Shown here piece after piece: positions 1-64,000 of a stretch of 64,000 nt of DNA (within the stretch, counting starts at the first letter, position 1; each line of letters opens with the position of its first letter). The notes beneath the pieces were generated by a model. It saw only the letters and a list, made by a program, of their open reading frames with translations. It ran no database searches and was not told the origin of the DNA. The translations under genes and the position numbers were made by a program. The DNA is from Takakia lepidozioides (Eukaryota > Plantae > Bryophyta), in contig CM060732.1 in the NCBI GenBank assembly GCA_030704615.1, forward strand, positions 80,910,001 through 80,974,000, in the 5' to 3' direction.

Positions 1-2255
1 AACCTTTGAAACTCACTACAGTATCCTTGGCAGAACTTCTAGGTCTAACAGTGAGGGGTTCTGCTGAATGGAGGGACACAGTTGGAAAAACTGTCCTATG
101 ATTCAAAACAGCCCTGATGAACTGGAGTATATTTCAATGGCTTATAATGCTCCCATTAGTTCTTCTGAGATTGTGGGAAGCAATTGAACATTTAAATGGA
201 TATAAGCTGGTGGACCTGATGGTATTGTCAACGAGCTTATCAAGCACGGTGGCGATCCCATGATAGAGGCCCTAGTTCTCCTCTTTAACCTTATCTGGAA
301 GACTGAAATGATCCCCTTTCGCTGGCGACAGGGGGTCATTGTCAATCTATACAAGAAGGGTGACAGAGAAGAACCGGGGAACTACCGTGGCATCACGCTC
401 CTCAATGCTGTTGGCAAGACATTCTGCAGAGTTATAAGTACTCGTCTCGAGGTTGATCTGGAGTCTAGAGGTTGTTTCCACGAAGGCCAAGCTGGCTTTC
501 GGCGAAAACAGGGGCTGTGTGGATCATATCTTCACTCTAAGCCAGATTATCCAGGGAAGGAAAAAAGAAGGGAAACCCACTTATGTCTTTTTCCTGGATG
601 TCAAAAAGGCTTATGACACAGTGTGGAGAGATGGCCTATGGTTCCGCCTCTGGTCTTGTGGGATCAAGGGAAAGATGTGGAGAGTTGTCCACAACTTGTA
701 TGCTCACACCAAAAGCTGTGTCACTGTTAACGGACAGAAGTCCAACTTCTTTGACATAGACCAAGGTGTAGCTCAAGGATGTACTCTCTCCCCTCTGCTC
801 TTCAATGTTTTCATCAATCAACTCCTCGAGGATGTGGAAAGTGAGGGATTTGGGTTAAGGGTGGGTGATACCACCATACCAGCCCTTATGTTTGCGGATG
901 ACTTCGCAGGCATAGGGGAGACTCCAACCAATCTCCAGGAGTTGATTGATTGCGCGAAGAGATACTTTGATCTTTGGGGGCTAGAGGCTAATGTCAGCAA
1001 ATGTGCAGTGGTAGCATTCAACGACAGAGGAGAGGGAGGAAGTGATCTTAAGTGGCAGTGGGGTAGCCAAGAGATCCCGGTCCTCCCTTCCTACACTTAC
1101 CTGGGCGTTGAGTTCTCCTCCAATTGTAATTGGGATGCACATATCCGGAAAGTTGTTCAAACTGGCAAGGGCAAAGCTCTGGGGCTCACTAAATTTTTCC
1201 ACTGCAGAGGGGTCAACTCTGAGGTTAAGAAAACCATGCTTTGTCGCGTTATTAGACCTGCCTTGGAGTACGGATCTGCTATATGGGTTGATAACTCCAA
1301 CCAGGCTAAGTCTCTAGAATCCATTCAAGTGGGGGTGCTTAAGGAGTGTATGTCAGCATGCTCCAAAACAGCCAATGTGGCTGTTCGGGGTGAGTTTGGC
1401 ATTCCGTCCTTAAGCTCCCGACGAGATGAATTCAAGGTCAGATGGTGGGGTCAGCTGCAACATATGCCCAACACCAGATATCCTAAGTTAATCGACTCTA
1501 TATCTTGGAAACAGGACCGCCCTGTCAAACAGGCTAAGTCCTGGCAGAAGAGAGTAGAAGAGATTCTCAAGGACCTGGACCTGGATCCGCAAGTCTTGAC
1601 CCTGCTGGATAAATCTGACTTAGAGGCTGTAGTGTCCTCAGCCATGTCTGTTGCCATGAGATTGTCTGATGAAAATGAAGTTAGGCAGAAAACTTCCCTG
1701 AACTTGTTTCCAGTCTGTGACATGGGGGAGGACATCTTGGATGACCTCAAGGGTCTACCCACTCTCGGCACTAGACTGAAATTTAAACTCAGGGCAGGAA
1801 GCCTACCTTTGAACAGCAAACAGAAGCAGAGAGGAAAGGGAGAGTGCAATTGCCCGTTGTGTGGGCAATCTGAAGACAGTATTCATTTTCTGATACACTG
1901 TCCGGGGTTCTCTCACCAAAGAGACGCTCTCTTCAAATCTATTAAGGGAATTGTGCCTGTACCCCTGTTTACCAACTTTGAAAGTCTCGAGGCTGAGCCA
2001 AAAGCCCAGGCCCTCCTGAGGCCTAGTTTTTGGGCAAATCACACACAGCAGATTGATGCTTGTGTGAAGGGATTTCTAGAGGATATCTGGAAAACCCGGA
2101 TTAATTCTTTATATGGAGGTAAGTCTTACTACCAACGTCAGCCCCTGACAGAGGTAGGTTCTGTCCCTTTTGTTCCCGCTCAAACTGGGCGCGGGGTCAA
2201 TGGCCACAAGGCTACGGCAAACAACGTCTTATGAGTACAATCTCTCTCTCTCTCA
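1..2255 (+). mobile_element. Non-LTR retrotransposon (LINE, RTEX-like) ORF2 3' half: reverse transcriptase plus C-terminal CCHC finger; frameshifted; 5' part outside window or lost
   Basis: GPDGIVNELIK..., NYRGITLL, QAGFR (260..616), frameshifting near 500 into ORF 453..2234 with FFLDVKKAYDTV, GVAQGCTLSPLLF, LMFADD, YLGV, FKLRAGSLPL and CPLC..HFLIHC. The stop codon lies in the tail motif CTTATGAGTACA followed by (CT)n. Clade assigned from motif style only. Confidence 0.9.
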
Positions 2256-2790
2256 TCATGGATGATGAGATCATGGACATCATGGATGACCTCAAGGGTC
2301 TACCCACTCTCGGCACCAGACTGAAATTTAAACTCAGGACAGGAAGCCTACCTTTGAACAGCAAACAGAAGCAGAGAGGAAAGGGAGAGTGCGATTGCCC
2401 GTTGTGTGGGCAACCTGAAGACAATATTCATTTTCTGATTCACTATCCGGGGTTCTCTCACCAGAGAGACGCTCTCCTCAAATCTATCAAGGGAATTGTG
2501 CCTGTACCTTTGTTTCCCAACTTTGGAAGTCTCGAGGCTGAGCCAAAAGCCCAAGCCCTTCTGGGGCCTAGTTATTGGGCAAACCACACACAGCAGATTG
2601 ATGCTTGTGTGAAGGGATTTCTAGAGGATATCTGGAAAACCCGGATCAATGTTGTATATCAAGGTAAGTCTTACTACTGACGTCAGCCCCTGACAGAGGT
2701 AGGTTCTGTCTCTTTGTGTTCCGCTCAAACTGGGTGGTCACAAGGGTGCGGCAAACAACGTCTTATGAGTACATTTTTCTCTCTCTCTCG
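2256..2790 (+). mobile_element. Second, 5'-truncated copy of the same LINE, head-to-tail with the first
   Basis: About 2275-2770 is a close repeat of about 1730-2240 (DDLKGLPTLGTRLKFKLR...KSYY) and ends in the same GGCAAACAACGTCTTATGAGTACA + (CT)n tail. Confidence 0.9.
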
Positions 2791-2922
2791 TCACCGTCTT
2801 ATGAGTACATTCTCGCTCTCTCTCTTTTCCTATGAGTACATAGGACATAAGAGTACATATGAGTACGCGGACGTTATAAAGCACCATTTCATTTCATTTC
2901 TCTTCCTATGAGTACATTCTCT
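2760..2922 (+). repeat. Stack of LINE-tail motifs (TATGAGTACAT-like, about 6 copies) with (CT)n and (CATTT)n tracts
   Basis: GAGTAC-containing motif near 2765, 2801, 2831, 2851, 2861 and 2908. Confidence 0.8.
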
Positions 2923-3138
2923 GTTTTAAATGTCCCGTGGCAGCCTGTGGATGTGACAGAGTTTCTTTCCCTCTCTTGTTGCAACCCACAAATGGCTCCA
3001 AGAAGGTTGGTACTCCACAGGGACTGGACATATCATCAAACCAGCATTCACAACAATTGGTATGAATACACCATTCTGTGTGGGCAAGTATGAGGAGATG
3101 GAGGGGTGAGACTTGAGACGGCTAAGGAATATACCATA

Positions 3139-3478
3139 CTTACCTAGCTTATTAGGCACTTCCGCGCCTAATAATTAATAAAAATGGAATATTATTAGGC
3201 AGATTCGTTTTTATTTTTTAGGCACCTCACCTAGGTAATTTCCAAACATTAGGCATGTATTACAGTAGATCCTGGATAAAAATGAACAATTGTTTTTTAC
3301 CTCCCTCAAAACCTATTGTTGAGGTAATTTTCTTTTCAAAAAACATAAAAACATTTTTTCAAGCAATTAGGCACTTCTCAGGAATTTTTTCCAAGTTTTA
3401 GGCACATTTTCCAAAAATGTTCTAAATTTAATTAGGCACTTGATTTTGAATTGATTATTGCCTAATAAGCTAGGTAAG
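3139..3478. mobile_element. MITE-like AT-rich element in a SRAP intron
   Basis: Perfect 20-bp inverted repeats CTTACCTAGCTTATTAGGCA (3139-3158) and TGCCTAATAAGCTAGGTAAG (3459-3478); many internal TTAGGCA motifs; no clear TSD. Confidence 0.75.
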
Positions 3479-3498
3479 CACAGTGGCGTCAAACTTAC

Positions 3499-6400
3499 CA
3501 AGTCAGGGTATTCATATGGTTGTGTGAGGTTGTGAAGGTTGGCTTCTGAAAGATCATCGTTGAGCCATCTTTGAATGGCATCCTGACTCCCTAACACTAC
3601 CGGCATCCTGTCTACACCACAAATCTGAATGCTGTAAGGCTGATGTTCATGAGAATACAAAATCATGAATGATTGAGTTGAGATGCTCCTAGGTGAGGCC
3701 ATTGAGTTCTACCAGAGATTGTAGAACTAAGCTGAATAAAGTCCTGAACTGGAATCATAACAATAGCAATTGAAAAAGCCAGGATCTATTGGCAAGAAAA
3801 CGTGCAACTGCTTACAATTGGCACTGCTAGACAAGGAGAGGCAATACAAACGAGAGAGAGAGAGAGAGAGTGGACCCGACTGAAGGAAAGTACTGTAAAT
3901 TCTAACACTACAGCTGGACAATCAGAGAAAATTCACCTGTGCTGTTCCAAAACGATTGCACAGCAGCAGGTCATTCAGGAGTTCTTACCATGAAGCCACT
4001 CCAGTCCCTCACATACCCGCGTCGTCAGTATGGTAAATGTATAGACAACCTCGCCTGCCAAGAAGATCCACCTTACAAGCATAAATTTAGTAGCAAATAG
4101 ATTTCAACCAGGCCATGAGAGTGCAAAAAAGGTAGCTAAACTATCGAATTGTCTGTTTAGCAGTGATCACAGTTCATCCAACACGCAAAATAATCATAAC
4201 TTGGGACTCTCCAAAACATTTCTAAGCAAGGATTCACCTTCAGCATTCTCCCAGCTGTCGTAGAGAGCAGCAAACACAAGGGGCCGACTGTCTTTTAGAT
4301 GCACATAATACGGCTGCTTTTTTCCCCCATCTTTCTTCCATTCATAGAACCTGTCATAAACACGAGTTTAAGAGACAATTTAGGGAAGCTATAGACCTGC
4401 ATAAAGTTCTAATGCAGCAAGATCCACATTGGAGAAACACGCCGAAAAAACGTCATGGGCAGTTACCAAGAGCTCTACAGACAGTAAATTGCGCTGGGCT
4501 TGAAAACCTTGTGTAATCTTTTAGAAATGAAATGAAATGATACTTTAGAACGTCTCCAGAAAGCAAGAGCTTATGGGACAACACAAAGCAAGAAACAAGA
4601 AAGAGAGAGGGGCCGTCCACAAGCACCCAACGGAGAAAGCAAAGACTTGTTGAAGCAAGGCCTGCAAGACCTGCAAGACCCAAGGATTGGAGCCACTCAA
4701 AAGGGTATAAAACCCAACTACAAAACTTGAAAACTGCAAATTGCAAATTGAAATCAGCACTGTTGCTTTTCTCTCTCTTCCCCATGCATGTCATTTCTGT
4801 CGTAAACACAGGGCTATAAAACTGCAATCAATAACTCTGCAACTGCGACTGTTGGGTTTGCGTGCGGACAAGTGCCAACACCTTAATGGCAGTTGCGGGG
4901 AAATAAGTTTAAACCTGCAGCTGAGCTGTGGGATAAGAGCCTCTTTCCATGTGAATATCAGACCTGTTCTTGACGTCACAGGGCATCCAGAACCGGCTGG
5001 ACGGGTCTCCTAGACCACTACATATAGAAAGGAATAACTTTAGTGTTCGCTCTCTAGGACCACAACATTCCATGATGATGAGTGAAACAATTTTTTGTTA
5101 CTTCCAGTGTGTTTCTTAACGATTGTTATTTCTATTTAGGCAACAGTGAGACAACACATCATTGATAATCTCCGAAACCTCTGTAAAATACCTGAGACCA
5201 CTGATATCCCTGTGACTTTATGACTCCCTCACATTTCATGTGACCAGACCCGTTCCCGGGTTGGTCTTTCCAGCTTGCTGCAGAGTGCAGGAAGATGGCT
5301 GTGCATGGGTCAGTCTCGAGATGTGAGCATATGAGCGCAGACCAGACAACCTGCTCCAGAAAGACGATGGTGATCCAGGAAGATTCAGCCAGGGGAGTCA
5401 TTGACAGTAGTTGCCCATTGAGGAAGCTTGCACAGGTGCACCCATTTTCCTACATGACGTCATACACGGGTTGCACGTCGACGTGGAAAGAGCCCCTAAG
5501 CTAAACTCTGGTGGGTGCCAACCCCACAAAAGGCTCCAGGAGGGGTAGTTTTCAGTGGGGTAAGGCTATGGCAGGCCAACGTTCGCAAGGAATGGCATGA
5601 GTAGAATCTCTCTCTCTGTGCACGTCTGTTGACCAACTTTCAAATCTTGAGGCTGAGTTTAAAGCATCACTCTGTTGGGATCTAGTTGCTGGGCAGCTCA
5701 AACACACAGCAGATTGATGCTTGTGTGAAGGGCTTCTAGAGGAAATCTAGTTCTACGCTATGGCAAACAACGTTTTATGAGTACATTTTTACTTGCCTTA
5801 GGCTACAGCAAACTTCTATATGAGTACATTCTCTTACTTAACCTTTTGTCCCTCTGCCTTATATAACTCTGTCTACCTATCTACTTCTCCATTTTCGAAA
5901 CATTTGAACATATAGCCCCTTAGCAGTGGTTTGCCATACATACCCTTCCACTGCAGCAAGGCATCTGCTCTTTGACAAGAGACGACGGAAGGAGGACTTC
6001 TGATGTACAGATTCTGACCGTGCATTGAACTGCTCTCCACCCACACAGCAACAACCTCTCTTAAAGGAACAAATTTAAACAGGCAACCATTCACCTACCC
6101 CCTTAATCATATGTCAAGGTTACCAGGAGGTATACAAGTACAGATTTGAATCCATGTACCAAGTGCTGATGTAAGATAGTAGAGAGCTATGGAGAGACCG
6201 AGGTGAAAGAAAGAGGGATACTCACCATCCGGTAGTGATCTGGCTTTTGGGACTTCTTAGTGAAACTGGGAACCAGGCCCCATTTCATACAGTGCACAAC
6301 TGCCTCTTTGACCTCACCTTTGTTTTCATTGCGGATCACAGGCATGTATGCGCCAGGGGCCACATTATATGAGGGACGATACCTGAAAAACCAAGCCCTC

Positions 6401-7460
6401 GAGTCTTAGCACTATTTCTGCAACTTGCTCACTGTGTCTCTGAGGCACCTGCGGGCTTCCAGTTAGACATTTTCCAACATTTAGAGGGAAGGGCCAGATC
6501 ACAGCTAAACCCTGGTTAGTTGAGGTGACACAACCCAAGATCCTCCTTGAAGAAGAAAACCAGACATCAACACCTGCAAAGCTCAGAAGAATTGGGCCTT
6601 CTGTTCTGAGACATCCTCCATCCTGTAGATGTGTCAAATCTCCCAGGCTTCCCAGATAGACCTGTTACATCTTTCAATTTATATCAAAGAATTCATCCGA
6701 CTCTCAAGGGTTACAAGGCTTTAAGTTTGGGGTTTAAGGTTCTGCGAGTGGAAAATAAACCCGATGCAGTTAGTGAATGAAACAAATCATATCAAACAAT
6801 TGTGTGGGCGTCACCAACCACAGTAGCCTTGTGATTTTAGGTCGCTCTCTTCTCTCAGGAATTTGTGCTCGTATGAAGCATGTTTATTCCGTTGTACTCG
6901 AAGGTGACCTTTGGCAGGTATCAATGTACTCAACCAAAACTTGGCCGCCAACAGCCAACCCCCTTTCTCTCTCTTAAGCTGCATTTGCTTGCTAGCTTTT
7001 AATTTATCTGCGGGTCTTTCAATGAAGTAACCTCGGTAAGAGAACAAGAGAGAGAAAAGACTGCCAGAAGAACTGTGCCTCTTGAATGCGAGGGAATTCT
7101 TCCTATATCATTTTAACTGCAACTGGCGATGATTTGAGAGAGACAGAGACAGAGAGCTCAGCCGGGTTATGCTGGGATACTAGACATCTTCGTCAAATGT
7201 ACATGTGAACTCAACTGGAAGAGCAGTGTCGATGAGTAAGAGCTAATCCATATTGTGGGTGACGACAAATATTCAAATTGATGCAGTCCCAGCACAAATT
7301 ATGCCAATTCAAAACGATGGGTTATGTCTGGTCGCATGTTACCAAAACCTTCAAAGTCTTCAACGTACCGCTCAGAGTCTATAGAGCGCAGGGGAGCTTG
7401 AATGCCACAAGCCGCAGGCACCGCGTCCACTCGCAGTGTACATCGCGCCCTCCCACACAT
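3499..7460 (-). CDS. SRAP-domain abasic-site processing protein (HMCES/YedK-like); six exons seen, 3' exon(s) probably left of the window
   Basis: GT-AG exons 7460-7369 (MCGRARCTL), 6382-6226 (YRPSYNVAPG...MKWGLVP), 6029-5944 (FNARSES...RCL..VEG), 4350-4238 (FYEWKKDG.KKQPY), 4054-3989 (FTILT...WLH) and 3611-3499 (DRMPVVL) join in phase. Catalytic Cys2, the FYEW glutamate and HDRMP are present. Confidence 0.93.
5170..5620 (+). mobile_element. Non-coding SINE-like or non-autonomous element ending in a LINE-like tail
   Basis: Ends AAGGCTATGGCAGGCCAACG...ATGAGTAGAATCTCTCTCTC, resembling the LINE 3' end AAGGCTACGGCAAACAACG...ATGAGTACAATCTCTCTCTC. The 5' boundary is a guess. Confidence 0.4.
5621..5836 (+). 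mobile_element. Short 3'-end fragments of the RTEX-like LINE
   Basis: ACCAACTTT..GAGGCTGAG and CACACAGCAGATTGATGCTTGTGTGAAGGG match 1970-2090; followed by two TATGAGTACATT tails. Confidence 0.8.
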
Positions 7461-8973
7461 CTCTCTCTCCCACCCTCTACTAAACTTCTTCTTCTATCTC
7501 CCCCTAATCTCCTTCTACATATCTGTTTTCTCCTGAAACTCCTATTTGGGCTCAATTCCAGTCTCTCACACTACAGCTCTAAATGCAACAGTGGCAATTT
7601 GCAGTGCCCATGTTCCCTTGGGTAAAATACAAATTACAACACGGGAACCTTATAGGTAACATGCAATGCATACCCAGGAAACTGCTGCTAAGATGGCTCT
7701 CTAAAAGGCGGAACTCGGTGACTGGTATACTCATCTTCAACATCAACGGGCATGGCATTTGTCTTCTCAGTTTAAGTTACAACTTTCAAATCAGAATTGG
7801 TCAAGAATGACTCTAGCTTGTCGTTTGCTTGTGCTGGTAGGTATACCTCGGTGTTGACAGCGCCGCATTCAAAGAGTTTGGAGAATGGATTTAGGAATGA
7901 TGAATCACTGCGTGTTCGACAGTATGTGGTATTGGTGCTTCGGTGTGGCCAATGAAGGAGGGACAACACAGTGTCCGACAACTGGGCGAGTGTCAGCGTT
8001 TGCTGCACTGTGCACCACTGCTCCACAGGGACGGTGATATCAGTGAAAAAGCGTACAGTAGGTAACACTAAATCCACAAGCCGCAAAGCCCACGCATCTT
8101 CAGCATATGGGAGATGCCCACAGAAAATCCTGGTCTGAACAATGAGGCCAACCTTGAGATTATGAGAAGGTTTGGTTTCCTGATGAGAAAGGTGGACTTT
8201 TGAACGATCTCGCTTGCTCCATTGTTATATACTTTCTCTAGTGTGCTTTACTAGAAACAGTAGAAACAGTACTGCACACGAAAGTGACAGCATCAACTTA
8301 TAGGTGTGAGACGAGCCTCTGCAACCTGGCACTTGCGTTCTGACAGCCTCAGCCTCGGTGGGCGCCTCTCCCGTCCTCGATCGAACAATGTCTCTCACTG
8401 CCTCGCTGCTGCAGTCAGGACTATCGGGGTTCAGCAATTCTGTGAAGCTGGTTTCGCAAAATGGGAGTAAGCAGTCTTTACCGAACCTGACTTGATTCTT
8501 GGCTCTTTACATGAATGCTTGTCTTTTCCAGGGTAGCATCCTAACACGGGTGTCTCTTCTGATCTTTGCCTCGATGTCCAAGTGCCCTGAGTAAACTGGA
8601 GAGTACGTATCTTCCAGGCAGAAAGTTGTACATCAATATGACCCCCACTTTTTTACTGAATTCATGTTATAGAGATATGTACAGGCTGCAGGGTTCTAGT
8701 AGTAGTTCCTACTATTACATCTGCTACGAGGATCAACAAGTGATGATTCCTTATTGTTAATACGCTTCTGTTGGGCACACTTAGTGAACATTGATGCTTG
8801 AGCTTGGGCATCAGCACCTGCAGACTGTTGTGACGCTTGATTGCCATACCCACTCTCTTCCGTTCTAACGGTAGATTGAACTGCTAATTGAACTTCTGCG
8901 TTCGTTATTTATTGCAGGTTTTCCAGACTGCACCAGTGTTTATTCTGCACTTTCCTTCTTGGATGGCGGGGGT

Positions 8974-11062
8974 ATGTTAGCTCGTCTCAGTGGGGTCAGC
9001 CTCCAAATGCCGATCAAAAGCACCTCAGTCGGTCATGTCATTCATGCGTCGGCCTGGAAACCCTTCACAGCTTTCTCCCCATCACATCTGGCTCTTGGAT
9101 TGGCATCCCTTTCTCGTTTCCAGGAAAATATCAAAATTATTATGAAAGCGAGAAATTTCTTGATATCAGCGGTGGTAGGCAAACACTCTCAGTCAGAGAC
9201 TGAGAACGACAGTGTGGGGCAGTCAATGATTCCAGAAAAAGAAAACGGAGAGAGGGAGTTGAAAAGCAAGCCCTCAAAGGCAGCATTCTTTGACGTTGAT
9301 GGAACTATCACTCGCACCAATGTTGTGATGGCTTATTTCGCAGCACGCATGGTGGAGCTGCCAATGCATGTGAAGGTTTTCTGGGTGCCCTGGTTTGGAC
9401 TGACAGGCATCTTCTATCTACTTCTTGACCGCATTGATCGAGCACTCTTCAACCGCATCTTTTACCGGAGCTACAATGGGCGGTCGGTCAAATGCAAAGC
9501 TGCCATGTCCTCCCTCATCTATGAGAAGTATTACAAACCAAGGTAAGACCTTGTTAAGCGTTAAGCAATCTCAAATTAACTTGAATTTTGCATTTGCAGT
9601 TCTCAACTCTCAGTTACATCATGTGAAAAAATCAACAGGAGTGTCTCTGCAAATTGTAGTACTTAGCAAGCCAACCACTCCAAACTCATGGAAGAGACAT
9701 CGTTCACATCATTGTGAAGAGCGAGGTGTTAGCATTTGGAAGAGTCATGCCACAGATAAACTGACTTGTGTTGATGATTATCGCAGAATCAGGGTAGTAA
9801 AAATTAGATTTTTGACCCTTGATTCAATCCAGTCACAATGTGTGAACACTGTGATAGTGAATACCCTGTATTGTGACTAAGGAACCAACAGGGTGGCTGG
9901 ATGGGGCACACTACTTTGAAACAGGATATTCACAGGGGCCGAGGAGATAATTCAGCAGCTGAAAGAGAGACACTACGAAATTGTTTTTGTGACAGGGGCC
10001 CTTGACTTCCAAATTGCTCCCTTGGCCCATGACCTGGGCGCAGGTATAAATTGCTCTGCTTTTATATAAACCAAGATCAGAATGGAGTCCATAACTGTAT
10101 TTCAAAGAGCAAAGCTGAAGTCTTGCATACTACGTCATTTGTGTTCCTACTTTTGGATTCTGGCATATTTCCATGGACAGCAAATTCAATGAAAAATTTT
10201 GGTCTCTTATGAGTTGGGATGGTTGCAGATTTTATGTATGCAGCTGAGCTGGTTGAAAAAGATGGGCGGTAGGTCTCATTTCTCCCGCCATGGTGGTGGT
10301 TCTTTCTACAGGCAGGGTGCAGAGGGCTTAAACACTTCTCCTGGGAAAGTTGAACCATGTGCAATTTTATTTGTTGAATTGACAATTCTCATCCGCTAGT
10401 TCATCATCTCGTCTCATCATGGCTTTTGCTTCCTCGCTCCAGAAGTTATCCAAGGGTCTGTATGTTCAAGGGGAGGAGGAAGCTTGTGCTGATTTCTCAT
10501 GTGTTGTCATCTCTGCACTTGCCGTATACTTCAATGCTTCTATTTCTAGCTCACAATTGAACTGTGGGGCAGATTTACAGGGAAGCTCAAGGGCATGGCC
10601 ATCAGCAACACTGAGAAAGCTGACCGCGTACTAGAGTACTCCAGGACACATGGAGTGTCTCTTGCAGAGAGCTTAGCCTTTGGTGACAGCATTGCAGATA
10701 TTTCCATGCTGGAACTTGTGAGATGCTCTAGGAGAACCTAATTTCAAGAGTTGTTAATGCACAGAAATCCCCCATTCATTTGTGCAGGTTATTAGATAAC
10801 ATTGGTCTGACTTCAATTTGTTTAAGAACTTAGAAAGGTTACTCTGAAAACAAATTAGAAGAAATTGTAGATTCTTTGTGCCATTTTCCAAATTGTGAAA
10901 TTAATCGCTTACACAAATGTGGTTCTGTGCTGACAGGTTGGGCAGCCACATGCAGTGAACCCCGACTCACGCCTGCAAGCAATTGCCCAGAAGCGCGGGT
11001 GGCCGATTCTGCTATGGTCCATTAAACCTAGGGAGGCAGCCATTGCGGCTGCCTCTGTGTGA
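8974..11062 (+). CDS. HAD-superfamily subfamily IB hydrolase (phosphoserine-phosphatase-like) with a probable N-terminal organellar transit peptide
   Basis: Exons 8974-9542, 9925-10043, 10229-10268, 10573-10717 and 10937-11062 splice in phase. Motifs: FFDVDGT (I), VFVTG (II), K in NTEKA (III), AFGDSIAD (IV) and HAVNPD..L..IA..RGWPI. About 100-aa Ser/Ala-rich N-terminal extension. Confidence 0.9.
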
Positions 11063-14000
11063 ACCCCGCTTGCAAATGTAATCTTGCCAACCTTTCTTTC
11101 TAACCAACGTCTTTGTGCTCCTCAACTTCCCGGGTTCCAAAAATCGTTGGAGCAGATGACATAACTTATTACTGTACTTCAGAGGATTTCAGAGGCTGTG
11201 CATTTTTTAAGTTTGTCTCTTTGTTACCTTTTAACCTTTATTTGCCAATTGGTAGAATTCAAAAGTTTTGATATACTACTCTGTATGGTAATTTTGGCAT
11301 CTTGTGAATCACCAACCGTTCCAAAAGATTTTATTATGCAGGAGCCTTGTGCAGTGAACTCCATCTCTTTGGCTCTGGCCACTCTTGGTTTCATCCTAGT
11401 AAAGCACCCAATGCTTTTTGTACTACTTTGCCCATGTCACCAACAGATCCTAACATTCCCATTGCGAATATCCTGATTATGAAGTGATTGGTGAGTACAT
11501 CAGTATACAATTTCAGTACATAAAAGTGATGATATTTCATTGGTTCTGATGTATGTAAGGTGAGAGGTTACAATAAAGATAGTGAGTGCAATTCTGATGG
11601 ATGTAATTTTCTGGAATTCCTCCTTATTCACCCCAACCTGCAGTAGTAGCATGCTGCTTCCCACTCCACATCAACATATTGGCTGTAGAGACCTAAAGCC
11701 AAGGAAAACTCAGAAGGAAAAAGTGAGTCATGGCAATCTCTCCACTTCTGTCCTGGGCAGTGGCAAAAGCCCAATTGATTTGACTATATGACCAACAAAC
11801 CTCGGCAGTTCCTCCCTTAAAAATATGTTCAACTAAATGCACTAAACTACTCTAGTGACTAATAAATTCCATTTGAATCACATAAGGTAATCCAGCACTC
11901 CCTACTCAAACCATGAACCAGATGGCAGCCTGGTAGTCCCAAACCTCTTGTTCACGGCCCCATCCTTTCTCTCTCCTGATTCTCAGAGGCAAGCTCTGTG
12001 ATAGACTTACTAGATGAAGTTGATTTTGAATCATTACTCGGCTGTTTCCCTGTGGGTCTTTCACTTCTCTCCTTCAGCACTAAAGGCCTTCTGTAAATCA
12101 TCAAAAGAAACTGTCGCTGAACTTCTTGGTCTGGCTAGCTGCTGTGATCATGTATCTGGTGCCATATATATCACCTGGGAGACTGGGTATTTCGAACACT
12201 CACTTCTTCCGATGGGCGTTTTTATCTGATCGATTGATAGATGAAAGGGAAGCGGGCCCCCCCCAAGTCAGGCTATCAACTTGCATCTAACTGAAACTGG
12301 GTATCATGCCCTTCAGACTTTTGTTGACTTATTCTTCTCCTAACGAACGTTGTTATCGGACAACTTCACGCACTGAGCTTTCCATATATTCCAGAGGACT
12401 GCCGGTCTGATGGTAACCTACACTTGGCATCGATATAAGATAGACCCATCCTGAGCATTCAACGAGTGAATCGACTTAGTGGCGAAGTACCGCCTGATTC
12501 GCAAACAGAACGCTCTCCAGTTAGGCAGAGCCTGACAAGAGCACCAGTAATTAAGCATAGGCTTGATTTTGGTAATAACTGGTGCCAATCGCTGAGAGGT
12601 GTGGATGCTATGGCCGATCTGATGCCCGATCAGGTTATGCATCTCTCCGTTATTGAGCCACGACATGCCCAGATTGAGACCATGGCGGGATGTGAGGGGG
12701 AGCCTGCACCCCAACTTTTTATCGTCTTTTGCCAATTCACTGCAAAATCAGAGGTCAGACAAAAATCAGAGAGGGCCGATTAGCTTTAGCCTTGGTCCGA
12801 GTATCTAAGAAACAGGACCGATCACCCGCATACATGGTTAATTTGACCTCATATCCTGCCGAGCGAGACTCCTAAACTCCGGGTTAGCATCAAACAACTG
12901 GCCCGATCCAAAACAAAACGCAGAGAGAGAAAGTTTAACGCCAGTTGGAGATTTTTTTGCTTTGTGGTTGAAGCATTTAGCCAAAACCTGTCGACCAAAG
13001 CAAGACTGTGATGTGTTGAAAGAGTAGCAGTCTGGTCTGTTAAGACTGTCACATTTCAAGCTCGAAGCTTGGATTTGTTTCTTGTTTTTCTCCCCTTCTA
13101 CGTGAATCTATCATCTCCCTTCTCCCAAAAGTTATACAAATATTGAAATAGCTGTTGAGTTCTGAGTTTTTAGGTTTTATTGTATGGAGCCCACCCTCTG
13201 AACAACAGGGATGGCTACGTCCTCCATTACTGTCCTGCGGGGAGGGGGAGAAGCCATGCCCAAGGAGAAGACAGACCTCATACCATGCGGCAGAGTCATG
13301 GGACAGGTTTTGGAAGAAAGGGTATCTACTTCAGCAGTGCTGCGCCCAAGGCCCTTGCAAGTGATGGGTGGGACGTCTCCTCAGCCTCCAGGGATATCAA
13401 AGGAAGGTATAATTCTGCATCTCTTGTTTGGGCCTCTGCACATGTAAACTTCTGTTCTACTTCTCTTCTTGCGATTCATTGCCTGATAGATGAAGAAAGA
13501 TCGAGGAGAATTTTTTTAACGTACACGAGTCTTAACGTGGCTTGCCGATTTGCATGAGGCATCGTAATATCCTTTTTGGGTTGCAGCTACCCATCTGAGT
13601 TTTTCTCAGGGAGTTGTGATAAGGCTCGCGCATAGGCCACCGAAATCTAGCAAGGCAGAGCTGCAAGGATTGTAGCTCACTCCATAATTTAAGAGCCAGT
13701 TATGACTGATGGTGAAACTCTAGTATTGGAGCACCTATTGATCTACATTTTAGTGCAGACCAAGCAAGAAGCAGAGAGCAGCTTTGGCAGGAGTTAACGT
13801 CAGATCCTTTGCAGTGGCTGGACAACAGGTCAAATAAGGTGAGCCTGCCTCTGTTGTTACCCATTCATGTCTAGTTCCTTTGAAAAAGTGGACATTTCCC
13901 TGTGTACCTTTGGTGGTTGTAGCCTGACTAGTCTGTAGGAGACTGTGGTTGAAGCTAACAGTTTACAGCTGCATGCACTTGCTTTTCCCAGAGAAGTCCA

Positions 14001-14339
14001 GGATCACCAGACTACAGCCATAAGTGCACCAAAGAAATCCTTTGGATTACGAATTGGGCAAATCCTCCTCGGGTGAAAGGAGAGCTGTCTGCGCTTATAC
14101 AAGGTCGAACACAATCTGATGAGGGTTCTGTTCACGATGGAGCTTCAGGCCGAGAATACAATAGGTATTGTTGTTGAGGGTTGCAACGCAAGCAATCAGG
14201 ATTGGTACAGTTTGTTCACAAATTATGTAACTGCATAACTGTGTAAACCCATTATATAGTGAGGAGCCTGTCCTTGTGAACATATTTTGCTTCAGGTGGT
14301 TTGAGATGTATTATGTGAGTTTGAGTGCAAAGGTTTGTG

Positions 14340-16844
14340 ATGTTGGTACCTGAGAATTTGAAGTACTGCAGGATTCCATGTTTGAATGAGGCACAGCTGT
14401 GCGAATCAAGGATACCTACCATCACCACTGCTTTTGAAAGAGGGTCAACAGAGGGACTCAACAATAACTCCTCTGGCACTCATGGGGTTTTAAAGACTCT
14501 GTGTAAGGCAGGACGATTGAAAGAGGCAGTGCACATTTTGAACCAACAAGGCATCTGGGCCAATTTAAATACTTATGTCTGTCTCTTGCAGGAATGCATC
14601 AACATGAAAGGCCTAGCAGAGGGAAGGCAGGTCCATGCCCACATTATCCAAAGTGGATTCAAACCAAATGTCTTTCTACTCAACACCCTTGTCAACATGT
14701 ATGCAAAGTGTGGGAGTGTGGTGGATGCCCGCCAGGTATTTGACAAAATGCCTGAACGAGACATGATTACCTGGAATGCAATGATAGCTGGATATGCCAA
14801 GCATGGTTGTGGGACAGAGGCTTTCAAGATCTATGAGCAGATGCAAGAGGAGGGGGTGACACCTAACAGAGTCACATTAATTTGCATTCTCAATGCCTGT
14901 GGCAGCCTAGGAGCCCTTCCAAAGGGCAAAGAAGTCCATGCCGACATCATCAAAGCGAAGGTTCCCTCAGATATCGTTCTTGAGACTTCCCTTGCTGACA
15001 TGTATGCCAAATGCGGGAGCATGAGAGATGCACTTCAAGTGTTCAATAATATGGCCAAACGAAATTTGGTCTCCTGGAGTGTGATGATTGCAGGATATGC
15101 TCAGCAAGGGCAAGGTAGGGAGGCTCTTGAGATGTATGAGGAAATGATTCAGGAAGGGGTGACGCCCGACAAGGTCACATTCATTTGCATTCTCAATGCA
15201 TGTGCTAGTCTAGGTGTCCTGGAGAAGGGAAAAGAGGTGCATGCTGACATTGCCAAAGCTGGAGCTGCATCAGATATCATTCTGGAGACTGCCCTAGCTG
15301 ACATGTATGCCAAATGTGGGAGCATAAAGGATGCACGGAAAATATTTGACAATATGGCTGACCGAAATGTGGTCTCATGGAATGTAATTATCGTAGGATA
15401 TGCCCAGCATGGGTTTTGCAGGGAGGCTTTTCAGATGTATGAGCAAATGGTGCAGCAAGGGGTGACGCCCAACAACGCCACGTTTATTTGTGTTCTCAAG
15501 GCATGCGCCTGCCTAGGGATCCTGGAGAAGGTCAAAGATGTCCATGCTGACATCAAGAAAAGTGGAAGTGCAAGAGATATTATTCTGTACAATAGCCTTG
15601 TTGCTACGTATGCCAAATGTGGGAGCATAAAGGATGCTCGTCAAGTGTTTGATGGTATGGCTCAACGAGATGTGATCTCTTGGAGTACGATGATTGCAGG
15701 ATATTCTCAGCAGGGGTGTGGTGGGGAGGCTTTTGAGATCTATGAGCAAATGATAAGGGAGGGGGTGACCCCCAACCACATCACATTCATCTGTGTTCTC
15801 GGTGTGTGTGCCAGCCTTGCAGCCCTGGATAAGGGCACAGAAATCCATGCTGCCATCATAAAAGCAGGAATTGTGCCCGATATCATACTGGAGACTGCCC
15901 TGGTCGACATGTATGCCAAATGTGGGAGCATGAAGGATGCTCGTCAATTGTTGGACAATATGGCTGGAAAAGATGTGGTCTCATATAGTGCAATCATTGC
16001 AGGATATGCTCAACATGGGTGTGGTAGGGAGGCTTTTGAGATCTATGAGCAAATGATACAGGAAGGGGTGACTCCCAACAAGGTCACATACATTTCCATT
16101 CTCAAAGCATGTGCCAGCCTGGCAGCCCTGGAAAAGGGCATAGAGGTCCATGCTGACATCATCAAAGCTGGAGTTGCGCCAGATATTATTCTGGAAACTG
16201 CCCTTGTTGACATGTATGCCAAATGTGGGAGAATGAAGGATGCACAGAAATTGTTTGACTCTATGAGTAACCGAGATGTGGTTGCATGGAATGCAATGAT
16301 CACAGGATATGCTCAGCATGGGTGTGGTAGAGAGGCCCTCCAACTATTTGGACAAATGGAACAGGAAGAAGTGAAGCCAGACAATGTCACTTTTCTATGT
16401 CTTCTGTCTGCATGTAGCCATGTCGGCCTAGTGCAAGAAGGCAGTCACTACTTTGGTTCCATGAGTCAAGATTATGGGCTCACTCCTACTGTGGAGCATT
16501 TTGGCTGCTTGGTGGACCTTCTGGGCCGTGGAGGGCAACTGGCTGAAGCAGAGGACTTAATTAACAAAATGCCAATCGAGCCAGATGCTTCAGTGTGGGG
16601 GGCTTTGCTTGGTGCCTGCAGAATCCATGACGATGTGGAGAGAGCAGAACATGCGGCAAAATGTCTTCTGAAGTCAGATCCACAACATACTGCAAGTTAT
16701 GTGCTGCTATCAAACATCTATGCTGCAGCTGGCAGGTGGGATGATCAAGCAAAGGTGCGACAAATGATGAAGGACAGGTGTGTCAGAGAGGAGCCAGGGC
16801 ACACCTATGTTGAGGTGGACACCCAGGTGCGTACATTTGTGTAG
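14340..16844 (+). CDS. PLS-class pentatricopeptide-repeat protein (E-type C-terminus, no intact DYW); organellar RNA-editing-factor family
   Basis: Single long ORF with six YAKCG units exactly 303 nt apart (14697 to 16212), then LLSACSH.GLV, CLVDLLGR, VWGALLGAC, YVLLSNIYAAAGRW and a PG box. The true start may use upstream exons. Confidence 0.95.
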   Translation: MLVPENLKYCRIPCLNEAQLCESRIPTITTAFERGSTEGLNNNSSGTHGVLKTLCKAGRLKEAVHILNQQGIWANLNTYVCLLQECINMKGLAEGRQVHAHIIQSGFKPNVFLLNTLVNMYAKCGSVVDARQVFDKMPERDMITWNAMIAGYAKHGCGTEAFKIYEQMQEEGVTPNRVTLICILNACGSLGALPKGKEVHADIIKAKVPSDIVLETSLADMYAKCGSMRDALQVFNNMAKRNLVSWSVMIAGYAQQGQGREALEMYEEMIQEGVTPDKVTFICILNACASLGVLEKGKEVHADIAKAGAASDIILETALADMYAKCGSIKDARKIFDNMADRNVVSWNVIIVGYAQHGFCREAFQMYEQMVQQGVTPNNATFICVLKACACLGILEKVKDVHADIKKSGSARDIILYNSLVATYAKCGSIKDARQVFDGMAQRDVISWSTMIAGYSQQGCGGEAFEIYEQMIREGVTPNHITFICVLGVCASLAALDKGTEIHAAIIKAGIVPDIILETALVDMYAKCGSMKDARQLLDNMAGKDVVSYSAIIAGYAQHGCGREAFEIYEQMIQEGVTPNKVTYISILKACASLAALEKGIEVHADIIKAGVAPDIILETALVDMYAKCGRMKDAQKLFDSMSNRDVVAWNAMITGYAQHGCGREALQLFGQMEQEEVKPDNVTFLCLLSACSHVGLVQEGSHYFGSMSQDYGLTPTVEHFGCLVDLLGRGGQLAEAEDLINKMPIEPDASVWGALLGACRIHDDVERAEHAAKCLLKSDPQHTASYVLLSNIYAAAGRWDDQAKVRQMMKDRCVREEPGHTYVEVDTQVRTFV

Positions 16845-16863
16845 AAGGAAGGAGGTTGGGTAG

Positions 16864-16955
16864 GTGCAGAAGGCTGAGGAGAGTTTTTGCCACCACAGCA
16901 AGAAGCTAGCCATTGCATTTCGGCTTATCAGCATGCCTTCTGGGATGCCTACTGT
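16864..16955 (+). pseudogene. Decayed DYW deaminase-domain fragment
   Basis: AEESFCHHSKKLAIAFRLISMPSGMP resembles the consensus ..E..L..HSEKLAIAFGLIS.P.G.P; it lies out of frame after the stop codon, and no CxxC or DYW terminus follows. Confidence 0.8.
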
Positions 16956-17419
16956 CTTGGAAAAACCTGCTTGGGTGAAAGCACAGCTATACTTCCATGT
17001 GGCAGTACAATCCCGTGCCGGTCTATTGTTTATTTATGTGCACCATGGAGCTCCAGGCAGCTGCAAAGAGCGGAGGCAGTGATGCAGATGTAACGGAAAG
17101 TTGCAGGATGCAATAGGAGGATAGGGGAGTAGATGCGAGGGGGTGGCCATAGACAGGTTTGTACGAAAGTTAGGTGTCAGGATTGACACCCATTTGTTCT
17201 CTTTCAGACTTAATTGTGTTTTTAGGTTTAGGCTGTCAGTACAGAGCCGAATGTTGTGAAATCTTTGCAAGCCAATATGCTGAAGGCAACATTCTTCCTT
17301 ATCTTCTGCGTTACACTTGCATAGTCATATCTCGTAGAAGAGCAATTTTTCAAGGCATCTTTCAAATCTGAAAGGCAAAGCAACCCTTCTATTTTCAGGC
17401 CAGGGACCATCTTTAGGAG

Positions 17420-17900
17420 TTAGATTAGAAGGCTGATGTTGAAACTTGAAACTTGGAACCAGCCATTCCTAAACATCTCAGGATGGGATTCTTGCCAAAA
17501 CATATTTAAGGACCAGTTCATTCTTATGAATTGGATCTGACAGACACAACCTTTGATCTGCTGGTGTCGCCAAGCTCTCTCACGTGGAGCCAATTGCCAC
17601 TGGATGGCCCGTAACAACCAAAGGATCAGAGAACCACGGTTAAATTCAGAGGGTGACTTAATTTGCATAGACATCTTCAGCACTTGGTTTTATATGCTTC
17701 AGTGTAGTAATACCTCCACCCGCAAACTGTGGTTTGGAGCCAAGTTCAATTTATGGCTCTGGTGGAGAGATCTCTCATATTCCAAATTAGGCTATCAGAC
17801 AACCTGGACCCAGAGTAAGTGGCAAACCGCAGTAGGCAAACTGAACCATGCCATTGGAAGTGTATTCAATAGAGTACCCACGCCACTACTCAGACAGGTA
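17420..17900 (-). mobile_element. Possible highly decayed L1 3' (zf-RVT-like) remnant
   Basis: LWLLRAIQWQLAPRERAW...CVCQ...SLNMFW loosely resembles the L1 zinc-binding region. Confidence 0.3.
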
Positions 17901-19219
17901 CCAGTCACAGCCCGTGGACCTGGATTTATCTTCACATGAAATCAATGTAAGTGATACTAACACCCTCAAAACATCTGCAGAACTATAAACAGTTTTGCAA
18001 GAAAGTTGTTGCACAAAATATTGCAGTCCCTCCGCAAGGTCAGACTATGACAAATCTCTGCAGACAATGGGACAGGTGCCTCAGAGAGAAGATTGGTTGA
18101 TAAGTCACTGTCCACAAGGACTCATTTGACACACACAATTTGATACAAAGTAATCATCACAGGCACCTGTTCCCTCCTCCAACTGAGATGCCATTATGTC
18201 ACAAAGATCATATGCACGGCTGTGAGAGTGAGAAGTCCGCACTCCAGCTACCTGACTGATAACCTGCTGATCACAGGCTTATGGCTGTGCAGAATGCCCG
18301 TATCACAACACCAAAACTGTGTCAGTGAGGCACCTAAACACACCCACCAGCACTACCGTGGCCTTCTGCACTACACTCAGTGTGTTGCGTCACACAAACT
18401 TGTGCAGCAGCATCTAACACATCGCACTCATGAAGCAGTACTTGGACGTCTTATTGGAAAACGTTCAGTAAACCAGCATGTGGCTAGAGAAGCTGAATGG
18501 CAAAAAACAACACTACACAAGCCAATAGATTGTCATCAAGCTCAAAGTCAAGGAGCTGAAGTGGAGAAGCGATTCATTGACACACTTGGTACACATACCA
18601 TGCCAAAGCACAGACTGCTGCCATTTACTGATAAATACGTGAAGTTGATTTAAGAACATAACAAGAGAGCAGACGCAAAATTTGTGGTCACACGCAGGAC
18701 CACCATGCCCCGGGCTAGAATCTAGCTCATACACCCCTGACATGACTTGCTGCATTTTGGGCAGGCCCAGTTCATGACCACAGCCCCTCGCCAGAGAGGA
18801 AGGGGGCTTTTGGAGCCCCCCGACACGAGACCTACATGTGTGAGTCTGTACAATTGGAACGAAGGATGCTCACTTTTTACACACACGTTACATCTAACCT
18901 CTGCCTCCACCCTTCCTCTTTTCACACACGTGCGCTGCTCTCCACCCATTGACACTGCCGCTTTTCTACTTAAATGGATCCAAAACCCCACCACACTGTA
19001 GGAGGGGGAAGGGGTTGGCAGAAGAAGAAATGTCTCTCCCCGAGCTGGCCTCCCTTCAAGGAGCCAATACTTACACAGACAGATGAACGACAGACAATGG
19101 GCTACACAAAGGTACATGCCGCTACAACCTGCAATAGCACTCTCGCTCTCTTACTCCCCACTCTGATACCCCCTCCCTCCATCACAACAATTGAGTAGAA
19201 TAGTACACTATTACACTAT

Positions 19220-22200
19220 TTACTGCTGGGAAGACCTCTGCTCCATCATTGCCCCAAGAAAAGAACCCTGCCCCATAACAACATAGCCTTGATTGCCAGC
19301 AACCCTCCTCCCGCCAACCAACACAGCACCCCAACAATTAAACTCTAGGGTACATAGGAGGAAGGAGAGGGAAAGAGAGATGTGATGCTCTAAGAGAGCA
19401 GGGACTGGCCCTTGCTTCAAGGCAACCAGTGTTGCCCACTCGATCCAAAGTCTCATGCAGGCAGGTGTGCCATGTAGGCAGCACTGCGCCTTTCTGCACC
19501 ACAGGAAAATTCCCTGTTACTTCCTTCCTGCAAGATTTTAAGCTTTGATATCTGGCTAGCAAACTACCAACTAATGCCTCACTGTTCACAGCCATCCTAC
19601 AGAAACACTTGACAGATTAAGAATGCACACAAAGCCCTTAGGCCTAGGTCTACCTGACCCTTGGACAAAGCAATCATTTTCACTTATAACTGCCACACTG
19701 TCCACAATGAATCAGTATTTCCTCAAAAAGGTGTTCCCAACCCTACTATGAAGTGTTAGGAGTTTAACATTGCGGCTGAATATACAGGCGCTCCAAGCTG
19801 GACAACAAGTATAAACAAGGACCCCAGAGTTGATTGGGGGAAGCACCCCACTACCCTGTCAACTGAAGGATAGCAGAAAGAAGTTCTACCTCCAGCAGCA
19901 ACAAGCTTCTCGACACGGGCGACAATGTGTTTGCCATATGTATACTTCTTGAGCGCATATAAATGCACCCGAATTCGCGACAAGAGCATTTCGCGCTGCT
20001 GCTCATCGCATGTCTCCAGCACCTTTTGGACTACATAATTAGCAAACTGGTCTTTCATCATTGCCTGCACCAGTACCATATCAACCTTCCATCATCATCC
20101 CTTCTTCGCCTCACCAAGAACTTTGCCTAGTTGCGATCTTCTGTGGCCACTAGCAATATTCAAATAGAAGTATCACCATTCCATTGGGATCAAATTTCTG
20201 AATGACATGCACTTTCAGCATCCTGGGAAAGATCTTGTGACTCTACTCACCAATAGCCAAAGAGAAGTTATCAAGACAGGGCATTAGACGAAGTGAATGT
20301 CTCTCTGGAAGGGAGGATGCCACTGAAAGCTCTACTCGCCAAAAATTGGTTAAGATATCAATCAAATAGCATAATCTAGGACACCTCCTTGATCAAGAAT
20401 CCCAAACCGTAGGGAAGTATCCCTACTCAAAATCTTACAAGTTGTGAGGGTCGTGATTCTCAGGAATTGACCTATTGATATCTAACATAGCAAAAGAAGA
20501 CAGTCATACAAGGAAACCGCCGTACTCAACAATGCCTACATAAAGGCAAACCGGAAACTCACTGTCTTCATCACAACCCAAGAATCTTAGGCAAATGCCT
20601 CAAATAGCTTATGGTCAACAGCTCCTATATTGACTCAATCAAGGACAAACTCAGACCTGCAGGGGCTCGTTTTCATCTGTCTGGCCTAGCATTTCATTGA
20701 TCAAAATCTGGCGCTCCGCTGGTCCCCCAAACTCCAAGCACTTCTCCACGACATTTGACGCAAATTTATGTTGACTCATTTGTACAATTTGGCCTGCTAG
20801 CTTTGTAATGATTTCACTTCTCTCATTGGCACGTCCATGCTCCAGCACATGCTGCATCACAACCCACAGCACAATGTCAGACACCCTCCAATCTTCTGAA
20901 ACACATCATCAAAATACCTTTTTTCATAGATTAAGACATTAAGACAATCTTCCACCTCCACCCAGCACAAAGGAAAACATGCCTCACCACTTTTCACTTC
21001 GTCATTGCTAAACTTTCCCATTATTCGTGAGAAATGACACTGAAGATCTCTGCATGTGTATGATCAAACCTGGACAACATAATTGCCATACTGATCTTGA
21101 GCAAGATTGCAAGTGGAGCGAAGAATCTCCTCCATTATGCCCCGTTGCTTCTGCTCGTCCGTACAGTGTTCCAAAACTCTCTGGTAAAGCAGACATGTTG
21201 TCAGCTTCGCTGATGATTTCAAGGAGATTATCAAGCTGCACAATGTTTCAGAATGCCCGCAGTCCTTCCACAGGATGAGGTCGCAACGGGTTATTTGGAA
21301 CATTATGGAACAGAAAGCTGATATGCTTTCTAAGGCTGGAATTATAAGTTGAGCTCAACTCAATTTTGCCTCAATTAATGTAAGTAAGCTGCAGTAAGGT
21401 GAAGACTCAGAGAGTCACTGTTTCAAAATCCAGGCAAAGGGGATTAAAAAACCAGTGTTCAAAACAGCCATAGAGCCCATAAGCTTATGGATTGCAGGAA
21501 CTATGCCTCTAGTGCAGAATAAATCCTTAGAAATGTTTTTGCTAAAGTATTCAAGAAGTGTGTAAGAGAAATGTCTAGCATACCTGAGCTGCTAGCACAT
21601 TAGTCAATATTTCATAACAGTTACCTGGATAACCCTGCACCCATACGGGTGTGTGGAAAGAACCACCACTTGGCCATAGAAAGCAGAAATTATAAAATGA
21701 ACTCTGTCAGGGGGCACACATTCGATGCACTTTTGAACCACGTGGTTTCCATTCTGGTCCCGCACACACCGCATGACGTGCCCATCCAACTCTGACACCA
21801 GCTGCGTCTGTTGGTCCACATCTACCACCTCCAGAGCCTGCCCAAATCCCACCATGGTAGTTTCAGCAGTACATCAGTTGATTGCCTGTCTTTCTGATTG
21901 GCATTGGAGCCTCCATACCAAAGGGTAAATATAAAAACAAGGCAGGCCACAACGGGTGTTCATATCATACAGGATTTTAGTAGTATTCCGTAACAGCAAT
22001 GGCCCTAATATCTATATATCTGCTATCATTCTATCAGGCTTCTCTTTCTGATCAGAGTCTTCATGTACTCCTTTGGACATCAAAGGGATAGTCATTAGCC
22101 AGAAGATCAAATTCCAACACATGCTATTATGCCTCTTTAATTGTCAACCCATCCAAACAATATACCCATGTAACTGCATAGTCAAATAGAGACACAACTT

Positions 22201-25200
22201 GTGAAGGAGAAGGCACCCTCAGACCCATACATATGACAATCCATGAAGGTCCGAATGACATGACTACGAATGATCCCGTTGGAAGGCCAATTAAGGCGTT
22301 CATCAAAACTCCACAAGTATGCAGCAGTTCAATTAGGTGAGTATAGTCTTCACAAAGTACCTTTTGGATGACTCGACAGCCATACATTTGAAGACTGAGG
22401 GCAAGCACATGCCCCACCAATTGACTTGCCAAATCTCGTCTCTGCTGCTGAGTCCCATGCTCAAAGAACTGTATCAAGAAAATTGCAAGTGCATAAGTTC
22501 CTCCCTGCAACCAACCTGTCATGTTGTGCATATAGTCGTAGAATGGGCAATGCAGTCTTCTGTTGCACATTCTGATGGAGGTACTTTGCTACTGTTGAAT
22601 CACATTGGTTTGACTCAAGAGCGTATCAAAAGGCTCCTGTATTTAATAACCAAGAGTTGGAGACCTTTCTCCAGCCTTCTGTGGCCTCAAGAGCCTTTCA
22701 TCTTTTAAAGGTAAGCTACTAGCGGTTCGACTCATATGCCACGCAGGTTACATGACACAGAAGGAGCACAAAATCAATGTCTTTCCAACATGGATTTTAG
22801 GTTGAACGGAGAACTGGGGCACTATCCTCCCCTTTGGCTTCTTTGCAATCCAGCTCAACCACACAACCAACCTCAGAACAACTTTCTAAAGGGTCTTTAT
22901 CAAAATGTGTTTAGTTCTTCAGTCCTCGGTCACATGTTTATAAGAATACCATTGTGCTACGCACTTTTTTGACTGAAGTAGAAGAGAGGATATATAATCA
23001 TTTCAAGACTCATTCAAGAATGTTCATTGAATAGTTGATATGAAAAAGAATCGCAGACCTTCAGAATCTGCCAAGGAGTGTCAGCTCTTGCAAGAATTGA
23101 AGCCCTAGACATTGATATCATCTACTAGCTGGTCATACAGGTGAAGCAAAACCTTTTGAATCACATAGTTGCCAAAAACATCAGTCATGAGGGTCAAAGC
23201 CCGGGGGAGAACTTCCTGAAACACCATGGCCTTCTCTTCTGAGCTAGCAGTCTCCAATTTTTGTTGAATGAAACGACTCCCATGCTGATCAGCACTGTAC
23301 AACCAAGGACACGAAGTTCAACTTCACAACAGAAATTGTGAGTACAAAATCTTACACCCACATGACATCGGCAATCAAGTTTTTCCTTTGAATCAAGAAT
23401 GACACTTTTCTTCATGGTGGGGTTGAATAATGTGCAGAAGATGTTTAAACAGGTATCCTGACGACTTCCCAAGTAATCTGTTGGTAAAATAGCATTGTTT
23501 CAATACTGAGAAGACATACCTGAACTCAACAACATGCCCAGCAATGTCTGAAAGCTCAAATCGCCGGGTCTTACTAGTCTTGAACTCTTCAAGCAGGGAG
23601 GATCCACGAACTTCATCAGTCGTTTCACTGCTTCTCTGTGATTGCCAACCAGAATAGCTCCCTCCTGCAGCAGCAGCAGTAGAGCTTGACCTACCTGACC
23701 CCGAAGACAGACGTATGCTTCGGTCTTCACGTCTCAGGGACAGACTTCCAGGTCCTACGGGAGACCCAGGAAGTACAGGGCTGGCAAGAGGTGAATTTGG
23801 GTAGGGCATGACCAAGCCAACTCCAGGGGGACTACCATAGTAGGCTGGACTCACAGACCCACTTTTGTTGCTGGCAATGGGCACCCCAACAGAACCACTT
23901 CGCACATACTGTGACTTTTGCTCTGCTGTGTACCCTAACATTGCTCCTAACTGCTGCTTTTGGAGTTCCAGCATGTCCACATGTGCTCCTCCCATATAGT
24001 TCCTCAAGATGGACGGATCAGTCAGTGCTGCTGCGGCATGGGCATCCTCTGCAGCACGCTGCATGTACTGCATATACAGTGGATCAGGAATAGGGGGCGG
24101 GAGCCCAGAGCCTGCTTGTCCTGCATATTTGTACAAGTGCTGCATATCCACAGCAGATTGAGCAGGAGAGCCTGGAACTCCTGCCCTCACCCCCATACTG
24201 GCTGCCACTGCCGCTGCTGCCCCATCGAATGCTACAGGTGGAGGGTAGCCAGCCATCATTGGTGCCAGCATGGCTGGACTCATGGGATATCCACCTATCC
24301 CATACTGTGGCGCATAAACAGCTGCAGAGTGAAGATTTGGGTAGTACGAGTTCCCTGCCATATATGACATTGCAGCAGCTGCAGCAGCTGCATACATATT
24401 AGGCCCTGCTGCGCCTGCCTGGAGCCCAGGTTGAAGAGCAGCTGCCTGCCCTTGCTGAGCTGGAACACTGTACTTAACCTGACCCCTGTAGCCAGTGTCA
24501 AGCCCTGAATAAAGTTGCTGCTGTTGCTGCTGCTGTAAAGCCTGACTATAAGCCAACGCCTGCAATTGAGCCACCTGACAGGATAGTTGGAACCTAACAG
24601 AAAACGTGTTCGAGAACGAGCGCACTCACAAGGGCAGCACTGAACAACAACAGCTACACCCCAGTCCGACCCAGCTATGGACTGGCATCGGGCCCTGAAT
24701 TCATACAACCGCATAAGCCACTTTGCCACATCCAGTATAACATACACAAGATACATGTGGAGTCACAAGCGACTGAATCCAAAGCCTTTCCAAAGCTTCT
24801 CACACCGGTAAAGTTACAGGCAGACAGGCTGGGAATGGCACCATTCCAGATAAAAGCAGGCATAAGTCAGGACAGGATGGACTGACAAATCATCCGAGAC
24901 TCTTAACAGTAAAAATAAAATAGAAGACCTGGCAACCTGCGCTTGTGCCTGAGCCGCCATCTGGGCACGCTGCTGGCGCTGTTGTTGCTGCAGGCGCAAA
25001 TTGTGCTGCTCCTGCTGCAGATGCTGCTGCTGGAGGAGCTCTCTCTCCTCCATAGCCGCTGTTGCACTCTGTACATCTGCAAGACTTAATCCCTGGAGTG
25101 CGGCTGCAAGCTCTGCAGCACCTGCACTTGCTGCTGCACTGAGGGCCACACTCCTCACCTCAGCACTTGTGATGCCACCCCCTCCAGAGAGTCCTGAAAT

Positions 25201-26662
25201 CCCACTCAGCATTGCCAATCTGGGACTGGCAGACCGTGTACCTGGCACAGGAGAATCAGGTGTCGCTATTCTGGCTACAGGAGCTGCAGGCCCAGTTGAC
25301 TGCCCGTGCATGCTGTTTCCACCAGGTATTGGGGTTGAGGACCGCGATCCTGCCCCAGCTGCTGCACTAAGTTCAGCAGCTGTCACAGCTGCCAGCGTTG
25401 GATCACGCATATGCATTAGCTGCACGTCAAGTGAAGCAGCCGCATCCACACCCTCCTCATTTGCAGCTCGACTTGAAGATCTTGAATGATTGTACACTGG
25501 CGAAGGTGTGCGGGGGAAATCCTCCTGCATTGCATGACATGAGCAAGTGGGAAACCTATAAATTCATTAACATCAAACACACATAAATCTGTACTTCCGT
25601 GGGAGCCTGACAGACTTCAGGCACGCAGAGCTCACAAAATCCAGTTGACAGCTCTCGGGCAAACATCCATAAGCTTGCAGACAGACCTTCCCTGTAGTTC
25701 TGTACACCTCAGACAATCTGGACATGCTGCCGTGGAGGGTCCTATACATGTCCGCTATCACCTGTAGAAGCTTCATGAGCAAACCCATGGCCTGCTTACT
25801 ACGCCCAATTTCAAGGAAAACCAATCTGTAGCTGCCAACTTTAATTCTCCATGTGTACAAAGTTGAAGGAGTTCAGAGCTCACCCACAAATATAGTTGAG
25901 CCACCCATCTTACAAAAAACTCTTAGCACTTTAAATGCAAATCAATCTGATGACATCCAGCTTCAAGTCTAGTACCAGGCGTACCTGGATTAGATCTACC
26001 AGACTTTTTGGGCGGGGCCCTAGTCCAACAGAAGACATCCCCATCAAACCATCTCCTCTCTCTGACCACTCACTAGAACCCTGTCTAGCAAGATTCCCCA
26101 AGCTCTCCTCCTCCAAGGGCTCTGGCTCCTCCCTGTGGGTGGGCAAAACTGGCTGTGTGGAGAACAAAGACTTGCTGTTGCTGTCATCCATCGACCTCAA
26201 TTTTCTCTTGTCTCCAAAACGTTGTGCGTGACGCCAATTCTCCCATGAGATCAGGGGAGTGGGAAGCCTGGGATTGAGGTTGATGTGCGAGTAATAATAT
26301 GCTAAGTAACTAGGATCAGACCGCAGCTCTTGCTCCGACTCAAATACCTCTCGTTCCCCTAATTGCGATTTTGAAAGACCCCCTTCCTCTTTACTGCCGG
26401 GATGGTGAGGAAATAATCCTCCCATTGCAGCCATCGAGCCCTCCACACTAGGAGGGGCACTACCACTTCGTTGTGGCATGTTTCTGTCATTCAAGATGTT
26501 CTCAATTCGTGAGCGCCCCCCCTTCAGCAGAGCGCCCAATTCTGCAGTTGGAGAGGAGCTATGACCACCCCCACCTGAACCCCTAAGGCTGTCCCCAAGC
26601 GTTCCAATACCTCCTCTCATTCCGCCCCCTGGCAACAACCTCACAGGACTTTCTGTCGTCAT
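19220..26662 (-). CDS. Pumilio/PUF RNA-binding protein (APUM1-6-like: NABP region plus eight Puf repeats)
   Basis: Exons 26662-25985, 25524-24937, 24574-23520, 23294-23153, 22468-22361, 21837-21625, 21180-21070, 20851-20657, 20064-19890 and a probable last exon 19344-19220. Motifs [77 protein letters not shown]. The last exon is less certain. Probable 5'UTR intron near 26981-27636. Confidence 0.95.
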
Positions 26663-29600
26663 TTCAGTCCACACTTGAAGAAAACTTTATCTGAGTTCAA
26701 AGCTCCGCATGACCACTGCGGTTCACAGCCTCCAACCCTTGCTCTTCCAATCGAAGAACCTTGGCTGCATCCACCCTCTGCACATCTGAGTCTAACACCA
26801 TCCCCGGCGCATTTTTTCCAAAGAAAACGACTTGAGTGGTCCTTTCGGCAAAACCGACGCTGAGCAGGGTTCGGGTCCAAGAGGAGCCCCTGTCCACCCT
26901 CAATCTTGAAAACCTTTTGAACTGAGGTAGAATGAGGTCGGTCACACAGTGCTAGATCCTTGCTCACCCAATCCGCTCAGCTGCAGCGGTAAGAAAAAAT
27001 GAGGAACTTGGGCCCCTAGCACCTCCACTACAATAATATTATTTTTTCAATCGGGAACTTCTAGAAATCTCCAGACTGTTGAGTTGGCAAAGGCCAAGCA
27101 AACAGACAGCAGATTGTCACTACACCAGATCTTGTACGAGACAGAAAAAGAGGAGAATGAAAGAGATGGAAAGTTAAGCTGAAGCCTCTGGCAAATTATG
27201 GACTGTCCAAATTATGACAGACTCTGCTACCAAATCACAACTTTAGGAGACCATGAGATAGTCTTCAACACCTTCGTAGACGGAAGCAAGATCGGGCTAG
27301 TAAAAGGCCGGCATTGCAGGCTACTGTGAGTAAGGCCACACACTGCTGCAAATGGCGCAGAGATGGCACATCGACGACGCCGACGAATACCTAGGAAGAA
27401 ATTTCAAAACTCCTGCGATCTCTCACTAGCTAGATCTGCTGCAGCAGCAGCAGATACCAGACACGGAGCAAAAAATCCAAACACTCCATCGAATTGCACC
27501 TCTGAAAACCTAAATTACGCACAAACTAGAAGAAACCAGTCCCCGAACCAAATTCACAGCTGTCTCGCTCCAAAAATTGATTTCTGCTACAAGATGCACA
27601 CCAAAAACTACAGCAAAAAAAACACCCCGCCTTACAGAATCTAGCAGCAGGGAAAGCAGAGCCTTGCACCCCGAGGGCAGCAAGAGCAGTGTGTGCAGGC
27701 CAGCGACGAGGGCAGGAATGCCATGGCCGAGAGCCTCCACATGCTCCCCACAGCGTCACCGGCGGCATATCGAGGCCAGCCGTCCGATTCTGCATCCTGC
27801 GGTCCCCGTGCGGCAGCGCTGAGTTGTCTCATTAAATTAGGTAAAGTTGCGGTACGTATGCCACGCGGCGCGCTTACATTGCGTGTACCCCTCCTTTTGT
27901 TTTCTAGTGCTCGCCACACTTTTCCCTTCCTGCCGCCCTTCCCTTCGTACTAGGTTACGCTAACCACGCGCTCCACCCCTCCTTAACCTCATGCTCTCGT
28001 TCCCATCCATCCATATGCGCTCTCCCAACCTGCACGCCATTACCTTCACGAAGGTTAGTCCAATCTCGCATCCATCCATACTCTCTACCGAACCGCGTTT
28101 GTACTACCTCCATGAAGGTTTCTCTACTTTTCTATCCATCCGTGCTCTGCCGATCCGCATTACCGCCACGAAGGTTGCAGTACGGTTGGATCCTGGAGTT
28201 TGAGCTCGACATGTTAAGTAGCTTGATTAACTGAACGGATCACACACTTGACAGTGGGAGGACTACTTCCAGAGAGGTTCTTCTCAGCTTCAAACTCGAT
28301 GATTATCCTCGAAACAAATAATCCGGAGAAGGATGGAAGCCATTAAAAGCTCCATTAGGAGGATGGCAATACAGAGGTAAAATTACTTTCATAAAGGTTG
28401 TTCTTTCTTTTATTAGCTGCAAATTAATTCAATGTGTAAACAATTCTATGTTGATTCCGCTGCACCAGGATTGGTCAGGTGATGGTGTGGAGTGCACCCT
28501 GGGATCAGGGGGTCACAATCAGGTCAGAGATGCCCTTGTCAAAATACTCACACAATGGTCCATTTCCTAGCCACAACCTTTTTATAGGGCATTATACTAA
28601 CATTGTGGGTGCAGCGTAGTCAACAGTGGGGAATACCGCCCCGCAATTGGGAAACCCGTTTCCGCCCCGAAGAGCGATTTCTCCGATGCCACAAAATGAA
28701 ATTTAAAAAGAAAAAAAAACAGCAGTAGGTAGTATGGTAGCGTTGGAGCCTGAGGAAGAACAAGAGAAATTGCAATCACAGTACTACAACATGACATCTT
28801 TGAAAGCATGAAATTCAAGCTTGTAGATTAATGCCTTTTCTTTTCAAGAAAAGAGAACAGGGGGATTGTAGCCCTGTGAAATTTTATTGGCCCTGCCCCA
28901 CAGGGTAGGGACTATGCATCAACTTGGCCAAAGTGCCCTTAACCTTATAAACTTAATGGGAACATTAAAGTTTTTAGTTCCCAGTTGGGCACGTTTTACA
29001 CTGATCCGTGATAATTTACTATAAATACTTCCGTCATATTTACATGGACAACATTTCATTTTAAAAATAGAAAGTCACTTCACAAAATCAAAATACATTA
29101 TTCTTAGCAATAACATAATTCCTTAAAACTTCATATCAATAAAACAATGGCAGGGCCTCCGTGTATCTCACGCCTTATTAAAAAGGTAAGGAAAAAATAA
29201 CCTTACAATACGCCATGAAGGCAGAGAAACGAGGTTCCACTCCGAGCCTGCAGAACTAAAGAGGGGGGGGGGGGGGGGCGCTAACAGAAGGAAGGAATAA
29301 GATAAATATAGGGGAGCGAAGAGGGCCAAAGCAGAATACTGCAGTGGCACTCGTGCAACTTAAAAAACAGAAGAGAGGACAATAACCTGAAGTCCAGAGA
29401 ACCAGCATGAGGCAAGGGAAGTAGAGATAAGTACAGTCAACAAAGAAACAGGAAGGATACAGACAGCACTAAAAAACTAGAACTACGTGCTACCTCTCTT
29501 CTTTTTGGGGGAATCAAATGACAACTATGTCTTTGATTTCCCCTTCATAAGACTGCGCTTATGCCTCCAATTCACCTCTGACTCATCCGCATCCAAGGGA

Positions 29601-31903
29601 GAGCGCCTCGTGCTAATAGAGCTGCCAACAGGATGGGAGGCCATCTTCCCAGATAAGGATAAGTCAAATGCCAGACCCAAGGAAAAGTTTAATTTTCATT
29701 AACCACGAACTCATTCAAAGCCGCAACATCACTTGGATCTAAAGAGTACAAGTTCTGAGATGGTTCAAATGTCATAGTCAATAGAACCTCCTACAGAAAA
29801 TTCCTGATTTTCCCCACGAATTGTCGAAGCTTGTAAGCAATTGTGTTCGTCTTCTGTTGCCACACTTGGGAAGACTTGCCACAATCACAGACCACGACTT
29901 TCAGGCTTCAGATCACAAAAGGTCTGATTAAGCCAAGAACGTTACTTTCTGCAAACAGGGAGTAGCATCCTAAAAAACCACCAGGCACCTCATCTACAAA
30001 ATGTGCCAAAGGATGATGCATCAAATGGCTTTCCCAAACTGGGCAAGAGCAGAAGTTAGCACCTATGCTATTGAGATGGAAAATTTGAGATGATGTGAAC
30101 CTTGATTTTATTTTTATTTTTTTAAGAGAACAGAGGACAAAGGCCCTGGATATATTTTATTTAAGTAAGTCGAGAAAAACAACCTCAATTACAACCATGG
30201 AGGATGAAAAAGGGGGCACTGCCCCCTGAAATTTTTTAAACCTAAGCCATAAAATCTTAACCTTTGTCTGAATTTAGCCCTTAATGAGCGCTTTTCGCAA
30301 AACTGTGAAAAAAAAAACTCACCCTCAGCCATGGTAAGGCCAACAATGCAACATACTTATCAACAGTCAGTATCTTAGTTGGATAGTGCACTGAGTGCCA
30401 CCCAGATCATTCTAGGGCCAAATCCTGCTACCTTGATGGGTGTGGTATATTATTCTTCTCCCTCTTCCCTTGGGCGGTGTCCCATGTGAATAGCCTTCAT
30501 GGCGAGGTTACTGTGAAAGAGGTTATTTTCTCCTCTCACTACAATTGAGGGGTCTGATTTGTGAGCTGTTGCTCCCAAGTTTTTTTTTTTTTTAATGTAA
30601 CATGCAGAAAATTTAGATCCATAAAACTGATTGTCTCTCATTTGCCGATGCCTACTTCCATGATGCAGTGCCTTCCCAAGGTGTCACCTCCTTTCCTTCA
30701 ATGCTAAAAACTGCTTCCATGATGTGCCTTCTCCAGGTAACACCTCCCTCAAGTGACATCTCTATTATTCAAAAAATAAATGGATAAATTTTCAAGAAGT
30801 TTATTTTGGATGAAAATAGAATCTTCCACTATTCACAAAGAGGAGCCTGCAACTAGCCACTCGTTTTTCTTGTGGTGTCGTCTGGTGAATTAAAAAACAC
30901 CCTTTTGTTTTGCCACATGTTTAAGTGGTGTCTTGAAGTGTGTGACGGTGCTGAACGGTGGGTGGAATACGATGTATTTTTAAGTTCTAATTAATTGGCT
31001 CTTCTTTATTCTAAAGAGGAGACTACGTATCAGTGTCAAAAAAATCTCTAAGCCATTGTTGTGCCTTCCCCAAGTGTCACCTCATCTCTTTCTTAAAAAT
31101 TATTACCAAGATGTGCCTTCTTGTTATGGAGTGAAAGTAGATTTCACTATTCGCAACGAAGAGCCATATGTGACTAGACGCTTGCTTGATTAAATATGTT
31201 GGGTTGAGATCCACTTGTCCCAAAGTTTTCATCAACCAGAAGAGTTCTCTCTCTAAAGGATGATGGATAGTCCTTGGAGACATTGACCCCTGTTGCGAGT
31301 CAACAAGGGAAAGAGTGCATCTGGCGTCCGCAAACTCGTCGACCTACCCGCATTAACATTAACAAGATAAGCCCCTAAAAACCCAGATCTGGACCCATTT
31401 AGCAAAGCAAGTGATATTGAGAAAGCTCCAACCACCGCCTTTCCACAAGCAATCAAGCGGTCTCTCATCTGCTTGTATTTTACAGGAAATCTTTAAGAGC
31501 GTGCTTATGTGTTGAATCTTTTATGTGTCTTGCGTTCTCACCATGCTCCTTGAATCTGCTGCTATAGGAATCAGTAAAAACCCATTGGCTTGATTGCAAT
31601 TAACTCATATTTTCAATATGAATATTTATTTAATAGAATTGAAGCCCTCTAGATGAACTATATATCACATGGACATTCAAGTCTGAAGCAGATCAACAAT
31701 TTTGACAAAAATTTAATGAATTAGAAATAACCGTATATGCTCAATATAATAATAAGTACGTAGATAAAACATTGATGAGGCCACTTTTTCATATAAGTCC
31801 CTATCCCCGAAGTTTTTAGGCTACATCATGTATCCAAACAAACACGTCATTGTACTATCTCTGGATGAGGGTGTTTGTAAACGCCACAAATACGAACTAC
31901 TCT

Positions 31904-32751
31904 CACTACAACAGATCGCGGTAGTTATGACTGCCAAACCATGGTAGTCATGGTTTTCTTGACTTTGACCGTGACTGCACCATGTTTTTATATGAAATTG
32001 ACCTCCCGCAGTCGTTTATACGACTGTAGTCATATGAATGACTATCTAAGTAGTCGTCTGTATGACTACATGGCTCCGGAATGGGCGGAAGGCTGGTCAA
32101 CGGCAATTGACCAGATTTAGCTCACCATTCATAGTCATTTCCATGACTACAGTGTACATGGATGAGATTACATAGTCATGATGACTACTGGGGATTTTGT
32201 AATTTGGTGTGTATAATACAATTAAAACACCATATGATCACATGAATGACTAATGGGTGTATTGATTAGCAGGTAGTGAACTATAACTCTTATAGTAAAG
32301 GTTGCAGGTTCAAACTCCTCTAAGTACAATCAAATGGATAAGATGGCCCTAGGGTTAGTAGGCGAACTAGGGATAACACGTGGTAGCCTAGATGGGCTGC
32401 CACGTGGCTTTTTCATTATTATAAAATACATTATGCCACGTGGCACAATGTGGTGCGACGCGGCGTCCGACATATGTTTTTAATTTTTTTAGTTTTGTAA
32501 ATTAAATTAAATTTTTAATCAATTGCGCCTCGCCACGTGGCGCGGCAGCGGCGACTGCAGTATGATGGTATATATGACTGCAGTGAGAGATATCACTTGG
32601 TTCATCTGACTGTAGTCATCCGGACTGTACCATCTTGTACTCATTGTATTACCTTGGTTTGCACGACTTACAGTTATAGAAGTCATATGTATCGTTTATG
32701 ACTGCAGAATAGTCATATATACAGTCAGAAATACCGCGATCTGTTGTAGTG
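31904..32751. mobile_element. Non-autonomous CACTA (En/Spm) element, 848 bp, both ends intact
   Basis: TIR CACTACAACAGATCGCGGTA at 31904 with its perfect reverse complement ending at 32751; 3-bp TSD TCT on both sides; dense subterminal TGACTG(C/T)A and TAGTCA repeats. Confidence 0.95.
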
Positions 32752-33619
32752 TCTTGGTAGGCCCCACAGTCCCAAACAATCTCTCCAATTTTTTGAAGAA
32801 GTTGGATATTTCAAAAGATCATGACCAACAGTATTGAACTTCATGAGGTTCATCTTCTCATTTTGGCGCCAATTTGAAGGGCCGCCGAACTACACATGAA
32901 CAAAGTTTTGCGGTTTTTCCTCTGCTAGATAATATTTGGAACAGTTACCTTGCAATAAGAGACGATATCGAATTTTCTGTTCCTTTTTTGTTTTTAATTT
33001 TTCCCTCAAGTATAGAGGTCACAACAAGAACAACTAACCAATTCACCCGTTTTTCACCCATTATCTAGTGATTTCGGACACAGCCACCAAAACATAGAAA
33101 TGGGAGTCACAAAATCAACCTGCAATCACCTATTGTGTGGGTACCTACATACTAGATTCAATCCGAAACTTGAATTAATAGGACGAGGAAAAAAACCTTG
33201 AGCGAGATAAGGTGTGAGGCTTTAAACAAAGAGGATAATCATACCTTGTAACCAGTCAGAAGGAACCAAATAGGCTGAAAAAAGCAAGAATATACTACAA
33301 AATGGGACCATAGTGGTTGAAGGATTGTGCATCATCCCAAAGAATGTACTTCAAGGCAAAGGCACGCTGCTTCAGCCTAAAGAAAGAGCAACTTAGGTCA
33401 AAGATAGCAAGAGAAGGGTCCGAAAGTGGGAGTGAAAGCATCAAATAGAGGGGATACTACCCCACAAGGAAATCCATAAAAGTACCTTATAAGAAGTCTG
33501 GATAGCAAGAACAGAGACAAACCAAAAAATGGGTAACGTAAAAGATATCAACGAAACACAAGAGCGGGGCCAATAGTGGGAGATGCCATATATTGCAATT
33601 AGAAACCACTATTTTGAAG

Positions 33620-35460
33620 CATTAAAATCAAATTGGGTCTTGATTTTGTTGCGGCATTTCTAATTATGTCACCAATTATTAACCTCGTAGTCTTCACCTC
33701 CACTAATGAGCTCCCATTTCATTGGGGAGCTTATCATTCCAAGAAATATGCATGTCAAAAAGTCTCGAGGAGGGCATGTCATGATCATTGCCACATCAAC
33801 CTGGGTCCTGCAATAAGCAAAAATCCCAAACCCCCGGGGCTGCAGGATCTGCATATTTCATAAACCCCTCACCGCAATCTGTTTTCCATTGGAAGATAAG
33901 TTGTTAGCCCCACATGCAATCTAGATGCATGCTTAGTATTGTCCTTAGACCATGTACAACCCAAATGTAACTCTTCTCTAGGTGAGCATCTTACCATAAG
34001 GGGTGTTGCAAAACCAATATGCGAGACTACCATGAAATATGGTCTAAATCATCTAAAATATGTCAACATTTGCTACATATGCATGCCGCTTTCAATACCT
34101 CGTGTCAAGTTGCAGTGGCATCCAACATAACAATAAACGGCCAAGGAGGTGTGTTCAGTAAGGAGTTTCCAACAGTCGAGACATCAAAATCTATAAAAAG
34201 ATGGTGTCGCCTTTTATTTGAGCATCTGCAAAATAATTTTGCCCAATATTACCACCAACACCTTTCTCCAACCCCTCATTCCTATAGTTGGCTCCGTGTC
34301 AAGATGTTTACAAGATGCACTACTAGAGTACATTTGTATCTATTAGATGTTCCACAACATTTACATAATTTATTACTTAAATGTGTGGTTGTGTGAATAG
34401 TGCAAGTTGTCTACTATTTCATTACAATATTACATATATGAAGGTGCATTGAGAAAATTCGTGGATTCATGAGGTTATGTTTCACAATTGAGCTAATTAT
34501 TGGAAAAATATAGAAGACCACAGTCAATTTCATCTTTATTAGGAGTTCCATTAATACTTTGAAGAAATATTTTATAATAACGGTAGCGATCCTCATTAAC
34601 TCTCATATCTTAATCCACATAGCAGCGACAAATATAAAAATGAAAAAACCTCTACTGTATCTCTAGATGAAGAGAGAGACTCTGGCTACAGCCGACATAA
34701 TTATTAAGAACCACTTCACATTGCGGCTATTATCCCTGTCGAGGATTGGCTCTATTTTTAATGGGTGAAATCCTATGTGCTCCGACCATTTGTAAGGCAG
34801 CCTTGTACCCTAACCATTGGGCCATTTGTTAAATGCTTCTCTAGATGAACTAATACAACTGAAAATGCATTAACCACAAATCATACTTATATGGTGTTCA
34901 AAATCAGAGGCAATGTTTTTGCCCTCCACCAATGCAATTTGGTTTTATCTTAATATGTCAGTAAAAATGTTACTAATAAGTCTTCGGAGATCTCTTCGGT
35001 TGGCAGGGGTCAAAACATCCAGCACTCATAGGCATTTAAAAATCAAAATTTAAAATAACTAAAAGAAAATACAAGGATTGATGATGTCTTTTGCTGGAAA
35101 TTGCATTGCCCGACCTAATCAATTTAGCCCTTCTGTAGCTACAATATTGTGCGTTGTAGTGCTAGAGCTAGTGGATTTATCATCTCCAAAAAAATTTCAA
35201 TGCTCCATAATTCCAAGAGCTGCAAACTCTCAACTCATTTTAATATCAGTTGAATTCTCGCATCCTCAAAATTTGTTGTATTAAATTTGATAAGGTTTTT
35301 CTCATCAATACAAGTCCTCCATATTGGTTGCAGTTGGTAATGTCATGGCTGTTACTGTTTGCTACACAATTGCATATGCTTGGCCAAGGGCAGTCCCTTG
35401 TTGACTTGACTTTGAACCATGGGTGTATAATACTGCCAACTCACTCTAGGCAATGTTAAT
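33620..35460 (-). mobile_element. Heavily degraded L1-type LINE RT remnant
   Basis: Minus-strand traces in L1 order: RQGCPLA-like (near 35400), FFGDDKST (near 35190), WRAKTL (near 34925) and GLG-like PRGFGI (near 33830), with many stops. Confidence 0.45.
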
Positions 35461-37361
35461 TAGCATCGGTTAGTTCGGACAATGATTATTTTAGACATTA
35501 GTTGTTTGAGACATTTACCAAAAAAGTCAATGTAACGTGGTGGTGATGTGGCAATGATGTGGACTGCTGCATAGTGATTTAAACACCGGACTATAATCAC
35601 CATCCGATCCTATTTCAAATGTACATTGTAAAAAATTTAAATAAGCCAAAATGTTACCATTTATATTTTTTTCTATGTGAAATAGAATTACCTAGTGATT
35701 TGAATGACTGAAGACGTGATCAACATGCAGGTGTCATTTGGCAAAGTGCAAAATGAACATGTCACTTTCCAACATTGGTTTTGGAGATGCATGCGGGTAG
35801 TTATAGATAAATATTTTGTAAGATTGGTTTAGGAAGGGCCACGTGTTATCACAATGTAATCGTGTTATTTCAACTAATATTATGGAATATCAATATAAAT
35901 AAATTATAAAATGGTTTAATTGGTGGACATATGAAATATACACATGTATATTATTTGAATGTGACTATATATATTCATTGTTTGTACTGAATTTACTAAT
36001 CTGATATAAATTATAATACATACTATGTAAAATAAATTATAATTTCCTCATTGTGCGGTAAACCCTTAACAGAGGAGTAGAAAGCAAATCACCGTTGTTT
36101 CATGGTGATGGTCGGTAGCGACAATCCCTTTCTGGGACATTCCACTCAATCTCTACGCAGATCTTCAACAATGAAATATAAGTTAGAGAAAACTTACTGG
36201 CGCCTTCTTTGGTTTTGAAATTGGATCCCCTTCTGCAGCTTTCATCTTCCCTCTCACATCTGCTGGAATTTCTGTCTGCTCTAGGGTTTCTGGACCTTCT
36301 CCCGGTTCACCGTTCCTCGTACTTCCACCTCCTTCAGTTTCCCTGCGAGTCATCTCTGCATCCACAGGCTGGTTTCCAACGCGCACTGTTATCGCCGACT
36401 GTGTCACAGCCGCTGCCTCAGTCTCGGTCTGCTTTTGTGAATCAGTCTCCGCGTTCACCTGCTGCCTTGGCCCTGAGTTCTCCAACAAACGACGCCTCGT
36501 CATTTGCTCTCTTGCTCTGCGTCTCTCTCTAAGGGAAGTAAAATAAAGAGACTTTTTTCTCTTTCGTATTGTAGAAGGAACCCACTCCAGCTTGACTACC
36601 ACTCTCCCTCTAAGCGTCTAAACCCTAAACGAAGTGACTCCCGATTTCTTGCGGGATTGCGTGCGTTGTTGCTTGTCTCTAGAAGCATTGGATTCCCTCT
36701 CGCATGACCGTTATACATAGTCATTCCCTTATTAGTGCACATGCCAGCAATTAGTGTACAGCTGTTCGTATTCAATATAGTTATCGATGTCTGACGTTTG
36801 TCGCCCAAAATAAACGGCGTGTTCTTTATTATAACGGTTTCAATATTTAAAAATAACAGCGAATTCCAGAAATCTTGGCGCACAGTCTTAGACAAATATA
36901 TGTAAATGAACGAGAGTTTGATGACAAATTTTGGGATATCATACACGTTCATCCTTGTTAGCCAACCCCACGTTCCTTTCACATTTTAAACTTTCCAGGT
37001 GCGCATGATCATTGGTAGTAGTATAAAGATGCATTTACTTAATCTGCAATCTACCCTCAGATCCTGTGGCATGCTTCCAGGAAGTCGGCTTGTTATTGTG
37101 TTTATTGTTGAGGTTTTGATTAACGGTTTAACAGCTGCCGACATTGCTCCTAGGGATACTCTGACCACTGGGCCCACAAGAAAAGTAATTAAAATGGACG
37201 GCTGCATATCTGGAAGGAATAACAGAATATGCACAGTCGTCGTCTGAGCTTCCTCCGCCATATTCTCTGCTCATTCTTCAACTGTGTTCTGGAGACATCA
37301 ATAAACCGATTTACACTGAAGGTCTGCGATAACAAGGTATCAACGTATGCAAGGAAGAAAG

Positions 37362-39808
37362 ATGGCTTCCTCTGAAGCGGAGTTCTTCTCTGACGACAAA
37401 CCAGTGCCGTTCTCCCAGGAAGTCTTTGACAATGGATTTGCAATTGTCTTGGAACATGTCTTGGCTACCCGTTTTCAGCTTCAGAATGGCTCCATCTTTT
37501 TGGAGAAAGAGGTGTACGATTTGAAAGGGAAGTTGTTGAAATACTCTTTCCAAAACCGTGATGAGACGGCTCATGTCAGCCAGTGGAGAGTGCGCCCTGG
37601 TCGATACAGAGTACTTGTCGAGCCTCGGCGAAAGTCCCTTGGATCATATGTGATGCCCGAGACTGCTGCTTCGGTCGTTGAAGACAAGAGGGAGGTGGTG
37701 GTGAAAAAAGAACAGACGTCATCCACTCCAATCGTTGAGCTTTCGGATTCGTCCGATTATGACATAAGTGAAATTCCAAATCCAGTCCTTCCTACTGTGG
37801 TTGGAGAAGCTGATGAAGAAGAGATTTGTAGTGTCATTCCAAAACTACGGGCGATGGGAGGAATGGCTGGATTCAAAAGTGAGTTGCGAGGAATTGATTG
37901 GGAATCTTTGAAGCAGATGCCTCTGAAGTTCTTGCCAGAGACTTTTGATGGCGATATCCTATTCGAGTTGCCTCCTCCTCCGCGAGTTGGAGGTGTAACA
38001 ATCATGATGCATGGAATGGACAAGAAACACGACGGGCACCCGTGGTGCAGAACAAAAACATCCAAATATTCATAATGATGACAAGCTTGTTTTCAAGAGA
38101 ACAGTTTGCAATGGACACCTTGTGATAATTTGAATTGCAGTCATTTTCTTCAGTCTGGGGTTCATAATCAAAGCGAATGGGAGGGTCTGGCGGAAAATCC
38201 ATTTCAGCCTGGGACTGCCCCACCACCGGCAAACACTTTCGTCTGCAAATTCTGCAAACTTGTGTCATCCTGCTTGGCGCTCTGCGGAGCAAGAATGTAC
38301 TATGTTGTCCACCGTTTGAAAACAATGACAAGAGCTTGTGTGCATTTTGGATTCCATAACCATCTTGTCTCGAAGGGGGATTACAGGGAGAGTGTTGAGA
38401 CAATATCAAGGTTGATTAAACAGGAGTTCGGGAGAAACCCATCCGCAACAACATCTGCAATTGCTCTTGGCGCAAGCAAGTCCTTCTTGGAAAGCCATAT
38501 TTTGAGTGAAGGGGATTCTGTGGGGACTAAACTTGACGGTGCAGCATTGGACCTGGTCATGGATCATTTCTCCACTTTGAGTTCACCTAACATTCGGCAT
38601 CAGATCAATGCATTAAGAATGGGCTTTGGTATCAGAGGCTACATAGACAACATTTTGGAGTTGAAACGAGTGAGCAAGTACGATTACATCCAGGACAATG
38701 TATTCCCAGGTCAAGGTGCCATCAAAGTTTTTCTTTTCAAAATGTCGACTGTTGGGGAAGGCAGTGGGGTTAGCCTCGTGAAGTGGATGCAGAAGACTGG
38801 GGACTTGCAGAACTGTTTTCTTATGTTTGATCATGTGAAACGAGTGAAGGATTGGACGACAATGGCTTGTCATGTCTACGATCCAGTCTACCAACGAGTT
38901 ATGACAATTGCAGTTTGTGACATGCAATCTGAGGATACGGAATCCCAGAAGCTCATGTGGAATTCCGCTGCCATGGGCTGCCATCTCCAAATTTCGCAGG
39001 TTTCATTGCGGATAGTGCTCAAGCAAATTTCAATGCTGTTCGCATTGTCTTCGGATCGGGCGACCCAAAAGTGCCAATGCGAGGAAGAGAGCGTACATGT
39101 CTATTCCATTGGACACAATCTCTGGAAAAACATACAAAGTCGGACATCAAACCAGAGATGCAGACTCAGCACCGTAAATTGTGCAAAGAGTACAAAGATG
39201 CTAGAACAATGAAGGAGGCGGACACTTTGTTCTAGACAATTCGTGCCTAGTGGTTCTCTTCTGGAGCTGCATCACTTGAGAGTATGAGAGCATTAGAAGA
39301 TTGGCTGGCGTTTTGGCACTTCCGGTATAGACAGTGAGGAGCAGCCATGGCAGTGGTACGAGGCTTATATTTCTTGCTTTATTCATACATTTACTTTCCA
39401 TTTTATTGTCTCCTCGCTTTCTTTATGTTGTTTCCTGTTCACTGTTTTGAAGTGTGGTTCTCCACTTTGCAGAACATGTCCATTGAGGAAATGGCGGACA
39501 TGCCATCTTGCAATTTGGCAGAAACTGTGCACAACGCATGGTTGCAGCAGTCTGGGAAACGAGGTCGGGATTTGTATGTGGCAACAACAGATGATTTGAT
39601 ACGTGCCTTGCAACAACAAACCCGATACCGTGATTTCTTGCGAGGTGGGGTTGGTGGCAAGGGTCCGGACAAATGGGAGTTGATGTTGCGTACTGCAAAC
39701 AGATCTGGGGATCCAATCAAGATAGCACGGGCGGTGAGCATGTATGCCCAGGGATCGCCACTTGTTTCTAGAGTTCCATATCTTGAAGGGGAGGAGAGAT
39801 TCGGCTCC
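37362..39808 (+). pseudogene. Mutator/MULE-like DDE transposase with a Cys-rich N-terminal DNA-binding region; frameshifted and 3'-truncated
   Basis: ORFs 37347-38075, 38106-39212, 38957-39235 and 39347-39865 give C..C/CKFC..C..C..H.G.H.H, FLMFDHVKR (D1), FIADSAQA (D2), CLFHW (CxxH) and SCNLAETVHN (E). One intron near 39356-39472. Confidence 0.75.
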
Positions 39809-40660
39809 TGTAGTGGCCCGCAAGCGGGCCATCATGGCATTCTCTCAATTAGAGACTATCTCTGATCCATCCCTTCGGCACGTAGAGTCGCTTTTGCTTG
39901 TACCAGAGCAGTCCATTGTGCAAGTGGAACTACAAGTTAACCCCCATCCTCAAGTCCCGCATCCCGGACTTCGTTATCTCATCCTTATAGTAAGCCTTCC
40001 AGATCTTCCTTTGGAGCGCCGTCTCGCCCCTGTACACCAACATGAGCTGTTGCTTCTACTTAAAGCATTGGCCACCACACTGTCACGTCCTGGTTTGTAC
40101 TGGATATCCACGTCGAACACTGCCAAAGTGTTTTGCCACCTAAGTTGTTTTGGGGACAACTTAGGCTGCGTGGCAAAATACTTCACCGTGACATTGTCCG
40201 TGAACACCTTCACCGGGTTGGGACCAACATTGTGGCGCCAAAACTCAAGACAATGCACCACCGCCTTCATTTCTTTCTCGTGCGTAGGCCACCGTCGCTC
40301 CACTTCATTCAATTTCTTACTTACGTAAGTCACTGGACATCCATCCTTCATGAGCACATCCCCAATTGCGAAGTCCGACGCATCTGTATGAATCTCAAAT
40401 GGACGGTCGAACTCCGGGATTTTCAGGACTGGGGCTTCCGCCATCCGTTGCTTCAACTCGACAAAAGCTTGGCCACAAAAGGTGTTCCACACGTATACCT
40501 TGGACTTACACAGAAGGTCTGACAGTGGCCCCGTGATCTTGGCGAAATTTCTCACATACTTTCGGTAATAGGAGGCGAGTCCTAGGAAAGATCGCACTCC
40601 CGGGACCGAAGTCGGAGGCTCCCAGTCCATGATCGCCCTCACCTTTCTGTCATCCATCTC
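39809..40660 (-). mobile_element. Ty3/gypsy internal fragment: RT C-terminus, RNase H and start of integrase
   Basis: KVRAIMDW, RSFLGLASYYRKY, FEIHTDASDFAIG, HEKEMKAVVHCL, YKPG..VVANALSR, then LYVP...ECHDGPLAGH; both ends broken. Confidence 0.92.
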
Positions 40661-41146
40661 ATCCTGATGTGGCGGCAAATGATGACGTGGCACTGTCCGC
40701 CATTTGCCACGTCAGCATTAACATGCGCCGCCTATAACCGAGGATGGTCCTATGACCGTGGAATTAATGCAGGGAATCTTGCCTAAATAGAATCAAGACT
40801 ACCATGAGGCCTACAATTGTAGCATCCAACATTGTGCAATTACAAATGCTTGTTTCACTTTTACAATTACGAGGACGAGAAAATATCCTCACAAAGTGTG
40901 CGCCTTAGAGGCTGCCACGGGAAGACCTTCCTCCCTCCTCAAATAACAATGAGAGTTAGGATCATCTTCAAAAGATGATTGTAGTGCATAGCGACAACAA
41001 GACATGTAAACTTCGAACGGTGCAATGACAAATGTGCTTTTGAAAGTTGCCACTCAGAGCTCACTCACTATAGTTGGAGGCCATATCATTGCACCGCCGA
41101 CGAATTGATGTGAATTACACATTTCAAATCATGGTCGTCCACATGC

Positions 41147-41470
41147 CTACCCATGTGTTGTATCCCGTTGCAATAGAGTATCGACCTCGTTGAAACTTAT
41201 AGTGGCCTGGTGAATGAAGTTGTCACGTTTGGGATCGCAAACCATCCTCTTCAAAAATATGAAATACAAAGGTTTGCAGGGTATGAATTTACCTCTCTTG
41301 CCCAAACTGGTTGATAGCATATTCACAAACCCAGGACATGTGCAATTGGGGAAATTGGAAACCGTGATGTCGTAGGTCCTGTCATGAACAGCAGATGTGG
41401 AAGTGATGATTGTGAATACCCGACCATATCTTGGATCGGGTACCACACAACTACCGGCAGACGAATCCAC
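41147..41470 (-). pseudogene. SWIM zinc-finger C-terminal fragment of a MULE-like transposase
   Basis: YDITVSNFPNCTCPGF...GKFIPCKPLYFIF: CxC...CxH pattern with His replaced by Pro. Confidence 0.75.
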
Positions 41471-42959
41471 GGGGACCACGTGGAGAGTGTGTGGGTCAAC
41501 GCGTGGCGTCGTCCCCATGCAATGGCAGTGAGGGGTACGACTGCTAGTGGAAAGACGCAGAGTGCTTGTGCCCTCTCGGGACTGCTTTGGCCAACTCCGC
41601 TGCCACTGTGCTAGTTGGTTGCACTGCAGTAGGAAAGCACTGCAAACGAGCACTTGTAGTGGTTTGTGTGAGTTGTCCAAATGACCTGCATTCTAAGTTG
41701 AAAGTATGTTTCTGATGTATTCTGGTGGTTTTAGTGGTTCACCCATATGCAGGGGGAATTGAGAAGCAATGATACTGGGCGAGACTCAAAACACAGACCA
41801 CGATGCATGCACAACATCACGCTAATGAACCAAATAGATGTAGTCCAGGGAGACCAAAGACCATCACACATACACATAGAAGGTGGACGGACACGACGAC
41901 AAGTCAGGAAAATATGATATTACATTCAAATAAGAGACCGTCACGGCACACCTGCGTATGAGCAACACAAAATGCCAACATACATGGTTGCCGGACATCA
42001 CATAAACTGTCATGGCCCAAATGTTCAAAACTGGTAACGTGAGTATCATACACACTTCTATGAGTATCATTACACACCCAACAGGGACTACAAACATGAA
42101 ATCTCACTTGATACTTTCACCTTTCCTCATACTCTTCTCTTGCCACAGAGTCACCGTGCCTTTTACGTGCGCTAGTGTGGTCTCGGGGGGGGGCATCGTC
42201 CACATTTGGGCAAGGCAATGTAACACTTGGAAGCATGATCTCGTGGACTTTCACCTTGTACCACCCGGAACGAATGTCCTTGCAGTGGAACTTGTCAACC
42301 CCGGCTATTCCCACCACTTCCGCCTTTGCGGTGGCTGTCTTTGACCGCTTGTCATTGGGGTTCTGGAGAAACACAGGATCTGGTATCTGCAGACACCAAC
42401 ATGGTCCACTCAGCAACATAGAGTGAAAGTCCAGCGCAGCTGGGCATGGAAACGATATTGGTTGCCACGATACTGAATCAGCAGCAAATTCACGGTGTAC
42501 CAACGTACCTTGAAGCGAGGCTCGTCGCTGAGGGTGGCAACTGAGGAAAGCTGCCCACGTGTCTTCAACTGCAGCAGCAAAAAGAGGTTTAGTCAGACGG
42601 ATAAGAATAACATGAACTTTGGTGGCTGCAATGGTATAAACACACCTCCACGGAGCAAGCTAACAAACACCCTGCTCAGACGCTGCACACTACAACTTCC
42701 TGGCAAAAATAACCCTACTAGTAACCAGGCAAAGCAAGGAGCCATGAATGCATGCCTGGGGAACCACGTCCTGCTGCGATGATGGTGCCGGGGACAGCCC
42801 ACTCCTCTTGCTCACCTGCAATGAATACACATTGCAACGCTTCAGGAAGTGTATCCATAAAGGAAACCAACCTAGTAAGTTTGCGGAGAGGGGCTGGGAA
42901 CAACCATACCTTGGGCGCTGCCTCCTCATGCCGGGGGGCAGATCCGGAATGCTGGCGCC

Positions 42960-43410
42960 GTAGCACTATGGTCCTTGGCGCAGGAGTTCCCCCTCCCCTT
43001 GTGTGGTGAATCATCCACTAAGAGGGTGTTGGATTTGTTAAATCCAGAAAATTCCGACCACACCCTCGACAGTCTCTTCTGTAAGTTCTGTACGGCAGGC
43101 CCTTTTGTGGGGTGTGCCTCTGTCAAGGGGTCACACTCCTCTTGTGACCACACAAAGAGGGGAGAACCCTTGACCCCCTGCATCACCACTTTCAAGATGT
43201 CTTCAACATTCCCCTTGGAAGCACAAGACCATATCCCAACATAGAAATAACGGAAGAGAAGGTTTAAAAACTCGCAGACCTGGGGCCTTGGGAAAACATA
43301 CTTGTTGGTGGTCAACACCCATGGCCAATGACGCCTCGGGTTGGGCTGAAAGTTAGGAATAGAGTGGCACAGGATCCCGTTCAGGTCTAGAACAATTAGT
43401 TTCGACTTTT
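42960..43410 (-). other. FCP1/NIF-family HAD phosphatase-like domain inside the TnpA-like gene
   Basis: KLIVLDLNGILCH...VFPRPQVCEFL...FYVGIWS...LFVWSQEEC...KRLSRVW...NTLLVDDSPHK. Confidence 0.88.
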
Positions 43411-45399
43411 CAATGAAAGGAGCTTCTGAAGGGGTGTCACGGGGTCTCACCTCAGTGGGTTGGGAGACAACAGTCACCCTGGAGGGCAAAGTTTCGGTCC
43501 CCCTGCAGCCTGGACCGGGCAAACTACCACCCTCTCCCCCTACAGCTTCCCCTTTCCCCCCATCATCAGCAATGACCCCCCCATCGTCCATGTCATCCCC
43601 ACCAACTTGCTGGACCTCTCCCTCTTCAACGAGTGGACCCTGCCCCCCACTATGAATATCATCAACAACAGGCTGGACCTCGGTCACATCCCTACCCACT
43701 ACAATTACTTCCTCTTTGTCAGGTACAATGGTCGCAGCAGGGGGGTCTTCTATAATGCCACCCTTCACACCCCCTTTTTGCCCCATCATAAGTTCCACTA
43801 TCTTCTTCAGTTGTGCTTCCATTCCCCTCTCCCGCTCCGCAGAGAGAGCCGCAAGCCTCTCCAGGGCCCCGATGCGGGTTGCCATTGAGTTCCCCGCTCC
43901 CTACGCATACAAACACCCACCCGTATTGTTAAAAACCAGAAGAAGAGGCAGAATGTGCAGGATTTCAGGCATTCGGAGATGGCTGGGTTTGGCATAACAC
44001 CCCTCGTGTACCATGCATGGGGGCCCCACATACCCACCAAATCTTAGTACAACAACAGATTCATGAATGTAAACCGGACTTCAAAACATACCTGGCTCAA
44101 AACAGACTTTGATGGGGTGCCAGTCGCAGCGTTCTTTTGCTCCGCCCCGAGCTCGGACAGTGACGGGCTCCGCGCTTTGCGTCTTTCTGTATTTGCCCAT
44201 CCACACACTGTCAGTACAAAATGCCAGGAGCATATGGACAAAGCACTACCCTGCATATCACATAACAACTAATTCTGCACAAGGAATAAAACCCACTCGT
44301 GGGTGTCTCTTCCATCACAACATGCCACAACATAAGAGCAATGAGAAGGGGGTGTGGGAGATTACCAAACGGGCTGCTTGGCCTGCAACTCCTGCCCGGC
44401 CCCAACGCGAGGGGTTCGTGACACAAGCACGCGCTTGCTTCATCCCTTCGGCTTTTGCAAGTCCACGAGGGGACTCCCAGTAGGCAACAAGCTTATCCCA
44501 ATAGGCAGGTTCAGTGTTCATTGGCCTCACACCAGTCTTCGCCCATTTATCTTTCAGTTTTGCTCTTTCTCCTTTCATTATCTTCCCACATTGCTTGACT
44601 ATAAAATCACGATTGGCAGGGATAGGTGTGTACTCGTACATTCCATTTATGCCCTCTATTACTGTTGACATGGCATTCTGGGACTGCTGGTCAATGTCTT
44701 GTACACTTGAGTCAAGGTAACGCAATGCCAGGCCACGCAAATCACGCTGCCAGTGTTCCTTACATTGATGACTCCATTTCCATGCACCTCCACCTTGTGG
44801 CGCTTTAGCCCTGCAGCCACCCTTCCCTCTCCATCTCCTTCCCATTGTTTCATGGCATGGCGTCGTTTCTTCCTCAGCTCTGATGACCGTTTCCTACCCC
44901 CATGCTCTAGAGCAGCGCTGTCATACGTTCTGGGGGGTGACTGATGTGTGCCGGAGGGGGGAGGGCCGTATGGTGATGTGGGAGGCCCCCATTGTGACGT
45001 GCCAGCATCAGGAAGCCAGCGCCACGACCCTGAAGCAGGGGGGGCTCCCCATGGTGCACTCTGTTGTGGAGACCATCCGGCAGGGGGTGGGTGCCAAGGT
45101 TGGTGTTGGTTGGCATTGTATGGTGGCTGTGAGTGCTTTGCTGCAGCTTCACTCCCCTTCCGCTGCCAAAAACATCCCACACACAAGGTGCATCAGCTGT
45201 AGTCATATTGAACACAATGTCACCAGAGCACAAACCATCCCACAACCACAACCATAAACAGCAGACCTCAAACCCACTCCCCTGCAGCGCAAGTGCCAAA
45301 AAATGAAAAGGAGAGGGACAAAATGTCCTCATAACATGTAAGGCCATTCATTGGTGAAGAAGCAAAATGTGGGCGGGTTCACATCAGTACCACATGAAA

Positions 45400-46640
45400 C
45401 TTACCAGGAAACAGAACATCCATCCGGGTTTTCCACATATCCAGTGGACATCTATTCACACAATCATGTGTTGGCTGTATGTGCTTGCCCAGTCATGGAT
45501 GTTTTATGCCTAACTTCTTTGTCATTACACAATTTTGTGGCAGCACACATGGCTTTGGACACTACAGTCTCTAAGTCACATGGTTCCAGCAAGGTCAAGA
45601 CTTGACGGTCGACATTCAGATCCTTGAGAGTCTCATCTAGTCTCTTCTGGCAGGACTTGGCCTGTTTGGCTGGGCGGTCCTATTTCCAAGATATAGAGTC
45701 GATTAACTTACGATATCTGGTGTAAAGACATGAGTTGCAATAGACTCCACCATCTCACCAGCTATTCCCACCACTTCCGGTTAAGGAAGGGATGCCAAAC
45801 TCACCATGAACAGCCACATTGGCTATTTTGGAGCATGCGGACATCCACTCCTTAAGCACCCCCACTTGGAAGGATACTGCAGACCTAGCCTCGTTGGAGT
45901 TATCAACGCATGTAGCAAATGCGTACTCCAACGCAGGTGCAATGATGTGACAAAGCAACATTTCCTTGACCTTAAAATTAGTCCTTCTGCACACAGTGGT
46001 AGACCATTCGGTTTTTCCACGATGTCCTCCCCCATGTCACAAATTGAAAACATGTTCATGGATGTTTTCTGCCTAACTTCATTTTCATTACACATTTTCT
46101 CTGGTAGCACTCACTTCCGTGGACACTACAGTCTCTAAGTCGCATTTATCTAGCAGGATGAAGATGTGCGGGTCCACATTCAGATCTTTGAGAGTCAATT
46201 GTACTGTCTTCTGCCAAGACTTGGCCTGTTTGGCTCGATGGTTCTGTTTCCAAGATATAGAGTCGATTAACCTACGATCTCTGGTGTGAAGACATGTGTT
46301 GCAACAGACTCCACCATCTCACCTTCAATTAATCTCCGCAAGAGCTTAAGGAATGGATGCCACACCCACCCCGAACAGCCACATTGGCTGTTTTGGAGCA
46401 TGCGGACATCCACTCCTTAAGCACCCCCACTTGGAAGGATTCTGCAGACCTAGCCTCGTTGGAGTTATCAACCCATATAGCAAATGCGTACTCCAAGGCA
46501 AGTGACGCGACAAAGCAAGGTTTTCTTGACCTCAAAGTTAATCCCTCTGTACGAGAACAATTTAGTGAGACTCGGCGCTTTGCCCTTCCTGTTTGAAAAA
46601 CTTTATGGATATGTGCATCCCAGTTTCAGTTTGAGGAGAA
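45400..46640 (-). mobile_element. Two tandem, diverged internal fragments of the RTEX-like LINE in intron 1 of the TnpA-like gene
   Basis: 46630-45995 matches about 1125-1760; 45990-45500 matches about 1200-1700 and then jumps to about 2030-2125 (ALEY..WVDNSN, QVGVLKE, KTANVAVRG). Confidence 0.88.
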
Positions 46641-48847
46641 CTCAATGCCCAGAAAACATGAACACAAGTAGGGGTAGAACTCACCTCATGCGCAGCGGGT
46701 TTGTGCCGTTTGCGCACCTTTTGGAGAGACTCTGCAGATGGAGGTGCAGTTTCCGCCGAACTGTCCTCCACGTCATCGTCGTCGCCCATGCTATACTCGC
46801 TTGTGTCAGAATCTGAACTCAAAGACCGCCCACCGTGCCGCCTTCCCTCTCGCACCGAGGCCATCTTTTGCGGATTCAGTCGAGCCAGGCGGGGGCTCCT
46901 TCGTACCGCGGGGCTGGAATGTGCAGAAGTGGGAGGAGGTGATGTTGCCTTGGCGGTCGAGTGTTTCTTACTAGGCGTGGACATAGACCTTGACAAAGAT
47001 GAAGACAAGTGAGGACATAGACCATGACCAAGACAAAGACGAGCGAGGAAGACCAAGACATGCAAAGGAGGAAAGAAGGACAAGGAGGGGAGTGTGATCA
47101 CACACCCCCCCGATCTGTAGTGAAGATCCGGCCGTTGTTGATTTCAAATAGGAACACGTGTCGTGCATCCGACACTATGGCCTTTTCGACTTTGAGACGT
47201 TTCAAAATAACCACTTACAATCCTCCAGACAACTAGATGTAGTGATTCACACAACTGACATGGATCCGTTAACTTTATTTCGTTCAAAATTAGGCGAAGG
47301 AAACACACTGCAATGATGCCGTGTATGGCTCCGCTTTACATGCATTCTTGGAGAAAATGCGCATGATGTGTGAGAAGTGAACACAGTGCTCTGCCAAATG
47401 ATTCAGCAAAAACAAACTCAACTGTAGTGGTTCTCCCATCGCAGAGAAGGGTCCATTCGACACCCATCGCACCATGCCAGGTTGAGGTCCTCACACACAC
47501 ACCTGCACACCAAGAATTTGCGAACCCACATCAGCTGGGAGAACATGGAAATTACCCCGTGGATCACATGCAAGCATGAATGAGAAATGGAAGGAGAATT
47601 GCATGGGAGATTTTGGTGTACCTGCGCGACATGCAACTCTGTCTACATACTCCATAAGTCACTGTCCCAAGACCCAAGTGGACAGGGGAGACCGGTGAGT
47701 CTGTACCACAAATGGTAATCATACAGCAGAGGGTACTGCTGCCCAACGTGCAAAAACCGCCGGCTGCAGGATGCTAGGCATGCGAACTCCAGCACAGCAC
47801 GCCTCCTCTGCACCCCACTCCGTCCCAACCAGTGCAAAACAACCGTGCATGCATTGACTGCCGTCTGGGTTTCTCTCTAGGCATTTGGGGTCTGCGATCT
47901 GCTACACGTAAGTGTCTTTGAAGGCGACGATCAAAGGATCCGGTCACTTGCAGTTGCCGTCTCAAGGGCAGCATTGCAAGAATCACAATTAAGTAAGAAA
48001 GATGGTGGAAGAAGCTGTAAACTGCCAATGAGTGAAGTGGCAGGGCGATGCTCCATTCTTAACATGCTCCCCTTCCCGCCATGGTGATAGAGCCACACAA
48101 ATGGACTCCCTTCCCACCACGGTGCAATTTCAAGGCAACGGAACGGGATTGACCGCCGAAACTTGATTTGGAGATCGTGGCCGAATCCGTGATGGAATTC
48201 AACCTTCCAATACATGATTCCTCAATCCGTCTCGCTCTTCTGCTGAGGGTGGCATTGGGCAAACTACCCCTTGCTACAAACTTTTGATCGTAATGTGCTT
48301 TTGAGAGACGAATCGATGCAATTGGATATTGTGCAGACGATGACCGCCGATGAGTGGAGTTCACTCATTATGGCCTAAGACAAGTGGCGCAAGTTCTGGC
48401 CTTGTAGTCGGGTTGTTCACACTTCAATGCACACATTTCATACACATTCAACCATATGCCCAAGATCACAACGTCCTGAATCGTGAAAATTGAAATTCCA
48501 CGTACGTCCTCCGATTCCTCACACACACACGAACTGTAGAGACAGGTGGTTTTCCAGGATGTCGTTGTTTTAGTCGATTTTGGTCATTTCTCTCAGTGTC
48601 TTGTTGAAAAGATTCTAGTTATGATGGGAAGCATCTTGATGGCTTTTAAATGGTTTGTTGTTAAGTGTAACTTTCCATCATGTTATGGAATCTACCAGTT
48701 GGTATAAAATGTCAACTGTCTTCTCTGCCAAAGAATGTGCGGCTGAAAATGGGAGTGGCAGAGCCAAATTGAGGAGTCTTTGCAAAGGAGAATCCGGCCC
48801 CCTGCAACGACGTGCACAAACTACATTGAAGAGGCTCCCCAACAAAA

Positions 48848-51800
48848 ATGAGTTCCCCTCGCCCATGCGGAGGACTTCCAATTAATCACCCCTGTAGACA
48901 GAACACCCGAGATGACAGGTTGTGGGAAAGAGAAGTGGCACGTGCCCGAGCTCTTGGGCTTTCAAGGATGCCATGCCAATGTGAACGTTGTTTGGGCACT
49001 ACAAGTAGATCTGAGGACAGTGTGCGCACACATCTCCTTCACCACAAAAGACATGAAGCATTTCGGGTGTGGATTGGAGATGGACCTGCAGACGAAGACG
49101 ATGAGGAGTGGGCACAATTGGACAATGCACGCCCCCGGGGGAGCCATACAGACAGGCCAGACAAGGACTATGTCATGGGCGCAGGACATGAACCAGGCAT
49201 GGACGAAGGGGTGGAGATTACTCGAATGTTGCAGGAAGCATTCCACATCATGGACGATGCTGAAGAGGGGGACGGCGCTGCGACAACTGGGGATGGTGAT
49301 GACGCAGGAAATGAAGACATTCACGTGGGGGAAGGCGTGGAAGGAGGTGGAGATGGAGATGAGAATTCAGCACACATGATAGTAGAAGAAGCATGTGTGC
49401 CATTGTACAAAGGATGCAAATCCACAAAGCTTGCTGCCACCATGCTGTTGATGAACCTGTGCACAACCCACGGTGTCTCAGACCATTTTGTGTACGAGTT
49501 GTTCTCTTTGCTTCGGCTGAACTTGCTTCCACAACCAAATGAAATGCCAAAAAGCTGTCACATGGCCAACAAAATGATTGGGAAGCTCGGCCTCAACTAC
49601 GTGAAAATACATGCATGTCCAAAAGGACATGTACTTTTCAGAAGAGAGTACAAGGACGCTATGGAGTGCCCAAAATGCGGTGCAGCTCGATACCATGATG
49701 TGGGCAGGTTACAATAGCCAGCCAAGGTGTTGAGGCACTTTCCCCTTATCCCCCGTCTATTACAAATGTACAAATGTAAGACCATTAGTGAGCTCATGAC
49801 TTGGCATTCCAGGAATGCCTCAAACGATGGTTTGGTAAGGCATGTCCCAGATTCCCTTGCATGGAAGCATATAGATGCAACTTGGCCCGATTTTGCCGAG
49901 GACCCACGCAATGTGCGATTGGCTGTATCTACAGATGGAGTAAACCCATACGGATCAAAGAGCTGCACATGGTCCACATGGCAGTTGGTGGCATACAACC
50001 TGCCACCATGGTTGACAACAAAGAAATTCTTTGTCATGTTGTCTCTCTTGATTCCAGGCAAGGAGTCCGTGACAAATGCAAACATAGATGTGTATTTGCA
50101 ACCATTGATTGAAGAGCTACAGGAACTATGGATTGGAGTTGAAGCTTACGACATTTTGAAACCAGTAGGGCAACGGAGTTTCACCCTCCGTGCCATACTC
50201 ATGTGGTCGATCCACGATTTCCCCGCATATGGCCTTGTTGCGGGTTGCAAGACGAAGGGCTACAAAGGGTGCCCCATTTGTGGGCCCTATGTGGATTCAC
50301 GGCACTCAAAGCCATTGGGGAAGACAATATACATGGGGCATCGATGTTACCTTGCAAGAAACCACCCCTACCAACGAGCAGGAAGGCACTTCAATGGATG
50401 TGTTGAAAAGAGAATGGCACCAAATGCTGTGACACCGCAGGAGACATTGCAATTTGCAAAGGAGAAAGAGGCGTTCATGGAGATTGGAGGGAGAGAAGGA
50501 AGTAGTGCGGATCCAGCCATGGAGCACGGGGTGAAGCGCCGGACAATCCTTTGGGATTTGCCATACTGGAAGGTGCATGAATCCCCCCCCCCCCACCCCC
50601 CATTCACTCACTTTCTTTCACATTGTGCTTCCTGGAATTACCTTTACTGTCAAGAGTCCTTCCACCAACTCCTAAGTCAGTGTAACTATTATGCAGTAGA
50701 TGTTGAAGTCGTACACCTCACTGTGGAGAGGATCGTGTAGTTGTTGAAAGCAGAATGTAGTAACATGGACAACTTCTGCCACATATTCTACTATTTTTGC
50801 CCATAGAACTTGGTCTCATGGGAGGACATCTGGCATTTCAGAACCTCTTGCAGTGGTACCTCCTGGACCCCATGCATTGTGAGAAGAACTTCTGCGAGAA
50901 CATTCTGAAGACGATCTTTGGGGAGAAAGATACGATATACGTACGAAATGACATGGAGATTGAAGGGATACGGTCACATCTGTGGCTAAGGCCTGATCCA
51001 AATAGACCTTGCAAAGTGCTCATGCCAGCAGCATCATACGTCCTGACCAAATCAGAGCAAGAGCATTTGTTGAAGACATTGGGAGCCATGAAAGTGCCAA
51101 CCGGATTCTCGGGTGCTCTCCAAAAGCATGCCATAAACAAGAAATGGTCGGGGATGAAGTCACATGATCTACACGTGATGATGCAGCATATTTTGCCAGT
51201 GTGCATTCGGGGTACAATGGCGCCGGGTCCTCGAACAGCCATAATGCGTGTAAGTCAAGTGTTTAGGAACATTTGTGCGAAGGTGTGGGATCCAAGGGAC
51301 ATTACATCGTTGCATGAGGATGTGGTTGTGACCCTATGTTTGCTGGAGAAAGAATTCCCTCCATCATTCTTTGACGTCATGACGCACTTGCTAGCGCATC
51401 TTGTAGAGGAGCTGCATGTGTGTGGGCCCATAGCCAGCCGTTGGATGTACCCCATGGAGAGGTATATGAAGGATCTGAAGGGGTATGTACACAACATGGC
51501 ACGGCCAGAGAGGAGTATGGCGGAGGGCTACATCCGCGATGAAGCCCTGGGCTTCATGACAGAGTATATGTCTTCATTTGATGCAACACAACGACGGGTG
51601 TGGGACGAGAACAAGGAAGAAGGAGTTGTAGGCGAGGTCCTAGAAGGTGGTGGAACAAAGCGTGCCATGAGCCCGCGCCTTCGGGATGTGGCACATGATT
51701 ATGTGCTGAACAACACAACAACCATGACACCATGGAGACAGTGGGTGTAAACTTACATCCCTCCTGTGCTATTCTTAATGGTCTTTGTATGCTGGAATTA

Positions 51801-52922
51801 CATATATATTGTCACAAGTCATTCCGGCCACTATGGGAGTGGGATCGTGTACTAACAGGGTGCTTCAGACGACTACAAAGGGTGTTTCGTAGTTGGTGTT
51901 GTTGCTTGCAAGTGATTATGAAGTAGGCTGCATCACTACAGTGTGCTTGAAAGGACACAATCTGCATGTGGCATGCATGTACAGTACGGTGTTGGTCAGG
52001 GGGACTGAGTTGCAGCTTCTATTTGGTTTCTGCCAGAAAGTACGCAGCGGAGAAGGTCCGCCTGAAAACGGAACGGAGTGCATTTGCAAAAGCATGGCGG
52101 AGGGGCGGTCGTAGGCGCAGATCCCCGGTGGAGTACCCCACAACAATGGAGGAGTTGCAGCCTTTTACAATGTGGGTCAGATTTGCAATTGCAGTGTACG
52201 CATCAGAGAACGAGGACCCAGATGAGGGCATGGTGAGTCTGTCATTCCCCCCAGGGCTGATTGCCACTTCGTACCGGTCAATGAAAGCATATGGCAATCA
52301 TTATAGAGTGGACAATGCCAACACCAGCCTCCTGGTGACTTATGACAGCGGAGTGGCATCATTTTTTGAACAAGAGAGTAGGAGCTGTGCACGAGATCGG
52401 AATCCAATTTCATGCCCTGTGCAATATGTAGGAGTCATCAAAGAGATCCTTAAACTAGACTATGGTCTTGTGAAGCCGATTCTATTCCGTTGTTCTTGGG
52501 TAAAAGCCAATATGGTAGGAGAGAATGCCACCATGAAACGGGATGAGTACGGGTTCCTCCTCGCTGATTTCAGAAAAATGCTACCACAAGATGAAGAGCC
52601 ATTCATCTTCCCATCGCAAGTTGAGCAAGTTTTCTTTTCAGATGACACCCATGCGCCGGGATGGAAGGTGGTTCTTCACAAGGACCCCCGGGCCAAACGA
52701 GTCGTGGCTGACGTCCATGATCTGGACCTAGGGGAGAATGCCGACCACGAGGATCTGAGGGAACCACAAAATCTACCAGATACGGCCGAACCAATCTCTT
52801 TGGAAGGAGCAGTTACCTTTAATGAGGAAGACATTCGAGGGTTGGTAATTACCGCAAGGCAAATTGCAGATGTGGGCAGTGAAGGGGAAGATTCTTTGGA
52901 TACGGATAGTGAGCCCAGCTGA
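48848..52922 (+). pseudogene. CACTA/En-Spm transposase (TnpD-like), near full length, with one in-frame stop at 49715
   Basis: MPCQC..C..HL (transposase-associated domain), IHACP..C..C, LRHFPLIPRL, DPRNVRLAVSTDGVNPY, YNLPPW, DVYLQPLIEEL, IHDFPAYG, LDPMHCEKN, MKSHD.HV, FPPSFFDVMTHL, RWMYPMERY, FRCSWV, EPFIFPSQVEQVFF. Introns near 50573-50841 and 51741-52036. Confidence 0.95.
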
Positions 52923-55900
52923 ATCTCAGTGTCCATTAAGCCGGCAACTCGTAGACGAGAGCTGTGCTAAGGACTCTTACTGTCCTTAGAACCCATTTTG
53001 TATAATCCTGCAAGCGCGCAAGGGCGAGACAGTTAATAATATCGATAATGTCCCGGAATGTGGTCCGTACTGTCTTGTGAACAAACCTATATTTACAGTG
53101 TGATTGTAGTTCAGAACCAAAGGGCATATCCTTCAGTCTTGACGTCTTTGCGATCTTCTTCTGTGACGCCTTCTTCATAACTTGACAAATGGAAAAGCAG
53201 CTACACCTCAAATTATTGCAAGGCCACTCAATGGCACTAAGAACGTTTCGAGCATGCTATCAGAAAACTAGACAGGCAAAAACCCAATTCAGCAGCCTCA
53301 CCTTGCGTGGATACTTGGGAATTGATACCAGAAGGGCATGCCCGTATGCGCGCTCCATCGTGCCTCCATCCAGCACATTCTGTAAATGTTGAATGACCAA
53401 GACCCCGATGTTACACCCTTTTGAGAAGCCACTACGCGTGCTCACAGTATAAGAAGGCCTTGCCGTGTCAGGATTCGCATTCCCACATCCCGCCATGTCC
53501 GACAAAGCACTTGCATCCCTGTCTCTGCCAGGTGGAGGCAGCACGTATTAAAATATCTATTCCCCCAAGGCCACATTTGGTTTACCTCCTTTTGTGAAAG
53601 CCACGTCAGCAAATGTGCTGCCGAATCATGGGTGCAATGAATGCGCAGTGGTTCATGGAGTCGTTGAGTCGACTACATATTCACTTTAATGAATAAATAT
53701 CTTTATTCCATTAATCGAATTAGGAAACAAAATTTGTAGTCGCATGTGCAGTAATTACAACCACTTGTAAATTTGGTTTTTTTCAAATTTTATGTATTTA
53801 CGCAATTCGTAAAATAGCCCGGAATTCTGCTACAACTCCGGAGTTGTTGACCCCACTTCTGTCCGCCGTCTGAAATGCCCCCGTGGGCCCACATTGTCTG
53901 TTTCGACTCTCCAGTAGTCCCGTTTACTACCAAGTGGTTCCCAGAGCGGTCGCGAACATGCAGTCGATTCAGAAAAGACACGAATGCTTCTAGTGCTGAC
54001 ACGCCAATCTTTCGGAGACTATAGATACAGTGACATGGAGAGGTCTTTGATTCAGATGAGGACTCAAGATCTCTTGGAGGCTGGTTTGGTGGAGCTCTTT
54101 GGTGGAGAGTATGCTTCAGCCACAGTGATGTTAGCCAAGAAGGATGTCTATGGCAATTGGACGGAGAGGTGCGGTGATTACTGGCCTGTAAATCATCAGA
54201 CCAAGTCTGATAAGTATGCCATGCCACATCAAGGAGGCGGACAAGCAGAAGACGACATTCTGGGGGATCAATGAGCACGGCAAGGATTGCCTATATCACT
54301 GGCGGTTCTTACCATTTGGGCTTAAGAACGCTCCTGCAGAGTTTCAGAGAGTCATGGATAGGATTCTAGCAGGGGTGGACTTTGCTCGGTGCTACATAGA
54401 TGATATCATCATCTTTAGTGCTACGGTGGAGGAGCATGAGAGATACCTTCAGGTGGTATTGGAGCGTTTGAGAGCGCACGGATTGAAGTTGCATCTGGGG
54501 AAGTGCAAGTTTTTCCACAACCAGATTGAGTATCTAGGTCACATGATATATCCTGGAGGATTGGGGGTACAGCAAACAAAGATAGAGGCCATTGCACAAA
54601 CTCCACGCCCCACAAATGTGAGCCGAGTTTGAGCTTTCATGGGGTTAGTAAACTATTATAGACGGTTTGTCAAGGGATTTAGAGCTATCGCAAAGGTTCT
54701 AATCAAGCTGACCAAGGTGGACCAGGAGTGGCAGTGGGAAGATGAGCAGGAATGAGCTTTTCAAGAGCTCAAGGCGAGGTTGACCTTGGCGCTTATCCTG
54801 AGACGACCTATCAGGTGGCGTCATTTTCAGCTGCATACGGATTGGAGCATGCTGGGGCTTGGAGCGGTGCTCACACAGGTGGATGATGAGGGAAGAGAGT
54901 TCGTAGTGGCTTATGCTAGCCGCTCGAACAACGCTGCAAAGGCTAAGTATAGCTCATATGAGGGAGAGTGCTTAGCTGCAGTGTGGGCCGTGGCACACTT
55001 CAGGTGCTATCTATACGACAATCTCTTCACCCTTGTCACGGATCACCAGCCACTCAAGTGGTTGATGGAGTCAGACAAGCTTATGGGGAAGCTTGCACGG
55101 TGGGCACTCATACTTTAGGAGTATGACTTTCAGGTTGTGCATCGACCAGGTTTGGTCAATCGGGATGCGGATGGATTGAGTCGCAATCCATGCACGAGCC
55201 AGCAGGATGACATTGGAGCTCAGTGGCATGGTGAGACGGACGAGGAGATGGTGTTGGGATGGCATGTATCTGCCTTTTTGTGTATCTTGGCATCGGGAGG
55301 TCAGGTTGGACCTACAACAGGGATGACTGTAGACGGAGTGTCTGAGGACCCTGAGGCTAGTGATGAGCCAGGTGGTACCAGAGATATGCATGAGGATTCG
55401 GCTGTGTTGGACTACCTCCGTATTGGAGACACGACAGCCAATCTGACTGCCAAGGAGAGGGATCAGATCCTGCAACAAGCCAAGAGGTTCAAGTGGGAGG
55501 GGATACACCTGCTCCGAGTATGGAAGGATGGTCGGGTGAGGATTGTGCTTCACCCCACACATCGTGCACGGTTAGTGCGACATGCCCATGAGGAATTGGA
55601 GCATTTTGGAGTACGACGCACTCACAGTTTATTGCATGGGCAGTATTGGTGGCGTGGTATGCATACAGAGGTGCAACAATTCATGGCTAGGTGCATGGTG
55701 TGTGACAGGGTACGTGCTTCATTCAACGCCCCTACACCACAGTTGCATTCTTTACCAATCATGGGATTGGGTTACTGGTAGAGTCTTGAATTCGCAGGAC
55801 CGTTGCCACTGACTATGCGCCACCACAGATATGTGTTGGTGATGGTGGAACACTTCTCCAAGTGGATTGAGTTGGTTCCATTGCCTGACAAGGCTAGTGA

Positions 55901-56694
55901 GGGGGCTGCGTATGCATTCTTGGATCATGTGCTTAGTCGATTCGGTGCTCTAGCTGAGGTACTCACGGACCAAGGGAGAAAGTTCTTGGGGGAGTTTCCG
56001 GCTTTGTGTGATAAAGCTTTGATAGACCACCGATAGACCACCGCACCACTTCTCGGGATCATCCTGAGGCCGATGGCTTGGCAGAGAGAGTTGTTCAGAC
56101 GGTGAAGAGGGGTTTGCGCAAGTATGGCTTGCAGAAGGGACACCTAGGAGATTGGGATCTTCAGGTGCATTGGTTAGCCATGGGCTACAGGTTCAGCAAA
56201 CAAGCATCACTTGCCTCATTCTCACCATATTTCCTTCTCTTTGGCCGAGAGCGGGATTTGCCTACAGCCATTCGTAGGGATACTGCTCAAGTCCTTAACC
56301 TTGACGATCCGGACGTGTGGGTACGTGCATGTGATCAGCGTGCAAAGTTGTTCAAGAAAGTCATGCCCATGGCTTTTGAGAATCTTACCATTGCATATCA
56401 CCGTGATACGTTGAGGTATGCCACTATACATGGTGAGGATATCGTCCTGGGGTTCGGAGGTTTAGCCCTGGTGACTAAGTTTATTTGCAGCAAACTGCTC
56501 CTACGACCCTGGATGTGATTGCAGGGCGTGTTATTCTGAGGGTTCAAGAGGTGTTGCCCTTAGGAGTCCTGATTTTGGAGGGTCGGGATAACATGACTTG
56601 GAAGGATCATGTGCGTAATTGTGCGCCATGTCACCTTCCCAATGTCGATGGCAGAGTTGACCCAAACTTGGCAGTAGTACCTGCAGGTTTGAGG

Positions 56695-56838
56695 TGCATG
56701 CTCTGTGGGTCCACCAAAGGGGCAGCCACTATGCTGGTGTGTGATTGATGCTCAAGAGGTTGGCATATGGGATGCTTGACACCTCCTCTTGAGAGGGTTC
56801 CTGATGGAGATTGGTTATGTCCACATTGCTTGGGATAG
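56695..56838 (+). other. PHD finger at the C-terminus of the gypsy pol
   Basis: CMLCGSTKGAATMLVCD*CSRGWHMGCLTPPLERVPDGDWLCPHCLG*: complete C4HC3 ligand set, in frame with the post-integrase ORF 56485-56748; one internal TGA. Confidence 0.92.
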
Positions 56839-57097
56839 TGGCAGTGGATATGACTAGTGGCAGCTAACAAGACATGGGAGGCCAAGCTCATAGGAATCAA
56901 TACACGAGATCCCAGGCTCAAGTTCACAGGTTGCAAGATGACGACTAACGATGGGGCAACTCTTGCACCCGGCCTCTTGATCTATCGAGTTTGAGTGTAG
57001 TAGAGACAGTGGCGAAGGACTTAGTGAGGCTACGGTCATTATCACATCTTGTGGCTACCTGGACTTAGAGGGACCTAAGCACCAGCTAGGGGGCGAT

Positions 57098-57541
57098 TGT
57101 GATGGACTAGTGACTGCCATAGTGGGCAGCCTAGCGACTGACTAGTGGCAGCCTAGTGGTTGGATTAGTGGTGGACTAGTGGTATACTAGTGTGTGGTGT
57201 GCACATGTGTTGTGTGGTTTTGGACAGCGATGTAATTGTGTAGCGATATGTATGCGCACGACAGTTGTCAAGTTATTTCACCACTAGTGTGAAACTAGCT
57301 AGGAAATAGTTAGCTTTTACATATTGACATTTGGAATTGGCCCAAATGTCAATCCAGGGGTCAAGGCAGATTTAGGCCCTGAAGTGGTTATCTTCACAGC
57401 AAGCGCGGGAGCTGGCTCATCTTTCTCGAGTTGAGCCTCACCGCGCCTAGCTATGGCGCCGTAGTGTGGGCGTGGGGTGCATTTGGCTTGACTTGTATTT
57501 GAGTGATGAGTTTATATATGCATGAGTTTATGCTCATTACA
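57098..57541 (+). repeat. Probable 3' LTR (444 bp) of the PHD-bearing gypsy
   Basis: Follows the purine tract AGGGGGCGA; starts TGTGATG and ends CATTACA (imperfect inverted termini). No 5' LTR is available to confirm. Confidence 0.7.
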
Positions 57542-58713
57542 GCAAATGGGGGGGGGGGGGTTTGCGACGCCAGCCGCGCCCCAACGCCCCGCGCGGCGCT
57601 GAGCCTGCGACGCCGAGCCCGCAGCGCTTTTTTGCGACGCCACAACGTCGTAATCCCCCGCTAAAAGCTTGAAAGTGGGATTTCTTGGAACAATGATTGG
57701 AGCCTCGACGGGAGATACATTGATATATTAGTACACATCTTATTTTATAATAATAGCGAATTGAATGCAAACGTGCGAGCTGATAGCACGGCCGCGCGCC
57801 CATACGATGAGCGCCCGTCCACCTGCCCCTCCCCTCCCCTCCCCTCCCCGCCCGCCCGCCCGCCCGCCCGCCCGCAGCTGTGCGCGGTCTCCTACTCCCA
57901 CGCCCACCTGTGCCGCGGCGGCTGCACTAGCCGCGCCCAGCCGCGGTTGGACCGCCCGAGGTCCGTCGCACGGCCGGTCCGTTGCGGCAAGTATGTCGGG
58001 GAGGTCTGCGGTGCTGCGGTCTGCTCTGCCGTGCTCCAGCGGACTGCCATCCAGTCCGCTGCCGGCGCCAGATCGGGGCTGTCCGTTTGAGAGCCCATCC
58101 TGGCCCTCCAATCTAGGGCGCCATGCCACCGCTAATCTCTGCCGCCTTTCATCTGCCAGTAATTAATCTTTGCTAAGCTGGGGCTGGGGCTGGGCACTAA
58201 GGCTGTAGAGGTTGCAACTCCCCGACGTCAAAAGAGAGACCCCGTTAGAAGGAACTTGAAGGAAATCTTTATATGTATATATATATTTAGATTGCTTTTG
58301 TGATACATAGATATAGCGTAGGTGTGTTGGTTAGTTTGTAGTGTCTTAGAAATGTTATAACGTGGAGGTCTTAGGTTCAAGTATGCATTGCATGATATAT
58401 GTAGAACAATGAACATATGACATCACCAATATTTTATGGAATTCAATAACGATGGGGCATGGTTGGTTTCATAAATGATGGTCTTGCTACGGGTTTGCTA
58501 CCTATGCGAACAACCTATGAAATCTATCTCAAATCAATCCATTATTAGACCGTTATGCAGGGAAGCAAAGATGGTTAACTCCTTTCTCAAAATCAATTGA
58601 TGTTGTTGTCTCCAACGCACTTGATGTTGACTTGACACCACTTCAATATCAGAATGCATATGCATCCCAAGTCGTTTGGAAAAAACAAAAAAACAAAAAA
58701 AAAACCAAAGGGA

Positions 58714-58767
58714 ATAAAAATAAAAATAAAAATAAAAATAAACAACACACACACACACACACACACA
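58714..58767. repeat. Compound microsatellite (ATAAAA)n-(AC)n
   Basis: Read directly from the sequence. Confidence 0.9.
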
Positions 58768-60564
58768 TGTAGGGAGCTGTCCAAATGAAGGTGGCTAGTG
58801 TATGCCAACCCCATATGGCTATAACATATGCAATGAAAAGAGGACCAAGAGGTCATTTAAAATAAAAATCCGAGTATGGAGATCAGCCAACTGAAAACAT
58901 TTGATTTATCTTGCACAGTTGGGGTGGGAGATTATGACATTAATGTAAGTGGAGTTTTTGCAAAAGTTAGTGGATGTAAAATGTTTATGACGGTTTTTTT
59001 TTTTTCAAATGAACAAGGTGGTATCTTATCCCATTTGCATTTCCAAATGATTATATGATTGGTTGCGACTAGCAAGATGATGAAATCATATAAAGATTGC
59101 GACATGTCCACCACCAAGACACAAAGGAAAGAATTATAAAAGGAAAGAATTATAGCATTGTACGACATCGCAGAATTATAAACCCAGATTTGTTTGACTT
59201 CTTTGAATATGTATTATTTAAATTTTGGAAACATGTCTGGGCCTTGATCAATTTCAGTTTACAGTCTATTCGAACAGTCTCATTTTAGATATATATATAT
59301 TTTTGGTTTAATACATGACAAGTCATGCCATCCGGAGAAATATGGAAAAGAATTGGTCTGAGTTCTAAGTTTTTTGAGCTCTGAGGAAATACATGTTATG
59401 AAGTTACTTTGCTAAAACAGAACTATCTTCATAAAAAAAACCCATAGTTGAACAACTTTGGTTTAAGCGATTTTCATAAACACTAATTTTCTTAAATAAA
59501 CGCTAGGACTAGTCACTAATGTGTTGGTCATACAGTCAACATACTAAAACAATATGAACTTTAGTTTTTAGGTGAACTCGGTATGAATGTGAAAACTGAA
59601 AGTTTCCTTCAAGTCCTTACCGCCCATGCATCTTGATCTTCTAAGGGTGAAAAATGTAACCTACAAGATGATAACAGTGATAAGGGGGTGGTGTATTGAT
59701 ATCAAGTTCATATTGTCCTAATTTTTTTGTTAAAACAAACTAAAGGATCTGGTCTATAACCAAGACAAGCCATTTTTATCTCTTTCTTTATTCTTTGGAG
59801 GAGGATTTTTTACTCCTCATTGATTTAAATTTTATTGATATCCTAAAATTTAAAGTTTCATAATTTCTTTGCACTGTTTAAAGATAAAATGGTGGCAATT
59901 TTTTTTTGAAGTTAGGGTTTCCTAAACGTCTATATTTATCACTGCCTAAACCCGATGGCGCAGCCTTTTTTGCTACGAATCAAGACTACCTTACTAAACA
60001 ATAACGAACATCCAACGATTTTCATGAGTGCACATGTATCTAATAGCATACTACAACTAAATCATGATTGAGACACTCGAACCCTCTTGCAATTCTAAGT
60101 ATACTATGGAGTTGCTAGAGATAAAAACAGGGAATTACTCTAAGCCATTTCTTTTGTTTTTCTGTTCCAATTTCATGTATCATCATGGAAAGATTTATTG
60201 GTAGGGTTTGGGTTCCGTAGGTGGAGGCAAAAGTCAGTCCGGGTTTGGGCTGGGGTGTTATTGTAGGAGCGACGGACCGTGGAGTTGTTTTTTGTGTGGG
60301 GGAGTTGTCGTTCTGATTTCTTGTGTTTGGATCCCTCCACACCTGCATGCTTGACTATGCGCCACGTTAGTTTTGTGTGGGCGCTTGTTTTTATAGGTGA
60401 TTGGTCCGGATTTGATCACCAGCCAGTCCTAGAGTGTGTTGTTGATGGTGAGGTTGGGGTGATGATCAGTCAGACCCTCATTGTTTCTCCTGTGGTGAGG
60501 TTGGAGGTGATGACCAGCCAACCATAAGAGTGCTTGCGGTGGATGCAGGTGCAGGTGCAGGCTA

Positions 60565-63500
60565 TGTTATGAACCTAGTATTACAAGCCATAAGCCGCAA
60601 CAGGTTCTCTACCCGGTGTCGCAGCCCTTTCTTGAGGGCGGGGGGTCGGGAGACAAGAGGGGCTGCCCCTGTGGTGGGAGCAGTGGCAACAATAGGTACC
60701 CTTGAGTGCCCAAGGCACTCAAGGAGGCGGAGGCGCTCACTAGGTGGAGCCCCGCACACCAGGTTGCGGTGGGGGTGGGTCCACGAGGGGTGGTGGTAGC
60801 TTAGTGGGTCTTAGTGGGGATGGCATAGGACTCACCATGGGGCAGAGACCTTGTGGTGGGAGTCGTGGGGAGTCTTGAGACTCATCACAGTCCAATGGGG
60901 CCGTGGTGGGTGGGCCAAGACTCACCGCAACTCATCACCGGGAATTGAGGGTTTTCGTGGTGGTTCGCCATAAAATGACTGGGTTGTTTGGGAAACCCCC
61001 GCGGACAGTCACAGAAGTATATATAGGGAGTAGTAACCCCGAGAACGGTACAAGCCCGTTGGTGACCAAGAACTAGTGAGTAAGCGTGCGAGTCGGAAAG
61101 CGACCAAAGTGTCGGGAGCTTTTCCGGACTGCCGACAATCAAAGGGAATTTCCACTAGGCCCAAATTGAGCGAGGGTCTGGTGGAGGAGTAAAGAGGGAC
61201 CGTTATGTCCCGGTGAGCAGCCGAAGCTCCGAGTTGGCCCGGCGGCCAGTTTGGGAGTTAGGCGCGCGCATCAAAGCGAGTACCTATGACTTGAAGGGAA
61301 GCTTACCGAAGTGAGGTGCGCAACACTTGGTATCAGAGCTTAGAGATCAGTACGCGATTGTCCTTGAGATCGGCCTCATCATGGGGTCGGGCAAGACAAA
61401 GCGAAAGCGGAACGGCCCGAAAGATGATGATCCTGGTGAGCCCGGTGGGGGCGACGCGTCACCGAAGCGGCAATTGGAAGAGGCGATTCATGCTTCTGTA
61501 AGCGAGGCCGCTCAAGAACGGGAGGAATTTTGGGAGTCACAGCCCGAGGACTTCCCCGAGGCAGACCAACAGATGTCTCCCATGCCAGCAGCCTTTTGGG
61601 AAGGGTTGTTGGCGCAGTTTGGCGGGATGTTGAAAGACGTGTTGAAGGCGGCTAATGCCACTTCCACTAAGGTAAAGTTTAAGGTGAAGCCTAAGGAACC
61701 CGACACCTTCGAGGGCGTCCGAAATCGAAAGGCACTCAACACTTGGCTCTTGGAGCTAGAGCAATACTTCTGGGCGGCCAAATTGAGTGATGAGGATCGG
61801 GTGGAAGTGGCTCCCACCTATTTGAGGGGCTATGCTCAACAATGGTGGCAGAAACGCCTTCATGACCAAGGTCCAAACCCAGAAACCTTGAGCTGGAGTG
61901 GGGTTCAAGGAACTTATGAAAAGACAGTTTGTGCCCCTCAACGCATTCTGGCTCGTCCGGGACAAGCTGAGGAATTTGAAGCAAACGGATGACATTCGGG
62001 GATATCTTCAGGCTTTCAATGTGCTGTTGTTCAAAGTCGCGGATATGGCAGAACCAAAAATAGTCTTCAACTTTGTGGCGGGACTGGCCCCATGGTCCAG
62101 GCGGAAGTTGGAGGAGAAGCCACCTAAGACTTTGAACGAGGCAATTGAAAGGGCTGAATGTTTCTCGGATGTCCCTATGGGCGAAAGACAAGGCCGTACG
62201 GAGCTGAACCACAAGAAGACCCGGCGGGAGGGTGACTCCTTCCGACCGGAAAAGAAGTGGCATAGGCTACGCGGCGACAATGGCACATGAAAATCGAAGG
62301 GAGGGCCTTCACATGTCAAGGCGGCACCCGGTGCTCCGAAAGGAAAATCAGGTGCGGCGGCTTATGGCGGACAGAAGGCAACCTTCGATGGAGTGTGCTT
62401 TAATTGCAAGGAGCCCGGGCACATGGCCAAGAAGTACGCAAAACCCCGACAATTGATCATGACTCGGGCGACCACGGAGCTGTCCGAAGATTCCATCAGT
62501 CGCTTGGTGGAAGCGGTGGTTGCCAAGACTTGCAAGGTAGGAAACTACTCTTGTGAGTTGTATCAGGAGACTGGCCCCTTGCGTAAAGGGAGTCAGTTAA
62601 TGTTTGTGATTGAGATAATTTCCGGAACTAACGTTTGGTGGACACAGGAGCGTCGCACTCCTTCATGACACCGGCAACAACACGGAAGTTGGGGCTCCCG
62701 ACAAGTGATGTGGGGGCCTCTATTGAAGTGCGTTCTGCCAAAGGAGAACCACAACTGACGACGAGGTTGGCGTTCGATGTTCATCTTCAGCTGGGGAGTT
62801 GGGAAGGACATGAGAACTTCACCATTTGCGAGATCGATGGAGTGGATCTCATTTTGGGGATGACCTTTTTCAGCAAATCCGGAGCGGTCATAGATGGCCG
62901 CAAGAAAATAGTCATGCTACCGTGTAGGAATGGTGGCAAGGTTTTACGGGTATCGGAAACGTCCAACCGAGTGGGAGGGCGAATAAACCTGTTGTTAGCA
63001 AAAGAGTGGGCCGTGGAGGAGCCACACGAGCCCCAGTTTTTGCTTTACGTAAGACAAGTGGAAGGAGAAGTCGATAGGGAGCCGAGCCCAGATTGAATCA
63101 AGGGGATCTTGGAGAAATACCAGGATGTGATGCCAGAGGATTTACCAAGCGGCTTGCCACCGCGAAGAGGAGTTGACCACAAGATTGAGGTGATACCGGG
63201 ATCGGAGCTGCCTGCCAAGGCGCCCTACCGGTTGAGCCACAGAGAGTTGGTCGAGCTGAAGGCTCAGCTCAAGGATCTAATGTCAAAGGGGTACATCCGG
63301 CCGAGTAAGTCATCTTACAGAGCCCCGGTGCTATTCGCAGACAAGAAGGCTAGGACGTTGCAGATGTGTGTCGATTACAGGACTCTGAATAAGGTGACTA
63401 TAAAAAACCGTTACCCTTTGTCAAGGATCGACGACCTCTTCGATCGGTTGGAAGGAGCAAAGTATTTCAGCCGGATCAATTTGCGTTGAAGTTACCATAA
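60565..63500 (+). mobile_element. Ty3/gypsy 5' half: LTR, PBS, gag, zinc knuckle, protease and start of RT; broken near 63500
   Basis: Probable LTR 60565 (TGTTA) to 61325 (CAACA) with a TATA-like tract near 61018; gag KPKEPDTFEG..WL..LEQYF; CFNCKEPGH; VDTGASHSF; [38 protein letters not shown]. Confidence 0.92.
61328..61339 (+). promoter_or_regulatory. Primer-binding site complementary to initiator tRNA-Met
   Basis: TGGTATCAGAGC, 2 nt after the LTR-terminal CA. Confidence 0.92.
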
Positions 63501-63739
63501 AATCCCAGGGATGCCTCGGCGTGAGCCTGGTCACATGAGCACGTGAGCGCAACTGCGCTCATGCCACGTCACCTTGCGCCAATGCCACATCACGGGGCTC
63601 ACTCCACGTCATCATACTTGAAGACCGCGTCACCACGCGCCCAGGAAGAAGTGGAGTGTATTCCCGCAGATTGGCACCCTTTACCGCGGAAACAAGCTGG
63701 ACGACATAATAAAAGGCACTGGTCATTCCCACCTGAAAG

Positions 63740-64000
63740 CAACAGATGAATAAAGGATGGATGAATGTACAGTTGGATGATAAACAGATGGATGAGTGTG
63801 AAAAATGAATGTAGATGGATGAATGAGGGATGGATAAGAGTCAAATGGATGAATGTATAATGGATGTTGAGCAATGGAAAACATTCATGACAGGAAAATG
63901 CATGACTAAAACTTTAGACGAATGCACAACGTATATGACATGAGTGTGGTAGGTTTGTGGGGTGGATTAAAGAGTACAGAGGATGAATGTACAATGGATG
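63740..64000. repeat. Degenerate TGGATGAA-type low-complexity repeat running off the window end
   Basis: Recurrent (A)TGGATGAATG variants. Confidence 0.7.

Follow-up and report, generated by a model that had tools for sequence, protein, structure and literature searches.

We analysed a window of 64,000 nucleotides from Takakia lepidozioides that carries, on the reverse strand, a predicted multi-exon gene with a NIF/FCP1-homology domain and, 1.9 kb from it on the opposite strand, a CACTA transposase of the TnpD type (Table 1). The transposase is recognizable from its Transpos_assoc (E = 5e-4), Transposase_21 (E = 6e-70), DUF4218 (E = 1e-34) and DUF4216 (E = 3e-11) domains. The splice sites of the NIF gene that the earlier note had described as phase-compatible are canonical: the donor after 46685 and the acceptor before 45162 form a GT-AG pair in phase 0, and so do the GT after 44092 and the AG before 43900. 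The acceptor of exon 3, which the same note had placed near 44197 and considered degenerate, is replaced in our model by a normal AG at 44188-44187, with the exon starting at 44186 and lacking a single A.

Table 1. Features of the NIF gene and the neighbouring transposase (positions in the window).
Feature	Position	Strand	Remarks
Exon 1, candidate	46685..46984	-	ATG at 46984, donor GT at 46684-46683
Intron 1	45163..46684	-	carries an insertion of ~1.2 kb, 45399-46652
Exon 2	44366..45162	-	P/W/G-rich stretch, then Ptta/En-Spm-like segment at exon end
Exon 3	44092..44186	-	acceptor AG at 44188-44187, donor GT at 44091-44090
Exon 4	42910..43900	-	helical segment, G/D/E-rich linker, NIF/FCP1-homology domain; end at 42910 is a candidate
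Helical segment of exon 4	~43766-43900	-	
G/D/E-rich acidic linker of exon 4	~43421-43765	-	
NIF/FCP1-homology domain of exon 4	42986-43420	-	DLNG motif at ~43378-43389
Candidate tail exon	42509-42568	-	20 codons, good AG and GT; predicted from ORFs and splice signals
Candidate last exon	42386 to stop at 42104-42117	-	predicted from ORFs and splice signals
CACTA TnpD-type transposase	48848..52922	+	split into four ORFs (three frames); points away from the NIF gene

The candidate first exon comprises exactly 100 codons and, read from the sequence, encodes a low-complexity stretch rich in serine, proline and basic residues followed by an acidic one. Contigs of the DNA run X1 match it at ∼90% identity, and no contig of X11 or X12, the two probable RNA runs, falls on it. 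Its junction with exon 2 is predicted only from phase and splice signals. A repeat search resolved the insertion in intron 1 into two tandem units of ∼564 bp each, which match positions 1101-1759 of the window at 80-82% identity, within an RVT_1 ORF at 453-2234. From this similarity, the source of the insertion is a non-LTR reverse-transcriptase element; in all runs the contig depth over the insertion is far above the exon depth. Exon 3 has 32 codons in other copies of the family. Exon 4 is free of stops and runs from the short helical segment through the G/D/E-rich linker into NIF in one reading frame, as had been read before, and its putative donor at 42910 would be in phase 0 once 383 nt missing from this copy are restored. 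In the tail, an X11 contig matches at 42142-42278 with one gap, and the reading frame probably slips at the C-run 42185-42193.

In a Pfam profile search of the ORF 42926-43885(-), residues 162-297 match NIF (PF03031) with 47.4 bits and an E-value of 2.1e-12, against a gathering score of 21.8. The earlier note had seen a near-complete FCP1/NIF fold here; the identity of the domain stands, but its completeness does not hold for this copy, which retains just positions 1-121 of the 160 in the profile. Likewise, tblastn alignments of ten host proteins end at 42986. The homology to host proteins stops there because the ∼383 nt that follow in other copies are absent from the window copy.

In alignment with 169 related host domains, the element retains 21 of the 22 residues that are at least 90% conserved, at a mean identity of 34%. 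The sole conserved position lost is the second serine of GIWSS, which is a cysteine in the window copy. Active FCP1/SCP phosphatases carry a DxDx(T/V) motif I, with a nucleophile aspartate and an acid/base aspartate. This domain does not have that motif: its motif I reads D-L-N-G-I, with the nucleophile aspartate kept, Asn in place of Asp+2 and Ile in place of Thr. The serine of GIWS (motif II), K115 (motif III) and D136-D137 (the DD of motif IV) are all retained. Asn at the Asp+2 position is found in 95% of the 169 host domains, which indicates that it is the state of the whole host family, neither decay nor an invention of the transposon. The element NIF is of the plant DLNG type and derived from the host; its catalysis appears doubtful, and the lack of the acid/base aspartate favours a binder or a weak enzyme over a normal phosphatase.

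The closest resemblance is to plant DLNG-type FCP1-homology proteins, such as Eutrema EUTSA_v10012375mg and the proteins annotated as 'FCP1 homology domain-containing protein C1271.03c', with which the element shares VLDLNG, RP, VGIWS, W-Q-C, K-L and DDSP-K; identities are 30-39%. Unlike the element, the DLNG host proteins contain single or tandem NIF domains, some together with DUF724, a CCCH zinc finger or GeBP, and none of the 44 long proteins among the nearest NIF relatives contains a transposase family. The orchid DLNG-type homologue also differs in having at least three introns across the stretch of NIF in which the element has none. No transposon genes lie near two of the closest NIF relatives, P0038 and P0036, the latter reaching 47% identity in its best-matching stretch. 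The seven best matches of a search of 1.84 billion proteins owe their high scores solely to the two NIF domains that each of them carries. For the host protein P0001, an exact-match query had no entry. Among solved structures, the family profile finds UBLCP1 (3shq, E = 5.5e-11) and SCP1/CTDSP1 (1ta0 and 1t9z, E = 1e-7) as best relatives, with the nucleophile aspartate and the order of motifs aligned. These proteins have DxDxT where the element and the host family have DxNxI/L; because of this replacement, catalysis is doubtful and the substrates of UBLCP1 and SCP1 should not be transferred to the element.

Judged by its lesions, the window copy is a pseudogene, dead and unable to make the protein. 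A 13-nt deletion at 44762/44763 shifts the frame of exon 2, splitting it into two overlapping ORFs; the missing 13 nt are present in L001, the one other copy sequence that was compared, and in contigs of X5, X11 and X12. Seven X1 contigs, X5 and L001 retain, like most copies, the A that is missing from exon 3 at 44183/44184. The largest lesion is the deletion of ∼383 nt relative to other copies, with its breakpoint at 42983-42985, which took away the final quarter of NIF. An X5 contig has 380 unaligned letters between two pieces that overlap by the three bases at 42983-42985, and the consensus of loose X1 contig ends at 42983 carries the NIF reading frame onward in other copies. A fourth frameshift probably lies in the tail. 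Copy L001, which is 97% identical to the window, has exon 2 open over 270 codons and exon 3 open and in phase 0.

The family is a high-copy CACTA family. The DNA run X1 placed 5043 contigs on the stretch, with identities from below 90% to above 99%, and the number of distinct contigs at variant sites is 13-19 over NIF, compared with 4-26 over the other exons. The gene of the family is probably expressed. Contigs of X11 and X12, both probable RNA runs, lie over exons and leave the introns empty, with contig ends at 45161 and 44366. A 618-nt contig of X12 extends 168 letters beyond the donor of exon 2; cover at the depth of this contig resumes within exon 3 and breaks off at 43902, at the acceptor of exon 4. 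The link between exons 2, 3 and 4 in X12 is derived from the ends of contig pieces and from bin depths. That X11 and X12 are 'RNA' runs is an automatic guess, and a processed DNA retrocopy would yield the same contigs.

Signals of selection were sought in the same material. Between the window and L001, dN/dS over exons 2 and 3 is 0.41, a value based on 22 differences, which are too few and all lie outside the NIF part, into which L001 does not extend. Five of the 13 listed coding variants are synonymous, again too few to judge. A word-seeded protein search with exon 2 recovered one protein, P0169, which leads to copy L001; a search of the same kind with a 100-residue piece of NIF found no product of other copies. 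When JGI metagenome contigs were scanned for the NIF exon, 409 of the pattern matches came up and not one of them could be confirmed.

The assignment of the gene to the En/Spm TnpA group is weak. In a profile search exon by exon, the only family matched by the accessory part outside NIF is Transposase_24 (PF03004, Ptta/En-Spm), with E-values of 0.0086-0.046 and scores of 14-17 bits against a cut-off of 28.7 bits. The match with E = 0.0086 falls on 44366-44530, at the end of exon 2, and covers positions 2-49 of the 138 in the profile; its remaining positions went undetected in exons 3 and 4. Nine protein-atlas clusters of look-alikes carry PF03004 (score 0.93) and provide one supporting lead. 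The Ptta/En-Spm region reported previously is therefore present as a match, but a sub-threshold one. The gene resembles maize En/Spm TnpA in occupying the position of the second CACTA gene and in the similarity of the end of exon 2 to the opening third of Transposase_24; it differs from that family in a score below the Pfam cut-off and in the undetected remainder of the profile. A Tnp1/En-Spm-like C-terminal domain had also been proposed. Transposase_23 (PF03017, TNP1/En/Spm) has no Pfam match with E up to 10 on 42117-42503, 42186-42386 or 42104-42226, and the tail has no match in the protein atlas, its pieces being short and split by the probable frameshift; the likeness is one seen by eye.

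The boundaries of the element were searched for as well. Repeat searches and a purpose-made CACTA pairing script brought up no ends for this copy: neither between 36 and 60 kb nor over the full window is there a pair of terminal inverted repeats of the CACTA type flanked by a 3-bp target duplication, the termini of a small CACTA element at 31904-32751 are not repeated around the window copy, and no subterminal repeats were found for it. Ty3/gypsy fragments lie on both sides of the copy, which is probably truncated. The NIF gene and the transposase point away from each other and could therefore come from two separate fragments that abut.

Taken together, we consider the gene likely to be a decayed accessory gene (ORF2, in the TnpA position) from a high-copy CACTA family, with NIF a standing part of the family protein and no insertion peculiar to the window copy. 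The proposal of the earlier note thus holds as far as NIF is built into a repeated CACTA accessory gene, whereas the Tnp1 tail is undetected, the TnpA match stays below threshold and the copy itself is dead. That NIF is no loose scrap, as the note had argued, is borne out by its position in frame within one large phase-0 exon, free of introns and with its conserved residues kept, and by the contigs: those of the DNA run cover NIF like the other exons, and those from X11 and X12, the probable RNA runs, match the layout of the exons.

The main competing explanation is passive capture, in which a fragment of a host DLNG-type NIF gene, perhaps through cDNA, fell in frame by chance and hitch-hiked to thousands of copies while being useless to the element. 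CACTA elements do capture and spread host fragments and domains, as PMC6379663 and PMC8978399 describe, and the motif of the element lacks the acid/base aspartate. The selection estimates leave room for it too, the dN/dS resting on so few differences outside NIF and so few of the listed variants being synonymous, and the conservation of residues could come from a recent capture out of a gene of the same plant instead of constraint inside the transposon. We nevertheless find this explanation rather unlikely. A whole domain lies in frame inside a single phase-0 exon; NIF is present in copies across the full range of identities and is represented in the probable RNA runs; nearly all family-conserved residues are kept; and the Asn of motif I, being the host state, is no sign of decay. 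Pack-CACTA elements, according to the abstract of PMC6379663, are non-autonomous carriers of gene fragments. The present element is similar to them as a CACTA element with host-derived sequence, but differs from what is described there in having a whole, intron-free domain in frame inside an accessory protein, with a transposase gene alongside. Viewed by the criteria for Pack-type elements, the domain is intron-free, in frame and whole in other copies.

Two further explanations appear far less probable. The spliced model might be an artefact joining a Ptta-like transposon gene to a separate NIF gene or pseudogene that merely lies next to it. The empty exon 1 in the probable RNA runs and the indirect derivation of the link between exons 2, 3 and 4 would fit such neighbours, yet the X12 contig running past the donor of exon 2, and the cover of equal depth from exon 3 up to the acceptor of exon 4 with introns 2 and 3 empty, speak for splicing; undoing the deletions peculiar to this copy brings all exons into phase 0, which also counts against mere neighbours and leaves this explanation with very little credibility. 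Nor do we give more than a minimal chance to a domesticated single-copy host gene, born of a TnpA-NIF fusion and no longer a transposon gene. The contigs of the probable RNA runs suggest expression, as such a gene would require, but the thousands of DNA-run contigs at graded identity are a strong argument against a single copy; several frame-breaking lesions in the window copy and the adjacent CACTA transposase also speak against it.

On the preferred reading, that of an accessory gene with NIF as a standing part, splicing of the phase-0 exons in intact members would yield a single long protein with a predicted length of some 900-1000 residues. Its predicted order is a low-complexity N-terminus, a P/W/G-rich stretch and a weakly Ptta/En-Spm-like segment, followed by the short helical segment, the acidic linker, a complete DLNG-type NIF and a C-terminal tail that matched no family. 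NIF would most likely be a module that binds proteins in a phospho-dependent way, or else a slow phosphatase; this role is proposed because the nucleophile aspartate, the serine, the lysine and the DD are kept while the acid/base aspartate is Asn. The domain would then connect the accessory protein to a host phospho-protein during transcription or transposition of the element. A bolder version, which we regard as improbable, sees a device for counter-silencing or transcription: a TnpA-like protein sitting on DNA would hold a host phospho-protein, for example the RNA polymerase tail or a chromatin factor, by means of a NIF with muted catalysis, and the GW/WG motifs of the P/W/G-rich stretch might hook Argonaute proteins.

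CACTA accessory genes do gain extra domains, of which ULP1 proteases are the best known. A comparable arrangement is seen in the Jozin elements of Chenopodium, whose ORF2 has gained domains and carries Transposase_24 with or without Peptidase_C48/ULP1 (PMC8978399). Jozin elements share with ours an accessory ORF beside a Transpos_assoc/Transposase_21/DUF4218/DUF4216 transposase and an extra host-type, enzyme-like domain inside it; in our element, by contrast, the gained domain is NIF/FCP1-homology and not a ULP1 protease, and the accessory gene points away from the transposase. In the literature searched we found no paper linking NIF to CACTA elements, and among public proteins none with the fusion. 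A NIF fusion in an accessory gene appears to be undescribed, in agreement with the earlier note's remark on TnpA-FCP1 fusions.

The window copy itself confirms the architecture and illustrates the decay of a copy, and offers little beyond that. If the counter-silencing reading were true, the family would present a transposon-made device acting on silencing or transcription. The element NIF also provides a natural handle on the uncharacterized plant DLNG branch of the FCP1/SCP family. A family with a complete, spliced and probably expressed NIF in thousands of copies would offer a second and independent opportunity to test what gained host domains are worth to CACTA elements.

On the minus strand, the window carries several open pieces between 42.1 and 47.0 kb, of which only one has a clear family by ORF and Pfam search. 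This ORF (42926-43885) matches the FCP1-homology phosphatase-like domain NIF (PF03031; E 2.1e-12, 47.4 bits against a cut-off of 21.8), which bears out the NIF identity proposed in the earlier note. Exon 4 is stop-free and encodes, in order, a short helical segment, a G/D/E-rich linker and NIF. The splice junctions proposed earlier are canonical and in phase 0 when read from the window sequence, and the exon 3 acceptor, formerly described as degenerate, is an ordinary AG. The NIF gene is real, and the window copy is a degenerate one within a repeated family: the proposed architecture of a TnpA-like protein with a built-in NIF domain stands overall, with corrections.

Features of the NIF gene, the neighbouring mobile elements and a NIF relative
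Feature	Position	Strand	Details
Exon 1	46984-46685	-	ATG at 46984, 100 codons, GT follows
Exon 2	45162-44366	-	AG before 45162, GT after 44366
Exon 3	44186-44092	-	Acceptor AG 44188-44187, donor GT after 44092
Exon 4	starts 43900	-	AG precedes; in frame with the NIF ORF
CACTA transposase, four ORFs	48848-52922	+	Transpos_assoc, Transposase_21 (E 6e-70), DUF4218, DUF4216
Ty3/gypsy fragments	RNase H 39974-40693; RT from 53984 onward		Flank the NIF gene and transposase
P0036 (NIF protein)	L004 2801-3391; L005 125-715		Single-domain; on JGI metagenome and Logan-run contigs

The transposase ORFs begin 1.9 kb beyond the NIF gene start, and their four domains are the set of a CACTA TnpD transposase. 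They lie in three frames, the first two sharing a frame and separated by a stop; the breaks between them may be introns or lesions. The divergent order of the NIF gene and transposase could reflect one element or two abutting fragments, and searches for window repeats and termini found no element ends for the NIF-bearing copy. A separate non-autonomous CACTA-type element of 848 bp occupies 31904-32751. Its 20-bp terminal inverted repeats are perfect and start with CACTACAACAG, and a 3-bp target duplication (TCT) borders it at either end; no further copies of these termini occur around the NIF-bearing element. A 177-residue minus-strand ORF (41147-41680) immediately downstream of the NIF gene has a SWIM-like C-x-C ... 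C motif and no Pfam match. The window is not pure repeat, since it also holds two host genes: an intron-free 839-residue PLS-type PPR protein with an E motif (14325-16844) and a Pumilio-type NABP-domain exon (23393-24625).

Pfam searches exon by exon gave a mixed picture of the flanking segments. The Ptta/En-Spm-like region of the earlier note is reflected in the sole family match on exon 2, a sub-threshold one to Transposase_24 (E 0.0086; last 55 residues, profile positions 2-49 of 138). When exon 2 was used in a word-seeded search, a single protein came back: P0169, encoded on L001, a 1591-nt Logan contig from a plant-metagenome run that is 97% identical to the window. Proteins resembling P0169 in the atlas come from streptophytes, and nine of these hits are clusters carrying PF03004, a lead that may tie exon 2 to Transposase_24. 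Exon 3 and the exon 4 start, searched separately, gave no match. The tail has no match in Pfam or the atlas, so that the proposed Tnp1-like C-terminal domain reduces to a likeness seen by eye. At the exon 2 start, a P/W/G-rich stretch (44900-45130, minus strand) contains GW/WG motifs (AGW, PWG, QWG) that are kept in L001, and transcribed copies vary there by a 45-nt in-frame indel (44917-44961). The resemblance of this stretch to Argonaute-hook regions is only a lead.

Comparison with other copies shows how the window copy has decayed. L001, the one other-copy sequence compared, stops short of the NIF part. It carries 13 bases at 44762/44763 and an A at the exon 3 start that the window lacks, and with them its exon 2 (270 codons, acceptor to donor) and exon 3 (32 codons) are both open and in phase 0. 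In contigs of four runs aligned to 42000-47100, the 13 bases recur in X5, X11 and X12, and the single base in most contigs of the DNA run X1 at that site. At 42983-42985, X5 record 22 is split into two pieces that overlap by three window bases and are separated by 380 unaligned letters, which indicates that the window lacks about 383 nt. The alignments of ten host proteins all end at 42986 for this reason, and an X1 loose-end consensus at 42983 carries the NIF frame onward with residues that suit the next host-family motif. The NIF fold, earlier called near-complete, is thus present only for profile positions 1-121 of 160. With the 383 nt restored, the downstream frame would be open to a GT at 42909, again in phase 0. 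A further one-base slip probably affects the tail (C-run 42185-42193); the X11 contig aligned to 42142-42278 contains a single gap somewhere within that span.

Intron 1 contains a tandem pair of roughly 564-bp units (45399-46652), matching the 3' part of a non-LTR reverse-transcriptase ORF (453-2234) at 80-82% identity in opposite orientation. In the DNA run, the depth of this repeat exceeds that of the transposon exons several-fold, and in the probable RNA runs the repeat is dominant. The insertion may be private to the window copy, since L001 no longer follows the window upstream of about 45440.

As depth does not equal copy number, repetition was judged by contig counts. X1 yielded 5043 contigs on the stretch, at <90% to >99% identity, with 13-19 distinct contigs at variant sites in the NIF part and 4-26 in the other exons. 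Contigs of X11 and X12, runs guessed to be RNA, sit on exons and leave intron stretches empty. Two stop at 45161, adjoining the exon 2 acceptor, and one 618-nt X12 contig aligns as far as 44366, followed by 168 additional letters. Cover at its depth (8.89) amounts to 28 nt in the exon-2-end bin and 46 nt in that of exon 3, plus 22 nt that end at 43902, and is zero in introns 2 and 3. This is the pattern expected of spliced exon 2-3-4 RNA; a processed DNA copy would give it too. Exon 1 has no cover in either run. X11/X12 also contain contigs of the NIF part (43285-43456, 88% identity) and one of the tail.

The NIF domain is closest to plant FCP1-homology proteins that carry a VLDLNG motif (30-39% identity). 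Of 1454 matches returned by a full HMMER search against 1.84 billion representatives, not one exceeds about 47% identity; the top seven owe their rank to having two NIF domains each. Across 169 related domains, 22 positions reach at least 90% conservation and 12 reach 70-90%; the window keeps 21 and 10 of these, respectively (mean identity 34%). In the family profile the NIF motif aligns to the DxDxT of UBLCP1 and SCP1: the nucleophile Asp is retained, and the acid/base Asp is replaced by Asn and the Thr by Ile, as in the host family. In HAD chemistry, turnover is crippled once Asp+2 is lost, and the FCP1-like domain of TIM50 acts as a binding module; by these analogies the NIF domain is more likely a binder or slow enzyme than a normal phosphatase. 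The element has no intron in a stretch that at least three introns interrupt in an orchid host gene. By percentage, the most similar single-domain protein is P0036 (47% over the best stretch), whose compact, gene-dense contigs, with adjoining GT_PLOD and kinase genes, probably come from a microbial eukaryote or large virus, not a plant.

All 44 long nearest NIF relatives lack a transposase-related family; their NIF partners are DUF724, CCCH zinc fingers and GeBP. The literature search found no paper linking NIF/FCP1 to CACTA or TnpA, in agreement with the earlier view that no TnpA-FCP1 fusion had been described. CACTA ORF2 acquires extra domains (Transposase_24, Peptidase_C48) and has been called open to such intrusion (PMC8978399). 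The kind of event is therefore already known, and NIF as the gained domain appears to be new.
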